64,000 nucleotides of DNA from Planctomycetota bacterium. Lineage in GTDB: Bacteria; Planctomycetota; UBA1135; UBA2386. The stretch lies in contig OZ245006.1 of NCBI GenBank assembly GCA_965223545.1, positions 1,824,001-1,888,000 of the forward strand, in the 5' to 3' direction. Shown here one piece after another: positions 1-64,000 of the stretch (position 1 is its first letter; every line of letters begins with the position of its first letter). Below the pieces are notes generated by a model. That model ran no database searches. It had not been told where the DNA came from and saw only the letters and a list, made by a program, of their open reading frames with translations. The position numbers and the translations under genes are program-made.

Positions 1-1
1 C

Positions 2-946
2 TGGACCAAGCCCATCGACCGCGCTTGGCTCGGCGACCCGCGCAACTTCGCGATCCGCACGTGGACCTACGAGCGCGCGCCCACCTACGGCGCGCCGAAG
101 CACGACGAGCACGTGCTGGTCGCGACGCGCGCGACGCCCGACGCCGACGGCCGCGGGGTGCGCCTGCGCGTTCCCGGGCTGCGCGCGGGTCGCGTCGTCG
201 CCTTCCGCGCCGATCCGGTCTCGTCGGACGGCGAACGCGCGTGGTCGACCGAGGCGTGGTACACGCTGCAGCGCCTGCCGCGCGCGGCGGCAACCGTCGC
301 CCGCGTCGACCCGGGGCGTCACGATGCAGACGTGGCCGCCGGACGGGTCCCCGCCGACGCCATCGTGCTGTTCGACGGCGACGACCTCGACCAGTGGCAC
401 ACGCGCGGCGCCCCAGCGCGGTGGAGCATCGCGGATGGCGCCATGCACCCCGACGGCACGGGCCCGATCGAAACGCGGCAGCAGTTCGTCGACTACCAGC
501 TCCACCTCGAGTGGCGCGTGCCGCCCGGCGCCGAGGAGCACGGCCAGGCGCGCGGCAACAGCGGCGTGCTGCTGCACGGCCGCTACGAGGTGCAGATCCT
601 CGACTCGTTCGACAACCCGACCTACGCCGACGGCGGCGCGGCCGCGGTCTACGGCCAGCACCCGCCCGCGGTCAACGCCTGCCGCGCCCCGGGGGAATGG
701 CAGACCTACGACCTCGTGTTCACCGCGCCGCGCTTCGACGACGGCGCGGTGGCGCAGCCCGCGCGGCTGACCGCTTTGCACAACGGCGTCTTGGTGCACG
801 ACGACGTCGCCCTGCTCGGCACGACCGGCCACCGGCGCGCGCCAGCCTACGAGGAGCACGCCCTAGCGGGGCCGATCCGGCTGCAGGACCACGGCGCCCC
901 GGTGCAGTTCCGCAACGTCTGGGTGCGGTCGCTGCCGCCGCCCTGA
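2..946 (+). CDS. DUF1080 (3-keto-disaccharide hydrolase family) domain protein, C-terminal part; 5' end lies outside the window
   Basis: Frame is open from base 2 (WTKPIDRAW...WTYERAPTYG). DUF1080 motifs LFDG, LHLEWRVP, RGNSGV, YEVQILDS, GEWQTYDL, LQDHGAPVQFRNVWV. Confidence 0.85.
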   Translation, partial: WTKPIDRAWLGDPRNFAIRTWTYERAPTYGAPKHDEHVLVATRATPDADGRGVRLRVPGLRAGRVVAFRADPVSSDGERAWSTEAWYTLQRLPRAAATVARVDPGRHDADVAAGRVPADAIVLFDGDDLDQWHTRGAPARWSIADGAMHPDGTGPIETRQQFVDYQLHLEWRVPPGAEEHGQARGNSGVLLHGRYEVQILDSFDNPTYADGGAAAVYGQHPPAVNACRAPGEWQTYDLVFTAPRFDDGAVAQPARLTALHNGVLVHDDVALLGTTGHRRAPAYEEHALAGPIRLQDHGAPVQFRNVWVRSLPPP

Positions 947-951
947 CAGCG

Positions 952-976
952 GAGCCGCGGCGCGGAACCGCGGCTC
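952..976. terminator. GC-rich hairpin (possible terminator or processing site)
   Basis: Perfect 9-bp inverted repeat GAGCCGCGG/CCGCGGCTC just after the stop codon; no U-tract. Confidence 0.35.
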
Positions 977-1015
977 GCATTCGCGCCGGCGATCCGCGAC
1001 GCTCTTGAGCCAACC

Positions 1016-1600
1016 ATGAGGTGGGACGCGCTGATCGCGATGCTGGGTCTGATCGCGCTGGCGATCTGGCTGGTCGCCCGCGACGGCGAGCCACCGCTGC
1101 CGGTGCGCGACGGCGCCGCGACGGTCGAGGTGCGGGTCGGCCAGACGATGCGCGGAGTGCTCGAGCGCGATGTGCGCGACGGCTCGATGCGCGTGCTGTT
1201 TCCGGGCGGGCGTGGCTCGCCCGCGCCGCTCGACGAGGACGCCATGCGCCGGGTGTTCGGCGGCGAAGTCCTCGACACTCTGTTCGACGCGCCACCCAAC
1301 TGGCTGTTCCGCATCCTCAACATCACGTCCTGGCACAGCCTGGCGTGGGTGCTGCTCGGCTTCGTCGGTCAGCTCGCGTTCTTTCTGCGCATGGCCGTGC
1401 AGTGGGTCGCCTCCGAGCGCCGCCGCGACAGCGTGGTGCCGGAGGCGTTCTGGTGGCTGAGCCTCGGCGGCGCCATCGCGCTGTTCACCTACTTCGTCTG
1501 GCGCAAGGAGATCGTCGGCGTGCTCGGGCAAGCCCCCGGCATCGTAGTCTATGCGCGCAATCTGCGCCTGATCCACAAGCGGCGCCGCGCCGGCGCGTGA
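1016..1600 (+). CDS. Lipid A biosynthesis N-terminal domain (LAB_N) membrane protein
   Basis: GFVGQLAFFLRMAVQWVASE...SVVPEAFWWLSLGG...GQAPGIVVYARNL matches the LAB_N signature. Confidence 0.85.
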   Translation: MRWDALIAMLGLIALAIWLVARDGEPPLPVRDGAATVEVRVGQTMRGVLERDVRDGSMRVLFPGGRGSPAPLDEDAMRRVFGGEVLDTLFDAPPNWLFRILNITSWHSLAWVLLGFVGQLAFFLRMAVQWVASERRRDSVVPEAFWWLSLGGAIALFTYFVWRKEIVGVLGQAPGIVVYARNLRLIHKRRRAGA

Positions 1601-1617
1601 CGGGCACAAACGCCCTC

Positions 1618-4335
1618 TCAACGCATCTGCACCCGGGCACCCTGCCGAGCGCCCGCGCGCAGCACGATCTCGCCCGAGCGCCGCTGGCCGTGGACCATGG
1701 CAGTCAGCCGGTAGTTGCCGGCCGGCAGGTCGCGCAGCTCGACCTCTCCGCGGGCGTCGCTCGACAAGTCGTAGCGAACGCCTTGATGCTCGGCGTGCTC
1801 GACGATGACAGCGCAGCGCGCCAGTGGACCGCGGTTGCCGACGAGTTGCGCGAGAAGCGTGCCGGTGACGATCTCGAACGAGTGGGACTCGACATCCTTG
1901 TCGTAGCGAGCCTCCGCCAACACCTCGCCGACTCCGTGGCGGTTGCGGACCACGCGCAGGGCACATCGGCCCCGGTCGACCGGCAGCTCGAAGGTTCCCT
2001 GCGGCGACAGGGTCGCGCGCCGCACCGTCTTCTCCCAACCCTTCCGATCCAAGTACTCGGCCCAACGCGCCGGGGGTTCCTGTTCGAAGTAGGGTCGTAG
2101 ACGCTTCGGCGGGGACGGCGGCAAGCGCTCCAGCTCGACCACCACGTCGCGCGGCACCGCACCGTCGACGGTGACCGAACCGCGCACGACGCTGCCGGTC
2201 CGGTCGCGCAGCTGCAAGTCCAGTAGCTGCAGTCCTGCCTGCACGTCGACGGAATCGGTGACCACGGGACGCCGCTCGCCGGCGTAGCGCACCTCGAGCC
2301 GCCACTTTCCCACGACCAAGTCGCGCAGCTCGCATCGCCCGTGGTCGTCGGCACGCACCTGCACCGACCCCAACATCGCGTTGTCCCGGTGGTGTTCGCG
2401 GATTCTCCCTCCCGGTACGGCGCGCACTTCGAGGCGCTCGGCCGGCGGTGCCTCGCCGTCCAGCAGCTGTACCAGGAGCCGGTTGTGACGCTGCAGGCGG
2501 ATCACAACGCGGCCGTCTGGCCGCGCCCGGTGCACCTCGCAGTAGCCGTAGCCGCGCTCGTGTTCGGCGTGCAGCGAGAAGCCATTGTCCCAAAACCCGA
2601 ACACCGACAACACGCCATCTTCTGCGGTCCGGCCGAGGGTCACCGGATCGCGCGATAGCCGAGACCACAGCCGCTGTCCGTCGTCTTTGCCGTCGCGCGG
2701 CACGGCGCGCACGCGCGCTCCCTCCACGGCCGCACCCGCGGCATCGACGACGAGCACGTCCATCGTGAACTGCGGCAAGAGCTCCACCCGTTCGCTTCCC
2801 CACGCGCCGGTGTTCAGGAGAGCCGGCGCATATCCCGGCGCGGTGACCAGAACCCGCACCATCGCGGGTGGGAGCCCATCGGCCACGAACTTCCCCGGCC
2901 GCTGCTCCCGCGGCTGCAGCGCGGCCGGCAGCCCGGGAACCTGCACGCCCAACGCCGGCTTCCTCGGCCCAGCGTCGGGTTCCGGGTCGGGCGGCAACAG
3001 CCGCACCGCGAGGTCGCGCGGCACCTCGCCCCCCACCCCGGTGACGATGACCGTGAGCTTGCTGAGCTCACGAAGCTCCGCGTGGAAACCACTCTTTGCC
3101 GGCCTGGCACGCACCAGCTCCCACGGCCAGTCGGAGTGCCTGCGGACGGACAACAACCCCTCACTGCGTTCCAGGCCGGAGCTCGACAAGTAGACCGTTG
3201 AGTTGACGGTGCGTCGCGGCGGCGCGACAGCCGTGGGGACATCGGTCTGCAGCACCCGCTGCTCGCCGCCGGCCAGCACGACGTCGACGTCCACCGGAAC
3301 GCCGCTTGCGTCGAAGAAGGTCACCGCGGCCGACGCCTCGGTGTCGACCCCGACGTCGACATCGAGCACCCGCTCGCCACCGGCGTGCACGACCACATCC
3401 CGCCAGAGATCGGTGCCGTCCTCGGTCTGCAACAACAACCGCACCGCGCCCGCACGCACGAACGGCAACGCAAAGAACCCGCGCGCGTCGGTCTCCCCTC
3501 GGGGAAACGGCGTCACCGCGCTGCGCCGCAACAACCAAGCCGGCGTCCGGGCCACACCGGCCGCCGTCAGCAGGCGGCGGCGATGCGTGATCCCCTCGGC
3601 GCCGGCAGTGACCGCGTCGAGTGCGCCCTCGGTCGCCGGCCCAAGCTGCAGGGCGGCGTCGTAGGCGACCACGCGTACACGGGCCAGGAGGCGACCGGCG
3701 CGGTGCACCGTTCCTCGTAGCGCGCCGCGCGGCTCGAGGGCGATCGTCCCGAGCTCCACGGTCTGTCCCTCCCACGCCGCGTGCGCCAGCGCCACCAAGT
3801 CCTGCCAGGGTCCATCCCCGTCGATGACCAGCAGTAAGTCACGGCGTTCGGCGACGAACGGGATCTCGAAATAGCCCAGCGCGTTGGTCGTCCCGCGCCA
3901 CTCGAGCAGCGTGGGGTCGCCGTCACGGCCGCCCGCGGTATCCTCACCACTTGGCGGCAGCGCCCGGTCCAACCACGCAGGCGAGAGCCGCAAGGGCAGG
4001 TGGGCCAACGGCTGCAAGCCGACGCGCGAGACCAGCTGCCCACGGTAGGCCGGCCGCGCTTCATTGGGCGCCGAGTGATCGGCGTGGGTGCCGCCGCCAT
4101 CCAACCAATCGACCACCACACCGCGCACGCGGCGGCGTGGCCCGGCCGTCGCCTGGGCCGCGAACTCGGTGGTGGAACCTTCTACGGCGTCATCCGTCGC
4201 GATCGCTTGGCGCGCGGGGCCGCGGGACGGGGCCGCACCGTGACCTGCCATCATGGCCGCGACCACCAAGCCGAGGCCGATGACGACCACGAGAGCGATC
4301 CCAGCTTGCCCTGGCGTTGCCCGCACGGGTGGCAT
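1618..4335 (-). CDS. Membrane-anchored protein with multiple carboxypeptidase-regulatory-like (transthyretin/Ig-like) beta domains
   Basis: N-terminal hydrophobic helix (GIALVVVIGLGLVVAAMM); repeated TD..G.F motifs, VTAPGYAP, LRDLPAGNYRL. Start chosen at ATG 4335. Confidence 0.65.
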   Translation of the reverse strand: MPPVRATPGQAGIALVVVIGLGLVVAAMMAGHGAAPSRGPARQAIATDDAVEGSTTEFAAQATAGPRRRVRGVVVDWLDGGGTHADHSAPNEARPAYRGQLVSRVGLQPLAHLPLRLSPAWLDRALPPSGEDTAGGRDGDPTLLEWRGTTNALGYFEIPFVAERRDLLLVIDGDGPWQDLVALAHAAWEGQTVELGTIALEPRGALRGTVHRAGRLLARVRVVAYDAALQLGPATEGALDAVTAGAEGITHRRRLLTAAGVARTPAWLLRRSAVTPFPRGETDARGFFALPFVRAGAVRLLLQTEDGTDLWRDVVVHAGGERVLDVDVGVDTEASAAVTFFDASGVPVDVDVVLAGGEQRVLQTDVPTAVAPPRRTVNSTVYLSSSGLERSEGLLSVRRHSDWPWELVRARPAKSGFHAELRELSKLTVIVTGVGGEVPRDLAVRLLPPDPEPDAGPRKPALGVQVPGLPAALQPREQRPGKFVADGLPPAMVRVLVTAPGYAPALLNTGAWGSERVELLPQFTMDVLVVDAAGAAVEGARVRAVPRDGKDDGQRLWSRLSRDPVTLGRTAEDGVLSVFGFWDNGFSLHAEHERGYGYCEVHRARPDGRVVIRLQRHNRLLVQLLDGEAPPAERLEVRAVPGGRIREHHRDNAMLGSVQVRADDHGRCELRDLVVGKWRLEVRYAGERRPVVTDSVDVQAGLQLLDLQLRDRTGSVVRGSVTVDGAVPRDVVVELERLPPSPPKRLRPYFEQEPPARWAEYLDRKGWEKTVRRATLSPQGTFELPVDRGRCALRVVRNRHGVGEVLAEARYDKDVESHSFEIVTGTLLAQLVGNRGPLARCAVIVEHAEHQGVRYDLSSDARGEVELRDLPAGNYRLTAMVHGQRRSGEIVLRAGARQGARVQMR

Positions 4336-4438
4336 TGTAGCAAGTCCACGCCCACTCAATTCCAGCGGCACGGAGTGCCGACAATATCGACACCGGGCCT
4401 CGCACGGGGCGCCGCGCAAAGAGCCTCCTTCCCCAACC

Positions 4439-6256
4439 GTGTCCCCGCCCACCGCGCCCGTCGTTCCGCCCGAGCCCGCCGGCCCCGGTCCCGGCGGCCG
4501 CGCGTTCTGGTGGCCGCTGCTCGCCGTGCTGGTGTCGGTGGCGGTCTACCTGCCAGCGCTCGCCAACGATTTCACCTACGACGACCGCCACGTGGCGATG
4601 GGGCAAGACGGCGCCCGCACCAATCCGATGGTCGCGGAGCTGCAGCCCTTGGGGGAGTACTTCGGCTCGCACTACTGGCGCGGGAGCGCCGAACAAAGCC
4701 GGCTCTACCGTCCGGTCACCGTGCTCAGCTTCGCGTTGCGGCACTACTGGTGCGGCGACAACGCCGTGGTGGCGCACGCGATCAATCTCGTCCTGCACGG
4801 CTTGGCGACGCTGTTGGTGTACTGGCTGCTGCGCGGGCTGCGCGCGCAGCCACCCTTGGCCGCGCTCGGCGCGCTGTGCTTCGGGGTGCACGCGATCCAC
4901 AGCGAGGTCGTCGCCAACGTCGCCGGCCGCGCCGAGCTGCTGGCGTTCTGCGGCGGGGCCACCGCGCTGCTGCTGCTCTGCTGGGCGCGCGAGCAGCTCG
5001 GCGCCGCCCGCATCCTCGGCTGGGGTGCCGCCGCGCTGGCGCTGTTCATGGCGCTCGGCGGCAAGGAAAGCGCACTCGCGTGGGTACCGTTCGCCGCGTG
5101 CTACGGCCTGGCGCGGTGGTGCAGCAACCGCCACCGTCGCTGGTGGCTGTCGCCGATCGCGCTCGCCGAGGCTGCGGCGCTTTCGCTCCCGGTGATCGTC
5201 TACCTCTGGCTGCGCACCGCCGCGCTCGATTTCGACCTGCCGGCGGACGCCGCCTGGGCGCCCGACCACATCCACAACCCGCTGTTCGACACGGAGCCGC
5301 TGGTCCGCATCCTCGGCGCGTGCGCGGTGTGGGCGTTCGGCCTGCTGACGACGCTGTTGCCGCTGTGGTTGTCGGCCGATTGGGGCACCGCGGTGCTGCC
5401 GCTGCCCGACTCGCTGCGCGACCCCAGTCTCGCGCTGGGCTTGCTCGGCGGTGCCGTGCTCGCCCTCGTCGGCTGGATCGGGGTGGCGCAAGCGATGCGC
5501 CGGCCCGGCTTGCTGGCGGCGGCGGCGTGCTTCTTGGGCTTCGGCTTCATGACCAGCAATCTGGCGCTGCCGATCGGCACGCTGTACGCAGAACGGCTGT
5601 ACTACGCACCGAGCGCGGCGGTCGCGTTCGTCGTGGTCGCGCTGGCGCCGGCGGCCCGGCCGGGCGGCGCGCCGCGGGCGTTGTGGCCGGTGATGCTGCT
5701 CGGCGCTTGGCTCGGCGCCAACGCGTTGATCCTGACGCAGCGCACGCGCGTGTTCCGCGACAACGAGACGCTGATCCTGCACGAGGCACTGCACCAGCCG
5801 CGATCGGTGCAGATGCGCTTTCAGGCGGGTCTCCTGCTGGCGCAGCGCGGCGAAGTCGTGCACGCGATCGAACACCTGTCCGCCGCGGTCTACCACGATC
5901 CCGGCCACGTCGCCGCGCGTGCCGCACTGGGTGACCTGCAGGCGGAGATCGGCGACGAGGACGCCGCGGTGATGAGCTGGTCGGCGGCACTGCACGGCCG
6001 CCAGCGCGAGCGCGACGCGCACGAGCCGCAGCTGCGCGCCCGGTTGGCACAGGCCTACGCCGGCCGCGGCCACTACCGCGAGGCGCTGAGCGAGCTCGCC
6101 GCGAGCTTCCTCGCGGCGCCGGCCTGGTGTCGCCAGCAGCCCCACTTGGCAGCGTTGGCGGCCGAGATCGCCAAGAGCGACGAGCTGCCGCCGCCGCTGC
6201 TGCGCGAGGCCGAGCGGCTGGCCACCGACCTCGCGCCGAGCCAGCCACCGCGCTGA
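4439..6256 (+). CDS. TMTC-like GT-C membrane glycosyltransferase (DUF1736-like) with C-terminal TPRs
   Basis: NDFTYDDR, LYRPVTVLSF, HAINLVLH, HAIHSEVVANVAGRAELL, GKESAL, LSADW, AERLYYAPS motifs; about 11 TM helices followed by TPR-like helices. Start uncertain (GTG 4439). Confidence 0.85.
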   Translation: MSPPTAPVVPPEPAGPGPGGRAFWWPLLAVLVSVAVYLPALANDFTYDDRHVAMGQDGARTNPMVAELQPLGEYFGSHYWRGSAEQSRLYRPVTVLSFALRHYWCGDNAVVAHAINLVLHGLATLLVYWLLRGLRAQPPLAALGALCFGVHAIHSEVVANVAGRAELLAFCGGATALLLLCWAREQLGAARILGWGAAALALFMALGGKESALAWVPFAACYGLARWCSNRHRRWWLSPIALAEAAALSLPVIVYLWLRTAALDFDLPADAAWAPDHIHNPLFDTEPLVRILGACAVWAFGLLTTLLPLWLSADWGTAVLPLPDSLRDPSLALGLLGGAVLALVGWIGVAQAMRRPGLLAAAACFLGFGFMTSNLALPIGTLYAERLYYAPSAAVAFVVVALAPAARPGGAPRALWPVMLLGAWLGANALILTQRTRVFRDNETLILHEALHQPRSVQMRFQAGLLLAQRGEVVHAIEHLSAAVYHDPGHVAARAALGDLQAEIGDEDAAVMSWSAALHGRQRERDAHEPQLRARLAQAYAGRGHYREALSELAASFLAAPAWCRQQPHLAALAAEIAKSDELPPPLLREAERLATDLAPSQPPR

Positions 6257-6313
6257 TTCGCATCGGCGACGGGCGTTCGCGGCAGCATCGCTTAGACTCC
6301 GGTGCTCGCACGC

Positions 6314-7708
6314 ATGCGCACCATGCTGAGGAACACGGGCCGCGCCGTCGTCTGCCTGCTCGCCCTCTACGGCGGAGTCCACCTCACCAGCACGCTGTGT
6401 CTCGGGTGGAGTCGGCTGCCGCGTTCGGGCGAACCCTGGTCGGTCGCCGGCGCGCTGGCGCCGGAGCAAGAGCGCGTGGTCAGCGCGCTGGCGCGGATCC
6501 TCAGCGAGGACGGCGTCGGCGAGGCCGGACGCTGGGCGCAGGCCATCGTGCGCGCGGCACCGACCACCGACCTCGGCTACGTCGCGCTGGTCGCCGCCCA
6601 GATCCGGCGCGAGTCGCACTTCCTCGCCGCCGATCTCGAGTGGCTGTTCCGCCAGCTGGTGCCGGACCTCGCGCACGAGCTCGGGATGCCCGATCCGATC
6701 AACACGATCGGACCGATGCAGGTGCAGCGCTGGACTTTGGGCGATGTGTTCACGCGCGCGCTGGGCCGCCGCGTCACGGCGCACGAGGTCAAAGGCCTCG
6801 CCGCCGACGTCGAGGTGGGCGTCGCCGCCTGCGTGGCCGTGCTGGATGCCATCGTCGCCGACCACATCCCCGACCGGACGCCTCGGGGTTGGGCGACGTC
6901 GTCCGGACCGACCGGGATGGAGGCGCCGGAAGAACGGGTCTTGGCGCGCGACTGGCTCGGTGCGTTGCCGGCGGAGCGGCCGCGGCTGGCTGTGCTGCAG
7001 AAGCTGCTGTCCGATCTGACGCGGACTCCGCTGGCGCTCGACGGCGTCATCGGCGAAGAGACGCGCCGCGCGGCCCACGCCGTGGCCGCGCGGCTCGACG
7101 GCGAGGACCGCGCCCGCTTGCTCGTCGAGCCGCTCGACGGCGGTTGGGTCTCGGCCACCGTGCACTCGCTTTGGGAGCACGAGCACGGCGTCCGCGCGCC
7201 GCGGTCGATCACGCCGCGGCTCGCGCACGACCCGCGCGTCGCGTTCGTGTTCGCCGATTTCAACACCGGCCGCGGCGCTTGCCGGACGGCGGCCCTGCAG
7301 TACTTGATGCGCGATGTCCTGGCCGTCGACCTCGCCGTCGACGGCAAGCGCGGCCCGAAGACCGAGGCGGCGATGCGCCGGTTGTTCGCCGAGTTCGAGC
7401 CCGACGCGAGGCGGCGCGACGACTTCCTGGCGCTCGTCGACTTGGGCCACAAGCGTGCGTGGGTGAGCGAGCAAGCGTTCGCGATCGCGGCAGGTCTGTG
7501 GCGGACGCGACGGGGTGCGGAGCCACCCTCGCGCTTGATCCCCGACCTCTGGCACGACGGGATGGCCCAGCAGATCAAGGGAATCGGTCGCGTCTCGGTC
7601 GAGGGCTACGTCGCCGGTTCGACCGCCGTGTTCGAGGATTACTTGGCGCGTCTGTTCACCTACACCGGCACTGCGATCGGCGCGGCGGCCGGTGCGAGGA
7701 ACCCTTGA
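6314..7708 (+). CDS. DUF1615 (YaiW-like) family protein with lysozyme/SLT-like motifs and peptidoglycan-binding-like segments
   Basis: AQIRRESHF, PINTIGPMQV, FADFNTGRGACRTAALQ; LDGVIGEETRRA and VDGKRGPKTEAAMR resemble PG_binding_1. Confidence 0.65.
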   Translation: MRTMLRNTGRAVVCLLALYGGVHLTSTLCLGWSRLPRSGEPWSVAGALAPEQERVVSALARILSEDGVGEAGRWAQAIVRAAPTTDLGYVALVAAQIRRESHFLAADLEWLFRQLVPDLAHELGMPDPINTIGPMQVQRWTLGDVFTRALGRRVTAHEVKGLAADVEVGVAACVAVLDAIVADHIPDRTPRGWATSSGPTGMEAPEERVLARDWLGALPAERPRLAVLQKLLSDLTRTPLALDGVIGEETRRAAHAVAARLDGEDRARLLVEPLDGGWVSATVHSLWEHEHGVRAPRSITPRLAHDPRVAFVFADFNTGRGACRTAALQYLMRDVLAVDLAVDGKRGPKTEAAMRRLFAEFEPDARRRDDFLALVDLGHKRAWVSEQAFAIAAGLWRTRRGAEPPSRLIPDLWHDGMAQQIKGIGRVSVEGYVAGSTAVFEDYLARLFTYTGTAIGAAAGARNP

Positions 7709-8856
7709 AGCACGTCGCGCCGCGCCCCACCCTGCGGCGACGCCTCGCGCTATCCGCGATGGCGTCGATCGCCGCGTTGATCACGGCCGCGATCGGCTTC
7801 GAGCTGTTCTACAAGCCGCGGGAGGTGCGGGTCGGTTGGCGGTCGCAGTGCGACGATCTGGAGCGCAACCAGCTCGGGATGCGCGGCCAAACGATCGAGG
7901 TCGTCGACGGCGAGCGGCGCGTGGTGTTGGTCGGGGACTCGCAGGTGCAGGCCAACGGCTGCGCGTTTGGTTGGATGCCCGAGCGCCGGCTGCAGCTGCA
8001 TCTGCGCAAGCGCGGCGTTGCCGCGCGGGTGTTCTCGCTCGGCGCCGGTGGCTGGGGCCAGGACCAGCAGCTGCTCGTCCTGCGCGAGTACTTCGCCCGG
8101 TTCGACGCGGCGCTGGTGCTGCTGTGGTTCACGCCGGAGAACGACGTCTGGAACAACACGTTTCCCACGCACTGGCCGGTCGATGGCACGCCGAAGCCGA
8201 CGTTCTGGCTGGCGGGCGACGCGCTGCTGGGGCCGCACCAGCCGATGGGCGTCGCGGACGCCGAGGGCGAATGGCGGCTGTGGACCTTCGTCCGCCGCCA
8301 TGTGCTGCCGCGCGGCGAAGACGAGGCGTGGGCCGCGCGCCACCTGCCGCCGGCCTACCAGCCACTCGTCGCGTGGTCGGGTCCGGTGGCGCGCGATTGG
8401 CAAGAGCGTTGGCAGGCCGATGAGCACGGCTTTCGGGCCGAGGACTTCGGCCTCGAGAAGACCCATTTCCAGCTGAGGTTGCAGCCGCCCAGCCCGCGCA
8501 CGCGCTATTCGCTGCGCCTCACCGGCCGGCTGCTGGCGGCGATCCGCGACCTCTGCGACGCGCACGGCGCCGACTTCTCCGTGTTTCGCGCACTCACCCC
8601 GCAGGGACCGGCCGGCATCTCCGAAGAAGTCCAGCAGCTGCACGGTCGCCACTACCGGGTCAGCGGTCCGCAACAGGAAGCGCTGGTCGACGCGCTGCTC
8701 GAGCCGTTCGCGCCGCTCGGCATCGAGGTGACCACCCGACCGTTCGAAATGGGGCCGGGCGATGCGCACCTGAACCAGCACTCGGTCGACCAGCTCATGC
8801 GCGACCTCGCTCCGCACGTCGCGGCGCGGCTGCGGGCACGCCGCGGCCGTCAGTGA
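7705..8856 (+). CDS. Membrane-anchored SGNH/GDSL hydrolase or O-acyltransferase
   Basis: TTG start overlapping the upstream TGA; N-terminal TM helix; blocks VGDSQV, GAGGWGQDQ, ENDVWN, DAHLN. Confidence 0.75.
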   Translation: MKHVAPRPTLRRRLALSAMASIAALITAAIGFELFYKPREVRVGWRSQCDDLERNQLGMRGQTIEVVDGERRVVLVGDSQVQANGCAFGWMPERRLQLHLRKRGVAARVFSLGAGGWGQDQQLLVLREYFARFDAALVLLWFTPENDVWNNTFPTHWPVDGTPKPTFWLAGDALLGPHQPMGVADAEGEWRLWTFVRRHVLPRGEDEAWAARHLPPAYQPLVAWSGPVARDWQERWQADEHGFRAEDFGLEKTHFQLRLQPPSPRTRYSLRLTGRLLAAIRDLCDAHGADFSVFRALTPQGPAGISEEVQQLHGRHYRVSGPQQEALVDALLEPFAPLGIEVTTRPFEMGPGDAHLNQHSVDQLMRDLAPHVAARLRARRGRQ

Positions 8857-10172
8857 TGCATCGGAGCCTGGCTCCGTACGTTCGCTTGGGCACGGTGTTC
8901 GTCGACGCCGACGAGCAGCCAGGCGCCGACCCCGAAGAGGAGGAGGAGCGGGACGAAGGCCCAGCGCGGCTCTTCGGAGACCGTGCGCACGATGGCGAAG
9001 CAGAGGGGGCCGAGCCAGACGGTGGCCTTGCCGGACAGGGCGTAGAGGCCGTAGGCCTCTGCCGCGCGCCGCGGGTCGATCATGCGGGCCAGCAGGGTGC
9101 GGCTGGCGGCCTGGTTGGGGCCGGTGCCGAGGCCGACGAGGATGGCGGCGACGGCGAACACCTCGCGCCGCGTCGACAGCACCGCCAGCAGGCAGCCGGC
9201 GATCAGCAGGCCGAGGCTGACGGCGACGGCGAACTTGGCGCCGCGGGCGTCGTCGACGTGGCCGAAGAACACCGAGCCCAGGCCGGCGACCACGTTGAGG
9301 CCGATGCCCCACACCAGGATCTCCGCTGGCGCCATGCCCAGGTTGGACGCCATGTAGAGCCCCGACAGCTGGATCAGGGCGATCAGGGCATCGTTGTAGA
9401 ACAGCCGCGCCACCAAGAAGCGCAGTAAGTCCGGCTGCGCCGAGAGGGAGCGGACGGCGACCCAGGTCGCGCGCAGCACCGAGGCCGGCCGCTCGCCAGT
9501 GGCTGGCTGCGGTGCCGGCTCGCGCACCCACAGGAACAGGGGCAGGCCGAACACCGCAAACCAGGCCGCCACCACGAGGTTGGTCGCGCGCAGGTGCACG
9601 TCCCCCTCGGTCGGCAGCCACGGACCACTGCCGAAGCCGGCCACGCACCCCAGGCACAGCGCTAGACACAGCAGCCCGCCGGCGTAGCCCGCGCCCCAGC
9701 CGTAGCCCGACAACCGGCCGAGGGCGGAGCCGGCGACGAGGCTGGGGAGGAGCGCGTTGTAGAACACGAACATCACCTCGAACGCGACCACCGCGATCGC
9801 GACGAGGACCACGGCGGCGACCAACGCAGCCGTGGTCGCGGTGCCGAGCACGGGATCGACGCTGGGCCAGAACAGCGCCGCGGTGGCGGCGACGGTGATC
9901 GCCGAGGCGACCATGGTGTAGCGCAGCTTGTGCGCACTCCGGTCGGCGGCGACGCCGAGGAACGGTGACAGCAGCGCGACGCACAGGCCGGCGCCCGCCA
10001 TGACGAAGCCCCACAGAGCCTCCCCGCGCTGCGCGTCGCCGACCAGCCGCCGGGCGAAGAACTGCGCGTAGACGAACGTCACCACCACGGTGTTGAAACC
10101 GCTGTTGGCGAAGTCGAACAAGCACCACGCGAAGCGCGCGCGCGCGGGCGAGGGCACGGCGGGATCCGTCAC
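8850..10172 (-). CDS. MFS transporter, UMF1/Atg22-like family
   Basis: WCLFDFANS, SPFLGVAAD, FYNALLP, GRLSGYGWGAGYAGG, GPNQAASRTLL, YGLYALSGKAT; about 12 TM helices. Confidence 0.9.
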   Translation of the reverse strand: MTDPAVPSPARARFAWCLFDFANSGFNTVVVTFVYAQFFARRLVGDAQRGEALWGFVMAGAGLCVALLSPFLGVAADRSAHKLRYTMVASAITVAATAALFWPSVDPVLGTATTAALVAAVVLVAIAVVAFEVMFVFYNALLPSLVAGSALGRLSGYGWGAGYAGGLLCLALCLGCVAGFGSGPWLPTEGDVHLRATNLVVAAWFAVFGLPLFLWVREPAPQPATGERPASVLRATWVAVRSLSAQPDLLRFLVARLFYNDALIALIQLSGLYMASNLGMAPAEILVWGIGLNVVAGLGSVFFGHVDDARGAKFAVAVSLGLLIAGCLLAVLSTRREVFAVAAILVGLGTGPNQAASRTLLARMIDPRRAAEAYGLYALSGKATVWLGPLCFAIVRTVSEEPRWAFVPLLLLFGVGAWLLVGVDEHRAQANVRSQAPMHH

Positions 10173-10206
10173 CGGCGCGTCCGTCGTCCGCCGGCGGACG
10201 TGAAAC

Positions 10207-10231
10207 GGGCCGCGACCCGAAGGCGCGGCCC
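10207..10231 (-). terminator. Intrinsic terminator-like hairpin after tRNA-Glu
   Basis: On the minus strand GGGCCGCG-CC-UUCG-GG-U-CGCGGCCC (cUUCGg tetraloop) followed by GUUU, immediately 3' of the tRNA CCA. Confidence 0.7.
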
Positions 10232-10233
10232 TC

Positions 10234-10311
10234 TGGTATCCCGTAGGGGATTCGAACCCCTGTTGCCAGAATGAAAATCTGGAGTCCTAGGCCTGACTAG
10301 ACGAACGGGAC
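10234..10311 (-). tRNA. tRNA-Glu (anticodon TTC)
   Basis: Reverse complement GTCCCGT...CCAGA-TTTTCAT-TCTGG...GGTTCGAATCC...ACGGGAT-A-CCA folds as a cloverleaf with encoded CCA. Confidence 0.97.
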
Positions 10312-10388
10312 CTCCGATGTGAGGACCGTAGCGCGCCGCCCGGCCGGTTCAAGCCCCGGGGGACCTACGCGCGCGCAGCCGACGGGCC

Positions 10389-11378
10389 TCAGCCGAGGCC
10401 CTTGAACTCACGCACGCTCGGCAAGTCCTTGATCGACGACAAGCCGAAGCGGTCGAGGAACAGGTCGGTGGTGCCGTACTGCAGCGGCCGTCCCGGCACG
10501 TCGGCGCGGCCCACCACGTCGACCAGCTTGTGCTCCAGCAGCGTGCGCAGCATCGGCCCGGCCTTGACGCCGCGGATCGCCTCGATCTCGGCCCGCATCA
10601 CCGGCTGCCGGTAGGCGATCACCGCCAGGGTCTCGAGCGCGGCGGGCGACAGCCGCTCGGCGCGGCGCACGCCGCGCAGCCGCTCCAAGTATGGAAACAC
10701 CTCGGGCACGGTGAGCAGGCGCGCGGTCTCCCCCGCCCGCGCCACGGCGAGCGGGAAGCCGTGCGCGCGCAGGTCGCGCTCCAGCTGCTCCAGCCCCTCG
10801 CGCACCGCGGCCTGGGTCGCGTTGCAGGCCTGGGCCAGGCGCAGCAGCGACTGCGGCTCGCGCGCGGTCAGCATCACCGCCATCAGCACGCGCGACAGCT
10901 CGACCGGGTCGGCCAGGGGTGCGGCTTCCGCCGGCTCGGCACCGGCGGCGCCCGGTGGCGGTGCGACGCCGGGCGCGTCCACCCCGGGCGGCGGCACGTC
11001 GGTCGCGGCAGCCCCCCCGTCGGCCTCGGTCGCAGCGGCCTCGGTCACATCGGCCTCGCCGTCCGCGACTGGCGGAGCGGTGTCCTCCTCCAGCGGCAGA
11101 TCCTCGTCCGACGATCTCGCGTCCGACCCATCGCCACTCGGGTCGAGCACCGCGCTACCGAACCGGTTGGCGAAATCGAACGGCTCGGCCGAGGCGTCGT
11201 ACTCGACCGGCTCGTACTCGTCGCCCGGTTCCCCCACCGTCCCCGCATCCTCGTCGAGATCGGTGAGCGCCTCCTCGGCAATCTCGTCGAACGCATCGCC
11301 GACCGCGCTGCTGCGGTCGCGTGGCCGCACCGACTCGGCGTTGGGCTCGCCCGGCAACGGGCGCGAGATGTCGTCCAT
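10389..11378 (-). CDS. scpB: SMC-Scp complex subunit ScpB with long acidic N-terminal extension
   Basis: LSPAALETLAVIAYRQPVMRAEIEAIRGV...GRADVPGRPLQYGTTDLFLDRFGLSSIKDLP. Confidence 0.95.
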   Translation of the reverse strand: MDDISRPLPGEPNAESVRPRDRSSAVGDAFDEIAEEALTDLDEDAGTVGEPGDEYEPVEYDASAEPFDFANRFGSAVLDPSGDGSDARSSDEDLPLEEDTAPPVADGEADVTEAAATEADGGAAATDVPPPGVDAPGVAPPPGAAGAEPAEAAPLADPVELSRVLMAVMLTAREPQSLLRLAQACNATQAAVREGLEQLERDLRAHGFPLAVARAGETARLLTVPEVFPYLERLRGVRRAERLSPAALETLAVIAYRQPVMRAEIEAIRGVKAGPMLRTLLEHKLVDVVGRADVPGRPLQYGTTDLFLDRFGLSSIKDLPSVREFKGLG

Positions 11379-11389
11379 GGCGCTCCACG

Positions 11390-12451
11390 TTAGCGCGGAG
11401 CCCCGCTGGGTTGAAGCGCGCGCATGGCCTGGCGCAGCTGGGTCGAGGCGGCGGCAAACTCGGCCGGACTCAGATCGCGCGCCAAGATGTCGGCGCGCAG
11501 CTCCTCTTTGACCTGCGCGAAGGGCACGTCGCGCCCCGGGATCCGCGCCAAGCAGTACACCAGGTAGTAACGCTTGGAGCCGTCGATCTCGCGCTCGAAC
11601 ACGTCCGACACCTGGCCCGGCTCGAGCAAGAACGCGACGTCGGCCACGGGGTGCTCGAAGCCGCGGCCGAACGCCGGCAGCTTGCCGCCGTCCAGGCGGT
11701 TGGCGCCCTCGGTGTGCCGGATCGCCAGGGTCGCGAAGTCCGCGCCCTGCCGCACCCGCGCCGCCAGCTCGGTCAGAAGATCGAGGTCGGAGTGCACGAT
11801 GTAGCGCACCTCGACCCGATCCTCGCGCAGCGCGGCGTAGCGCAGGGCGTAGCCGCGGTAGAATTCGCGCACCCGGCTGACGGTGAGCCAGCGGTGGTAC
11901 TCCTGCTCGTTCATCCCCCAGCGGCGGTCGAGGTAGCCGGCGAACGTCACCCGCCCGCCGAACTCGCTCTGCACCTCATCGCGCAGCGTGCGCTCGCTGG
12001 CACTGACCAGGGCCTCGATCTCGTCGGGCTGCACCTCGATGCCCCACTCGCGCGCCGCGCGCGCCACGATGGCGTCCAGCTGCATGCGCTCGAGCAGGAC
12101 GCGGACACCGCCGGGCTCCTCCTCCAGCAGGCGATCGAAGACATGCCGCTTGTGCACGACCAGGCCGCCGCTGCGCACGACGACGTCGTCGTCGCTGTCG
12201 CCGGCGGGCAGCAGGATCTCGGGACCGGTGCCGCCACCGCGCTGCACCAGCGCGGCCTCGACCACGGCGGAGGGCGCCTCCACGACGGGGGGAGGCGTTG
12301 CCCGCGACGGCCTCGGCGCGACCCCCGGCGACGCCGCGCAGGCGGCGAGCACGAGCGCGGCCGCGGCCGCGGCCACACCAGCCGGCCCGAGGCTCAGGCC
12401 AGTGTTGTCTTCGAGCCTCCGGGAGCTGCGTTGTCGAAATTCCAGCGGCAT
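11390..12451 (-). CDS. Parvulin (PpiC-type) peptidyl-prolyl isomerase, probable lipoprotein
   Basis: Lipobox LAAC; GADFATLAIRHT...DGGKL...VAFLLEPGQVSDVF; SurA/PrsA-like N-terminal helices. Start uncertain. Confidence 0.8.
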   Translation of the reverse strand: MPLEFRQRSSRRLEDNTGLSLGPAGVAAAAAALVLAACAASPGVAPRPSRATPPPVVEAPSAVVEAALVQRGGGTGPEILLPAGDSDDDVVVRSGGLVVHKRHVFDRLLEEEPGGVRVLLERMQLDAIVARAAREWGIEVQPDEIEALVSASERTLRDEVQSEFGGRVTFAGYLDRRWGMNEQEYHRWLTVSRVREFYRGYALRYAALREDRVEVRYIVHSDLDLLTELAARVRQGADFATLAIRHTEGANRLDGGKLPAFGRGFEHPVADVAFLLEPGQVSDVFEREIDGSKRYYLVYCLARIPGRDVPFAQVKEELRADILARDLSPAEFAAASTQLRQAMRALQPSGAPR

Positions 12452-12501
12452 CGAGCCTTCCGAAAGGTTGTCGCCGAGCGAAGAGTTGCGGCCCCGGACG
12501 C

Positions 12502-13971
12502 TCAGTGGGCGCGGATCCAACGCTTGAACTGCGTGCCCTGGCATGTGGCGCACTTGACCTTCTGCGGGTCGCCCGACTGCCCGTAGGTGATGGTGTGGCC
12601 GGTGGCACCGCACTGCGCGCAGTTGTCCAAGAACGCCGCGCGGACCTCGAGATCGCCGCCGAACTCGACGTAATAGGCGCGCAGCCAGGCCGCGCGCGCA
12701 TCGCTTCCGGCTTTGCGCCACCACTGCTCCGGCGTGTCGGCGATGCTTTCTCCGGCGCCACGAGCACCAGCGCTTCGCTTGGCACGCTCCTGTGCCTCCC
12801 GGACCCGGCGCTTGGCGCGCTCGGCCGCCTTCTGCTCGGCGCTCACCTCGATCTGCACCTCCTGCTCCTCGGAGCTGGTGCCCTTGCGGATCGCGTCGCG
12901 ACCGAGTGTCCAAGAGCCCACGCCGTAGTGGTAGCGCTCGCCGGCGCCGCGCGACTCCAAGCGCTTGGTCCACATCTCGTCGACGACGTCGGCCTCCAGG
13001 TCCAACTTCTTGCGCACGGCTTCGCGGATTTCGGCCCCCATCTGCCCCTCGGCGTAGCTCTTGGCCGACTCGAAGTCGACCGAAGCGTCGGTCGCCTTCT
13101 GCCGCGCGAGGGTCCAGATCTCCTTGTCCCACAGCCGGGTGACCTCGGCGACCAGCGCTTTGTCGCGGGCGCGGTGGAAGCGCCGCACGACGTGCGCGAA
13201 CTCGCTGGCCAGCTTGCTGTCCGGAAACTGCTCCTCGAACTGGGCGATCGCCGCCAGGCCCTTGTCGAATTTGCGCCGCTCCAGCCAGACCCGGATCTGG
13301 TCGAGCAGCTCGGCCTCGCGCGCGGACTCCTTGAAGCGAGCCAAGCGCCGCTGCTTGCCTTCGATCGTCGCTGCGAGACTGCCGTCGTCGTTCTCCGCGG
13401 CGGCGGCGAGGTGCAGCTCGGCGTGCTCGTAATCGCGCACGCGCAGCAGGATGTCGGCCAGCGCGATGTGCTGTTTGGCGTCGTCGCCCGGCGAGTACTC
13501 GCCCAGCTTCTCGGCGTAGAAGTCGGACCGCGCGTACACCTCGGTCGCCGGCACCTCGACCGGGTCCATGGCGCGCAGCGCCGAGCGCTGGATCGGATAG
13601 TCGATGCCCTGGCGGCGGACGGTGATCTGCCGCTCGTCGCCGTCGTCGACGACCCGGCCGACGAGCTGCTCGAGCACGCCGGCGATCTCGTAGCGCACCG
13701 ACACGGCGCGGACCAGGACCTCACCTTCCTCCTCCCACGCCATGTTGAACTGCTGCTTGAGCCGCGTCGCCGACTCCGGCGACAGATGGTCCCAGCGCAG
13801 CTGCAGGACGCCGCCGTTGTCGAGGCGGTGCAGGGTGAAGCCGTTCTCGTCCGGCGGGTCGATGCGGCCGAGCAGCGTGTCGCCGCTCTTCAGCTGCACC
13901 AGCTGTGCCGGCGCCGCGTTGGCGGCGAGCGCCGCGATCGAGGCGGTCAGCACGGGCAACAGGATCTTCAT
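12502..13971 (-). CDS. Secreted helical protein with C-terminal DnaJ-like Cys4 motif
   Basis: Signal peptide MKILLPVLTASIAALAANAAPAQ; GAGGAG SD; ATGA overlap with upstream gene; C-terminal CAQCGATG...CATCQGT. Confidence 0.7.
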   Translation of the reverse strand: MKILLPVLTASIAALAANAAPAQLVQLKSGDTLLGRIDPPDENGFTLHRLDNGGVLQLRWDHLSPESATRLKQQFNMAWEEEGEVLVRAVSVRYEIAGVLEQLVGRVVDDGDERQITVRRQGIDYPIQRSALRAMDPVEVPATEVYARSDFYAEKLGEYSPGDDAKQHIALADILLRVRDYEHAELHLAAAAENDDGSLAATIEGKQRRLARFKESAREAELLDQIRVWLERRKFDKGLAAIAQFEEQFPDSKLASEFAHVVRRFHRARDKALVAEVTRLWDKEIWTLARQKATDASVDFESAKSYAEGQMGAEIREAVRKKLDLEADVVDEMWTKRLESRGAGERYHYGVGSWTLGRDAIRKGTSSEEQEVQIEVSAEQKAAERAKRRVREAQERAKRSAGARGAGESIADTPEQWWRKAGSDARAAWLRAYYVEFGGDLEVRAAFLDNCAQCGATGHTITYGQSGDPQKVKCATCQGTQFKRWIRAH

Positions 13972-14471
13972 GAGTTGCTCCTCAGAGTGGCAATGCGAGC
14001 GGGGAACGACGCGCCGCGCTGCAAGAATCGTTGAAAGACCTCGCCGACGGCGACGCCGGCCTCCAGCCAAGTAATCCGCGCGGTGACCAACAGCAAGCCG
14101 GGGGCTTCCACGCCCTCGGCCAGCTCGACGCTGGCGCGCAGGCGCGGGAAGCCCGGAATCGGGTCGTAGACGATCTTCTCGAGCGCGGTCGGATCGTCCT
14201 CGGCGTCCTCCTCGTCCAGCAGCACCCCATCGGTGCCGAAGCGCGCCGGGAAGACGCGATGCTGGAGGTCGAGGAACACGGCGTCGGCGGCGCGCACGGC
14301 GCGGTCGCGCAGCTCGGCAGTGCTGCGCGTGTCGACCGCGGCACTCATCAGCGCGACCAGGCCGGTCATGCCGAACACCAGGATGGCGATCGCCGCCAGC
14401 ATCTCCACCAGCGTGAAGCCACCGGCACGGCGGCATCCCACTCCGACGTGACGCCGGTCGCGGTCAGCCAT
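13968..14471 (-). CDS. Prepilin-like minor (pseudo)pilin, GspI/PilV-like
   Basis: RRAGG|FTLVEMLAAIAILVFGM class III signal with Glu5; 167 aa. Confidence 0.8.
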   Translation of the reverse strand: MADRDRRHVGVGCRRAGGFTLVEMLAAIAILVFGMTGLVALMSAAVDTRSTAELRDRAVRAADAVFLDLQHRVFPARFGTDGVLLDEEDAEDDPTALEKIVYDPIPGFPRLRASVELAEGVEAPGLLLVTARITWLEAGVAVGEVFQRFLQRGASFPARIATLRSNS

Positions 14472-15660
14472 TCCAGTTGTCCCTGCCATGGGCCAGCTCC
14501 AGCACGAACGAAACCTCTTTGCCGGCGCGCACGCGCGTGCCGCGCGAATGCGCTCGGGCGGCGGTGTGCCGCGCGCCGCGCACCAGCCCGGTCAGCGTGG
14601 TGCCGCGCACGCCAGTGTAGCGCACCCACTCGGAACCGACCTTGAGGTAGCCGGCGTCGGGCAGGTCGCCGAGCGGCCGCAGACTGCGCAGCGGCAGCTC
14701 CACCGCCCCCGGCGCCAGATCGGCGGCCAGCTGGGCCTCCTGGCCCTGCCGCGCGACCACCAGCGTCACCCGCACCGCCCTGGGAAACACGTCGTCGGTG
14801 GCATCGGTCAGGCTGAAATCGCCGAGGTCGAGGCTGAACTGGCGCTCGCGCTCCTCGAACTCGACCGACCAACCGGCGCGCGCCGAATCCCAGCACAGCT
14901 CGGGTCCCTCGCCACCGGGCTCGCGGTCGAAGTCCTTGGTGTACTGCGACCAGAACGAGAGCTCGAAGTGCAGCAGGCCACTGGCGATCACCGCCGATTC
15001 CGCCGCCACCACCCGTGGCGGCATGCCGTCGTCGCCGAGCTCTTCGATCTCCATCAGCCGCGCCACGCGGCGCTGGTCGAGCACGATCTCCTCGTCGGCC
15101 AACCACAAGCCGCGGCGCAGCTCCAAGAACGCGTCGTCCGGGTCGCCCGCGGGCCACGGCAGCAGCAGCATCTCGGCGCGGCCGGTGCGCGGCGCCGCCA
15201 CCAACAGGTCGACCAGCGCCACCTCGACGTCGGCCTCCTCCATGGTCTCCGCCGTCTGCTCCGCCAGCGGGCGCAGCCGCCGCCGCAACAGACGCTCCTC
15301 GACCGCCGGCGGAATCGCCACGGTGGCGCGCAGCGCCTGCACCCGTCCATCGGCGGACTCGCCCGGCACCAAGCCCAACGGCACCCACTGCACCAGCAGC
15401 CGCGCGTCCGGCGGCTGCTCTTCGTAGGCCTGCCGGCGCGGGCCCACCATCGCGGCCAGCGCGCCGCGCGTGGCCCCCGAGGCGGTGTTGCCGAGATCGG
15501 CGAGCTCCTGGCTCGACTGACCCTCGTCGAACAGCTCGACGCCGCTGGTCAGCATCTGTACCAAGAACACCGAGAACGCGCCGAGCAGGCCGAGCACGAC
15601 GGTCAGCTCGAGCAGCGTGAAGCCACCGCGGCGCGCGGAGGGAGGCCTCTGCACCCTCAT
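14464..15660 (-). CDS. Prepilin-like minor (pseudo)pilin, GspJ/PilW-like, with extra C-terminal module
   Basis: RRGG|FTLLELTVVLGLLGAFS; FPRAVRVTLVV typical of the J-type C-terminus; ATGA overlap; 398 aa. Confidence 0.8.
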   Translation of the reverse strand: MRVQRPPSARRGGFTLLELTVVLGLLGAFSVFLVQMLTSGVELFDEGQSSQELADLGNTASGATRGALAAMVGPRRQAYEEQPPDARLLVQWVPLGLVPGESADGRVQALRATVAIPPAVEERLLRRRLRPLAEQTAETMEEADVEVALVDLLVAAPRTGRAEMLLLPWPAGDPDDAFLELRRGLWLADEEIVLDQRRVARLMEIEELGDDGMPPRVVAAESAVIASGLLHFELSFWSQYTKDFDREPGGEGPELCWDSARAGWSVEFEERERQFSLDLGDFSLTDATDDVFPRAVRVTLVVARQGQEAQLAADLAPGAVELPLRSLRPLGDLPDAGYLKVGSEWVRYTGVRGTTLTGLVRGARHTAARAHSRGTRVRAGKEVSFVLELAHGRDNWNG

Positions 15661-18600
15661 TGCGCGGTCACCTTCTCGTCCAAGACGCGGCCCTCGCCCT
15701 CGTAGTCGAGCAACAGCGCGCGCACCATGGGCGCCTTCTTCCAGGTGTTGGCGCGGAAGGTCTGCGGGTCGAACGCCCCGGGCCGGTAGACGGTGGAGAA
15801 CCGCGCCTCGATGCGGCTGCCCTGCCGGCCGATCGGATTCTCCACGCCACCCCGATCGAAGCGGAACAGGTGAGGGCTGGTCTCGGGATCGTCGGCGAAC
15901 GATCCGCGGCCATCGATCCGCACCAAGCACTCGACGTCGATCAGCTCGTCGTCGCGCTCCTCCTCCCAGAGCAGCCCGCGGAAGAACACCGGCGCCAGAT
16001 CCCAGGTGATCTGGAAGTAGGCCAGCTCCGGGTCGTCGGCCCGCTCGTGGTGGCGGTCCCAATAGCGCTGCGGGAACCAGATCACCGGCTCGCCCACCCC
16101 CGCGCCCACCGGCGTGGTGCCGTAGCGCCCGCGCAGTAGGCCGCGGCCGCGCGTCTGCGGCGCGTCCGGGTCGTCCCAGCTCGGCATCGTCAGCACCGCG
16201 CCGGCATCGACCCAGGCGTAGTGCAGCAGCTCGTTGCGCGCCAACAGGAGGGTGCCGCCGTAGGCCGGCAGGTCCGCCGCGTCGGCGACCACCAGCTCGC
16301 TGGCGCTCCCGTTGACGGGCGCGGTGAGGATGGCGGCCGGGATGTGGTCGAGGAAGTACACCAGCGCGCCCTCGGAGTGGGGCCGCGGCTCGGAGCCGAG
16401 CAGCCCGCGCCCCTCGCTGGCGATGACGAAGGTGCCGTCCGAGTGCGACTCGTAGGCCAGGATCTCGCCGTCGATCGACACCAGGCCGCCGGCCTGCGGC
16501 ACGGTCCGCGTCAGGTCGCCGTTGAAGGTCGCGTAGCCGTACGGCGTCACCACCAGGTCGGTGCGCACCAAGAAGGTGCGACCGTCCTGGGCCAGCTCCT
16601 CGTCGAGCAGCAGCGCGCGCGCGCGCCGGTTGACCACACCGATGTCGTCGACGATGCCGCTGCAGTCGCGCAGGTCGCGCAGCGGCGTCGTGCCGAACTC
16701 GCCGTTCTCGGCGGCCGCCGCCGGCAGCTCTCCCGATGGGAACTTGACCATGCGGTCGAGCTGGCGCGAGTCGGTGTTGAAGTTGCGCTCCTCGGGCCCG
16801 ATCAACAGCGTGCCGCCGACCCCCGCCTTCAGCCCGACGAGCTGGAACGGATACAACCCGAGCATCTCGCGCGGCACGCCCTCGTCGGGCTCGATGAAGT
16901 AGTAGGGGTCGTTGACGTTGCCCGGATCGGCGTCGAAGGCGAACCGCCGCGCCGCCCAGTTGACGGTGTGCCACTCGACGCCGGGCCGCTCGGTGCCGGA
17001 CGCCTGGCTGCCGGCGACCAGCGCGATGCGGTCGTTGCGGCCGGCGCGGCCCGAGCGCGCGCCGTAGTTGCCCCAATCGAGCTCGAAGCGGTGGCAGGGC
17101 AGGACCATCGCGTTGCTGCCGTGCGCGTGCGACGTCGTGCCGGTCAGCGGGTCGCCGCGGAAGCGGAGCGCGCGCCGCACCAGCTGGATCTGCGGGAAGT
17201 TGGGGTCGAACTCGACGTCGTCGGTGTAGCCGATGTAGCCGACGCCGGCCTCACGGCGCACCTCGGGGTAGGGGAAGCGCGTCAGCAGCGCGTTGAGCTC
17301 CTCGGCGCCGAGCTGTCCACCCAACGCCGCGCCCTCGCCGTTGTCGACACCATCCTCGGCGGTGGTGTCGGTGAGCTCGCGCCAGACCGCCAGCCAGCGG
17401 TGCAGATTGGCGCGCACCAGCCAGCCCTGCGGGTCGAGGTAGTCGTAGCGCACCCACTCGGTGTTGGCCTCGTCGCCCTCGCTGTAGATCTGCGCCCACT
17501 CGCTGCGCCCGATCACCGTGGGGTCCGGCAGGTTGGCGCCGGCGACCGGCAGCGAGATCGGCACGACGTAGCACAGGTACTGGTGCAGCTCCTCCGCCGG
17601 AATCCGCTCGTTGCCGTTGATCACGGTCAGGTTGGTCCACTGCGTGACGAAGTGGCGCGCTTTGCCGTCGAACACGCGGCGGTACTCGTACCCCTCGACC
17701 GGCGGCAGCGTCAGCCCGCGCTGGATGCCCGACAGCACGTCGCCGGTGCGCGCGCTGTAGCGGATCAGCTCGATGCCGCCGATGTCGCGGTTCGAGCTGT
17801 TGCCGGGGTTGCCCGCCGACTGCACCGCGAGGAAGCGCTGCACCAAGAGGGCGTAGCCGCCGGTCGCGGGGAAGGCGTCGAGGATCGGCTGGCTCGCGGG
17901 AGCGGGGGGATACTGCCGGTCGGCGATCGGATCCGCCAGCGAGATATCCTCCGAGCTGTCGACGTCGATGCCCTTGCCGACCTCGCGCGGCCGGCCGTTG
18001 AAGACGTACTGGATCGACGCTCCCGGGTCGACGACGGCGCGGGCGACGGCAAAGGCGCCGATGCTGGTCTGCAGCCGCCCCGCACTGACGTACACGGTTG
18101 TGTCGCGATACACCGGCACCGTGTAGCCGTACAGCTCGACCGCGGCGCCGAGCTCGTGGCCGGCGGCGACCTGCAGTCCCTGGATGCTCTCGACGTTGAC
18201 CGTCGGCCGGCCGTTGTTGTCCACCGGGATCGTCGGCGCGAACTCGTCGATGCGCATCCGCGCGGTGCGGCCGCCCATCGAGTTGTCGAACGCGCAGCGG
18301 AAGGTCGTCGCGGTCTTCGAGGTGTACTCGAACAGCTCGAGCCCGATGCGCAGCACGCCCTGCGGCGGGAACCCCTCGGTGTCCTCGACCCGGATGTCGA
18401 GGTACTTCAGCGCGTCCTGGAAGAACGGCTCGATCGGCTCCTGCGACTCCTGATACGGGTCGATCGGCGCCGCCAAGTAGGTGCGCAGGTCGGGCTCGCC
18501 GCGCTGCGTCCCGTCGACCGTCATGCTCAGCTGCCCGGGCTGGTTGCCACTGGCGGCGAGGTTGACGTGGAACCAGACTTCGGGGCGCAGGTCGATGTCG

Positions 18601-20912
18601 GTCAGTGGAACCCGCCAAGTGCCCGCGGTGCGCTCGGGCGCGGTGCCGGCCGCGGCGCTCTGTCCCGAGTCCGGATCGAGGCCGGCTTCATCCAGCACCT
18701 CGAACACCAAGTGCTGCTCCTCGATCGACAGCTTGATGCGGTTGGCGTCGACCCGGTCTGCCGCCAAGTCGAACAGGATTTGGTCGTCGACGTCGCGCAC
18801 CTGGAACCAGAACTGCACCGCGTGCGGCTGCGGAAGACCGCCCTCGCCAGTGAACGGAAAGCTGGCCGCGTGCCGGTTGGGACTCTGCACCGCCTGGCTG
18901 CCGGTGCGCGGGCCGGTGTTGAACAGCGAGTAGCCGCCCTCCTGCGCCACGTCGCGCCCCTCGGGGTGGCGGGACGTCGACATCGACTCGAACGCCGACA
19001 CCACTTCGTTGCCGCGGTAGTTGGGCCGCGTCGCCGCGGGCGCCAGGCGGAAGCCGTCGCTGGCCCCGTCGACGCTGGCAAAGCGCGATTCACCGAAGCC
19101 GAGGTCCGGATAGGCGGTCGCCAGCACGTGCGGGATGTGCCGCGACGGCGGGTTGGACGCGGCCGAGGGCGCACCGAGGTTGATCGGGTGCGTGGTGTAG
19201 AACGGGATCTGCCCATCGACCCGCACTGCCTCCTCGAACTGCGCCTGAGTCGCCAGCACAAGATCGAGAGTGGCGTCGGGCATCGCGACAGCGACGCCGG
19301 TGCGCTCGTGCCGGGCGGCGGTCTGGGTGCCGCGCACCCGCGCCGCCGCGGCGCGATAAGCGACGACCGGCGCCGACGTGAACGACAGCGGCGCCGTGGC
19401 CATGCGCAGCACTCCGATGTCCTGGCCGAGAAAACTGCGGTAGAGCTGCAGCAGCCGCGCCGACGCGCGGCCTTCCGCCTGCGCGAAGCGCGGCTCGAAG
19501 AAGCGCTCGGCGAGGTCTTCGAAGCCGTCGAACGGCCGCAGCTCGTCGGCGTCCGCCAACCCGCCGGCCAACGCGTCCAGGTAGTCCTCGTCGCCACGCA
19601 ATGCCAGCAGCGACTCGGCGACCGCGCGCGCCTCGGCAGCCGAGAAGGGCGCCGCGCTCGGCGCGGTGTGCTGCTCGACGCCGACGGGCGGCGAGCCGAC
19701 CCCTGCGACCAGCGCAGACAGCACGTCGGCCGAGGCGGTGTTGACGTTGACCGGGTGCGGCAGCAGCACTTCGACGACGGTGTCGAAGGCGGCCAAGCTG
19801 CGCGACGGCGGCCGCATCAGCACCAACCGGTGGCGCGAGGGCAGGGCCACGGTGCCGGAGTCACCGGCAGGCCGCACCGCCCACACCACGCCGTACTCGA
19901 CGCCCCCATCGCGGAGGTTGCGGATCCGCACCACCGAGCCGGCGCCGATGCTGCGCGCGGAGCGCACCGTCACGACCACCGCCGACCACGGCTCGAGGCC
20001 GAGGTCGAGCGGCTCGAACACGCGCTCGGCCCGTCCCCAGTCGGCGGCCCGCTCGCGCACCGAGGCCACCGTGCAGTGCTGGCGCAGCAGGTCGATCTCC
20101 TGCGGCGAGAACTCGCCGAAGCCCAGCTCGCCGATCCGGTTGATCTCCTCGATCGAGCCCAGTGGCCGGCGGCGGTCGCGGCGGTCGTCCTCGGCGTGGT
20201 AGAACGAGTCGCTGATCGCGAGCAGCACGCGGTAGTCGAACACCAGCGCGCCGGGCGGCAGGGTCCGCTCCTCGTCGTACGGCTGGTAGCCCTTGTCCAC
20301 CGCCAGCAGACCGCGGCTCAAGCCGCCGAGGACGTTGCCGTCGCGGTGCGTGTAGCGGATCAGCTCGCGCCCGACCATGACGTAGCCCTGGTCTTTGAAG
20401 TTGGCGGCCCCGGCGAGCACCAGCTCGCTGAAGTCCGGATCGTGCTGCTCGGAGGTGCGCGCCACCAGGCCCAGCAGGTTGCCGAGCACCAGCGGCGTCG
20501 CGGTGTTGAGGTTGATGCGCCGCTGCAGGTCGTAGACCTCGGCGGCCAGCAAGTTCTGGTCGAAGCCCTGACCGCGCAGCGCGGCGAACGCCTCGGGCAC
20601 CTCGAGCTGCGAGGGGAACTCGTGGCGCGCGTCGAAGGCCGTGTCTTCGTCGAGCGTGTCGTGCGTCAGAGACGCGCGGTGCAGGACGAGATCGCGGGCG
20701 TTCGCCGATGCCATCTCGGCGTGCACCGCGTCGGCCATCTGCCGGGACACGGCGTCGCCGTTGTCCATCGACAGGGCAAACGGCACCGACAACGCCAGCA
20801 GCATGCTGAGCACCACCAGCACCGCCAGCAGCGCGAAGCCGCCAGCGGCGGGTAGCCGGTTGGCGGACATCGCCGCGCTCGATCCGAACCGTTCGATCCG
20901 CGCCCGCATCAT
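15657..20912 (-). CDS. Giant (1751 aa) GspK/PilX-like tip (pseudo)pilin with HhH-like, LamG-like and repeated beta modules
   Basis: AAGG|FALLAVLVVLSMLLAL lacks Glu5, as in K-types; RINLNTAT and PVNVNTASADVL...RPFDGFEDL are GspK-like motifs; ATGA overlaps at both ends. Confidence 0.75.
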   Translation of the reverse strand: MMRARIERFGSSAAMSANRLPAAGGFALLAVLVVLSMLLALSVPFALSMDNGDAVSRQMADAVHAEMASANARDLVLHRASLTHDTLDEDTAFDARHEFPSQLEVPEAFAALRGQGFDQNLLAAEVYDLQRRINLNTATPLVLGNLLGLVARTSEQHDPDFSELVLAGAANFKDQGYVMVGRELIRYTHRDGNVLGGLSRGLLAVDKGYQPYDEERTLPPGALVFDYRVLLAISDSFYHAEDDRRDRRRPLGSIEEINRIGELGFGEFSPQEIDLLRQHCTVASVRERAADWGRAERVFEPLDLGLEPWSAVVVTVRSARSIGAGSVVRIRNLRDGGVEYGVVWAVRPAGDSGTVALPSRHRLVLMRPPSRSLAAFDTVVEVLLPHPVNVNTASADVLSALVAGVGSPPVGVEQHTAPSAAPFSAAEARAVAESLLALRGDEDYLDALAGGLADADELRPFDGFEDLAERFFEPRFAQAEGRASARLLQLYRSFLGQDIGVLRMATAPLSFTSAPVVAYRAAAARVRGTQTAARHERTGVAVAMPDATLDLVLATQAQFEEAVRVDGQIPFYTTHPINLGAPSAASNPPSRHIPHVLATAYPDLGFGESRFASVDGASDGFRLAPAATRPNYRGNEVVSAFESMSTSRHPEGRDVAQEGGYSLFNTGPRTGSQAVQSPNRHAASFPFTGEGGLPQPHAVQFWFQVRDVDDQILFDLAADRVDANRIKLSIEEQHLVFEVLDEAGLDPDSGQSAAAGTAPERTAGTWRVPLTDIDLRPEVWFHVNLAASGNQPGQLSMTVDGTQRGEPDLRTYLAAPIDPYQESQEPIEPFFQDALKYLDIRVEDTEGFPPQGVLRIGLELFEYTSKTATTFRCAFDNSMGGRTARMRIDEFAPTIPVDNNGRPTVNVESIQGLQVAAGHELGAAVELYGYTVPVYRDTTVYVSAGRLQTSIGAFAVARAVVDPGASIQYVFNGRPREVGKGIDVDSSEDISLADPIADRQYPPAPASQPILDAFPATGGYALLVQRFLAVQSAGNPGNSSNRDIGGIELIRYSARTGDVLSGIQRGLTLPPVEGYEYRRVFDGKARHFVTQWTNLTVINGNERIPAEELHQYLCYVVPISLPVAGANLPDPTVIGRSEWAQIYSEGDEANTEWVRYDYLDPQGWLVRANLHRWLAVWRELTDTTAEDGVDNGEGAALGGQLGAEELNALLTRFPYPEVRREAGVGYIGYTDDVEFDPNFPQIQLVRRALRFRGDPLTGTTSHAHGSNAMVLPCHRFELDWGNYGARSGRAGRNDRIALVAGSQASGTERPGVEWHTVNWAARRFAFDADPGNVNDPYYFIEPDEGVPREMLGLYPFQLVGLKAGVGGTLLIGPEERNFNTDSRQLDRMVKFPSGELPAAAAENGEFGTTPLRDLRDCSGIVDDIGVVNRRARALLLDEELAQDGRTFLVRTDLVVTPYGYATFNGDLTRTVPQAGGLVSIDGEILAYESHSDGTFVIASEGRGLLGSEPRPHSEGALVYFLDHIPAAILTAPVNGSASELVVADAADLPAYGGTLLLARNELLHYAWVDAGAVLTMPSWDDPDAPQTRGRGLLRGRYGTTPVGAGVGEPVIWFPQRYWDRHHERADDPELAYFQITWDLAPVFFRGLLWEEERDDELIDVECLVRIDGRGSFADDPETSPHLFRFDRGGVENPIGRQGSRIEARFSTVYRPGAFDPQTFRANTWKKAPMVRALLLDYEGEGRVLDEKVTAQ

Positions 20913-21970
20913 GGCATCTCCTTTGCGCCGGCGGCGAACACCGGCTGCAACACACCTCCGGGGGCGACGCGCCGCCGCTCGGTGAGCTCGTCGTCCCCCA
21001 TCGGCATCACCAACGAGAACGCGAACTCCTGCGGCTCGACCAGCGCGCCATCGCGGCCGAACGCCAACCGCCACGGCGGCGCCGGCTGGACTTCGACCCC
21101 GACCGGCAGCAGCTGCAGATCGCCGTCTTCGTAGGCCAGCAGTTGCACCTCGTCGACCAGACCATCGAACGCATCGGTGCCCGGCGACACCTCGAGCACC
21201 GCGCCGCTGCGATCGAACGGGCGTCCGCCGGCGACCTCGCGCGCCACCAGCTGGCCGTCGACCAACAGGGAAACCTCGCGACCGTCGTGGTTGAGCTCGA
21301 GGGCGGCCCATTGCGAAAGGCGCAGCGGCCAGCGCGCCGTCAGCTGGACGGTGGTGCCGGGGTTGTCGGCGGTGCCGGCCAGCGTGACCGCCGCCTGCGG
21401 CACGAGGTCGGGGTCCAGCGAAAGCGTGAACGCGCGCCCGTAGCGCACGACGATCGCCGCCCCGTAGCTGTCGGGCCGCACGTCGACCCGCACGGCGAAG
21501 CCGGTGCCGAGGGCGAGCGCGCCCTCTCGGTTGTGCACCGTGAGCAGCGCGGCACCACTGTCCAGATCGTGCCGCCGCGCCTGGCCGAAACGGCCCGGCT
21601 CGGCGTGCCCCGACAGCTGCGGGGTCAGCCGCCGATCGAACGGCCGCTCGCCCTCCTCGAAGTGCCAGCTGCCGACGTGGCGCAAGCCACGCACGTGGAT
21701 CCGCACCGGCGCCCCATCCCGGCCGCCGGTCGCCTGCACCTCGGTGGGCAGACTGCGCGCGCGCGCGGTGGTCGCCGCCACCCGGATCTGGTCGCCGACA
21801 GTCAGCAGCGCGGCGTCCAGATCGGTCGCGCCGCGCTGCAGGAAACCGACCCCCACCCCCATGAGCGTGGCGACGACCGCGAGCACGACCAACAGCTCGA
21901 GCAAGGTGAACCCCGCGCGGCGGGCGCGGGTCCCGGGCGCGGGCGCCAGCTGCTGCGGGTGGGGCGTCAC
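20909..21970 (-). CDS. Prepilin-like minor (pseudo)pilin, GspH/FimT-like, fused to a LamG/ConA-like domain
   Basis: RRAG|FTLLELLVVLAVVATL; SWHFEEG, WAALELNHDG..LLVDG..FDGLVDEVQL; GTGA overlap. Confidence 0.8.
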   Translation of the reverse strand: MTPHPQQLAPAPGTRARRAGFTLLELLVVLAVVATLMGVGVGFLQRGATDLDAALLTVGDQIRVAATTARARSLPTEVQATGGRDGAPVRIHVRGLRHVGSWHFEEGERPFDRRLTPQLSGHAEPGRFGQARRHDLDSGAALLTVHNREGALALGTGFAVRVDVRPDSYGAAIVVRYGRAFTLSLDPDLVPQAAVTLAGTADNPGTTVQLTARWPLRLSQWAALELNHDGREVSLLVDGQLVAREVAGGRPFDRSGAVLEVSPGTDAFDGLVDEVQLLAYEDGDLQLLPVGVEVQPAPPWRLAFGRDGALVEPQEFAFSLVMPMGDDELTERRRVAPGGVLQPVFAAGAKEMP

Positions 21971-22626
21971 TCCTCCTCGCGCACGATCGGTGGAAAGCAG
22001 ACGTCGTCGTCGTTGCCGAACTGGCCGTCGGGACCGGCGGACAGCACCTGGAACTGGCCGGCCGGCTTGCCGGTGCGCGGATTGGTCCGCGGCCGCACCG
22101 AAACCGTGTCGCCCTCCGGCGTGCGCACCTGCTGCTTGCGGCCGAAGCCACCGTTCTGACTGTTGAAGTACACCAGCGGCATGCCCCACGCGTCGACCAC
22201 CTCGACCTTCTCGGTGCGGTCGAGGCCGCGCAGAGTGGTACCGGCCTTGTCGCTGTCGGTGTTCGCCAGCCAGTCCTCGTGGTCGGTGATCTGGTCGCGG
22301 CCGAGGCGCTGCTGGGTCAGAGCGATGAGCAGGGACTCGATGCCGCTGTTGACGTTGTCGGCCTTGACCTGCACCCCGTCGAGGTCGGCGAAGTTGTCGG
22401 CGGGGTAGTGGCCGACCTTGCGCTCGTAGGACTTGATCGCCTGCGCCAGGAACTGCACGCGGGCTTCGGTGGCGGCGACCTCACCGGCGGTGCTGGCACC
22501 GAGCACGTCCGGCAGGATCGCGACCGCCAACACACCGAGCACGGCGAGCACCACCAGCATCTCGATCAGGGTGAAGCCGAGCGAACGGCCCCGGCGTCGC
22601 GCATCCGTCATGTCGGTTCTCTTCAT
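21967..22626 (-). CDS. GspG-like major pseudopilin
   Basis: SLG|FTLIEMLVVLAVLGVLAVAILP; DAWGMPLVY; C-terminal SAGPDGQFGNDDD; AAGGAG SD and ATGA overlap. Confidence 0.85.
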   Translation of the reverse strand: MKRTDMTDARRRGRSLGFTLIEMLVVLAVLGVLAVAILPDVLGASTAGEVAATEARVQFLAQAIKSYERKVGHYPADNFADLDGVQVKADNVNSGIESLLIALTQQRLGRDQITDHEDWLANTDSDKAGTTLRGLDRTEKVEVVDAWGMPLVYFNSQNGGFGRKQQVRTPEGDTVSVRPRTNPRTGKPAGQFQVLSAGPDGQFGNDDDVCFPPIVREEE

Positions 22627-25337
22627 CGCTGCTCCTTGCGACGCACGAGGCGGAAGTCGTCGAACTCGACGTCCACCCGGTTGCCTGCGTTGGCGTAGGC
22701 CAACAGCTCGATCGGCATCTCCAAGCGCGTCGACCGCCGCAGCTTCTCGATTCCTCGCTCGTGCAGCACGACGCCGTTCCACTCGGCGCGCAGCACGAAC
22801 CGCTGATCGTCGTCGGGCTGGGGATACACCGACAACGCCAGCGCTTGCGGCGCCGACTGATCGAACGGCAACTCCTCCAGCTCGACCGGGTCCCAAAGCG
22901 CGCGCTCGTCTTCGTCGGCGTTGTCGGGCCGCCCGTCTTCGATCAACAAGAACGGCTGGCCCTCGCTGAAGCCCAGCCGCGCGCGGAAGTCCGGTCCGGC
23001 CCCCCCGCGGCGGGACAACGTCGAGATCTGCAAGCCCGCAAAGCGCGAAGCGTCACCGGGCCGGCGGTGGATCACCACCTCCGCGGCGAGGAAGTTGCCG
23101 GCCACCGGCTGGCTGCGGCGCGCCACGATCGGCTGACTGCCGCTGGGCTGCTGTCCGGCCAGTCGCAGCCGCCCGTCGCTCAGCATCGGCAAGAAGCCGG
23201 GCTGCTTGTCGACGTCCCAGCGGTCACCGAGCACCTCGCGCTCGAAGGCGTCGCGCAGCTGCTCCTTCTGGTTGTGATCGTTGATGAGCTCCAAGACCTC
23301 TTCCGCGTAGGCGCGCAGCGGATCGCCACTGCGGGTGCGCGTCACCAAGTCGGTGAAGCGATTGGCGGCCTCGACGACTCGGTTGCGGGCGTACTCGACC
23401 AACGCCAAGCCGACGCTGCAGAACTCGCTGCCGCGCTCGTCACCCGCCTTGAACGGCTGGGTCGCGCTGATCGGGTCGGCGCGGAAGCGGATCGCCCCCT
23501 GCAGCTCCAACAGAGCGAGATCGACCTCGCCGCGCTGCGCCTCGAGCACCACGGCCCGATCGATGTAGCGCTGTGCACGGACGATCAACGCCGCCGCGCC
23601 GGCGTTGCTCTCGACCATGCCGAGATAGGTCTCGGCGGTCTCCGCCAACGCCTCGACGAAGTCATCGCTCTCGGCCAGCGCCGCGGCCAGCGCGTCGAGC
23701 GCGCCGCTCGAATCGCCGAGCCGCCGCCGCGCACAACCGAGCAGATACTGCGCGTGGGCGTCGTGGGGTGCCGCCTCCACCGCCGCTTCGAGCTCGGTGA
23801 CCGCCAGCTGTGGGTTCGCCGTGCGCAAGTACAGCAAGCCGAGACCGGCGAGGGCCACATGCCGCTGCAACGGCGCCGACTCCACCACTGCGCGCAGGCT
23901 CGCCTCCGCCGCGCGCCAGCGGCCATCGAGCACCCGACAGAGCGCCTGCCCCAGCGCGGCGCGGTCGCCGACCGCGAGGTCTTGCACGGCGCCGGCATAG
24001 GCCTTCTCGGCTTCGTCGAACTCACCCGCGGTGTAGGCGATCGCGCCCTTGAGCAGGTCCCGGCGGGCGCGCACGGCCTCGCCGCGCGGCACCCGCGTCA
24101 GCGCATTCCGCGCCGCGCTGAGGTCACCCCGCGCCAGCTGCACCGCGATGACGCTGGCGCACACTTGCAGCAGCTGCTCGTCGTCGGTCAGCGTAGTGCG
24201 GTTGCGCCAGGCGGCATCGGCCTCCTCGAGCGCGGCCTCGACATCGCCGGCGGTCAGCAGCGCGCGCGCATGGGCGGCGCGCACCAGCGGATCGCTGGGC
24301 TGCGCCGCGGCGGCCTGGCCGAGGTGCTCCAGCGCCGCCACGTCCAGCCCCAGGGCCACTTCGACCTCGGCGAGGCCGGCCAGCTGCAGGGCGCTGCCCT
24401 CGAGCTCGCCCGACAATCCCTGGTACATGGCCAGCAGCTCGCTCAGCGCGCCGCGCTCGCGCAGCACGCGCGCCTTCAGGCGGTAGGCCTCGACCGAGCC
24501 ACCCGAGATCTCGACGTAGCGTTCGACCTCGTCGGCGGCGATCGCGTAGACCCAGGCGTGCTGGCGCGCGATGCGCAGCGCGTCGAGCAGATACTCGCGG
24601 CGGCGCACCTGCGAGGCCTCACCGTCGCCGAGATCGCGCCGGCGCACCTCGAGGCGGTTGCGCAGGGTGTCCGCCAGCTCGACCAGCTGCACTTCCTCGG
24701 GCTCGAAGGTCTCCGACCGCATGATCTGGCCGGTGTTGATCGACACCCGATCGAAACGGACCGGCTCGCGGAACTGCGTCGCGCCGTGCAGCTCGTACTT
24801 GTTGGCGTTGCGCACGTAGCCCTTGAGCGGCAGGCCGGTCGAGACCAGCACCACCGTGTCGTAGGTGTCGTCGTCGCCATCGCCGCCGCCCGCGCCGCCA
24901 TTGAGCCCTTCGCCGGCACCGCCCTCGCCGAGCAACGGCGTCGACGAGGGGTCGCCCTCGCCCTCGGTGCCCGGCCCGAGCGCCACCTGCGTGGCAGGGG
25001 CGCCGTCGACGCGCAGCAGGCGGTAGGCCGGCGGCGCCGGCCCCGGGTCGAGGGGCGGTGCCACCAGGGGCAGCGTCCGGCGCGGCGGGAACGGCAGTGG
25101 CCGCGGTCCGAGCGGCGCGGTCTCCGACGGCTCGACGAACGGATCGCGCTCGCCCGGCCGCCGGGGCGCGGCCGCCGCGGCCTCGACGAGCGGGTGGGCA
25201 GGCGCCTCTCCGGCCTCGTACTCGGCGTAGCTCACCGACACGCGACTGCTGATCGGCGTCGGCTTCATCGAGGTCCACGCCCAGGCGCCCAGCGCCAGCA
25301 CGACGAGGAACAGTCCCTGCTCTTTGCGAATCTGCAT
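22623..25337 (-). CDS. Large membrane-anchored TPR protein with C-terminal beta-sandwich-like domain
   Basis: N-terminal TM helix; multiple TPR-like helical repeats (e.g. APHDAHAQYLLGCARRRLGD); ends VEFDDFRLVR. Confidence 0.7.
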   Translation of the reverse strand: MQIRKEQGLFLVVLALGAWAWTSMKPTPISSRVSVSYAEYEAGEAPAHPLVEAAAAAPRRPGERDPFVEPSETAPLGPRPLPFPPRRTLPLVAPPLDPGPAPPAYRLLRVDGAPATQVALGPGTEGEGDPSSTPLLGEGGAGEGLNGGAGGGDGDDDTYDTVVLVSTGLPLKGYVRNANKYELHGATQFREPVRFDRVSINTGQIMRSETFEPEEVQLVELADTLRNRLEVRRRDLGDGEASQVRRREYLLDALRIARQHAWVYAIAADEVERYVEISGGSVEAYRLKARVLRERGALSELLAMYQGLSGELEGSALQLAGLAEVEVALGLDVAALEHLGQAAAAQPSDPLVRAAHARALLTAGDVEAALEEADAAWRNRTTLTDDEQLLQVCASVIAVQLARGDLSAARNALTRVPRGEAVRARRDLLKGAIAYTAGEFDEAEKAYAGAVQDLAVGDRAALGQALCRVLDGRWRAAEASLRAVVESAPLQRHVALAGLGLLYLRTANPQLAVTELEAAVEAAPHDAHAQYLLGCARRRLGDSSGALDALAAALAESDDFVEALAETAETYLGMVESNAGAAALIVRAQRYIDRAVVLEAQRGEVDLALLELQGAIRFRADPISATQPFKAGDERGSEFCSVGLALVEYARNRVVEAANRFTDLVTRTRSGDPLRAYAEEVLELINDHNQKEQLRDAFEREVLGDRWDVDKQPGFLPMLSDGRLRLAGQQPSGSQPIVARRSQPVAGNFLAAEVVIHRRPGDASRFAGLQISTLSRRGGAGPDFRARLGFSEGQPFLLIEDGRPDNADEDERALWDPVELEELPFDQSAPQALALSVYPQPDDDQRFVLRAEWNGVVLHERGIEKLRRSTRLEMPIELLAYANAGNRVDVEFDDFRLVRRKEQR

Positions 25338-25374
25338 GCGCGGTCGACCTATCGGGGGGCGTTGTGGTGGGCCT

Positions 25375-26199
25375 TCATGACTGCTCGAGGATCTGCACGC
25401 CGCTCAGAGTGCCCTGCACGACCAGTGGATCGCCGGCCGAACGCCCGGCGGAGATCTTGAAGTCGGGACCGACCACCAGCGACGGCGCTTCGCGGCGGCA
25501 AGCCTCCAAGAACGCCTTCACCGCCCCCTCGTCGGCGGTGAACTCGACCCGCACCGCGACCTCGGCGAGCAGCTGGCCGAGGTCGATGCCACCGCGTTCG
25601 GCGCGCGGGCGCCGCCGCGGCCGGCGGCCGGTCGAGCGCCGGGCGGCGTTGACCTGCAGCCGCTCGATCGAGGCGACGCCGATCGCGTCCGGATCCGCCT
25701 CGCGCACGATCTCGTGCGCCGCGGACAGCCGCGCCGCGACGGCCTGCACGACGGCGATTCCGGCCAGCACGCTCTGGATCTCGTCGCGGTCGGTCGGCGT
25801 CGCCCAGGTGACGTTGCTGCCGTTGACCGCGATCCCCAGCAGCTCGGTGCGCTCGAGCAGCTCGCGGCGGACCCCGCGGCCGACCGACGCGAGGTGCAGA
25901 TCGGGCACGTCGACCCCGTCGAGCGAGAACTCGGCCGGCAGGGCGAACCCCAGCGCCGCCTGCAGCTCGGCACGCACCGAGTCCAGCTGCTCGTGCTCGT
26001 CCTCGGCGGCGGACAGCGCGTCACGACCGTAGAGGTCGTCACCTTTGAGCGCGTTGCGCGCGGCGCTGATCTTGCGCTGCACACCGGAGGTGCTGTAGAC
26101 GCTGCCGATGATCGAAGTGCCGATCCAGTAGACCAGGAAGCCGAGCGCGACCCCGAGGATCCAGCGCTTGTTCTCCTGCCAGAACTCGTGAAAGTCCAT
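25375..26199 (-). CDS. Bitopic membrane protein, positional PilO/GspM-like
   Basis: TGATG overlap with pilMN; N-terminal TM, coiled coil, ferredoxin-like C-terminus (VAVRVEFTADEGAVKAFLE). Confidence 0.55.
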   Translation of the reverse strand: MDFHEFWQENKRWILGVALGFLVYWIGTSIIGSVYSTSGVQRKISAARNALKGDDLYGRDALSAAEDEHEQLDSVRAELQAALGFALPAEFSLDGVDVPDLHLASVGRGVRRELLERTELLGIAVNGSNVTWATPTDRDEIQSVLAGIAVVQAVAARLSAAHEIVREADPDAIGVASIERLQVNAARRSTGRRPRRRPRAERGGIDLGQLLAEVAVRVEFTADEGAVKAFLEACRREAPSLVVGPDFKISAGRSAGDPLVVQGTLSGVQILEQS

Positions 26200-27821
26200 C
26201 AGGCGCCCTCCGGCAGGAAGTCGATGGTCAGCGTGAACTCGGTCTCGTCGGCGCGCCCGGTGTCGGTCTCGGCGACGACGCCGTTGGCCGGGATCAACGG
26301 GTGCTGGCGGAACGCGGTGTTGAACTCCTCGTACACCGCACCGACGTCGGCACCGCCGATCGCGCGCACCGCGCCCTTGACCTTGATCACCTGCTTGCGC
26401 TGCGCGTTGCGCTCGCGGCCACCCGCCATGCCGACCTCGATCGACGAGATCCACAGCTCGGGCGGCACCGTGTCCCGCACCGCGCGCATCGTGCGCAGCA
26501 AACCGTGCAACGGCAGCGCGCGCGCGGCGAGCGCGTCCGCGATCGCCTGGTCGACGCGGTTCTGCGCGATCAGCTCGTCGGCGTCCTCGTGGGTGCGCTC
26601 GATCCGCCGCCGGTCGCTGGAGACGCGCCGCTCGGCCTGCTCGGCGCTGGCGAGCTGCTCCTTGGCCTGCACGGCCCCGAACCCCAGCAGGGCGACGCCG
26701 ATCGCGCCGGCGGCGACGTTCCACGCCGTCCGCTGCAGGAAGCGCTGCCGCTTCTTGACCGACTCCGGCAGGATCTCGAGCGAGTAGACCGAGTCGTCGA
26801 GCCGCGTGATCGCCAGCCCCAGCGCCACCGCCGCCTCGCTGCGCAGCGCGGCGAGCTGCTCGGCGTCCTCCGCCGGCAGCTGGGAGAGATCGACCGCCTC
26901 GAACGGATCGAAGCGCTCGACCGGGCAGCGCAGCGCCTCGCGCAGCATGCCGCGGACGCCGCGCAAGTTGGCGCCGCCGCCGCTGATCAGCACGCGGTCG
27001 AGCCGCAGTCCCTCGACCTTGGTCTGCGACTGGCAGAACATCACCGAGCTCTGGATCGCCGAGACGAACATGCTGGCGGCGCCGCCGGCGGCGACGGTGA
27101 CCTTCTCCGCCTGGCCCGAGGCGTAGCGGCCGCGGCTGTCCGGATCGAGGTCGAGCAGATCGCGCTTGAGCTGATCCGCCTTGCGCGCGCTGACGTTGAA
27201 CGCCTTGCTGATCGCGTCATCCAGCACCTTGCAGCCGCCGGTCAGGTTGCGGGCGAACAGCAGCTCGTGGCCGCGCAGCAGGGCGACGTCGATGGTCTCG
27301 TTGCCGAGATTGGCCAAGCACACGACTTCGTCGGTGTCCTCGACCTGCGCGGTGCGCAAGTAGGCGTTGTAGAGGGCGACGCAGTTGGGCACGTGGCCGC
27401 TGACACTGCCCTGCGCATCGCGCACCACGTCGGCGACGCGGTCGAGCGCCTCGTCCCTGGCCAGCGCCAACAGGATGGTGTCCATCTCGACCTCCTCGCC
27501 GGTGACCGGCAGGAGGTTGTAGTCCGCCGACAGCGAGCCACCGGACTGGCTGGCGAGATCCTGGATCTCCAGCTCCATCAGGTTGCGCAGCTGCCAATCC
27601 GGCGACGGTGGCACCTGGGTGTAGCGCAGGGTCATGTCGCGGCCGGACAGCCCGAGCACGGCACCGCCGAGCGGAACGCCCAGCGAAGCCAGGCCGCGCG
27701 CGCCCTCGGCCGCGTCGACGGCACCGAATCGGGTCAGCGCGAGGCCACCCTTGCCGTCCTTGCAGGCCAGCACCTTCCACTGGTGCGAGCCGGGATCTAC
27801 CGAAACAGCTTTACCGGGCAT
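26199..27821 (-). CDS. pilM: Type IV pilus assembly protein, PilM-PilN fusion
   Basis: Actin-like PilM motifs VDPGS, NLGNETID, ISGGGANLRG, VALGLA; then a PilN INLLP-like motif (LEILPE), a TM helix and a periplasmic VPPELWISSI domain. Confidence 0.85.
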   Translation of the reverse strand: MPGKAVSVDPGSHQWKVLACKDGKGGLALTRFGAVDAAEGARGLASLGVPLGGAVLGLSGRDMTLRYTQVPPSPDWQLRNLMELEIQDLASQSGGSLSADYNLLPVTGEEVEMDTILLALARDEALDRVADVVRDAQGSVSGHVPNCVALYNAYLRTAQVEDTDEVVCLANLGNETIDVALLRGHELLFARNLTGGCKVLDDAISKAFNVSARKADQLKRDLLDLDPDSRGRYASGQAEKVTVAAGGAASMFVSAIQSSVMFCQSQTKVEGLRLDRVLISGGGANLRGVRGMLREALRCPVERFDPFEAVDLSQLPAEDAEQLAALRSEAAVALGLAITRLDDSVYSLEILPESVKKRQRFLQRTAWNVAAGAIGVALLGFGAVQAKEQLASAEQAERRVSSDRRRIERTHEDADELIAQNRVDQAIADALAARALPLHGLLRTMRAVRDTVPPELWISSIEVGMAGGRERNAQRKQVIKVKGAVRAIGGADVGAVYEEFNTAFRQHPLIPANGVVAETDTGRADETEFTLTIDFLPEGA

Positions 27822-27836
27822 GAGGGGACAGCGGGG

Positions 27837-29714
27837 TCATTGGCCGAGATGAGAGCGCACCAGGGCGAGCAGGCCGGCGTCGCCCGACTGGGACAGCACG
27901 GTGGCGAGGGTCTCGAGCTCGGCCCGGCGGCGCTCGCCGTCGGCCGCCGCGAACGCCTGCAACCGCGCTTCGACGCTCGCCAGCAGCGGCGGCACCGATT
28001 CGGGCAGGTTGTGAGCTCCGTAGCGGTCGACCAACCGGGTGAGTCCGCGCCGCACGCGACCGAACGCCCGCCGGCCATCGAAGAACTCGGCGTCATCCGC
28101 CTCGCTGGCCAGCGCGTCGGCCTCCTGCCGCGCCGCCAGCATCAGCTCGCCCCGCAGCCGCTCGGCCTCGCCGAGCACCTCGCGGTCGTGCGGCCACTGC
28201 GACGCCAGCTTCGTCAGCGCGTCGATCGCCCGCCCGGGGCTCCCCTCGGCGAGCCCGCGCGCCGCGCGCAGCGCTTCGCGGGCCACGGCGCGCTCCTGCT
28301 CGAACTCGACCGCGAAGCGCAGCTCGGTCGCGCCGACGAAGCGCACCGCGAAGCGGTCGGAACGCAGCTCGGTGCGGATCGCCGAGGCGCCGGGGCTGCG
28401 CACCAGCGCCCGGGTCGGGCCACTGCCGAGCAACAACGCGCTGCCGCCGGCGAGCTCGAGGTCACCGCTGCGCGCGGCGAAGGCCGCGCCATCCGCCGCC
28501 ACTCGCAGGCCGGCGGCGGCCTCGACCGCGAAGTCGAGCTCGACGCCGTCGATCCCCGAGACCGCCACCGAGAACCCCCCGTCGACGGCCGTGGCCGCGA
28601 GGGCTCCGCCGAGGTCGCTGATCAGCCGCGGCGCCGGCCCCTCCACTGCACCGATCGGCCGGGCGGCGTAGACCAAGACGTCGTTGCCGCTGCGCAGCGC
28701 GAGATCGGCGCCGGTGCACACCAGCTGGCAGGCGCCGGCGCGCAGCGCGCCGCCGTCGGCTTGGACGTCGACCAGCGCGACGTCGTCGAACCAGGCCGCG
28801 GCGTCCTCGCTCGGCAGCTCCGCCAAGAGCTCGACCTCGACGCGGTCCATGCCATCCGGCACCGGCACTTCGAGCGCGATCTCGGCAAAGGCCTCGCTGG
28901 TCGCCGGGGCCGCGCCCGCCCAGATCGGCTCGAACTCGTCGGTGGACGAAGTGAAGCGCAGTCGCAGCGCCGCGCGCGCGCCCCCCTCGGTGCGGGCGAA
29001 CGCGGTCGCCCGCACCCCCCGTCCCGACAAGACGTTGGCCGGCTCGGCGGTGCGCGCCAGCGCGAACCCGGCGCTGACCGGCGCGTCCTCGTCGGCCAAC
29101 AGGGCCGCGTACAGCGAGCCGGTGCCCGAATTGGCGACCCCGTCCAAATCGAAGGACGCGCCGGCGACGCGCAGATCCCAGCCCTCGCCGTCCTCGCACG
29201 AGGCCGCCGCCACCGGCAGCCGGTTGCCGGCGATCTCCAACACCGGCTGGGCGCGGCCGCCGCCTTCGGTGCGCGCCGCGTCGCCCTGCAGATAGAACCA
29301 TGCACCGGCCCCGGCCGCTGCCACGACCGCCGCCAGCAGCACACCCGCGCCGCCACGGCGGCGTCCCGCCCGCGCCGTGTCGAGCCGGTGCACTTGGAGC
29401 GCCGCCTCCGGCGAGGCCGCGCCCTCTTCCTTGAAGACCACTCTGACCCGACCGACCTGGAACGTGTCGAACGGGGTCAGCGCCACCTCGTCGATGCGAC
29501 GGCCGTCGAGCAGGGTGCCATTGGTCGACTTCAGGTCGCGCAGCACGTAGCGATCGCCCTCGAGCACGATCGTGGCGTGTTCGCCCGAGACCTTTTCGTC
29601 CGCGAGCCGCAGGGTGTTGGCCGGCTTGCGGCCGATCGTCAACGGCTCGGTGCCGAGGGGGACCGTCTCCCCCGCGCGATCCCCATCGAGGATCTCGAGG
29701 ACGTATTGAGTCAT
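27837..29714 (-). CDS. FHA-domain bitopic membrane protein with extracytoplasmic CBM-like and helical domains
   Basis: FHA motifs IGRKPAN, VSGEHA, DLKSTNGT; TM VLLAAVVAAAGAGAWF; AWFDDVAL beta-sandwich motif. Confidence 0.85.
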   Translation of the reverse strand: MTQYVLEILDGDRAGETVPLGTEPLTIGRKPANTLRLADEKVSGEHATIVLEGDRYVLRDLKSTNGTLLDGRRIDEVALTPFDTFQVGRVRVVFKEEGAASPEAALQVHRLDTARAGRRRGGAGVLLAAVVAAAGAGAWFYLQGDAARTEGGGRAQPVLEIAGNRLPVAAASCEDGEGWDLRVAGASFDLDGVANSGTGSLYAALLADEDAPVSAGFALARTAEPANVLSGRGVRATAFARTEGGARAALRLRFTSSTDEFEPIWAGAAPATSEAFAEIALEVPVPDGMDRVEVELLAELPSEDAAAWFDDVALVDVQADGGALRAGACQLVCTGADLALRSGNDVLVYAARPIGAVEGPAPRLISDLGGALAATAVDGGFSVAVSGIDGVELDFAVEAAAGLRVAADGAAFAARSGDLELAGGSALLLGSGPTRALVRSPGASAIRTELRSDRFAVRFVGATELRFAVEFEQERAVAREALRAARGLAEGSPGRAIDALTKLASQWPHDREVLGEAERLRGELMLAARQEADALASEADDAEFFDGRRAFGRVRRGLTRLVDRYGAHNLPESVPPLLASVEARLQAFAAADGERRRAELETLATVLSQSGDAGLLALVRSHLGQ

Positions 29715-29980
29715 TGCTGTGCCGCTGCCCCGCCGTCGCGCGGCCGGGCTACTGTGCGATTTGGGTTGGGAAGAGGGGCAGCGCTCCGGACAGAGTCTCA
29801 CTCCGCCCTACCGCCGGTGCTCGCCGGAGTAACGACCACGTCACCGACGTCGCCGCGGTTGCCAGGCATCGACGCCGCCGTCGTCATCGCCCCTGGTTCC
29901 GGGGCCGGGAGGCGCATATTAAGGTAGGTGGCTGTGCTGGACGAGGCAAGCCAGCAGCCCCATCCAAAGACCCCGCTCGC

Positions 29981-30655
29981 ATGGCCCGCCGCTACCTCCT
30001 GCCGGATCTTCCGGCCGCCGGATCGGCCACGCTCGAGGGCGACGTCGGCCACCACGTCGGCGTCGTCATGCGCGCCCGCCCGGGGGCCGAGCTCGAGCTG
30101 TTCGACGGCCGCGGCCATTGCTGCCGGGCGGTCGTCCGGCACCGGGACGGCGCCCGGGTCCACGTCGATGTCGGCGCCCACCGGGCCGAGCACCGGGGTC
30201 CCGCGGTCGCCGTTGAGCTCGCGTTCGGTCTACCGAAAGGAAACCGGGCCGACTGGCTGTTCGAGCACGCCACCGAGGTCGGCGTCGCGGCCTTTCGCCC
30301 GCTCCTGACCGCCCGCACGGAAGCGCGCCCGAACCTCCGCGAACGCTGGCTGCGCATCGCGCGCGCCGCCACGGCGCAGTGCGACCGCTCGCACCTGCCG
30401 GTGCTGCACCCACCCGCCTCGCTGGCCGAGCTGCTGGCGCAGCCACTGCCGCCGGAGCGCTACGTCGCCACCGCCGGCGGCGCCCGCCTGCAGCCCGCGC
30501 ACGCGAGCGCGATCCTGGTCGTCGGGCCGCCCGGCGGCCTGGCCGACGACGAGCTGCGAAAGCTGGCGGCGGCCGGCTTCGATCCGCGCGGGCTGGGACC
30601 CTTGACGCTGCGCACCGAAACCGCGGCGCTGGCCGGAGCCTGCCGTCTGCTGTGA
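29981..30655 (+). CDS. rsmE: 16S rRNA m3U1498 methyltransferase RsmE
   Basis: HHVGVVMR, KGNRADWLFEHATEVGV, VGPPGGL, LGPLTLRTETAAL (SPOUT fold). Confidence 0.92.
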   Translation: MARRYLLPDLPAAGSATLEGDVGHHVGVVMRARPGAELELFDGRGHCCRAVVRHRDGARVHVDVGAHRAEHRGPAVAVELAFGLPKGNRADWLFEHATEVGVAAFRPLLTARTEARPNLRERWLRIARAATAQCDRSHLPVLHPPASLAELLAQPLPPERYVATAGGARLQPAHASAILVVGPPGGLADDELRKLAAAGFDPRGLGPLTLRTETAALAGACRLL

Positions 30656-30677
30656 TCCTGGTGCGGACCCCGGGAGG

Positions 30678-31688
30678 TCAGACCAAATCGGTGTCGCCGA
30701 GCGAGTACCACCAGCCCTGCTCGAGCTGGTCGACGCTCAACCCCGGCTGGTGCAGCCGCAAGCCGATGCTGCGGTACATCGACGCCGAGGACGGCACCGT
30801 GGCGAAACCGCGCTGCCGCAGCTGCTCGGCCTCCCACGTCCACGGCGCCAGGATCGTCACCAGGTGAGATCGGTCGCGCATGCGCGCGCGGTTGGCGGCC
30901 GACGCCAGCAGCGCGTCGAGGACGGTGGCGTCCCCCTCGTGCACCATGAGCTCGGCGATGCAGCACGACCCGGGCAGCAGCTCGTGCCGCGGCCGGAGCG
31001 CCATGAAGCCGACCACCAAATGGTCGCGCCACGCCTCGTACAGGTCGTAGCGCCGCTCGGGACAGCGCGCGTAACGCCAGTTGAGGTGGGCGGCATCGCG
31101 CACCGCCGTGCAGCGCTTGTCGGCGAGGAACCGCGTGCTCAAGCCCTCCAGCTCGGAGCCGATGACGCTCACCTTCTTGATGCGGATCCCGTCGGGCGCC
31201 GCCAACTCCGCGTCGGCGAGATCGAGAGACAGGTACTCGATCGGCCGCCACTCGATGTAGTCGAGAAAGCGGATCGAGATGCGCTTGGCCTGCGGCACCG
31301 GCAGCCCCCAGTACACCCCATCGCCGAGCTCCTCCGTCCAGCGATCCAGCGCGGCGACCGCGGTGTGCACGAACAGACCGGGGCGCTTGAGACCGTGGCG
31401 GTAGTCGGGGTGGACGAAGCTGTCGACGATCTGGCTGAACACCGTCGGCCCCTGCGGCGTGACGACGCGCATCGGCAACGCGGCGTAGTGGCCGGCCACG
31501 GTGCCATCGGCGGCGACGGCGAGGTGGATCCGATGGCCGGCGGGGTTCTCCAGGTACTGCCAGCGCCACAGCGTCATGTCCCGCCGCTCGTAGCCGGCGC
31601 CGGACACCTCCTCGAAGACCGTGTTGAAGGAGGCCAGGATCCTGCCGTCGTCGCCTGGCTGGTAGGGCCGGATCGTGAGATCGCGCAT
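30678..31688 (-). CDS. GNAT family N-acetyltransferase (two-domain, envelope-associated type)
   Basis: WRWQYLENPAG, DSFVHPDYRHGL, RDAAHLNWRY, GDTDLV C-terminus. Confidence 0.8.
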   Translation of the reverse strand: MRDLTIRPYQPGDDGRILASFNTVFEEVSGAGYERRDMTLWRWQYLENPAGHRIHLAVAADGTVAGHYAALPMRVVTPQGPTVFSQIVDSFVHPDYRHGLKRPGLFVHTAVAALDRWTEELGDGVYWGLPVPQAKRISIRFLDYIEWRPIEYLSLDLADAELAAPDGIRIKKVSVIGSELEGLSTRFLADKRCTAVRDAAHLNWRYARCPERRYDLYEAWRDHLVVGFMALRPRHELLPGSCCIAELMVHEGDATVLDALLASAANRARMRDRSHLVTILAPWTWEAEQLRQRGFATVPSSASMYRSIGLRLHQPGLSVDQLEQGWWYSLGDTDLV

Positions 31689-31765
31689 GGGCGCAGCGAT
31701 GGTAGCGCGGCGTCGTCGGTTTTCGAGCTGGCAGGCCCACCTCCGCTACACTGGTGGCAGACCCG

Positions 31766-32911
31766 ATGCATCCCTCCAACCACTCGCTCGCCGCCGGCTT
31801 GGCAGCGCTCGCAGCGTGCCCCGCGGCGCCCGCGCAGGCCGACGCGCTGCAGTTCACCAACGGGTTCGTCTCGCAGCACGTCGAGGTGCCGTACGACCCA
31901 GGCCTCCTGCCGACGCGCGCGCTGACGATCGAGGCCTGGATCACGTACGACGACTCCACCGTGCCGCGCGGCCAGGGCGGACGCTGGCCGACGATCGCCC
32001 GCCAGGACGTGCGACCGGGCGGCGAGAGCTACTTCCTGCGCGTGGCCGCCAACACCTCGAGCGCGCGAAAGCTGGATTGGACCATCAACAATGGCAGCGG
32101 CAGCAGCACGCTCTCCTACTCGTTCGGCATCGGCGAGTTCAAGACCTGGACCCACATCGCCGCGACCTACGACGGCCGCAACTCGGCCCTGTACGTGAAC
32201 GGTGTGCAAGTCGCGCGCCGCGGCGTCGGCGGCGACCTGCGCGACAACCAAGGCGTCCTGCGCATCGGTGAGGGCGACTCGAGCACGCCGGGGTTGGAGT
32301 GCTGGCACGGCGCCATCGACGAGTTCCGCATCTGGCCGTTCGCCCGCTCGGCGCCCGAGATCCTCGAGGGCATGCAGTACGGCATCCGCGGTCTGCCCGG
32401 AATCACCTCGTTCAACCTGGACAACGGCACGGTCGCCGACTCGTCGGGCGGGCGGAGCGGCACCCTGGTCGGCGGCACCTGGGTCGCCGGCGTGCCCAAC
32501 ATGCCGACTCGCTGGAGCGGCGCGGTCAGCCACGGTGCGGAGACCAACTTCTGCAACCAGACCTCGGTGATGACCGCGGGCTCACTACCGGTCAGCGGCA
32601 ACAACGAGTTCTCGTTGGCGGTCTACGACGGTCCGTCGGGCTTCGCCACCGCGCTGTTCGCGGCGCAGCTGTTGCAGACCCCCATCGTCGGCGGCGGCAT
32701 CGCGTTCCACTTGGATCCGAGCACCCTCTTGGTGGCCTCCACGCCCGGCCTCGCCCTCACGTCCGGGATCACCCGCTACAAGCTGTCGATCCCCAGCACT
32801 CCAGCGCTGATCGGCAAACCGCTGGCCGCCCAGTTCGCCTATCGCGACACCGTCGGTTGCGGCAGCAACGGGGTCATGGCGACCCGGGGCTTCGGCTTCG
32901 TGGTGCAGTGA
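31766..32911 (+). CDS. Secreted LamG/ConA-like domain protein with conserved C-terminal domain
   Basis: Signal peptide ending APAQ; LTIEAWI, WTHIAATYDG..LYVNG, WHGAIDEFRIW. Confidence 0.85.
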   Translation: MHPSNHSLAAGLAALAACPAAPAQADALQFTNGFVSQHVEVPYDPGLLPTRALTIEAWITYDDSTVPRGQGGRWPTIARQDVRPGGESYFLRVAANTSSARKLDWTINNGSGSSTLSYSFGIGEFKTWTHIAATYDGRNSALYVNGVQVARRGVGGDLRDNQGVLRIGEGDSSTPGLECWHGAIDEFRIWPFARSAPEILEGMQYGIRGLPGITSFNLDNGTVADSSGGRSGTLVGGTWVAGVPNMPTRWSGAVSHGAETNFCNQTSVMTAGSLPVSGNNEFSLAVYDGPSGFATALFAAQLLQTPIVGGGIAFHLDPSTLLVASTPGLALTSGITRYKLSIPSTPALIGKPLAAQFAYRDTVGCGSNGVMATRGFGFVVQ

Positions 32912-33602
32912 CCTGCGCACCGCCACCCCGCAGCCGCAACGCGGCCAATGGGTGGAACGCGCCATCCGCGAAGCTGTAGTAGTGGGCATCGCCCACCACC
33001 ACGTGGTCGAGCAGCTCGATGCCCAAGAGCTCACCCGCCGCGCGCAGGCGCTCGGTGACGCGGCGATCGTCTTCGCTCGGCTGCGGATCCCCGCTGGGGT
33101 GGTTGTGCGCCAGGACCACCGCGGCGGCGCCGGCGCGGACCGCTCGGCCGAAGACCTCGCGCGGATGCACCGGTGCGGACGACAGGCCGCCAGTGCTGAC
33201 CACGGCCATGCCCAGGACCCGGTGGCGCGCGTCCAGCGTCGCGACCAAGAAGGCCTCCTGTGCCATCGCACGGGTGTGCTCCCGCACCAGCCGGGCGATG
33301 TCCCGGCCATCCCGGACCGCGGTCCCGATCCGCATCCGCGCGGCACTCAGCCGCCGTGCCAAGCCGAACGCGGCGACCAGCGCAGCGGCGCGCACCTCGC
33401 CGATCCCCGCACAGCGGCCCAGCTCGCGGACGTCGGCGCGGGCCAACGAAGCCAGCCCGCCAAATGTCCCGAGCAGTCGCTCCGCCAGCTGTTGGACCCC
33501 CTCACCCCGCCGGCCTGTGCGGAGCAGCACGGCCAGGCACTCGGTGTCCGAGAGCTGCTGCTCGCCGAACAGCAGCATCCGCTCTCGCGGCCCGGTTTGC
33601 AT
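32874..33602 (-). CDS. radC: RadC/UPF0758 JAB-domain protein
   Basis: PRERML..LSDTECLAVLL, GIGEVRA, VHPREVF, AHNHPSGDPQPSEDD, LLDHVVVG. Overlaps the convergent LamG gene by 38 nt. Confidence 0.93.
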   Translation of the reverse strand: MQTGPRERMLLFGEQQLSDTECLAVLLRTGRRGEGVQQLAERLLGTFGGLASLARADVRELGRCAGIGEVRAAALVAAFGLARRLSAARMRIGTAVRDGRDIARLVREHTRAMAQEAFLVATLDARHRVLGMAVVSTGGLSSAPVHPREVFGRAVRAGAAAVVLAHNHPSGDPQPSEDDRRVTERLRAAGELLGIELLDHVVVGDAHYYSFADGAFHPLAALRLRGGGAQVTAPRSRSPGSP

Positions 33603-33795
33603 CGGTCGTCGCATTTGGCGGGGGGTCCTCCACCGTGTTGTGGCGTGCGGGCCCGTGCCGGTGACGCATGCACGGCAATTCCACTCAGGCCGCGGCGACA
33701 GATCGGCCCGCCGCGGGTACACCAGAGGGCACGGGCGCCGGCCGCCGGCCGGGCCTCCCCGATCCCCTTGAAGCGCCAGCCGCGCTTTTTTCGCA

Positions 33796-34722
33796 ATGCA
33801 CTCCAACTACCGTTTCGCCCTCGCGCTGGTCGCGAGCCTCACCCCGTCGCTCGCCGCGCAAGACGCCGCGACCGCTACCGAAGCGCACCTGCTGCGCCAC
33901 ACGTTCAAGGAGGGCGCGACCGCGCACTTCTCGGTCACCAACAACGCCAGCATGCTGATGGAGGCCGGCGGGCAGGAGATGGAGATGACGACGGTCATGC
34001 AGACCTTCTACACGCTGAACGTCGTCAGCGTCGGCGAAGACGGCAACGCCCGCGTCGAGCAGACGTGCTTTCGCGTCAAGGGCTCCTTCGAGCACCCGAT
34101 GATGGGCTCGCTGGCGTTCGACAGCGACGACGAGGAGTCGGACGCGGGCCCGATGGAGCAGATGCTGGACCTGGTCGGCAGCAAGATGAGCGCCACCATC
34201 GACCCGCGCGGCCAGACCAGCGACGTCGAGGTGCCCGGCTTCGTCGAGAACCTCGGCGCCGGCGACGTGTCCCAGACCCTCGCCCGCCTGTTCCCCACGT
34301 TCCCGGAAGAGCCGATCGAGATCGGCGCCACCTGGAAGGTCGACAGCGAGCAGCGCATGGGGCAGATGGGTGCGGTCAGCATGCAGACCACCAACAAGCT
34401 GACCGCCGTCGACGGCAACGCCATCACCATCGAGCAGCAGATCGCGGGCTCCACCGATGCGGAGAGCGAGTTCCAGATGACGACCAACAAGGGCGTCGGC
34501 ACCATCCAGCTGGAGCGCTTCGAGCTGCTGCCGACCGTGGCGGAAGCCGAGCTCGAGCTCGAGTTCGACTCGATGATGGCCGGCGGTCAGGTGCACACCA
34601 AGGTGTCGGTCGCGGCGTGCGAGCCGCCGGCGGCAAAGGAAGCCGAGAGCACCGGCGAGGAGAAGCCGGCCACGGACGCCGGTAACACGCCGGACAAGAC
34701 CGGCGGCGGCGACGACCGCTGA
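33796..34722 (+). CDS. Secreted hypothetical beta-rich protein (possibly DUF6263-like)
   Basis: Signal peptide ending SLAAQ; FPEEPIEIGATWK motif; strongly biased codon usage. Confidence 0.6.
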   Translation: MHSNYRFALALVASLTPSLAAQDAATATEAHLLRHTFKEGATAHFSVTNNASMLMEAGGQEMEMTTVMQTFYTLNVVSVGEDGNARVEQTCFRVKGSFEHPMMGSLAFDSDDEESDAGPMEQMLDLVGSKMSATIDPRGQTSDVEVPGFVENLGAGDVSQTLARLFPTFPEEPIEIGATWKVDSEQRMGQMGAVSMQTTNKLTAVDGNAITIEQQIAGSTDAESEFQMTTNKGVGTIQLERFELLPTVAEAELELEFDSMMAGGQVHTKVSVAACEPPAAKEAESTGEEKPATDAGNTPDKTGGGDDR

Positions 34723-34771
34723 CCGCCCGCCGGGCGCGGCCCTTCGCCGCGGCGCCGGGGTAGGGTAAGTA

Positions 34772-35842
34772 GTGTCGCCGCCCATGCCCTCGCCCTCGCC
34801 CAGCGCCCGCCGTCTGCGGCTCAACCTGTCCCGGCTGCTGCCGTTCTGGTGGTGGCTGGTCTGGTTCTACAGCGCGTGGCTGGCGCTGGTCTTGCTCGGC
34901 GAGCTGTGGCCGACGGTGCTGCAGCACTGGCCGATCGCGGCGGCGATGGCCGCCGGATCGTACGTCGCCGGCTCGACGCCGATGGGCGGCGGCACGGTCG
35001 GCTTTCCGGTGCTGGTCCTGCTGTTCGACGGCCCGGCGGCTCTGGGCCGCGGCTTCAGCTACTGCATCCAGTCGATCGGCATGACCTCGGCAGGCCTGTT
35101 CCTGCTCTCGAGCCGGGCACCGATCGGCGGCCGGCTGTTGCTGTGGACCATGCTCGGCATGACCGTCAGCATTCCGCTGACGCTGCGCCACATCGCGCCG
35201 CTGGCCTCGGACCTCACCGTCAAGCTGCTGTTCGCCTGCCTCTGGGCGGCGTTCGGCCTGGCCACGTTGGTGCGCCTGCGCCAGCTGCTGCGCGCCCACC
35301 ACATGCCGCACCTGTCGCACGGTTGGGACATGGCGCTGGGCACGACTGCCGGCGTGCTCGGCGGAGTCGCGACCGGGCTGACCGGCGTCGGCGTCGACAT
35401 GATGCTCTACATGGTGATGGTGCTGCTCTACCGCTGTGACCTCCGCGCGGCGATCGGCACCAGCGTGTTGGCGATGGCGTACGGCTCGATGGTCGGCGTC
35501 GTGGCCAGCGCCGGCGGCGGGCAGCTCGACCGCGTCGTCTTCGACCACTGGGTCGCGGCGGCGCCGGTGGTCGCGATCGGCGCCCCGATCGGCGTCCTGA
35601 TGATGCGCATCATCCCGCGCACGCTCACCCTCGTGCTGGTCTCGTGCCTCTGCGTCCTACAGCTGATCTGGACCTGCATCGACCAGCAGCTCTCCGCACC
35701 GATGTGGGGCCTCGCCATCGCCGCGGTGCTGGCCGCCAACCTGCTGTTCCACGTGCTCTACCGGTGTGGCAAGCGCCTGGTGCCGGAACGGCCGGTCACG
35801 GCCGAGGAGGCGGAGCCCCATGCCGCCGAGGCCATCTCTTGA
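34772..35842 (+). CDS. TSUP (TauE/SafE) family transporter
   Basis: GSYVAGSTPMGGGTVGFPVLVL, IQSIGMTSA, GVGVDM, AIGTSV, APVVAIGAPIG; multiple TM helices. Start may be ATG 34784. Confidence 0.85.
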   Translation: MSPPMPSPSPSARRLRLNLSRLLPFWWWLVWFYSAWLALVLLGELWPTVLQHWPIAAAMAAGSYVAGSTPMGGGTVGFPVLVLLFDGPAALGRGFSYCIQSIGMTSAGLFLLSSRAPIGGRLLLWTMLGMTVSIPLTLRHIAPLASDLTVKLLFACLWAAFGLATLVRLRQLLRAHHMPHLSHGWDMALGTTAGVLGGVATGLTGVGVDMMLYMVMVLLYRCDLRAAIGTSVLAMAYGSMVGVVASAGGGQLDRVVFDHWVAAAPVVAIGAPIGVLMMRIIPRTLTLVLVSCLCVLQLIWTCIDQQLSAPMWGLAIAAVLAANLLFHVLYRCGKRLVPERPVTAEEAEPHAAEAIS

Positions 35843-35857
35843 CCCCTTGACGCGCGG

Positions 35858-35891
35858 CGGTGCTGTCGCGACGGTGGCGCCGACAGCACCG
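35858..35891. terminator. Strong intergenic hairpin
   Basis: Perfect 11-bp inverted repeat CGGTGCTGTCG/CGACAGCACCG, extendable to about 35851-35907; no clear U-tract. Confidence 0.45.
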
Positions 35892-36058
35892 GTGCTTCCG
35901 CCGCGCGCTCAGCCTCGCCACCACCACCGCGGCGTCCCGACGCCACGGTCGTGTCGGGCAATCGAGGTGCCGGAGGCAACGCCATGGTGTTAGCTTGGAC
36001 GTGGGCTGCCGCGCTGCGCGCCGCTCTCGTCCGCCTCTTCGACGCTCTCCCAACCCGC

Positions 36059-37576
36059 ATGCCCCAAACGTCCGACGTCCTCGTCATCGGCGGCGGCCCG
36101 GCCGGCTCGACCGCCGCCTGCCTCCTCGCCAAGAAAGGCCACAACGTCACCGTGCTCGAGAAGGAGCGGTTCCCGCGCGAGCACGTCGGCGAGTCGCTGC
36201 TGCCGTACTGCTACGGCCTGTTCAAGAAGCTCGGCGTGCTGAGCAACATGAAGAAGAGCTGGGTGCGCAAGCCCGGCGTCCGCTTCCTCGACACCGACGG
36301 CCGGCAGTTCACCACCTGGTGCTTCGGCCACGTCCTCAAGGACCCCAGCCACCTGTCGTTCCACGTGGTGCGCGCGCAGTTCGACCAGATGCTGCTCAAC
36401 AACGCGCGCGACAACGGAGTCCACGTCCGCGAGCAAACCAAAGTCACCAAGGTCGACCTGAGCGACCCTGAGTCGGTCACGGTGCACGCCAAGGGCCCGC
36501 GCGGCGGGGAGCAGGTCCACCGCGCCCGCTTCTTGATCGACGCCAGTGGTCGCGACACGTTCCTCGCCAAACGGCACAAGTGGAAGTCGCCCCACCCGGA
36601 CCTCGACCGCTCCGCCCTGTCGACGCACTGGCTCGGCGGCAAGTTCGTCGGCGGCATCGACGAGGGCCTGCTGCAGATCTGCTATCTCGGTGGCGAGAAG
36701 AAGGGCTGGATCTGGGTGATCCCGGTCGCCGAGGGCCGCCTCAGCATCGGCGTCGTGCTCAACCACAGCTACATCCGCAAGCAGAAGGCCAAGCTGCAGA
36801 AGAAGGGCGTGCGCGATTGGAAGCGCGCGCTGTACGTGCAGGAGCTGCAGACCGCCGACTTCGTGCGCGACATCCTCGCCGACGCGCGCATCGCGCAGCC
36901 CCTGATGTTCAACGGCGACTACTCCTACTTCGTCGACCCCGACAAGAAGTGGGGCGCCAACTACGCGCTGGTCGGCGACGCGTCGGCGTTCATCGACCCG
37001 ATCTTCGCCAGCGGCGTGTACTTGTCGATGAACACCGCCAACCTGGTCTCGGAGGCCCTGCACAAGCGCTTGCGCGGCCGCGACAACAGCGTGGCCGAAG
37101 ACGCGATGGCGAACGCCTACAGCAAGGTCAATGGCGCGTACCGCCTCGTCGACAAGGCGATCCGCATGTTCTACAACCCGGGCGCGATCAACTTCGCGCA
37201 GGCGGGGAGCGCGACCTCGATCATCCATTCGCGGCACGAGGATGCGATGGCGCTCGGCCACTACCTGCTGGCCGGCGACTTCTTCGACCGGCACCAGGAG
37301 TACAGCGACTTCATCGACACGCTGCAGGACCCCAAGCTGTTCGCGAAATACAAGTCGTTCGTCATCGACCGGCCGGACTTCCAGGCGACCACCTGCCACG
37401 TCCAGCGGTCGACCGTGTTCCACTCGCTGATGGAGGAGCACCGCGCCCACGCCGCGTTGCATCCGTCCACGCCGAAGCCAACGCCGAAGAACGGCAGTGG
37501 CACGACGGCCAAGAAGCCGCGAAAGAAGAAGGCCGGCAAGAGCGCCGCCAAGTCCGTGGCACGCCGCGCGCGCTGA
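36059..37576 (+). CDS. Flavin-dependent halogenase-like NAD(P)/FAD oxidoreductase
   Basis: GGGPAG, FPREHVGESLLP, RKPG lysine, WIWVIP, GDASAFIDPIFASGV; Lys-rich C-terminal tail. Confidence 0.8.
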   Translation: MPQTSDVLVIGGGPAGSTAACLLAKKGHNVTVLEKERFPREHVGESLLPYCYGLFKKLGVLSNMKKSWVRKPGVRFLDTDGRQFTTWCFGHVLKDPSHLSFHVVRAQFDQMLLNNARDNGVHVREQTKVTKVDLSDPESVTVHAKGPRGGEQVHRARFLIDASGRDTFLAKRHKWKSPHPDLDRSALSTHWLGGKFVGGIDEGLLQICYLGGEKKGWIWVIPVAEGRLSIGVVLNHSYIRKQKAKLQKKGVRDWKRALYVQELQTADFVRDILADARIAQPLMFNGDYSYFVDPDKKWGANYALVGDASAFIDPIFASGVYLSMNTANLVSEALHKRLRGRDNSVAEDAMANAYSKVNGAYRLVDKAIRMFYNPGAINFAQAGSATSIIHSRHEDAMALGHYLLAGDFFDRHQEYSDFIDTLQDPKLFAKYKSFVIDRPDFQATTCHVQRSTVFHSLMEEHRAHAALHPSTPKPTPKNGSGTTAKKPRKKKAGKSAAKSVARRAR

Positions 37577-37624
37577 CGCTCAGCCACGCTTTTCGCCCCG
37601 CTGGGAATCACGGATTTGCCCGCG

Positions 37625-40198
37625 ATGAGCCTCCCCTCGCTATCAGGCTGGCTGTCGACGCCGGTGGACGTCGACGTCGAGCAGCGGTCGGCGCGCCTGC
37701 CGGCCACGGCTGCCGAGTGGCAGCGCTTCGCGCTGGTCGTCGTCCAGCTGTTCTTGCTGGCCTGGGTCATCGACCGCTGGCAGATCGAGAGCCGCGCCTT
37801 CAGCCGCGTCTTCACCCTGGCCGCCGGCGGCGCGGTGATCCACGCGCTGCTGCCGCTGCGCTTCCGCATGGCGTTCTTCGTCGCTCTGTCGGGCGCCGGC
37901 CTGGTGTCGGTGCTCGGCCCGCGCGGCGCCGGCGTGGTGATCGGCATCGGCGTCGCGTTCCTCGCCATCTGCTGCGCGCCACTGAAGACCCTCACCAAAG
38001 TGGTCACGCTGCTGGCCGCCGGCACCGCGCTGACGTTGCTGCGCAACGACACCATCTCGGCGCCGTGGTCGAGCGCGCTCTGGCCGGTGATCGGCTCGCT
38101 GCTGATGTTCCGGGTCGCGATCTTCGTCTACGACCTGACCCACAACATCCGCCCGCGGTCGGTGTGGGAGGCGCTGGCCTACTTCTTCATGCTGCCCAAC
38201 GTGGCGATGGTGCTGTTTCCCGTCGTCGACTTCGCCACGTTCCGCAAGACCTACTACGCCGAGAATGCGTGGCAGTGCTGCCAAACCGGCCTGCGCTGGA
38301 TCGTGCGTGGTGTGGTGCAGCTGCTGCTCTACCGCCTGATCTACTACTACGGCGTGCTGGCCCCCGAGGAGGTGCACGGCGCGGGCGACATCTTCCGGTA
38401 CGTGGTGGCGACCTTCGGGCTCTACTTCCGCGTCTCCGGCATCTTCCACGTCGCGATCGGCATCCTGCGCCTGTTCGGCTTCGGCTTGCCCGAGACCCAC
38501 TTCCTGTATTGGCTTTCGGCGAGCGTCAACGACTTCTGGCGGCGGGCGAACATCTACTGGAAGGACTTCATGCTGAAGCTCTTCTACCTGCCCGCCTTCT
38601 TCCGGCTGCGCAAGCAGGGCCAGACCCAGGCCTTCGTGCTGGCCACCGCGTGGGTGGTGTTCTCCACCTGGTGGCTGCACTCGTACCAGTGGTTCTGGCT
38701 GCGCGGCGAATTCCCGGTCAAGTGGCAAGACGGCGTGTTCTGGTGCGTGATCGGCGCGCTCATGGTGTGGAACACGCTCCGCGAGCAACGGCTGTCACGC
38801 GCCCGCGGACGCCGGGCGGCGGCCCAGGGCATGCGCGCATTCCTGACGCGCACGGGCGGCATCCTGGCTACCTTCGCCTTCATCTCCCTGCTGTGGTCGG
38901 TGTGGACCTGCGAGTCGGCCAGCACATGGGTGGCGATGTGGGGCACGATCGGCACCGAGGGCACGCCCGCAACGCCACCCGCGGTGGCGTGGGCCATGGT
39001 GATCGGCGTGCTGGCCATCCTGATCGGCGGCAGCGCCATCGGCCACCGGCTGACCGACGCCACCACCGGCAGCGCGGACGACACGCGCAACTTCGTCACC
39101 AACGCCGTCACCACCGTGGCCAGCGCGGGCATCCTGTTGGTGCTGAGCACGTCCTGGCTGCATGCCAAGCTGCCGCAGGACGCCTCGGAGGTGATGCAGT
39201 CGCTGCGCGTCGCCCGCCTCAACCGCCTGGACGCCGAGAAGCTGCAGCGCGGCTACTACGAGGACCTGCTCGACGTGGACCGCTTCAACTCCGAGCTGTG
39301 GAACGCGTTCAAGTCGAAGCCGCGCGACTGGGTCAACCTCGACAAGACGCCGGCCATGCAGCCCACCGACGACTTCGCCCTGACCGAGCTCCGGCCCGGA
39401 ATCGAGATCGAGTACCACGGCGCCACCCTGCGCACCAACGCTTTCGGGCTGCGCGACCGCGACTACGCCGAGACCAAGCCGGACGGCACCTGGCGGGCGG
39501 CGCTGATCGGCGCCTCCTACGTGATGGGCTCCGGCGTCGGCAACGATCAGACCTTCGAAAACCTCATCGAGGATCGCCTCAACGCCGAGCCCCCCGCCGG
39601 CGGTGCCCAGCGCTACGAGATCCTCAACTTCTCCGTCGCCGGCTACGGCCCGATGCAGCGTGTTTGGGCGTTCGAGCACCGCGCGCTCCGCTTCGCGCCC
39701 GACGTTGTCATCTACATCGGCCACGAGAACGAGGAGTACCGCATCAAGCGGCACCTCGCCTCGGCGCGCGAGCGCGGACTCACGCTGCCCTATCCCGAGC
39801 TGCAGCGCATCTACGAGCAGGCCGGGATCACGGACGAGATGGCGACCGAGGCCTTCGAGAACGCGCTCGATCCGCACGTGCGTGACATCATCGCCTTGAT
39901 CTACCGCCGGCTCGGGGAGACCGCCCGGGCAGCGGGCGTTCGCCCGGTGTGGGTGCTGCTGCCGACGCTGGAGATGGCGGGCGAGCGCGATGAGCTCGCC
40001 TGGCTGACGGCCTTGGCGACCGACGCCGACCTCGAAGTCATCGAGCTGTTCGGCGTGTACGACGGCCACGACATCTTCACCATTCGCCTCGCCGACTGGG
40101 ACTACCACCCCAACCCGACCGGCCACGAAATCATCGCCGAGCGGCTGCTCACCGAGCTCCGGGCAAGACCCGAGCTGCTCCAACCTCGTGCGCAGTGA
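37625..40198 (+). CDS. MBOAT O-acyltransferase fused to C-terminal SGNH domain
   Basis: MBOAT region SASVNDFWRRANIYWKDF...TWWLHSYQ with many TM helices; SGNH blocks IGASYVMGSGV, NFSVAGYGP, DYHPNPTGH. Confidence 0.8.
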   Translation: MSLPSLSGWLSTPVDVDVEQRSARLPATAAEWQRFALVVVQLFLLAWVIDRWQIESRAFSRVFTLAAGGAVIHALLPLRFRMAFFVALSGAGLVSVLGPRGAGVVIGIGVAFLAICCAPLKTLTKVVTLLAAGTALTLLRNDTISAPWSSALWPVIGSLLMFRVAIFVYDLTHNIRPRSVWEALAYFFMLPNVAMVLFPVVDFATFRKTYYAENAWQCCQTGLRWIVRGVVQLLLYRLIYYYGVLAPEEVHGAGDIFRYVVATFGLYFRVSGIFHVAIGILRLFGFGLPETHFLYWLSASVNDFWRRANIYWKDFMLKLFYLPAFFRLRKQGQTQAFVLATAWVVFSTWWLHSYQWFWLRGEFPVKWQDGVFWCVIGALMVWNTLREQRLSRARGRRAAAQGMRAFLTRTGGILATFAFISLLWSVWTCESASTWVAMWGTIGTEGTPATPPAVAWAMVIGVLAILIGGSAIGHRLTDATTGSADDTRNFVTNAVTTVASAGILLVLSTSWLHAKLPQDASEVMQSLRVARLNRLDAEKLQRGYYEDLLDVDRFNSELWNAFKSKPRDWVNLDKTPAMQPTDDFALTELRPGIEIEYHGATLRTNAFGLRDRDYAETKPDGTWRAALIGASYVMGSGVGNDQTFENLIEDRLNAEPPAGGAQRYEILNFSVAGYGPMQRVWAFEHRALRFAPDVVIYIGHENEEYRIKRHLASARERGLTLPYPELQRIYEQAGITDEMATEAFENALDPHVRDIIALIYRRLGETARAAGVRPVWVLLPTLEMAGERDELAWLTALATDADLEVIELFGVYDGHDIFTIRLADWDYHPNPTGHEIIAERLLTELRARPELLQPRAQ

Positions 40199-40225
40199 GC
40201 GGGGACCGGCCGGACGGCGGCGCGG

Positions 40226-41320
40226 TCAGGCCGGGAACACGGCGTAGCTGTGGCCCAAGCTGGGACGCCGACCGAGCGCGAACACCGCGTGCCAAGCGAC
40301 CACGTCGGCCGCGTGGCTCGGCAACAGCAGCGCATCCCCGGCGCGCAGCAAGTACAGGGCGCCGCGCGCGACCAAGCGCGCGGTGAACGCCGGCTCGAAA
40401 TTGAGTAGACGCCACAGCTCGGCGTCGTCCGGGTCGGCGAGAGCCGCGAGCGCGTCGTCGACAGACGCCAGCCGCGCTGCCAGCGGCGTGCCGGCGGCGT
40501 GCTCGACGAGCACTGCGGCCAGCTCGCGCACCGGCAACGCCAGCCAAGCCGTCCAACCCGACATCTGACCGTAGACCACCGCGCGCTGGCCGGGGTCGGC
40601 GTCGTGGTGAAACACGGCGCCGCCGAGCGGCGCGTTGGAGTAGACGATGCGCTCGGACAACCGCACCGGCCCGCCGACCAGCGCGCGCAACGCCGCCAGC
40701 AGGTCGGGGTGCTCGGCCACGATCGCGCACTCGGGAAACACCGCGGTCGCCAGCCGGTCGGCCCAGAGCGCGCCGACGTTATCCCCGACCCACTCCTCCA
40801 GCCGCTCGACGCCACAGGAGAACCGAATCCGCAGCGACACGTCGGTGTCGTCGTCGGCGATCCAGCTCAGCTTGGCCCAGACGTCGCGCGCCAGCAGCAC
40901 GTCGCCGTCGCGTGCATCGGTGTACACCTTCTCGATCTCCCGCATGTCGAGCAGGTCGACCGTGCTGCTGGTGATCTGCAGCCCGGTCTCGTCGGAGGCG
41001 AGCAGCCGGTCACGCAGCTCGGGCAGGAACCGCCGGCCGCGGCGCAGGCGGTCGAACATCTCCAAGCTGTCCCGCACCAAGCCGGCGCCGGCCTCGAGGT
41101 ACGGAGTCAGGACACCTGGGACGTAAACCGGCCGGGCCGCCCGCCAACGCTCCTCGACATCCTCGGGAGGCGCGGAGTCCGGCGGCATCGCCACCCAGCC
41201 GTGGTGCACCCCCCGCCGCCGCAGGGCGACGACCAGGCCGGCGACGCGCTCCCGCTCCAGCGCGGTGCGCGAGGTATCCGGGGGTAGATAGCGCGGTGCT
41301 GTCGAGAATTCGGCGGACAT
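40226..41320 (-). CDS. Hypothetical protein with cupin/JmjC-like HxD...H motif
   Basis: GAVFHHDAD...VYGQMSGWTAW...LRAGDALLLPS...WHAV. Confidence 0.55.
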   Translation of the reverse strand: MSAEFSTAPRYLPPDTSRTALERERVAGLVVALRRRGVHHGWVAMPPDSAPPEDVEERWRAARPVYVPGVLTPYLEAGAGLVRDSLEMFDRLRRGRRFLPELRDRLLASDETGLQITSSTVDLLDMREIEKVYTDARDGDVLLARDVWAKLSWIADDDTDVSLRIRFSCGVERLEEWVGDNVGALWADRLATAVFPECAIVAEHPDLLAALRALVGGPVRLSERIVYSNAPLGGAVFHHDADPGQRAVVYGQMSGWTAWLALPVRELAAVLVEHAAGTPLAARLASVDDALAALADPDDAELWRLLNFEPAFTARLVARGALYLLRAGDALLLPSHAADVVAWHAVFALGRRPSLGHSYAVFPA

Positions 41321-41399
41321 CGGGAGGCGCGGACCATACGCCGCCGCAACCCCGGCCACCACACCCGGCGACCGCCAACTGCCATTGGCCGAGTGTTTT

Positions 41400-41419
41400 T
41401 GTCACGCTCCACGCTGACA
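41400..41419. promoter_or_regulatory. Inverted repeat TGTCA-N10-TGACA upstream of ECF sigma gene
   Basis: Exact palindromic half-sites 16 nt before ATG 41436, in a divergent intergenic region. Confidence 0.35.
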
Positions 41420-41435
41420 GACATCCTTCGCCCCG

Positions 41436-43955
41436 ATGGCCGACAGCAGTGGACTCACCTGGGATCCGGACGCGCTGCGCGCCAACGCCGCGTGGTTGCG
41501 GCCGTTGGTCCGCTCGCTGGTCGCCGAGGACGAGGTCGACGACGTCTTGCAGGACACCTGGCTGCGGGCATTGCAGACGCCACCGCGCCAACAGCGTGCG
41601 TGGCGGAGCTGGCTGCGGCGGGTCGCCACCAACGCCGCCCGCGGCCGGCGGCGCGCCGACGCGCGCCGGCACCGGCACGAGGCCCGCGCGGCGCGCGCCG
41701 ACGAAGCTCCGTCGACGGCTGCGCTGGTCGATCGACTGGCAGCACAGCGGGCGGTGACCGACGCCGTCCTGCAGCTCGCCGAGCCCTACCGCTCCGCGGT
41801 GCTGCTGCGGCACGACCGCGGCATGAGCATGGCGGAGATCGCGCGCCACACCGGCGTCTCCGAGGCCAACGCCCGCCAGCGGGTGCACCGCGGTCTGCAG
41901 CAGATGCGCGCCCAGCTCGAGCGGAGCCTCGGCGCGCGCTGGCGGCAGAGCCCCGCGCTGCTGGCGATGGCCCGGCCCGCTCCAACCGTTCCCGGCCCGT
42001 CGGCCGGCGCCTCGACCGCGGCGCCGGCGGGGGGCCTGACCCTGACCTGGATCGCCGTGAACAAAGCTCCTCTGCTCGCCGCCGTCGGCATTGCGCTGGC
42101 GGGTGTCGCCACGTGGTTCGCCATCGCCCCCGGTGACACTCCTCCGGTCTCCGATTCCACCATCGCGGCGGAGGGGGCGCAGCTGCACGACGACACGCCG
42201 GCGCCGGCGGCTCCCGCTGCGGACCCCAGCGGCCGCCGCGCTGTGCTCTCGCCGCAGGAGACCGGATCGAGCACTGCGGCGCCGACCAGCCGCCGCGCGG
42301 GCCGCGTGCTCGACACCCGCGGCCAACCCGTGGGTCAGGTGCCGCTCGGCGCCCGGCCGCACCGGACGTGGACGACGTTCAATCCCCTGACCCGCAGCGA
42401 TGCCAACGGTGCGTTCCAGCTGGAGGGCGCGCCCCAGGACGGCATCCTGACGGCCGGCGCACCGTGGGTCGAGCTGCACACACACTCGTTCCACACCGCA
42501 CCGGGCGCCGACGTCCTGGTCGTGGTGGCGCCGGCGGTCGAGCTGCGCGGCACCGTCGCCGACGCAGGCGGGACTCCCCTCGAAGAGGTCGACGTCTTGA
42601 TCGAGCACGCCCGGCTGGTCGACTTCCCCCAGCAGCTCGAACACACCGTGCGCCCGACTCCACCGCGGCTCACGACCGACGACCGCGGCGCGTTCGTCGC
42701 GCTGCGCGTGCCGCGCGGCATGGCCACCCTGGTGTTCCGCAAGCCGGGCTTCGCCACGGTGCGGCTGCCGGTCGACGCAACCACGCCGACCACGCCGCAC
42801 GTCGTCCTGCAGGCGATCGAGGGTGGTGCTCGTCACATCGCCGGCCGGGTCTTCGACCACCGTGGTGCGCCGATGGCGAACGCGACGGTCGGGCTCGGCG
42901 GGCGGCAGACCACCACCGACGCCAACGCCGCCTACCGGCTCATCCTCCCGCCAGGCAGCACGATCCACTCCGATGCCGTCCTCTGGGCGGCCGCCGCCGG
43001 CCATCGGCCGGCGCGCGTCGACGGCTTCGGCGCGCGCGTCGCCGACCGGACCAACGTGGAGCACGACCTGCACCTCGAGGGTCCGCCGCTGACTCTGCAC
43101 GGCGTGGTCGTCGATGCCGAGGACACCCCGATGTCACAGCTGCTGGTGTTCCCGTTCGGCGAGCCGACGCTCAACGGCATGGACCGCGCCGAGGATCTGG
43201 CGATGCCGGCGGACGCCAAACCGATCACCCTGAGTGGTCCCCGGTACCGCGCGATCACCCGGACCGGAGGCGACGGCGCTTTCGCGCTCGGCGGCCTCGG
43301 CGACCGGCCGTACCGGCTGCACATCTACGATCCCCGCGACGGGTGGGCGTTTACCACGAGCCCATTGCGACCGCGCGCGCACGCACACCGGATCCCGCTA
43401 CCGGCCGACGTGTTCATCGACGTCGAAGGACGGGTCGTCGACCGCGACGGCAACGGGCTGGGAGGAGTCACGGTGCACCGATGGGTGCTGGTGCACGCCG
43501 CTGACGGTGGCCGCACGCACCGCGGTGGAGAGCAACTCGGCACAACCGACGGCGACGGCCACTTTCGCTTCGCGCGCGTGCCGCGCTGTGGCGTCCGCCT
43601 CGACTTCGGCGGCGTGGCGCTGGTGTCGCGCTCGGTGGAGCTCGAACACAACCCCTCGGGGCGCGCGTTGCAGGTCGAGCTGTTGCGGCGTTGCCACGTC
43701 CGCGTGCAGCTGACCGACCCGCGGTGGGCCAGCGCCTCGATCTCGTTCGTCGACGCCCACGACCGGACGCTCGGCATTCAAATGGAGCTGGCCACGTCGA
43801 GCGCGAGCTACACCGTCACCGACCTCGTCGAGGGCAAGTCCGAGGTGCTCGCCGTCAGCGAAGACGCCGCGGCCGCCATCGCCGAGCTGGGCGGCGAACG
43901 GCTGCGCATCCCGATCCGGCTGGTCCCGGGCGAGATCACCCAAGTGGTGCACTGA
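41436..43955 (+). CDS. ECF sigma-70 factor with TM and extracytoplasmic carboxypeptidase-regulatory-like extension
   Basis: Sigma2 DDVLQDTWL..WLRRVATN; sigma4 LAEPYRSAVLLR..MAEIA..ARQRVHRGL; TM; repeated TD..G.F beta domains. Confidence 0.88.
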   Translation: MADSSGLTWDPDALRANAAWLRPLVRSLVAEDEVDDVLQDTWLRALQTPPRQQRAWRSWLRRVATNAARGRRRADARRHRHEARAARADEAPSTAALVDRLAAQRAVTDAVLQLAEPYRSAVLLRHDRGMSMAEIARHTGVSEANARQRVHRGLQQMRAQLERSLGARWRQSPALLAMARPAPTVPGPSAGASTAAPAGGLTLTWIAVNKAPLLAAVGIALAGVATWFAIAPGDTPPVSDSTIAAEGAQLHDDTPAPAAPAADPSGRRAVLSPQETGSSTAAPTSRRAGRVLDTRGQPVGQVPLGARPHRTWTTFNPLTRSDANGAFQLEGAPQDGILTAGAPWVELHTHSFHTAPGADVLVVVAPAVELRGTVADAGGTPLEEVDVLIEHARLVDFPQQLEHTVRPTPPRLTTDDRGAFVALRVPRGMATLVFRKPGFATVRLPVDATTPTTPHVVLQAIEGGARHIAGRVFDHRGAPMANATVGLGGRQTTTDANAAYRLILPPGSTIHSDAVLWAAAAGHRPARVDGFGARVADRTNVEHDLHLEGPPLTLHGVVVDAEDTPMSQLLVFPFGEPTLNGMDRAEDLAMPADAKPITLSGPRYRAITRTGGDGAFALGGLGDRPYRLHIYDPRDGWAFTTSPLRPRAHAHRIPLPADVFIDVEGRVVDRDGNGLGGVTVHRWVLVHAADGGRTHRGGEQLGTTDGDGHFRFARVPRCGVRLDFGGVALVSRSVELEHNPSGRALQVELLRRCHVRVQLTDPRWASASISFVDAHDRTLGIQMELATSSASYTVTDLVEGKSEVLAVSEDAAAAIAELGGERLRIPIRLVPGEITQVVH

Positions 43956-45423
43956 CCGTCACGGCACGGTCGGCGGCACGCCGCCCGAGCAGCTCGCCCA
44001 CCGCCGCTCCCCCGGCGATCCACAACAGCAAGGGCAACGGCGGCTCGCGGCGCGCAGCATCGCCGGCAAACATCGCGACACACAGCACGGCCAGCCCGCC
44101 GCCAGCGGCGACGACCAACCATCGCTCTACGCCACGTCGTCGCGGCCAGCCGCGCGCCACCGCCAACCCCACCGGCAAGAACCACAGCAAGCCGACCGAA
44201 CGCGCACTCGCACCGGTGAGCGGCCGCTCGCCGGCCAACGCCGCGCGCAGCGAGTGGCGGCGACCCCACGGCAGGCCGTCGCGATACAGCGCGAACGTCC
44301 CACGGTCGTAGACCAGAGCCAAGTGCAACTCCTCGCCGCGGCGGAACACCGGCGACCAGCGGGCTGCCAGGCGGGCATCGCGACGACCGGTCTTTGCGCA
44401 AGCAACGCGGAACACCAGCGCCGCGCCGTCCTGGCCGATGGTGAAGTTGCGCTCGTGGACATCGGTGGACGAGGTCACGATGCGCGCCGGCCCGCCCTGC
44501 GCCGTGCTGTCGAGTGCACAGCGGAACTCGATCGAGAACGCGTCGTCCTGCGCCAGCGCGCCCGTCAACATCGCGGTATCGCCGCGCACCTGCCACGGGT
44601 TCGCCTCGCCGTCGATCACGCGCAGAGCACCCGCCGCGACCTCCGCCGACCCGGGCACGGCCGGCGCCAACATCAGCGCCGATCCCACCGGCGCATCTCC
44701 GGCCAAGTCGAACGCGGCGATCATGCCGCGCCCGGCCCGCACCGCCCGGCCGGCGGCCGAACGCAGCGGCGTCGCCGCCAGCGCGGCGGCAGCGTCCGCC
44801 GGCAGCGCTCCCTCGAAGAAGACCAGGTCGCCGAGCCGCCCGCGCCACGGTCGCTGACCATCGGCCTCGTTGCCCACCGTGAGCGGCGCGTCGCGCTGCC
44901 ACGGGTCCAGCCCGTAGCCCGTGTGCGCACGCCACACGCAGACGACGCAGCCGACAAGCCACGCCACCGCCGACAACCACCACAGCACAGGCAACCGGCG
45001 GTCGGCCGGACGCGCCAGAATCGGCTGCAGTTGGCGCCCGACCATCAGTCCAACCAGCACGGCCAGCCAGTTGGTGGCCCAATCCCACGCGGTCGCGTGT
45101 CGACCCGGCACCCACAGCTGGGCCAGCTCCAACACCGAGCACAGGCCGCCGGCGAACACCGCCGCGACGCCCCCCCGCCGCAACACACCGCCCGCGGCGA
45201 GCATCAGTCCCAGCGCACCGAAGGCGAGCACGTGCTCCCCGACCCCCCGTGGCGTCGGCGCCGTCGCGATGTCGATGGCCTGCGCGGCGGGCACGCCGCC
45301 CATCGCCACCCGCGCCTCGCGGAACGGCAGGACGCTCAGCACCACGACCACGCACAGCAGCACGCGCGCCAGCCCGTCGGCCAAATCGGACCAGGTCGCG
45401 CACGCGACCGGCGCCTTGGTCAC
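43936..45423 (-). CDS. VanZ-like membrane protein with inserted LamG-like domain
   Basis: EHVLAFGALG, VLELAQLWVPGRHATAWDWATN (VanZ); FSIEF..PARIVTSS..RNFTIGQ..HLALVYD..LYRDG (LamG); GTGA overlap. Confidence 0.75.
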   Translation of the reverse strand: MTKAPVACATWSDLADGLARVLLCVVVVLSVLPFREARVAMGGVPAAQAIDIATAPTPRGVGEHVLAFGALGLMLAAGGVLRRGGVAAVFAGGLCSVLELAQLWVPGRHATAWDWATNWLAVLVGLMVGRQLQPILARPADRRLPVLWWLSAVAWLVGCVVCVWRAHTGYGLDPWQRDAPLTVGNEADGQRPWRGRLGDLVFFEGALPADAAAALAATPLRSAAGRAVRAGRGMIAAFDLAGDAPVGSALMLAPAVPGSAEVAAGALRVIDGEANPWQVRGDTAMLTGALAQDDAFSIEFRCALDSTAQGGPARIVTSSTDVHERNFTIGQDGAALVFRVACAKTGRRDARLAARWSPVFRRGEELHLALVYDRGTFALYRDGLPWGRRHSLRAALAGERPLTGASARSVGLLWFLPVGLAVARGWPRRRGVERWLVVAAGGGLAVLCVAMFAGDAARREPPLPLLLWIAGGAAVGELLGRRAADRAVTVSAPLG

Positions 45424-45830
45424 CGTGCCTCGTCCGGCGCGAGGAGCTCGATGCCCGGACAAAAGCGGCGCGCCTGCTCGACCACCGCGGGGATCCGCAT
45501 GCCCGGCCAGTAGGGCCAGCTGCGGCACTGCGCGGGCCGCGCCTCGTAGACGGTGCAGCGCGCCACTGCGCCGTCGGCGAGCATCGGACACCGCCCCCCC
45601 GGCCCGTCGCGCAGTCGATCCCCGCGCGGATCGACGAAGCGCGAGCGGAACCCGGCGGTGCTCATCGACCGCGCCGCCGCCATCGCTCCCACCTCCGCGT
45701 CAGTGACGCGGACGACGCCGGCGGGCCGCGCGCAGCAGTTGCCCGAGCGCCGGCAGCGGAAACGAAAGCCGAACGTGCGCGCGCGCTCCGCGTCGCCGTC
45801 GGTCTCGCTCTTGCCGTCGAACTCGCGCAT
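45420..45830 (-). CDS. YkgJ family cysteine-cluster protein
   Basis: FRCRRSGNCC, CPML, CTVYEARPAQCRSWPYW, CPGI. Confidence 0.85.
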   Translation of the reverse strand: MREFDGKSETDGDAERARTFGFRFRCRRSGNCCARPAGVVRVTDAEVGAMAAARSMSTAGFRSRFVDPRGDRLRDGPGGRCPMLADGAVARCTVYEARPAQCRSWPYWPGMRIPAVVEQARRFCPGIELLAPDEAR

Positions 45831-45840
45831 CGACGCCCGC

Positions 45841-46905
45841 TCACATGAAGCGCCGCATGCGGCGCTTCCCCTTGCCGCGCCGGGCGACACCCCGCTCGGC
45901 ATCGCGCTCGCGCGCCCGCGCGTCGAGGTGGTTGCGGATCTCGGCCACCAGATCGTCGGGGCTCTGGAAGCGGATCTCCTTGTCCTTCGCCATCATCTTC
46001 TCGATGAAGTAGTGCGTCTGGGGACTGAGCTGCAGCGCGCGGATCGCGTCACCGGACAACGCCTCGCGCACCTGCTTGGCCATGATCTCCTCGCCCGACT
46101 CGCCGGCGAACGGCAACGAGCCGGTGACCAAGTGATAGAGCGTGGCACCGAGCGAGTAGATATCGGCGCGCACGTCGAGCTCGCGCTGCCCCTTGGCTTG
46201 CTCGGGCGAGATGTAGGCCACCGTACCCGCGGTGGTCGCCGCTTCGTCCGCCGCGCCGGCATCGGTGGTCGCGACCGCGAAGCCGAGGTCGATGAGCACC
46301 GCACGCCCATCGCCGGTCAGCATGATGTTCCCCGGCTTGACGTCCCGGTGCACCAGACCACGGCCCTGCAGATAGCCCAGCGCGGCACCGATCTGCATCA
46401 CCACGTCCAGCGCTAGGTCCTCGTCCAAGCGGCGGTCATCGCCGACCTCGTCCTGCAGACAGCGGCCGTCGATGCACTCCATGGCGCAGAAGAAGACGTC
46501 TCCCTCGCGCGCCACCCGCAATCCCTTGACGATGTGCGGACAGTCGAGCTCGAGCAACAGCTTGGACTCGCGCACGAACGACTCGAGTGCTGTCCGATCG
46601 GCGGCGAGCTGCGACTTGAGTACTTTCAGCGCAACATTGTTTCCGCTCTTTCGGTCGCGCGCACGGAACACGCGCGCGGTACCGCCTTCGCCGAGCAGGT
46701 CGCCGAGTTCGTATCGCGACAGCTCGGGGCGCGTGCCGGCATCGGTACGCATCCAGGTCGCCCATTGCTCGTCGCTGACCGTGCCACCCCGCACCAAGAA
46801 CTCACGCGGAGTCCCCGACGCCACCGCCTTGGCGGCGATGTCCCGCGGCAGCAGACCACGGTGCACCAGCAGCGCCAGGAGCTTGGTTTCGGCCGGATCA
46901 GTCAT
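45841..46905 (-). CDS. Cytoplasmic Hanks-type Ser/Thr protein kinase
   Basis: LGEGGTARV, VALK, HRDVKPGN, DLGFA, GTVAYISPEQ, DIYSLG; no TM; basic C-terminal tail. Confidence 0.93.
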   Translation of the reverse strand: MTDPAETKLLALLVHRGLLPRDIAAKAVASGTPREFLVRGGTVSDEQWATWMRTDAGTRPELSRYELGDLLGEGGTARVFRARDRKSGNNVALKVLKSQLAADRTALESFVRESKLLLELDCPHIVKGLRVAREGDVFFCAMECIDGRCLQDEVGDDRRLDEDLALDVVMQIGAALGYLQGRGLVHRDVKPGNIMLTGDGRAVLIDLGFAVATTDAGAADEAATTAGTVAYISPEQAKGQRELDVRADIYSLGATLYHLVTGSLPFAGESGEEIMAKQVREALSGDAIRALQLSPQTHYFIEKMMAKDKEIRFQSPDDLVAEIRNHLDARARERDAERGVARRGKGKRRMRRFM

Positions 46906-47003
46906 CGTCTCAGACCCCGCTCGCACACTGCCTTGCAGCGAGCGTCAAGTCCAGCTGCAGGCCGGCCGAAGTAGAAACCAAGGCGCGAAACTGGGGGGGA
47001 ACG

Positions 47004-48338
47004 GTGAAGCAAGCGGACAACCACGTCGTGGTGAAGTACTTCGACCTGATCGACGAGTTCATCAAGATCCGCAGCTGCTCGGAAGACGTGCTCAGTGAGC
47101 TGGCCCGCTCGCCGGTGCACAACAAGGCCAGCTACCGCCGCCGTATTGTCGAGGTCTGCGTCCCGGACTTCGAGACGGAAATCCTCCACGCGCTGGAGAA
47201 GCTCGACGAGGAGTACGACGCCGAGATCGTCGAGGAGCTGCTCTACCAGATCTGCATCGACGTCAACCCGGCCCTGGAGATCCACCAGGTCAACCTACCG
47301 ACCAATCCGGATAGCGAGGCCGGGGACGTCCTGCCACGGGAAGGCCAGCGCGACCGGCAGCAGCTGTTTCGCAAGGTGATGGGTCTGGAGCGGACGCTGC
47401 GCGGACAGATCGTCGGCCAGGACGAGGCGATCTCGACCTTCGTGCGCGCGATCAAGAAGGCGGCGGTCGGCCTCAAGCCACCGACGACTCCAGTGGGCAC
47501 GTTCTTCTTGGTCGGGCGCACCGGCACCGGCAAGACCGAGCTCGCCAAGGCAATCGCGCGCACGCTCTACGACGATCCGGGCCGGATGGTGCGCATCGAC
47601 TGCTCGGAGTACGCCCTGCCGCACGAGTACGCCAAGCTGATCGGTTCGCCGCCGGGCTACATCGGTCACAGCGAGGGCGGCTTCCTCACCGAGGCAGTGC
47701 GCAAGAAGAAGAACTGCGTCGTGTTGTTCGACGAGATCGAGAAGGCGCACCCCAAGGTGCACAATCTGCTGCTGCAGCTGCTCGACGAGGGCATCCTCAC
47801 CGACAGCAAAGGGCAAGTGGTGTCCTTCGCCAAGACGTTGGTCATCCTGACCAGCAACCTGGGCATCGAGAAGATCGACGCGATCCGCTCGCGAATGGGC
47901 TTCCGCCGCCCGGAAGACGCCGGCCTCGCCGGCACCGACCTGAAGACCGCGACCCTGGAAGCCTTCAAGGAGGCCTTCCGCCCCGAGTTCGTCAACCGCA
48001 TCGACGAGCTCGTCGTGTTCAACCCGCTCGATCTCAAGGTGTGCGCGCGCATCGCCCAACGCATGCTGCGCGACGTCGCCGAGCTGCTGTCGCGGCACGG
48101 CATCAAAGTCGACTTCTCCCCCGGCGTGCGTCACGCGTTGTCGCGCGAGGGTTTCTCGGAGGAGTACGGCGCGCGCGAGCTGCGGCGGCTGGTCAAGCGG
48201 CGCATCGAAGACCCACTGACCGAGTTGATCCTGTCGGACTCGCTGGGCGTGGGTGCCCGGCTGTCGGTGCGCATCAAGAGCGGCACGCCGCAGATCGCCG
48301 TGGTCGAGAACGGCCGCCCGGCGATGCAGTCGGTCTAA
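47004..48338 (+). CDS. Single-AAA+ ClpA/ClpC D2-type ATPase with unrecognised N-terminal domain
   Basis: GQDEAI, GRTGTGKT, LIGSPPGYIG, LFDEIEKAH, LTSNLG..MGF, FRPEFVNRID, YGARELRR; only about 120 aa precede the AAA module. Confidence 0.88.
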   Translation: MKQADNHVVVKYFDLIDEFIKIRSCSEDVLSELARSPVHNKASYRRRIVEVCVPDFETEILHALEKLDEEYDAEIVEELLYQICIDVNPALEIHQVNLPTNPDSEAGDVLPREGQRDRQQLFRKVMGLERTLRGQIVGQDEAISTFVRAIKKAAVGLKPPTTPVGTFFLVGRTGTGKTELAKAIARTLYDDPGRMVRIDCSEYALPHEYAKLIGSPPGYIGHSEGGFLTEAVRKKKNCVVLFDEIEKAHPKVHNLLLQLLDEGILTDSKGQVVSFAKTLVILTSNLGIEKIDAIRSRMGFRRPEDAGLAGTDLKTATLEAFKEAFRPEFVNRIDELVVFNPLDLKVCARIAQRMLRDVAELLSRHGIKVDFSPGVRHALSREGFSEEYGARELRRLVKRRIEDPLTELILSDSLGVGARLSVRIKSGTPQIAVVENGRPAMQSV

Positions 48339-48429
48339 ACAGCGATCGCAACGCGGAGTCGGGCACCTCGCCCGAATGCGGTGGCGCCCACCTATCGCGC
48401 GCGCAGGCCGGCGGTAGGCTGTAGCGGCG

Positions 48430-48978
48430 ATGAACCTCGCCGTCCTCGTCTCCGGCGCCGCGGCCGCCGCGGTGGCTGCGCTGTGCCTGGCACCGCAGCA
48501 GGACCCCGTCACGCCGACCTCATCCGACCCTGCCGTCGGCACACCGCGCGTCGCGACGATCACCGCGAACCCCGGTGGCGGTCAAACCGACGCCGCCCCC
48601 CGCCTACCACCGGAGCTGCACCTCCCGCTGCCGCCGCATGCACGCATCGCGCTGCGCCTGCCGCGAGGGTTGCGTTCCGGCCTGCGCTGTCCGGACGGCA
48701 GCTTTTTGCCCCTGCTCAACGGAGTGCCGCACGCCAGCCCGATCCATCGGTCGCCGCACGACGGCCCGCTGCCGCCAGTCGTGGCCAGGCGGACCGACGC
48801 CGATGGCGATGACTGGTACGAGCACGCGGACGGCTCGCTGACCACGACGCGCTGGGTCGACGTCGAAGTCGGCGGCGTGGTGCGCCCAGACGTCGTCACC
48901 AGCCACCACGCGCCGGTTGACGCGCACGCGCGACCGCTGCCCTCCTCCAAAATCCCGGCGCCGACCACCCAACGATGA
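48430..48978 (+). CDS. Hypothetical exported Pro-rich protein
   Basis: Hydrophobic N-terminus; ATGA overlap with the next gene. Confidence 0.55.
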   Translation: MNLAVLVSGAAAAAVAALCLAPQQDPVTPTSSDPAVGTPRVATITANPGGGQTDAAPRLPPELHLPLPPHARIALRLPRGLRSGLRCPDGSFLPLLNGVPHASPIHRSPHDGPLPPVVARRTDADGDDWYEHADGSLTTTRWVDVEVGGVVRPDVVTSHHAPVDAHARPLPSSKIPAPTTQR

Positions 48979-50156
48979 TCCACACCCGACCGGTCATGGC
49001 CGCCCTGCTGCTCGCGGGCACCGTCTTCGCTCAGTCGACCTACGACGAGGTCGTGCGCAGCAACGAACCCTGGGTGGTCTTCGCCTCCGCCACCAGCACC
49101 GCCACCGGGCTTCCCTACAACTACGACGCGGTCAACCCTCCGGAGTACTCGGCCGGGACGCTGGGCAGTCCGGTCGGTGTACCGGCGAACACCTGGAGCT
49201 GGCGGATCATCCCGGGCTCTGCGAACTTCCGCGCCGGCGTCCGGCGCGTCGCTGGCTTCCGCCACTCACAGGTCATGTCGGGCGAGACCCAGCCGGCCAA
49301 CTACGGCGGCGCTTACGAAGCCGAGACGGTTCTGGCCGGCGTCGTCGCCCGACCGTCGGCGCCCGCCGGGGCCCGCAACCCGGACTGGAGCAAAGTGCTG
49401 GTGCGGATCCCCGCGCTGGCCGCGGCGGGAGCCCCCTCGCAGCTGTACCGCGTGACCCGCACGCTGGCGTCGCCGATCGCGGTGTCCAGCAGCCCGGGGG
49501 CGAGCGGCACCATCGACCTGGCGCTCGCCGTCAAGTTCAACGGGGGCGAGAGCAAGTGGATCGACGGAGCGCAGGGATTCGCCGCCACTTGGTGGGACGG
49601 CCCGACGCCATGGAACACGAGCGGCTTCTACTACCCGGGTACGAACACCACGACGTTCAACACGGACCCGCGCTTCGTGCTCTACCTGAACTACCTCGAG
49701 GCGGAGCCGGCGATCGCCCTGCACTCGGACTGGGGTCACTGGCAGAGCACCGGCGCGGGGGGCTTGCCCGGGCCGATCCTCGGCCACTCGATCGGCACCT
49801 ACTTCGGCAATCTGGCGAGCACCGCCGGCAACCTCGGCGTCAGCGTGCGCGCCGGCAACTACCCCAACGGCATCGCGCTGGTGCTGCTCAACTTCGGCCC
49901 CTACTTCGCCGGCTCGTTCCAGTTCTTCGGTCAAACCCTCGAGCTCAACCCCACCGATCCGGTGCTGACGCTGTTGTTGGGTCTACCGGGCATCGGCCTG
50001 CTGCCACTCGACGGCGCCGGCAACACCGACGGTGCCAAGATCCCGATTCCGCAGAACGCCGCCTGGCTCGGCACGACGCTGGGCTTCGAGGCCTTCATCG
50101 CCGACCGGACCGGCCAGGTGCGGGCCAGCACGGGCTCGGCTTTCGTTCGCAACTGA
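48975..50156 (+). CDS. Secreted hypothetical protein with conserved C-terminal domain
   Basis: Signal peptide ending TVFAQ; strong codon bias; C-terminus IPIPQNAAWLGTTLGFEAFIAD...ASTG. Confidence 0.7.
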   Translation: MIHTRPVMAALLLAGTVFAQSTYDEVVRSNEPWVVFASATSTATGLPYNYDAVNPPEYSAGTLGSPVGVPANTWSWRIIPGSANFRAGVRRVAGFRHSQVMSGETQPANYGGAYEAETVLAGVVARPSAPAGARNPDWSKVLVRIPALAAAGAPSQLYRVTRTLASPIAVSSSPGASGTIDLALAVKFNGGESKWIDGAQGFAATWWDGPTPWNTSGFYYPGTNTTTFNTDPRFVLYLNYLEAEPAIALHSDWGHWQSTGAGGLPGPILGHSIGTYFGNLASTAGNLGVSVRAGNYPNGIALVLLNFGPYFAGSFQFFGQTLELNPTDPVLTLLLGLPGIGLLPLDGAGNTDGAKIPIPQNAAWLGTTLGFEAFIADRTGQVRASTGSAFVRN

Positions 50157-50166
50157 TGGTGTCACG

Positions 50167-51288
50167 ATGCTGATGCGCACAACGCTCACGGCGACCGCCC
50201 TGGCCGCGACCATGGTCGCGCAAGGGCCGGCGTTCCAATGCAGCTCCAGGGTGCACTACTCCGCACTTTGGCAGCACCTCCACGCGCGCTACGACGCCGA
50301 CGGCGATGGCCGCATCAGCCGCGACGAGTACCCGCGCGGCGATGTGCGGTTCGCCAACTTCGACCGCAACGGGGACGGCGTGCTGAACGTCACCGACTTC
50401 CCGGCCGACCGGCAGTTCAACGCGTTCAGCCCATCGCTGGCGCGCATGGCGGACGCCGACGGGGACAATGCGGTCTCGCGGGGCGAGTGGTCGACGTTCT
50501 GCGACGCGATCGACGGCGACAGCGACGGCGAACCCGACCGGACCGGCCTGGCGGCGACGCTGCGCGGTTGGCCGCTGGACAGCGACAAGGACTGGAACCT
50601 CTTCCTGCTGGCGTTCGACCAGGACGAGAATGGCCGCTTCACCGCAGAGGATCTCGGCCACCTCTTCCACGACCTGGACGCCGACGGCGACGGCACCGTG
50701 GCCGAGGCCGAGATGCAACGGCACCGGCGGACGATGCAGCGGCCCGATGCACCGCTGCCGGCGGTTGGTGAGCCGGCGCCCGACTTCGAGCTGCCGATCG
50801 CCGGCGATCCGGCAAACACGGTCTCCCTGTCGAGCTTCGAGGGCGACCGCCCGGTCGCCTTGCTCTTCGGCTCCTACACTTGACCCCCGTTCCGCGAGTC
50901 AGCCGGTCGGCTGGCGCAGCTGCACGAGACCTACGGCGATCGCGTCGCGTTCTTGCTGGTCTACATTCGCGAAGCGCATGCCATCGACAGCGAGCTGCCG
51001 ATGGAGTTCGGCATGATCGAGGACCCGGTGACCGACCGCGGGCGGCACGCGCTGGCCGAACGCTGCACGACCGAACTCGGTCTGACCATGCCAGCGCTGG
51101 TCGACGGCATCGACGACGCGGTCAACCGCCGCTGGCACGCCTGGCCCGAGCGGCTCTACCTGATCAACGCAGACGGAACGGTCGCCTACGCCGGCGGGCC
51201 GGGTCCGTTCGAGTTCCACCCCGACGAGCTGGAGACCGCGATCCGCGCCGTGTTGGACCCGGAAGGCGCACCGAGCACCGGCGGCTGA
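50167..51288 (+). CDS. Secreted EF-hand / iodothyronine-deiodinase-like selenoprotein (Sec at TGA 50881-50883)
   Basis: ORFs 50032-50883 and 50953-51288 share one frame; readthrough gives VALLFGSYT-U-PPFR...VYIREAH...AWPERLYLI...GGPGP. Six EF-hand-like loops and a signal peptide precede it; SECIS-like hairpin downstream. Confidence 0.88.
50898..50915 (+). promoter_or_regulatory. Bacterial SECIS-like hairpin
   Basis: Stem GUCAGCC/GGCUGGC (7 bp including one U-G pair) with apical loop GGUC starting 22 nt after the UGA. Confidence 0.7.
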
Positions 51289-51296
51289 TCCCGGCC

Positions 51297-53513
51297 CTAC
51301 CAGCCGAGATCGAGCCGCAGGGCGTGGCTGAGATCCCAGCGCGCCGCGGCGCCCGGGTCTTGGATCGCGGCCTGCGCGAAGACCGAAACCCCGGCCAACG
51401 CCGGCAGACTCGGCAACGGCAACGGAAACGAAGCCCCGCCCCCGGTTCCGGTCCCCGACAGAAAGCTCGCCGCCAGAGGCAGAACCGCGAGCTGGCCGCA
51501 CGCGAAGGTGGCCCGATTGCCGACCGCGCTGAGCAACAGCACCGCCGGTTGCCGGATCAGGCCGCTGCGCACCTCGAGCTCGTAGCTGCGACTCCCCAAC
51601 ACGGGCTCGCCGAAGCTGAGCAGAGCGGCGCTGCAACCGGCGGGCACGTAGCTCGCCGCGGCTGGCCGGTCCAGGAGCGAGAACAGGTCGGCCGTCGGCC
51701 GCGCCGCGTCGGGGCCGCCGCCGTAGACCAGGACTTGGCCGCGCCGAGCGTCGTGCACCATGGCGTGTCCCCCGCGCGGCGTCGCCAGCGGCGCCGCCCG
51801 CGTCCACGAAGCGCCGCCGAACTCCCAGGCGTCGGCGAGAGCGACGCCACCCGCGCGCCCTCCGACCAGCAGAACACGCCCGGTGCCGGGGTCGAACGCC
51901 ATCGCGTGGCCACTGCGCGCGGGCGGACTGCCGGCGACCGCGATTCCCCGCCACGCGACTCCATCCCACTCGAGAGTATCCGCGCGTTCGAACCCGGCGG
52001 CATCGATGCCACCGAACAGAACAACCCGCGCGCGGGACGGATCATACGCGACCGCATGTCCCCGGCGCGCTGGCATGCTCGCCGGCGCGACGGACCAAGC
52101 CGTGCCGTCGTACGACCAGGTGTCGCCCAACACCCCGCCCGAGCTCTCGCCTCCGGCCAGCAAGACACGGCCGCGGGCGGCGTCGTAGACCATCGCCGCG
52201 CCATGCCGCGCGGCGGGCGCGGACGCGGCACTCTGCTGCCACGCCACTCCGTCCCACTCCCAGGTGTCGGCCAGCGCCGCCCCGCTGGGGAGCCGACCGC
52301 CGAAGAGCACGGCGCGACCGCGCCGTGCGTCGAATGCCAGCGCACTGCCCCGTCGCGCCGACGGGCCGGACGGTGTCGCACGCCACGCGGCACCGTTCCA
52401 CAGCCATGCGACCGCCTGCTCGGGCCGCCCGTTGCCGCCGCCCACCAGCAGGGTCTCACCGCGCTTGGCATCGAAAAGCATGGCGTGCCCGTCGCGAACG
52501 TTGGGCGTGAAATCGCGTGGCGCGAAGCCGCTGCCGTCGCCCACCCAAGTGTGCGCGGCATGCACCGGCTGCACCTTGTGCACCGTGCTCGTGCCGCCAT
52601 GTATCACGACGCGCCGCAGATCGGCGTCGTAGAAGCCAACGTGGTCGACCAACGCGAAGCCCGTGCCGATTGCCGGTTGCCAAGTGGCGCCGTCCCATTC
52701 CCAAGCATCGGCGAGACCCGTCGAGCCCGCGCGGCCGCCGACCATCAGCGTGCGCCCCCGACCCGGGTCATGGACCAGAACGTGGCCACAGCGGCCGGCC
52801 GGCGCCCCCTGCCCCATCGCCTGCCACTGCTGCCCATCGAACTCCCACGTGTCCGCGAAGAACGAGGTGCTCTGACCGGTCGCGCAACCGCCGAACAGTA
52901 CGAGTCGCCCGCGGGCTCGATCGAGCACCATCGCTGCATCGGTCCTCGGCGGCGGAGCAACGGGCGTCGTCAATCGGGCCCACTGCGCACCGTCCCACAA
53001 CCACGTGTCCCCGAGCTCTCCCAGCCAACCGCGACCGCCGAACAGCAACACGCCCCTGCCGAGCGGATCGGCGGCCATCGCATGCCCCGCGCGCGACGGC
53101 GGCCGCACGCCCGGACCGTGGACGCGCCACGCGCCATCGGTGCATTCCCACGTATCGTCGAGCAAGAGCTGTCCGTCACTGCCGCCGAACACGACAACAC
53201 TCCTGCGGGCCGCGTCCCAGGCCGCGCCCGCACCAACGCGCGGCGGCGGTTCCACGAACGCGCCCGGCCCCGAGGCACGCCATGCGTCGCCGTTCCACTC
53301 CACGGCTCCGGCGACGGCGGAAGCAAAGCCGGGCGCCGCCCCACCGACCATGACACCTCGGCCTCTCGCGACGTCGAACGCCGCACACGCTCCGGCGCGC
53401 AGCACTGGCTGTTGCAGGGCCTTCCACCGCGCCGACTGACCGGCGGCAAGACCGGCGAGGACGCACACACCGACCGCGACCAACACGCTCTGCTCTCGCT
53501 TCGGTTCACTCAT
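51297..53513 (-). CDS. Secreted Kelch-repeat beta-propeller protein with conserved C-terminal domain
   Basis: About 12 repeats of P.R.GHAM.FD..RGRV.LFGG....DTWEWDG..W; signal peptide ending LAAGQ. Confidence 0.88.
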   Translation of the reverse strand: MSEPKREQSVLVAVGVCVLAGLAAGQSARWKALQQPVLRAGACAAFDVARGRGVMVGGAAPGFASAVAGAVEWNGDAWRASGPGAFVEPPPRVGAGAAWDAARRSVVVFGGSDGQLLLDDTWECTDGAWRVHGPGVRPPSRAGHAMAADPLGRGVLLFGGRGWLGELGDTWLWDGAQWARLTTPVAPPPRTDAAMVLDRARGRLVLFGGCATGQSTSFFADTWEFDGQQWQAMGQGAPAGRCGHVLVHDPGRGRTLMVGGRAGSTGLADAWEWDGATWQPAIGTGFALVDHVGFYDADLRRVVIHGGTSTVHKVQPVHAAHTWVGDGSGFAPRDFTPNVRDGHAMLFDAKRGETLLVGGGNGRPEQAVAWLWNGAAWRATPSGPSARRGSALAFDARRGRAVLFGGRLPSGAALADTWEWDGVAWQQSAASAPAARHGAAMVYDAARGRVLLAGGESSGGVLGDTWSYDGTAWSVAPASMPARRGHAVAYDPSRARVVLFGGIDAAGFERADTLEWDGVAWRGIAVAGSPPARSGHAMAFDPGTGRVLLVGGRAGGVALADAWEFGGASWTRAAPLATPRGGHAMVHDARRGQVLVYGGGPDAARPTADLFSLLDRPAAASYVPAGCSAALLSFGEPVLGSRSYELEVRSGLIRQPAVLLLSAVGNRATFACGQLAVLPLAASFLSGTGTGGGASFPLPLPSLPALAGVSVFAQAAIQDPGAAARWDLSHALRLDLGW

Positions 53514-53605
53514 ATCGCTTCTCCAAGTTTCTCCCGCGGAGCGATGCGCCCATGGTATCCGATCACTGCCACCGCCGCTCACCCGACGCCGACGATGCGG
53601 TCCGA

Positions 53606-55024
53606 TCACGGCGAGGCGCCGATGACGATGCCGCGGAAGCTGCCGACTTCGAGCGGCGTCAGCGCGTAGCGGGCGGTCAGGTGCGCGTGCAGCGCCGGCG
53701 CGCGCGCGGCGACGCTGTCCATCGCGCGCCGCGTCATGATCACCGCGAAGCCGCGCCGGGTCAGCTCGCGATGCATCGCATCACAGGCCGACGGCAGCCC
53801 AGCGACCGATGTCACGCCACTGTACAGCTCCTCGACGCGCATCACCGGCGCACCGGCATCGGCGCGCAGGATCGGATCGATCTCCGCCCGACCGCTGCCC
53901 AGGAGAATGGCATTGTGCGCGGCGGTCGCCCGCAGCGCGTCGCCGGCGTCGATCGGATCGACGAGCCGGTCGTGCGCCGAGACCAGCAGCACCCCGATGC
54001 CGAGCCCGGCACACGCGGCTGCCGCGACCACCGGTGGCCGCCACCAACGCACGGCCAGCACGGCCCCCGGGAACACCACGGGCATCAGGTAGCCGCCGCG
54101 CTCGTCTTGCACGCCGCGCAGCAACACGTGCGACAGCACGAGGTAGCCCGCCATCAGCACGGCGTACGCCGCCCAGGGCCGCCGCGGCCCGCGCAACAGG
54201 CCGTACAGGCACAGCCCCGAGAGCGGTGCCAGCGGAACCAACCCCTCGTTCCACAGCGTTCGCGGCAGCGACGCAAACGAGCCCACGGTGACGGCGTAGG
54301 ACCACAGCGTGCCGGCACCGAGCGCGTCCGTCTCGGGCCAACCGAGACCGATCCGCACCAGGACCGCGGTGGCCCCATGCGCCAAGACCGTGACCGCGAC
54401 GTATCGCGCGACGCGCGCGGCGCGTTCGTCCCCGTTGCCGGCGGCGAGCACCGCGACCGGCACGATGATCGACAGCAAGTGCCCGCTGGCGTGCACCCCG
54501 GCACCGACCGCCGTCGCGACTCCCAGCGCGGCGGCGCGCGACGCGGATGGCCGCACCCGAAGTCGACAACCGAGCCACCACGCCACCGCGACGCAGCCGA
54601 CGAACACGCCGGGGATCTCGATGATCGTGGCGAAGAACACCACGCTCGGAGTCCAACCGCACAGCAATGCCGCAGCCGCTGCAGAACGCCGCTCCAACCC
54701 CAGGCAACCCGCCGCGCGGTGCGAGGCCGCCACCGACAGCGCCGCGCCCAGCGCACTCACCGCCTGCATCGACCGAAACGTCGACACGCCCAGCGGCTCC
54801 AGCCACCCAGCGACCACGCGATTGAGGGGGACGTAGAGCGCATGCGCGCCGCCCGGATCCGCGCCGGTGGCCACCGCCCGCAGGAACCGATACGCATCCG
54901 AGGTGAAGACCGAGCCGAAGAACACGTCTTGCGCGAGCGCCCAATAGCTGCCCAAAGCGATCGCGACCAAGACCGCGGTATCGCGAAGCGGCAAGCCACT
55001 CCGGTTCGCGTCGGCCGCGGTCAC
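53606..55024 (-). CDS. Polytopic membrane protein, possible GT-C glycosyltransferase (ArnT/DUF2723-like)
   Basis: GTGA overlap with the ECF sigma stop; about 10 TM helices; SDAYRF..HALYVPL loop, FFATIIE, ERGGYL. Confidence 0.55.
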   Translation of the reverse strand: MTAADANRSGLPLRDTAVLVAIALGSYWALAQDVFFGSVFTSDAYRFLRAVATGADPGGAHALYVPLNRVVAGWLEPLGVSTFRSMQAVSALGAALSVAASHRAAGCLGLERRSAAAAALLCGWTPSVVFFATIIEIPGVFVGCVAVAWWLGCRLRVRPSASRAAALGVATAVGAGVHASGHLLSIIVPVAVLAAGNGDERAARVARYVAVTVLAHGATAVLVRIGLGWPETDALGAGTLWSYAVTVGSFASLPRTLWNEGLVPLAPLSGLCLYGLLRGPRRPWAAYAVLMAGYLVLSHVLLRGVQDERGGYLMPVVFPGAVLAVRWWRPPVVAAAACAGLGIGVLLVSAHDRLVDPIDAGDALRATAAHNAILLGSGRAEIDPILRADAGAPVMRVEELYSGVTSVAGLPSACDAMHRELTRRGFAVIMTRRAMDSVAARAPALHAHLTARYALTPLEVGSFRGIVIGASP

Positions 55025-55626
55025 TGCGGTCGCCTGCGCACCCCTGCGTCCGGCTCGTCCGGCTCGCCTTGCTGCATGCGCCGGCGCAACCACGCGCGCG
55101 CCATGCGCAGCTCGCGCACGACGGTGTTGCGGTGCACGCCCAGTTGTTCGGCGATCTCTTGACCGGACATCCCGGCAAAGAAGCACATCTCGACGATCTC
55201 CGCCTGGCGGCGGTCGAGCTGTTCGAGCTCCTCCAACGCCTCGTGCAGATCGAGCACCTCGAGGTCCTCGGCATCACTGGAACTGACTCCGCCGAGGGTG
55301 ATCCTTTGCCACGCGCCGCCGCGCTTGTCGGTGCGGCGCCCGCGGGCGTGGTCCACCAGCATGTGCCGCATCGCCTTGGCCGCGACCGCCAGAAACTCGC
55401 GCCGGCCCCGCCCGAGGGCCGCTTCGCCCTGCGCCAAGCGGACGAACACCTCGTGCACCAAGGCGGTCGGCTGCAGGGTGTGATCGCCGCGTTCGACCCG
55501 CATCAGGTCGTCGGCGACGGCGCGCAGCTCGTCGTAGATCACCGGCATCAGCGCCGAAAAGGGCAGCCGGCCGGCCTCGATGCCGGCCAGCAGCTGGGTC
55601 GGGCAGTCACCGTGGTCGGAGGCCAT
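55021..55626 (-). CDS. ECF sigma factor, TIGR02999/STK-associated type
   Basis: IYDELRAVA..ERGDHTLQPTALVHEVFVRL..AAKAMRHMLVDHAR..KRGG..LHEALEELEQLD..ARAWL. Confidence 0.92.
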   Translation of the reverse strand: MASDHGDCPTQLLAGIEAGRLPFSALMPVIYDELRAVADDLMRVERGDHTLQPTALVHEVFVRLAQGEAALGRGRREFLAVAAKAMRHMLVDHARGRRTDKRGGAWQRITLGGVSSSDAEDLEVLDLHEALEELEQLDRRQAEIVEMCFFAGMSGQEIAEQLGVHRNTVVRELRMARAWLRRRMQQGEPDEPDAGVRRRPQ

Positions 55627-55698
55627 GGTCCGATTCTGCCAAAAAAGAGCCGACTTTCGTTGTGCAGAGACGGCGCCCCCACCGCTGCGGGGACAGCC

Positions 55699-55983
55699 AT
55701 GACCAACATCATCGCCCTGCCAGCCACCGTCACGGCGACCCCGCGAGTGCCGCGCGCATCGGTCTCGCACCGCGCCATCGCCGCCGTTTCGGTCCGCGCC
55801 GCACGGAGCTTCGCGCGGGTCGCGGAAGCGCTGTGTGTGCTCGCCATTGTGGCGCCGCTGGCGTGGTATGGCGGTCTCGGCCTCTGGCTCCTCGGCCAAG
55901 AGCTGGCCGATCTCCTGCAACTGCTCGTCGAGGCCCTCTGGACCAGCCTGACGTCGACGACTCGCTTCGCAGGACCGCAATAA
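55699..55983 (+). CDS. Small (94 aa) putative membrane protein
   Basis: ATG preceded by GGGGA; hydrophobic segment ALCVLAIVAPLAWYGGLGLWLL; fills the gap between sigma and kinase. Confidence 0.4.
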   Translation: MTNIIALPATVTATPRVPRASVSHRAIAAVSVRAARSFARVAEALCVLAIVAPLAWYGGLGLWLLGQELADLLQLLVEALWTSLTSTTRFAGPQ

Positions 55984-56035
55984 GGACGGCGGGGTGGCAG
56001 CCCCGGCCCGCACGGCGGCATGATCGCCCAGGCCC

Positions 56036-59000
56036 ATGGACCAGGACCGCTACCGACGCATCAAGCAGCTGTTCGATGCGGCCTGCGCGCGGCCGGCCTC
56101 GGACCGCGCCGCGTTCTTGGCCGAACAATGCGGTGACGACGCGGCCTTGCGGCGGTCCGTCGAGGAGCTCTTGCAGATCGACGGCACCGACGCCGGGGAC
56201 GCCCTGGACCAGGCGGTTGCACGCACTACCGGCGAAGCGCGCGCCGAGGTGGCCACGATGCCGGGTCAGATCGGTCGCTACCGGGTCGTCGGCGTCTGCG
56301 GCATTGGCGGCATGGGGACGGTGTACGAAGCCGAGCAGGACGCGCCGCGTCGCCGCGTGGCGATCAAGGTGGTACAGCGCGGCATGCCGCACCGTGGCGT
56401 CATCCGCCGCTTCCACCGTGAAGCCGAGATCCTGGGCCGCCTCCAACATCCCGGCATCGCCCAGATCTTCGAGGCCGGTGAGTTCGAGCAAGACGGTCTC
56501 CGCCGGCCGTTCTTCGCCATGGAGTTCGTGCAGGGCCCGTCGGTGCTCGAGTTCGCGCGACGCCACCGGCTGACGCCGGCGGCACGCCAGAGGCTGTTTC
56601 TGCGCATCTGTGACGCGGTGCACTACGCCCACGAGCACGGCGTCGTGCACCGCGACCTGAAGCCCGACAACATCCTCGTCCTCGAGCAGGCCGACCCATC
56701 CGATGGCTCGCGCGCGCCGGATGGCCAACCGATCGTCCTCGACTTCGGTGTCGCCCGACTGGTCGACGGCGAAGCGCACACGCTCGCCACCGGCGAAGGC
56801 CAGCTGATAGGCTCGCTGCCCTACATGAGCCCCGAGCAAGCCGCCGGCGACAACAGCGCCGTCGATGCCCGCAGCGACGTCTACTCGCTTGGCGTGGTGC
56901 TGTTCGAGCTGCTGACCGGGAAACTGCCCTACGACGTGCGCACCGCCCCCCTGGTCGAGGCGTTGCGCATCATCCGCGAGCGCGAGCCGACCCGCTTGGC
57001 CAGCGCGGATCCGCGACTGCGCGGCGATCTCGAGATCATCACCGCCAAGACCCTCGAGAAGGACCCGGCGCGCCGCTACGAGTCGGCACAGGCGCTGGCG
57101 GAGGACCTGCGACGGCACCTCGAACGGCAACCGATCCGAGCGCGCGCACCGAGCACGTGGTACCAGCTGCGCAAGTTCGCGCACCGCAACCGGGCGGTGG
57201 TCGGCGGAGTCGTCGCCAGCTTCCTGGCGTTGGTCGTCGGCCTGATCGTTGCGGTGATCTTCGCGATCCACGCCACCGAGAACGAACAGCGTGCCGTCAG
57301 GAATGCGTACCGCTCGGCCCTTGCCGCCGCCAACGCCCTGCTCCACCGCGACCCGCTCGCCGCGCGCTCGACCCTGGACGATGTGCCGCCACCGCAACGC
57401 GGCTGGGAATGGCGGTATCTCGACAGCCGACTGCGCCCAAAGCTGCTCGAGTTCGGCACTACGACCGGCGACGGCCCGTTGGTGGTCATCGCCGATGGCG
57501 GTCAAGTGCTTGCACCCCGCGACGATCGCCGGCTCAGCCGCTGGGAACTCGCAACCGGCGCCGAGCTCGGTTCGCGGACCGCGCCGGGAGTGGTGCAGCG
57601 GTGGGGGGCCAGCCCCGACGGAGACCGCGTGGCCGCGGCACTGCAGGACGGCTCCGTGGTTGTCAGCGAAGGCGAAGATGACTCCGCCTGGCAGCAGTGG
57701 CTTCGCTGCGAGGCCCCCGTCGATCAGCTCGTGTTCTCGCCCGACGGCTCGACTCTGGCGGTCTTGGAGCACGACAGGCTGTGGCTGGGCAACCGCGACC
57801 GGAACTTCACGCAAGCCGCCCTGCCCAAACGCCGCTTCCCATTGCGGGCAGCCTTTGACCCGACCGGCACGCGTTTGATCGTGTTGACCAACGGCCGTTC
57901 CTCGATGTTCCACACCACCGATCTCACTCGACTGGCGACGAGGTACGAACCCGACGGACCGCGCTCGGTGACGTTCTCCCCCGACGGGACGCGCATCGTG
58001 ATCGGCACGACCCAGCGAACGATCCGCAGCCTCGATGGGCGCGATCTGCAGCGGCGCCAGCTCCTCGCCGGCCACAGCCGACCGGTCATCGACCTCGCCT
58101 CGGCGGCCGACGGCCGACTCCTCTCGGCGTCGACGGACGGCACGATCAGGGTGTGGACGGACGACGAGGCAACGTCGGTTCTGCCGGCACCGGGCGTGCT
58201 CCGCGCGACGTTCGCGACCGCAGACCGGATCGTCTCGTCCAACGGAAAACAGCTGAGCTTGTGGACTTTGGCGACCGACGAGCGGCGCACGCTGCGCGGG
58301 CATGGCGGGTATGTGTACGAACTCGCGTTCTCGGGCGACGGCAGCCTGCTGGCCTCGCACGCGCCATTCCGCAAGGAGCTGATGCTGTGGGACACGGCAT
58401 CGGGCCGTTTGTTGGCACAACACGCCACTGACCTCCAGCACATCGACAGTTTGTTCTTCGAAGAGGGCGGCGGCCTTCGGCTCGGCTTGAGTCCGCGCAA
58501 CTTCACTCAACCGTGGCACGGGGGGGTCGCCGTCGAGCAGCCACGGCCCGCATCGATCACCCACGGTTGGTTCGCCCGACACGACGTCTTCACCACCGCT
58601 GAGACCAGCCTGCCGTGGCCTACGCCCCACGCGGTGCACTCGTTTCGCATCGAGCACGGAGTCCACGCGGACGGCACGCCGGCGCGCGTCTTCGTCGACG
58701 GTTCGGCACGCACCACCGAGCCTCGAAACCTCTCGTATTCCCCCCGACCTGCCGAACGACCGGTTCTTCTGGTCGGCAGCGGGGGCCCCCACCCGGCGCC
58801 GATGCTCGGCTGGATCGGTGACCTGATCGTGATCGACGACTGGCTGACCGAAGACGACGCGGCCACGGTGGAGGCCTATCTGCGACAGCGGCGCAGCGGA
58901 GCGGACGTCGCGTTGCCGCCGCTCGCCGACGCCGAAGTCATCGCCCACTTTCGCGCGGATGACGAGACGGTGGCGACGCTCGACGACGGCGACACTCCCA

Positions 59001-59974
59001 CGACCTCGGTGCACACCTGGCGCGCCACCAACGATCCCCGCCTGGTGCTGTTGGCCACCGGCGATCCACCGCGCTCGATCCGGTTCCTCGACGCGAGTGA
59101 TTCCCTCCCCCAACGCGTCGAGTTCTCCAATCTCCACAGCCATGCGCGCTGGCTCGAAACCCCACTGCCAGCTGCTGCCGGCCGACCGCGCATCACCGTC
59201 TGCTGGCAAGGCCAGCACACGGACTCGTGGCTCAGCCCGCGCTCGACGACGTACGCGATCCGCGACATGTGCGTGCATTCCAATGGCTGGCAGAACGCCT
59301 CGACTCGCCGGATCAGCATGGGTCGATCGCGCAGCGCCGATGGCCGCTTCATCGCGCAGAGCACGACCAAGTGGCCCCGCACGGCACGGCTGCGCGACGC
59401 TCGCACCGGCGCGCTGCTGGCCGACTACCGCACCGACGAGACACGCTACTACGGCGTTGCCCTCGCTCCCCAAGGCGACGTCCTGGCCTGTGGCGGTGCC
59501 AATGGCAGACTCGACATCTGGGACACGAGCACCCACCAGCGGCGGGCATCGATTGCGGCCCACGACGGCCCGGTCTACGCCGTCGACTGGTCACCCGACG
59601 GCAGCCGGATCGCCACCGGCGGCAACGACACGTCGATCCGGATCTGGGACGCGACGACCCTGGAGCCGCTGCTCGACTTGCGCGATCACGACCTCTACGT
59701 CAAGGCCGTCGCCTTCAGCCCCGACGGCTCCATGCTGGCATCCGCCTCCGGCGACGGAACCGTGCGCCTCTGGGACTCGGTGCCCGCAACCGTGCGTTAC
59801 GACAAGGTGCGCGCCGCGCTGCCGCTGGAGGCGGAGGTCGCGCCGCGAGTGCGCGCCTGGATCGCGGAACTCGGCAAACACGAGGCGATCGCGATGGCGA
59901 TCGACGAACACTACGCCGGCGATGCGGCGCGGCGGCAAGCAGCCCTGACGGTGCTGGCCTTGAGTCGGCGTTGA
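56036..59974 (+). CDS. Ser/Thr protein kinase with TM helix and WD40 repeats
   Basis: GIGGMGTVY, VAIK, HRDLKPDN, DFGVA, YMSPEQ, DVYSLG; TM; GWEWRY; many GH...FSPDG...D.TVRLWD repeats. Confidence 0.95.
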   Translation: MDQDRYRRIKQLFDAACARPASDRAAFLAEQCGDDAALRRSVEELLQIDGTDAGDALDQAVARTTGEARAEVATMPGQIGRYRVVGVCGIGGMGTVYEAEQDAPRRRVAIKVVQRGMPHRGVIRRFHREAEILGRLQHPGIAQIFEAGEFEQDGLRRPFFAMEFVQGPSVLEFARRHRLTPAARQRLFLRICDAVHYAHEHGVVHRDLKPDNILVLEQADPSDGSRAPDGQPIVLDFGVARLVDGEAHTLATGEGQLIGSLPYMSPEQAAGDNSAVDARSDVYSLGVVLFELLTGKLPYDVRTAPLVEALRIIREREPTRLASADPRLRGDLEIITAKTLEKDPARRYESAQALAEDLRRHLERQPIRARAPSTWYQLRKFAHRNRAVVGGVVASFLALVVGLIVAVIFAIHATENEQRAVRNAYRSALAAANALLHRDPLAARSTLDDVPPPQRGWEWRYLDSRLRPKLLEFGTTTGDGPLVVIADGGQVLAPRDDRRLSRWELATGAELGSRTAPGVVQRWGASPDGDRVAAALQDGSVVVSEGEDDSAWQQWLRCEAPVDQLVFSPDGSTLAVLEHDRLWLGNRDRNFTQAALPKRRFPLRAAFDPTGTRLIVLTNGRSSMFHTTDLTRLATRYEPDGPRSVTFSPDGTRIVIGTTQRTIRSLDGRDLQRRQLLAGHSRPVIDLASAADGRLLSASTDGTIRVWTDDEATSVLPAPGVLRATFATADRIVSSNGKQLSLWTLATDERRTLRGHGGYVYELAFSGDGSLLASHAPFRKELMLWDTASGRLLAQHATDLQHIDSLFFEEGGGLRLGLSPRNFTQPWHGGVAVEQPRPASITHGWFARHDVFTTAETSLPWPTPHAVHSFRIEHGVHADGTPARVFVDGSARTTEPRNLSYSPRPAERPVLLVGSGGPHPAPMLGWIGDLIVIDDWLTEDDAATVEAYLRQRRSGADVALPPLADAEVIAHFRADDETVATLDDGDTPTTSVHTWRATNDPRLVLLATGDPPRSIRFLDASDSLPQRVEFSNLHSHARWLETPLPAAAGRPRITVCWQGQHTDSWLSPRSTTYAIRDMCVHSNGWQNASTRRISMGRSRSADGRFIAQSTTKWPRTARLRDARTGALLADYRTDETRYYGVALAPQGDVLACGGANGRLDIWDTSTHQRRASIAAHDGPVYAVDWSPDGSRIATGGNDTSIRIWDATTLEPLLDLRDHDLYVKAVAFSPDGSMLASASGDGTVRLWDSVPATVRYDKVRAALPLEAEVAPRVRAWIAELGKHEAIAMAIDEHYAGDAARRQAALTVLALSRR

Positions 59975-59992
59975 GTTGCGCGTGGCTGGCCA

Positions 59993-61264
59993 TCAGACCG
60001 AAGCGCGCCGCCACTCCAGCACGCGGTCGGCGCACTCGTCCGCCGCCTGTAGGCACTCGGCGATCAGCCAGTAGCGGAACAGGCCGGTGCGGCCGGAGAG
60101 AAACAGGTTGGGGACCGCGGTCTCGTGCTGCAGTCCCTGAAAGATGCGCTCGTCGGCGGCGGCCATGATCGGATACGCATTCGGCTGCCACGCGGTATCG
60201 ACACCGCGCACGGCCGCGACAGGGATGCCGTAGAACCGGCACAACTGCTCGACCACGACGTCCTCTGCCGGCTCGTTGACGGGCTCGCCGTCATGACCGA
60301 GCTCGGCACAAACGACGAACTCATCGGCCTCGCAGTGCTCGGGCCAGTAGGTCTTCGGGATGCCGATACGGTAGAAGCTGTAGTCGGTCTCGGGGACGTA
60401 GGCCAGCATGCTCGGCCGGAAGTGCCCCATCGCCACCCGACACATGACGAAGCGCAAGTGCCGGTAGCGCAGGCTCGCCAACGACGCCATCTCGGGAACC
60501 GCCGCCAACAGCCGCCCGAGCGCATCGAGTGGAATCGTCGAGACGACGACGTCGGGTCGCAGCACGTGCTCGCCGGCAACGACGCGGACGATGCGGCCGC
60601 CTTCGGTGTCGATGCGGGTCACCGGGCTGCGCAAGTGGACCGCGCCCGACACGTCGCGGATCAGCGGTTGGAGCGCGTCGACGATGCCGCGCCGCGGCTG
60701 ATAGGCCTCGGCGTAGTGGTAGATGTTGCCGCGCGGCAGCCGCAGCTGCCGCACCATCGCGCCGATCCGCGGCGCGCGCAAGCGCTGCAGCGCCCACTGC
60801 CGTGACAGACTGCGCAGCGACTTGCCGAGCCATTTCGTGACGATCGGCTCCAGGACTTCGTCGACGACCGCGCGGCCGTAGTTCTGGCAGAGGTAGTCGT
60901 AGCTGTTGTCCTCGGGGCGGGCGCGGACCGCGCGCTTCGCCTGCGCACCGATCGCCGAGACGAGGTAGCGCGGCCGCTTGAGCAAGCCCTTCGGGTAGTC
61001 GACCAGGCCGTTCGGCAACCGGCATTGCTGGCGAAAGTCGACGGCGACGCAGTCTTCGAGACACTCGAGCCGGCGAGCGGTCGCGGCGCGCAGCGAGTGC
61101 ATTCCGATGTCGACGAAGGCACGCGAGTTGCGGAGGTGGTGGGTCTTGGCGAGGCCGCCGGTCTCGCCAGCGGCCTCGACGACGTCGACGTGCATGCCGG
61201 CAAGGCTCAGCCGCTGAGCCACCGCCAAGCCGGATACGCCGGCGCCCAGGACCAAGCACTGCAC
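59993..61264 (-). CDS. NAD(P)/FAD-dependent oxidoreductase (protoporphyrinogen oxidase/UDP-galactopyranose mutase-like superfamily)
   Basis: GAGVSG, EAAGETGGLAKT, DIGMH, VVSTIPL, AYP, GRTGLFRY. Confidence 0.8.
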   Translation of the reverse strand: MQCLVLGAGVSGLAVAQRLSLAGMHVDVVEAAGETGGLAKTHHLRNSRAFVDIGMHSLRAATARRLECLEDCVAVDFRQQCRLPNGLVDYPKGLLKRPRYLVSAIGAQAKRAVRARPEDNSYDYLCQNYGRAVVDEVLEPIVTKWLGKSLRSLSRQWALQRLRAPRIGAMVRQLRLPRGNIYHYAEAYQPRRGIVDALQPLIRDVSGAVHLRSPVTRIDTEGGRIVRVVAGEHVLRPDVVVSTIPLDALGRLLAAVPEMASLASLRYRHLRFVMCRVAMGHFRPSMLAYVPETDYSFYRIGIPKTYWPEHCEADEFVVCAELGHDGEPVNEPAEDVVVEQLCRFYGIPVAAVRGVDTAWQPNAYPIMAAADERIFQGLQHETAVPNLFLSGRTGLFRYWLIAECLQAADECADRVLEWRRASV

Positions 61265-61380
61265 GGGGCCATCGTCGCAGGGACGCGGCGGCGGGAACAG
61301 GCCACCGAGAAGGTCGACCGAGAAGGTCGATCCCTGGGACGTTTCGGCGCCAGCCTACCGGTCTCCTGGAGTGCCTCTTC

Positions 61381-61609
61381 ATGCGCATCGCACCCACGAC
61401 CCTCGCCTCCCTCCTCGCCACCAGGGGCCTGTTGGCGCAGGCCGTCGACCTTCGGCGCGCGGCCCGGGCACCGACAGGCGGTGGCGACCGCGATCAACGC
61501 GAGCGGCGAGATCGTCGGGACGTTGACGCTGCAGGCGTTGGTGCTGGATGGTGCGGCGCCGAACGGTCTATTCAGCGCGACGCAGGGCCTCGAGGTGGAG
61601 GTTCGGTGA
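61381..61609 (+). pseudogene. Remnant of a secreted HAF-repeat protein (frameshift plus large internal deletion)
   Basis: Signal peptide ending GLLAQ; removing one T at 61451-61452 restores DLGARPGHRQAVATAINASGEIVG (HAF-like repeat) joined directly to a C-terminal tail TLQALVLD..NGLFSATQGLEVEVR. Confidence 0.65.
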
Positions 61610-61704
61610 GGGTGTGGTGCCGCTTCGCTACTTCTCGCGGTGCAGTCGAAACGAGCCCGTCTCTTCGGCGATCCTGAGATCGGGCCGCCGTCGAGCCGCA
61701 GCGA

Positions 61705-62532
61705 TCAGCGCCGCCTGTCGAACCACCATCCTGTCATCGCGTCGCCGGTCACGATGCCGTGGACACCACCCTCGTGGTCGGAGAAGCCGACGACGACGTG
61801 GTTGCCGAAGACACGTGCCGTGCATGGTGACACCGGGAACCCCGACAGAGCGAGCCGCGCGGAGACCGGCGCACTCGGATCGCCATCATCGATCGCAAGT
61901 GCGCACGGCATCTTTCCTTCCCGATCTGCCGAGCTGTGGGCCTCACCGGTCCAGCGTGACGCGAACAGTTGTTCTGCGGCGGCCGGGTCGGCCAGTTCAA
62001 TCGTGAAGTCGCCCTCGAACGACCCGCTCTCGGTGTACCAAGCTCCGCAGATCGCGGACGGGGTGAACTTGCCGCGATAGACGGCTCGATCTCGGCTGAG
62101 AGCGTCCTCGAAGTCGACCACGATGCGAACGTGGCCTTCGTCGAAGCGCGAGTTGAACCCCGCTCCACTCGGGAACGCGGCGTTGTAAAGGGTCCCGATC
62201 GCCACCGCAGAGTCCGGCGGAGCTTCGAAGCGAAACACGATGGGGGCAGCGTGCTCGACACCGTTCGTGCTCGCGAGCCCGACCCAGATCGGCTCTGGGG
62301 CCTCGGCCGGGTCTGGAACGGCATCCCCGGACGGCGACTTGGAGAAGGCACTGGCCGCGCCGAAGATCTTGCTCAGCGCATCCGTGAACTGTCCAACGCC
62401 AATCACGATCACGGCAACGACGATGATCACGCTCCACACTTTGTGGTTTCGAAACCACGCGATGAGGGCGGCATCACGCGTCTGCGTAGGGTCGGCACCC
62501 CTGCGACCGGGATCTCGATGCTCTGCACTCAT
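61705..62532 (-). CDS. Hypothetical bitopic membrane protein
   Basis: 275-aa ORF with TM VWSVIIVVAVIVIGVG; no family recognised. Confidence 0.6.
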   Translation of the reverse strand: MSAEHRDPGRRGADPTQTRDAALIAWFRNHKVWSVIIVVAVIVIGVGQFTDALSKIFGAASAFSKSPSGDAVPDPAEAPEPIWVGLASTNGVEHAAPIVFRFEAPPDSAVAIGTLYNAAFPSGAGFNSRFDEGHVRIVVDFEDALSRDRAVYRGKFTPSAICGAWYTESGSFEGDFTIELADPAAAEQLFASRWTGEAHSSADREGKMPCALAIDDGDPSAPVSARLALSGFPVSPCTARVFGNHVVVGFSDHEGGVHGIVTGDAMTGWWFDRRR

Positions 62533-62556
62533 GGCTTCGGTGGCGAGAAAATCGAG

Positions 62557-63999
<1,443 letters not shown>

Positions 64000-64000
64000 A

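Follow-up and report, generated by a model that had tools for sequence, protein, structure and literature searches.

Within the window, the 64,000-nucleotide stretch of planctomycete DNA analysed here, gene calling leaves two apparent genes on either side of a TGA codon: the protein database entry for the gene product has 238 aa, as many as the frame encodes before the TGA, and a TTG-started ORF of 111 aa lies downstream. The locus raises the question of whether these are two genes or one selenoprotein gene, and of what reaction such a protein would carry out. The two apparent genes are almost certainly one frame interrupted by a UGA that is read as selenocysteine (Sec):

50167..51288, + strand: full coding sequence of 373 aa with Sec239, an EF-hand plus deiodinase-like domain protein (PF00837, AlphaFold2 model)
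50881..50883, + strand: in-frame TGA, predicted selenocysteine 239 (Sec genes, homologues, read contigs)

One reading frame across an in-frame TGA

Translation through the TGA at 50881-50883 gave a single frame of 373 codons at 50167-51288. A sequence-only reading of this DNA had placed the TGA at the Sec position of the deiodinase motif and had described a 134-codon continuation with the motifs VYIREAH, PERLYLI, and GGPGP; the coordinates, the frame, the FGSYT-TGA-PPF motif, and all three downstream motifs were recovered, the 134 codons remaining open until the TGA at 51286-51288. The length of the continuation was dropped as evidence for Sec since such lengths are common by chance here (134 open codons correspond to 16% of stop-to-stop intervals in this 70% GC genome). 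The Pfam family T4_deiodinase (PF00837) matched residues 201-358, across the TGA, with 74.5 bits against a gathering cut-off of 27, and the EF-hand pair PF13499 matched in the same frame with 44.3 bits against a cut-off of 30. NF038285 (deiodinase_rel, 347 positions) was the best NCBIfam match, with an E value of 2.7e-63 over two stretches; its 214.5 bits fell under the curated cut-off of 250 bits, as did four deiodinase-domain homologues scanned with the same model (133-193 bits). The anticipated splitting of the gene by gene callers was evident from the 238-aa entry and from the other database matches, of which 31 of 119 stop exactly at the xGSxT motif; public sets cut the family at the UGA, and the gene call is corrected here.

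An assembly error at the TGA is unlikely because short-read contigs from two runs spanned 50100-51350 with 0 differences and 0 gaps, contigs that may be the source of the assembly of this DNA and count against long-read error. A real stop or an error at this codon, with the EF-hand protein and a fragment as separate products, would be consistent with the downstream 111-aa ORF and with a hairpin that alone is not unusually stable, but it would break a single folded domain apart at the catalytic residue and is at odds with the read contigs, with the occurrence of TGA at every family site, and with the covariation of the SECIS stem described below; this alternative is considered extremely improbable.

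Predicted selenocysteine insertion in the genome and the family

The Sec machinery presupposed by the sequence-only reading was found in the genome (8.1 Mb, 69.7% GC, 91% complete), with selA, selB, selD, and tRNA-Sec (selC) each above cut-off and with an in-frame TGA in selD itself; 57 of the 61 family genomes contained selA. At least 27 of the 61 sampled family genomes held a Sec form. Thirty-one family loci were examined, three of which (L050-L052) had no match to the motif pattern and were excluded from the counts, and the 28 motif-bearing loci, from 27 genomes, all displayed TGA at the site and never TAA or TAG. In other taxa, 15 motif sites in 14 loci comprised 13 TGA and two TGC codons, excluding L066-L069, which had no motif-pattern match, and with L071-L132 lying outside the analysis. 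Alignment of 97 homologues set the in-frame UGA against Cys in 53 proteins, the remaining catalytic-site residues being U (41), W (2), and S (1), and the two Trp-site homologues (P0017 and P0025) may derive from TGA translated as Trp by the gene caller. Natural Cys forms were identified among full-length EF-deiodinase proteins (P0011, P0013, P0014, and P0016), as was one natural Ser form. A paralogue in the same genome (C1:6712913-6713950) has the same EF-hand/deiodinase architecture with TGA at the same site; it carries a nearly identical hairpin, keeps the Dio3-type Arg (GGRGP), and lacks the Cys25 discussed below.

Downstream of the TGA lies a candidate insertion element:

50898..50915, + strand: bacterial SECIS-type hairpin with a 7-bp stem and a GGUC loop at 50905-50908 (comparative analysis; consensus of PMC13188914)

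The 7-bp GGUC hairpin proposed from the sequence was confirmed, its loop lying 21 nt past the TGA (that is, beginning at the 22nd nucleotide). The bacterial SECIS consensus, as given in PMC13188914, comprises a loop of 3-9 nt, a stem of 4-16 bp, a spacing of 16-37 nt, G in the first two loop positions, and an energy of -7.5 kcal/mol or lower, and the hairpin agreed with the proposed bacterial geometry on all of these (4-nt loop, 7 bp, 21 nt, and -13 kcal/mol for a 41-nt stretch). Single-sequence folding energy was rejected as SECIS evidence, being no better than that of shuffled sequences (z +0.18 to +1.52). A stem of at least 7 bp with a loop starting in GGT followed 11 of 2523 ORF-ending TGAs at this spacing (0.44%), and the same strict criterion held after 78 of 16210 Cys codons (0.48%). 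The case against chance is made by comparison across loci and not by the hairpin alone. The loop Gly codon was GGT in 27 of 28 loci, whereas GGT makes up 11% of the Gly codons in the rest of these genes, and the stem was 93.4% paired across the family with two-sided changes in five of its seven pairs, including a closing pair that was C-G in 21 loci and U-A in five (an Ala codon change coupled to Arg-to-Gln). The covariation score was reached by 0 of 500 shuffles and slid registers paired at 17-56%; the aligned sequences are kin, which keeps the shuffle counts from being probabilities, and the window sequence itself supplied the structure. SelB-dependent insertion of Sec at residue 239 is predicted with little room for doubt.

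A genome scan returned 56 candidates with TGA plus hairpin, and the organism appears rich in selenoproteins because a Pfam domain spans the TGA in 16 of 20 candidates picked by eye, nearly all from redox families. The TGA-spanning domains of these loci (L133-L152, on C1) were TlpA-like (three), MsrA (two), Prx-like (three), and Trx-like (four), together with formate dehydrogenase-type, AhpD, DUF3179, and HMA domains. Neither L137 nor L143, which look like paralogues and have both TGA and hairpin, matched a Pfam family, and the FG-GAP protein L136 contains W-U-C; all three are possible representatives of less familiar Sec families. At L135 the TGA is a true stop. In a Betaproteobacteria record (L062), two deiodinase-like Sec genes lie in tandem; both lack EF-hands, and both have a hairpin with a 5-nt loop.

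Proteins of this kind have precedents. Zhang et al. described bacterial deiodinase-like selenoproteins in 2005 and expected a function unlike that of animal deiodinases (PMC1088965); these proteins were counted again in 2008 (PMC2398784), and an EF-hand-deiodinase fusion was reported from ocean metagenomes in 2021, with mention of an extra conserved Cys of unclear function (PMC9402790, Fig. 2B), such that the fusion itself is not new. A 2026 review calls the bacterial deiodinase-like family largely uncharacterised (PMC13188914), planctomycete selenoproteins are reported in a paper whose main text does not contain the word “deiodinase” (PMC4807772), and a literature search of mostly openly readable papers returned, within those texts, no tested activity for a bacterial deiodinase-like protein. 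As far as these reports describe them, the PF00837 bacterial selenoproteins and the EF fusion share with the present protein the Sec-UGA site, a bacterial SECIS, Cys homologues, N-terminal EF-hands, and an extra conserved Cys. In contrast to the published fusion, the protein described here has six EF loops with a Cys25 arm, and it reads UPPF where the table of the 2026 review gives UxxC as the family motif. Added by this study are the helix Cys300, which may or may not be the extra Cys of the published fusion, the clade-specific Cys25, the loss of three thyronine-contacting residues, and the absence of peroxiredoxin and GPx signatures.

Deiodinase-like domain, Cys300, and candidate chemistry

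The catalytic half of the protein comprises the following features:

50749..51261, + strand: deiodinase-like domain with a thioredoxin/peroxiredoxin fold, about residues 195-365 (matched best by mouse Dio3, 4TR3/4TR4, and Dio2, 9H48)
50962..50979, + strand: YIREAH motif, whose Tyr266, Glu269, and His271 belong, like Ser236 and Thr238, to the deiodinase proton-relay network
51064..51066, + strand: Cys300 in helix 290-303, candidate resolving cysteine (homologue alignment, helix order in the model)

A full-length AlphaFold2 model based on a 51-row alignment had a pLDDT of 92.1 and a pTM of 0.88, the latter implying a fixed arrangement of the two domains. Mouse Dio3 was the top match of both the structural search (Foldseek E 5.7e-12; VIA Z 19.7, rmsd 3.4, 176 aligned) and the profile search (E 1.9e-34, with the first non-deiodinase at E 2.8e-10), and the peroxiredoxins AhpE and Bcp followed closely in structure (Z 18.5 and 18.1). 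Shared with animal deiodinases (Dio3 4TR3/4TR4 and Dio2 9H48) were the fold, the S-x-T-U-P-P-F motif, the Tyr/Glu/His network, and the omega-loop insertion. Unlike them, the present protein has no transmembrane anchor (best 19-residue hydropathy 0.99), has added EF-hands, carries its SECIS inside the coding region, and lacks the second His, the Trp, and the Arg/Lys, with helix Cys300 in place of the proximal and distal Cys (no Cys at 309-310). The deiodinase proton-relay network is described as six residues, Ser, Thr, Tyr, Glu, His, and His (PMC11592359). Five of the six were kept, with Thr238, Tyr266, Glu269, and His271 present in 97 of 97 homologues and Ser236 in 96, and the thyronine-handling residues were lost, namely Dio2 His182 (the second His of the network, Pro287 here), Dio3 Arg275 (Pro345), and Dio3 Trp207 (Glu276); the Arg/Lys clamp position is Pro345 here but Arg in 16 of 28 family loci.

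The Pro of the peroxiredoxin Pxxx(T/S)xxC motif was absent (LLFGSYTU) and Glu328 stood opposite the peroxiredoxin Arg of Bcp in a global alignment, both residues being called essential to peroxiredoxins (PMC4749874). The GPx tetrad motifs PCNQF and WNF (bioRxiv 10.1101/2025.11.24.690144) were likewise absent, and the profile alignment to BtuE was not significant. Between the reductive dehalogenase and the peroxidase suggested by the sequence-only reading, the active-site residues, as read from the alignments, lean to deiodinase-type chemistry. Partners of the catalytic domain vary: some relatives have two EF loops, some have none, and others have PDZ, TPR, or hydrolase domains. Among Sec forms, the fusion partner is a beta-lactamase-family serine hydrolase domain in L039, a weakly S9-like hydrolase region in L047, and a PDZ domain in L049; many Cys forms carry TPR repeats.

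A Cys within one column of Cys300 was present in 91 of 97 homologues. Helix 290-303 of the model matches peroxiredoxin alpha3 by secondary-structure order, and a global profile alignment to E. coli Bcp set Cys300 against the RFAEKE segment, presumably helix alpha3, an agreement at the level of the helix. In Tpx and some PrxQ the resolving Cys lies in helix alpha3 (PMC4749874). Sequence proof that Cys300 is the Tpx/BtuE resolving Cys was rejected: the spacing fits by eye, but none of the top three registers of an ungapped profile scan aligned Cys300 with Tpx Cys95 or BtuE Cys83, and hhalign recovered neither. Because the scan gave no such alignment, we infer the resolving role, and Cys300 likely resolves the oxidised Sec, judging from conservation and the model. 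Four Sec/Cys proteins lacked Cys300, three of them with a Cys two residues before the catalytic site; L044 and L048, both without Cys300, have C-T-U and Y-C-R-E-A-H instead, possibly an alternative resolving arrangement.

The preferred reading, adopted tentatively and given somewhat short of an even chance, is an exported Sec reductase that takes halogen from a non-thyronine substrate and is reset via Cys300, with calcium in a structural role. The selenium of this deiodinase-fold enzyme would abstract the halogen from a small halogenated compound that is not thyroid hormone. The oxidised Sec239 would then probably form an intramolecular Se-S bond with Cys300, by analogy with alpha3 atypical 2-Cys peroxidases, and this bond might be re-reduced through a DsbD-type relay and exported thioredoxin-like proteins of the genome, which encodes a DsbD-family gene as a possible electron source and several Sec-bearing thioredoxin-like candidates. 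The substrate is the least certain step; a halogen-bearing electrophile, either a halo-aromatic or an N-halo compound, is suggested at close to an even chance because the Ser/Thr/Tyr/Glu/His network is invariant while peroxidase signatures are missing. Calcium would fill five loops more or less permanently, the EF-hands serving as a calcium-stabilised scaffold whose N-terminal arm would brace the substrate loop. The loss of the three thyronine-handling residues and of the proximal and distal Cys, the structural closeness of peroxiredoxins, the lack of a halogen-related gene among 48 neighbouring ORFs scanned, and the 2005 expectation of a function unlike that of animal deiodinases count against the halogen reading.

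The same Sec239-Cys300 pair could instead serve an extracytoplasmic selenoperoxidase that reduces H2O2, organic peroxides, or hypohalous acids, with Cys300 resolving as in Tpx, alpha3-type PrxQ, and thioredoxin-dependent GPx. These enzymes share with the protein the peroxiredoxin-like topology and, by secondary-structure order, a second conserved Cys in the corresponding helix, which follows the second core strand (PMC4749874); Prx structures at Z 16-18.5, an AhpC-TSA Pfam match over 1-123 of 124 positions, a gene context as scattered as is usual for protective enzymes that act alone, and the many other Sec redox proteins of the genome point in the same direction. Nevertheless, the PxxxTxxC Pro, the active-site Arg, and the GPx motifs are missing and the register of the Cys was not recovered, the deiodinase-specific loop and network are retained, and the genome already has Sec-bearing Prx candidates elsewhere (L147 and L151); a peroxidase is rated somewhat less likely than the preferred reading. 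Envelope proteins could also be the substrates of a thiol-disulfide or sulfenic-acid reductase whose EF-hand, TPR, and PDZ modules choose the clients. Such an enzyme would accord with ResA/DsbE-like structural matches at Z about 17.7 and with the fusions to protein-binding modules; the absence of UxxC (UPPF here) and the invariant deiodinase insertion and network, which point to a small-molecule pocket, make it distinctly improbable.

EF-hand domain, Cys25 arm, and gene neighbourhood

The N-terminal half and the genes upstream comprise:

50167..50220, + strand: likely signal peptide, residues 1-18, cleavage set by eye before Gln19 (hydropathy)
50239..50241, + strand: Cys25 in the N-terminal arm, C-x-x-R-V/L, conserved in the closest clade (alignment)
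50293..50712, + strand: six EF-hand-type loops, residues 43-54, 66-77, 96-107, 116-127, 151-162, and 171-182 (Pfam, loop pattern)
48430..48978 and 48975..50156, + strand: two upstream genes of no family, adjacent but not a conserved part (profile searches, synteny)

The signal peptide claimed from the sequence was retained as a plausible N-terminal stretch, but it is weakly hydrophobic (best 9-residue mean 1.74) compared to at least 2.1 in 25 of 26 read-through relatives, for which the start codons were picked by eye; export, whether to the periplasm or to the cell surface, is predicted as very likely. All six DxDxDG-type loops reported earlier were present, although five are credible because loop 4 (DGDSDGEPDRTG, with Pro at position 8 and Gly at 12) is degenerate against the 12-residue EF-loop pattern. 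The EF domain modelled on its own had a pLDDT of 92.0, and a fold search with it gave matches at EF-pair level only (best Z 7.9, none at 8 or above), an absence of whole-domain matches that does not indicate a new fold. Lanmodulin EF loops have Pro at loop position 2; none of the six loops had it, and the lanmodulin model NF053806 scored 19 bits versus a cut-off of 135. Cys25 was found in 13 of 51 alignment rows; six of these rows include the complete catalytic domain, and a quick tree groups all six in a single clade (SH-aLRT 93). In the full model, residues 26 and 280 each form a lone beta-bridge, and the one at 26 is missing from the EF-only model, which suggests that the Cys25 arm touches the substrate loop.

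Extracytoplasmic EF-hands are probably calcium-saturated. The predicted fixed packing of the two domains would suit the proposed Ca2+-responsive behaviour, but the number of EF loops in TGA-bearing relatives varies from 0 to 6; calcium regulation is at most weakly supported, and a mainly structural role of calcium is the best guess. Under a sensor-responder arrangement, calcium or another metal at the EF-hands would move the Cys25 arm on the substrate loop and switch the Sec site. The confident two-domain packing, the inferred beta-bridge from residue 26 to loop residue 280, and the conservation of Cys25 would fit this, and a precedent exists in Chlamydomonas calredoxin, which needs Ca2+ for thioredoxin activity and whose structure 5E37 was among the matches (PMC4911631). 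Calredoxin shares the fusion of EF-hands to a thioredoxin-fold domain; it differs, as described in that report, in having four EF-hands in another arrangement, thioredoxin activity, and a chloroplast location, and the EF domain does not superpose on it as a whole (Z 5.5, rmsd 14.6). The variable EF count, the occurrence of the catalytic domain with PDZ, TPR, serine-hydrolase, or no partner, and the usually saturating calcium outside the cytoplasm (general knowledge) also speak against a switch, which is thought quite unlikely. A further proposal, also improbable, is a calcium-gated, oxygen-tolerant envelope selenium dehalogenase in which a six-EF-hand domain of unusual arrangement would dock the Cys25 arm on the substrate loop, relay electrons along Sec239-Cys300-Cys25, and, with neither cobalamin nor flavin, strip natural organohalogens of iodine or bromine, as the ancestral chemistry of thyroid-hormone deiodinases. 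Because it is soluble, lacks a membrane anchor, and has natural Cys counterparts, a deiodinase-fold protein of this type offers a handle on the role of bacterial deiodinases and on the origin of animal deiodinase chemistry, with Cys300 and Cys25 as specific mutation targets.

The three-gene operon inferred from the sequence held as to tight spacing (a 4-bp overlap followed by a 10-bp gap) but was rejected as a functional unit, as the upstream pair is not conserved beside the deiodinase gene over 20 loci and recurs elsewhere without it. Pfam and NCBIfam searches found no family for either upstream gene, and a search of 46800-51500 found no sigma70-type promoter, which says little for this taxon. 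The pair, probably exported, is duplicated at C1:2755491-2757030 without a deiodinase gene, the second copy being followed by a 460-aa ORF that resembles an IS110-type transposase. It clustered with no other locus among 20 relative and paralogue loci plus the window; the product of the nearer gene resembles Planctomycetota protein clusters, and its homologues in relatives lie on other contigs or, in three of the genomes with the closest orthologues (G019, G038, and G051), were not found with this query. No specific neighbour recurred across the 20 loci, and the gene neighbourhood was set aside as a substrate clue since none emerged from the 48 ORFs scanned among 140 neighbouring ORFs listed, which included no halogen-related gene, one redoxin beside an orthologue (L171), and otherwise unrelated families. 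In the window, a Clp-type ATPase with a single AAA_2 module is encoded at 47004-48338, and a homologue adjoins the EF-deiodinase gene convergently in G020 (L177), the only case among the 20 loci. A Kelch beta-propeller protein of a greatly expanded family in this genome is encoded on the minus strand at 51297-53609, its gene ending 8 bp from the selenoprotein stop.
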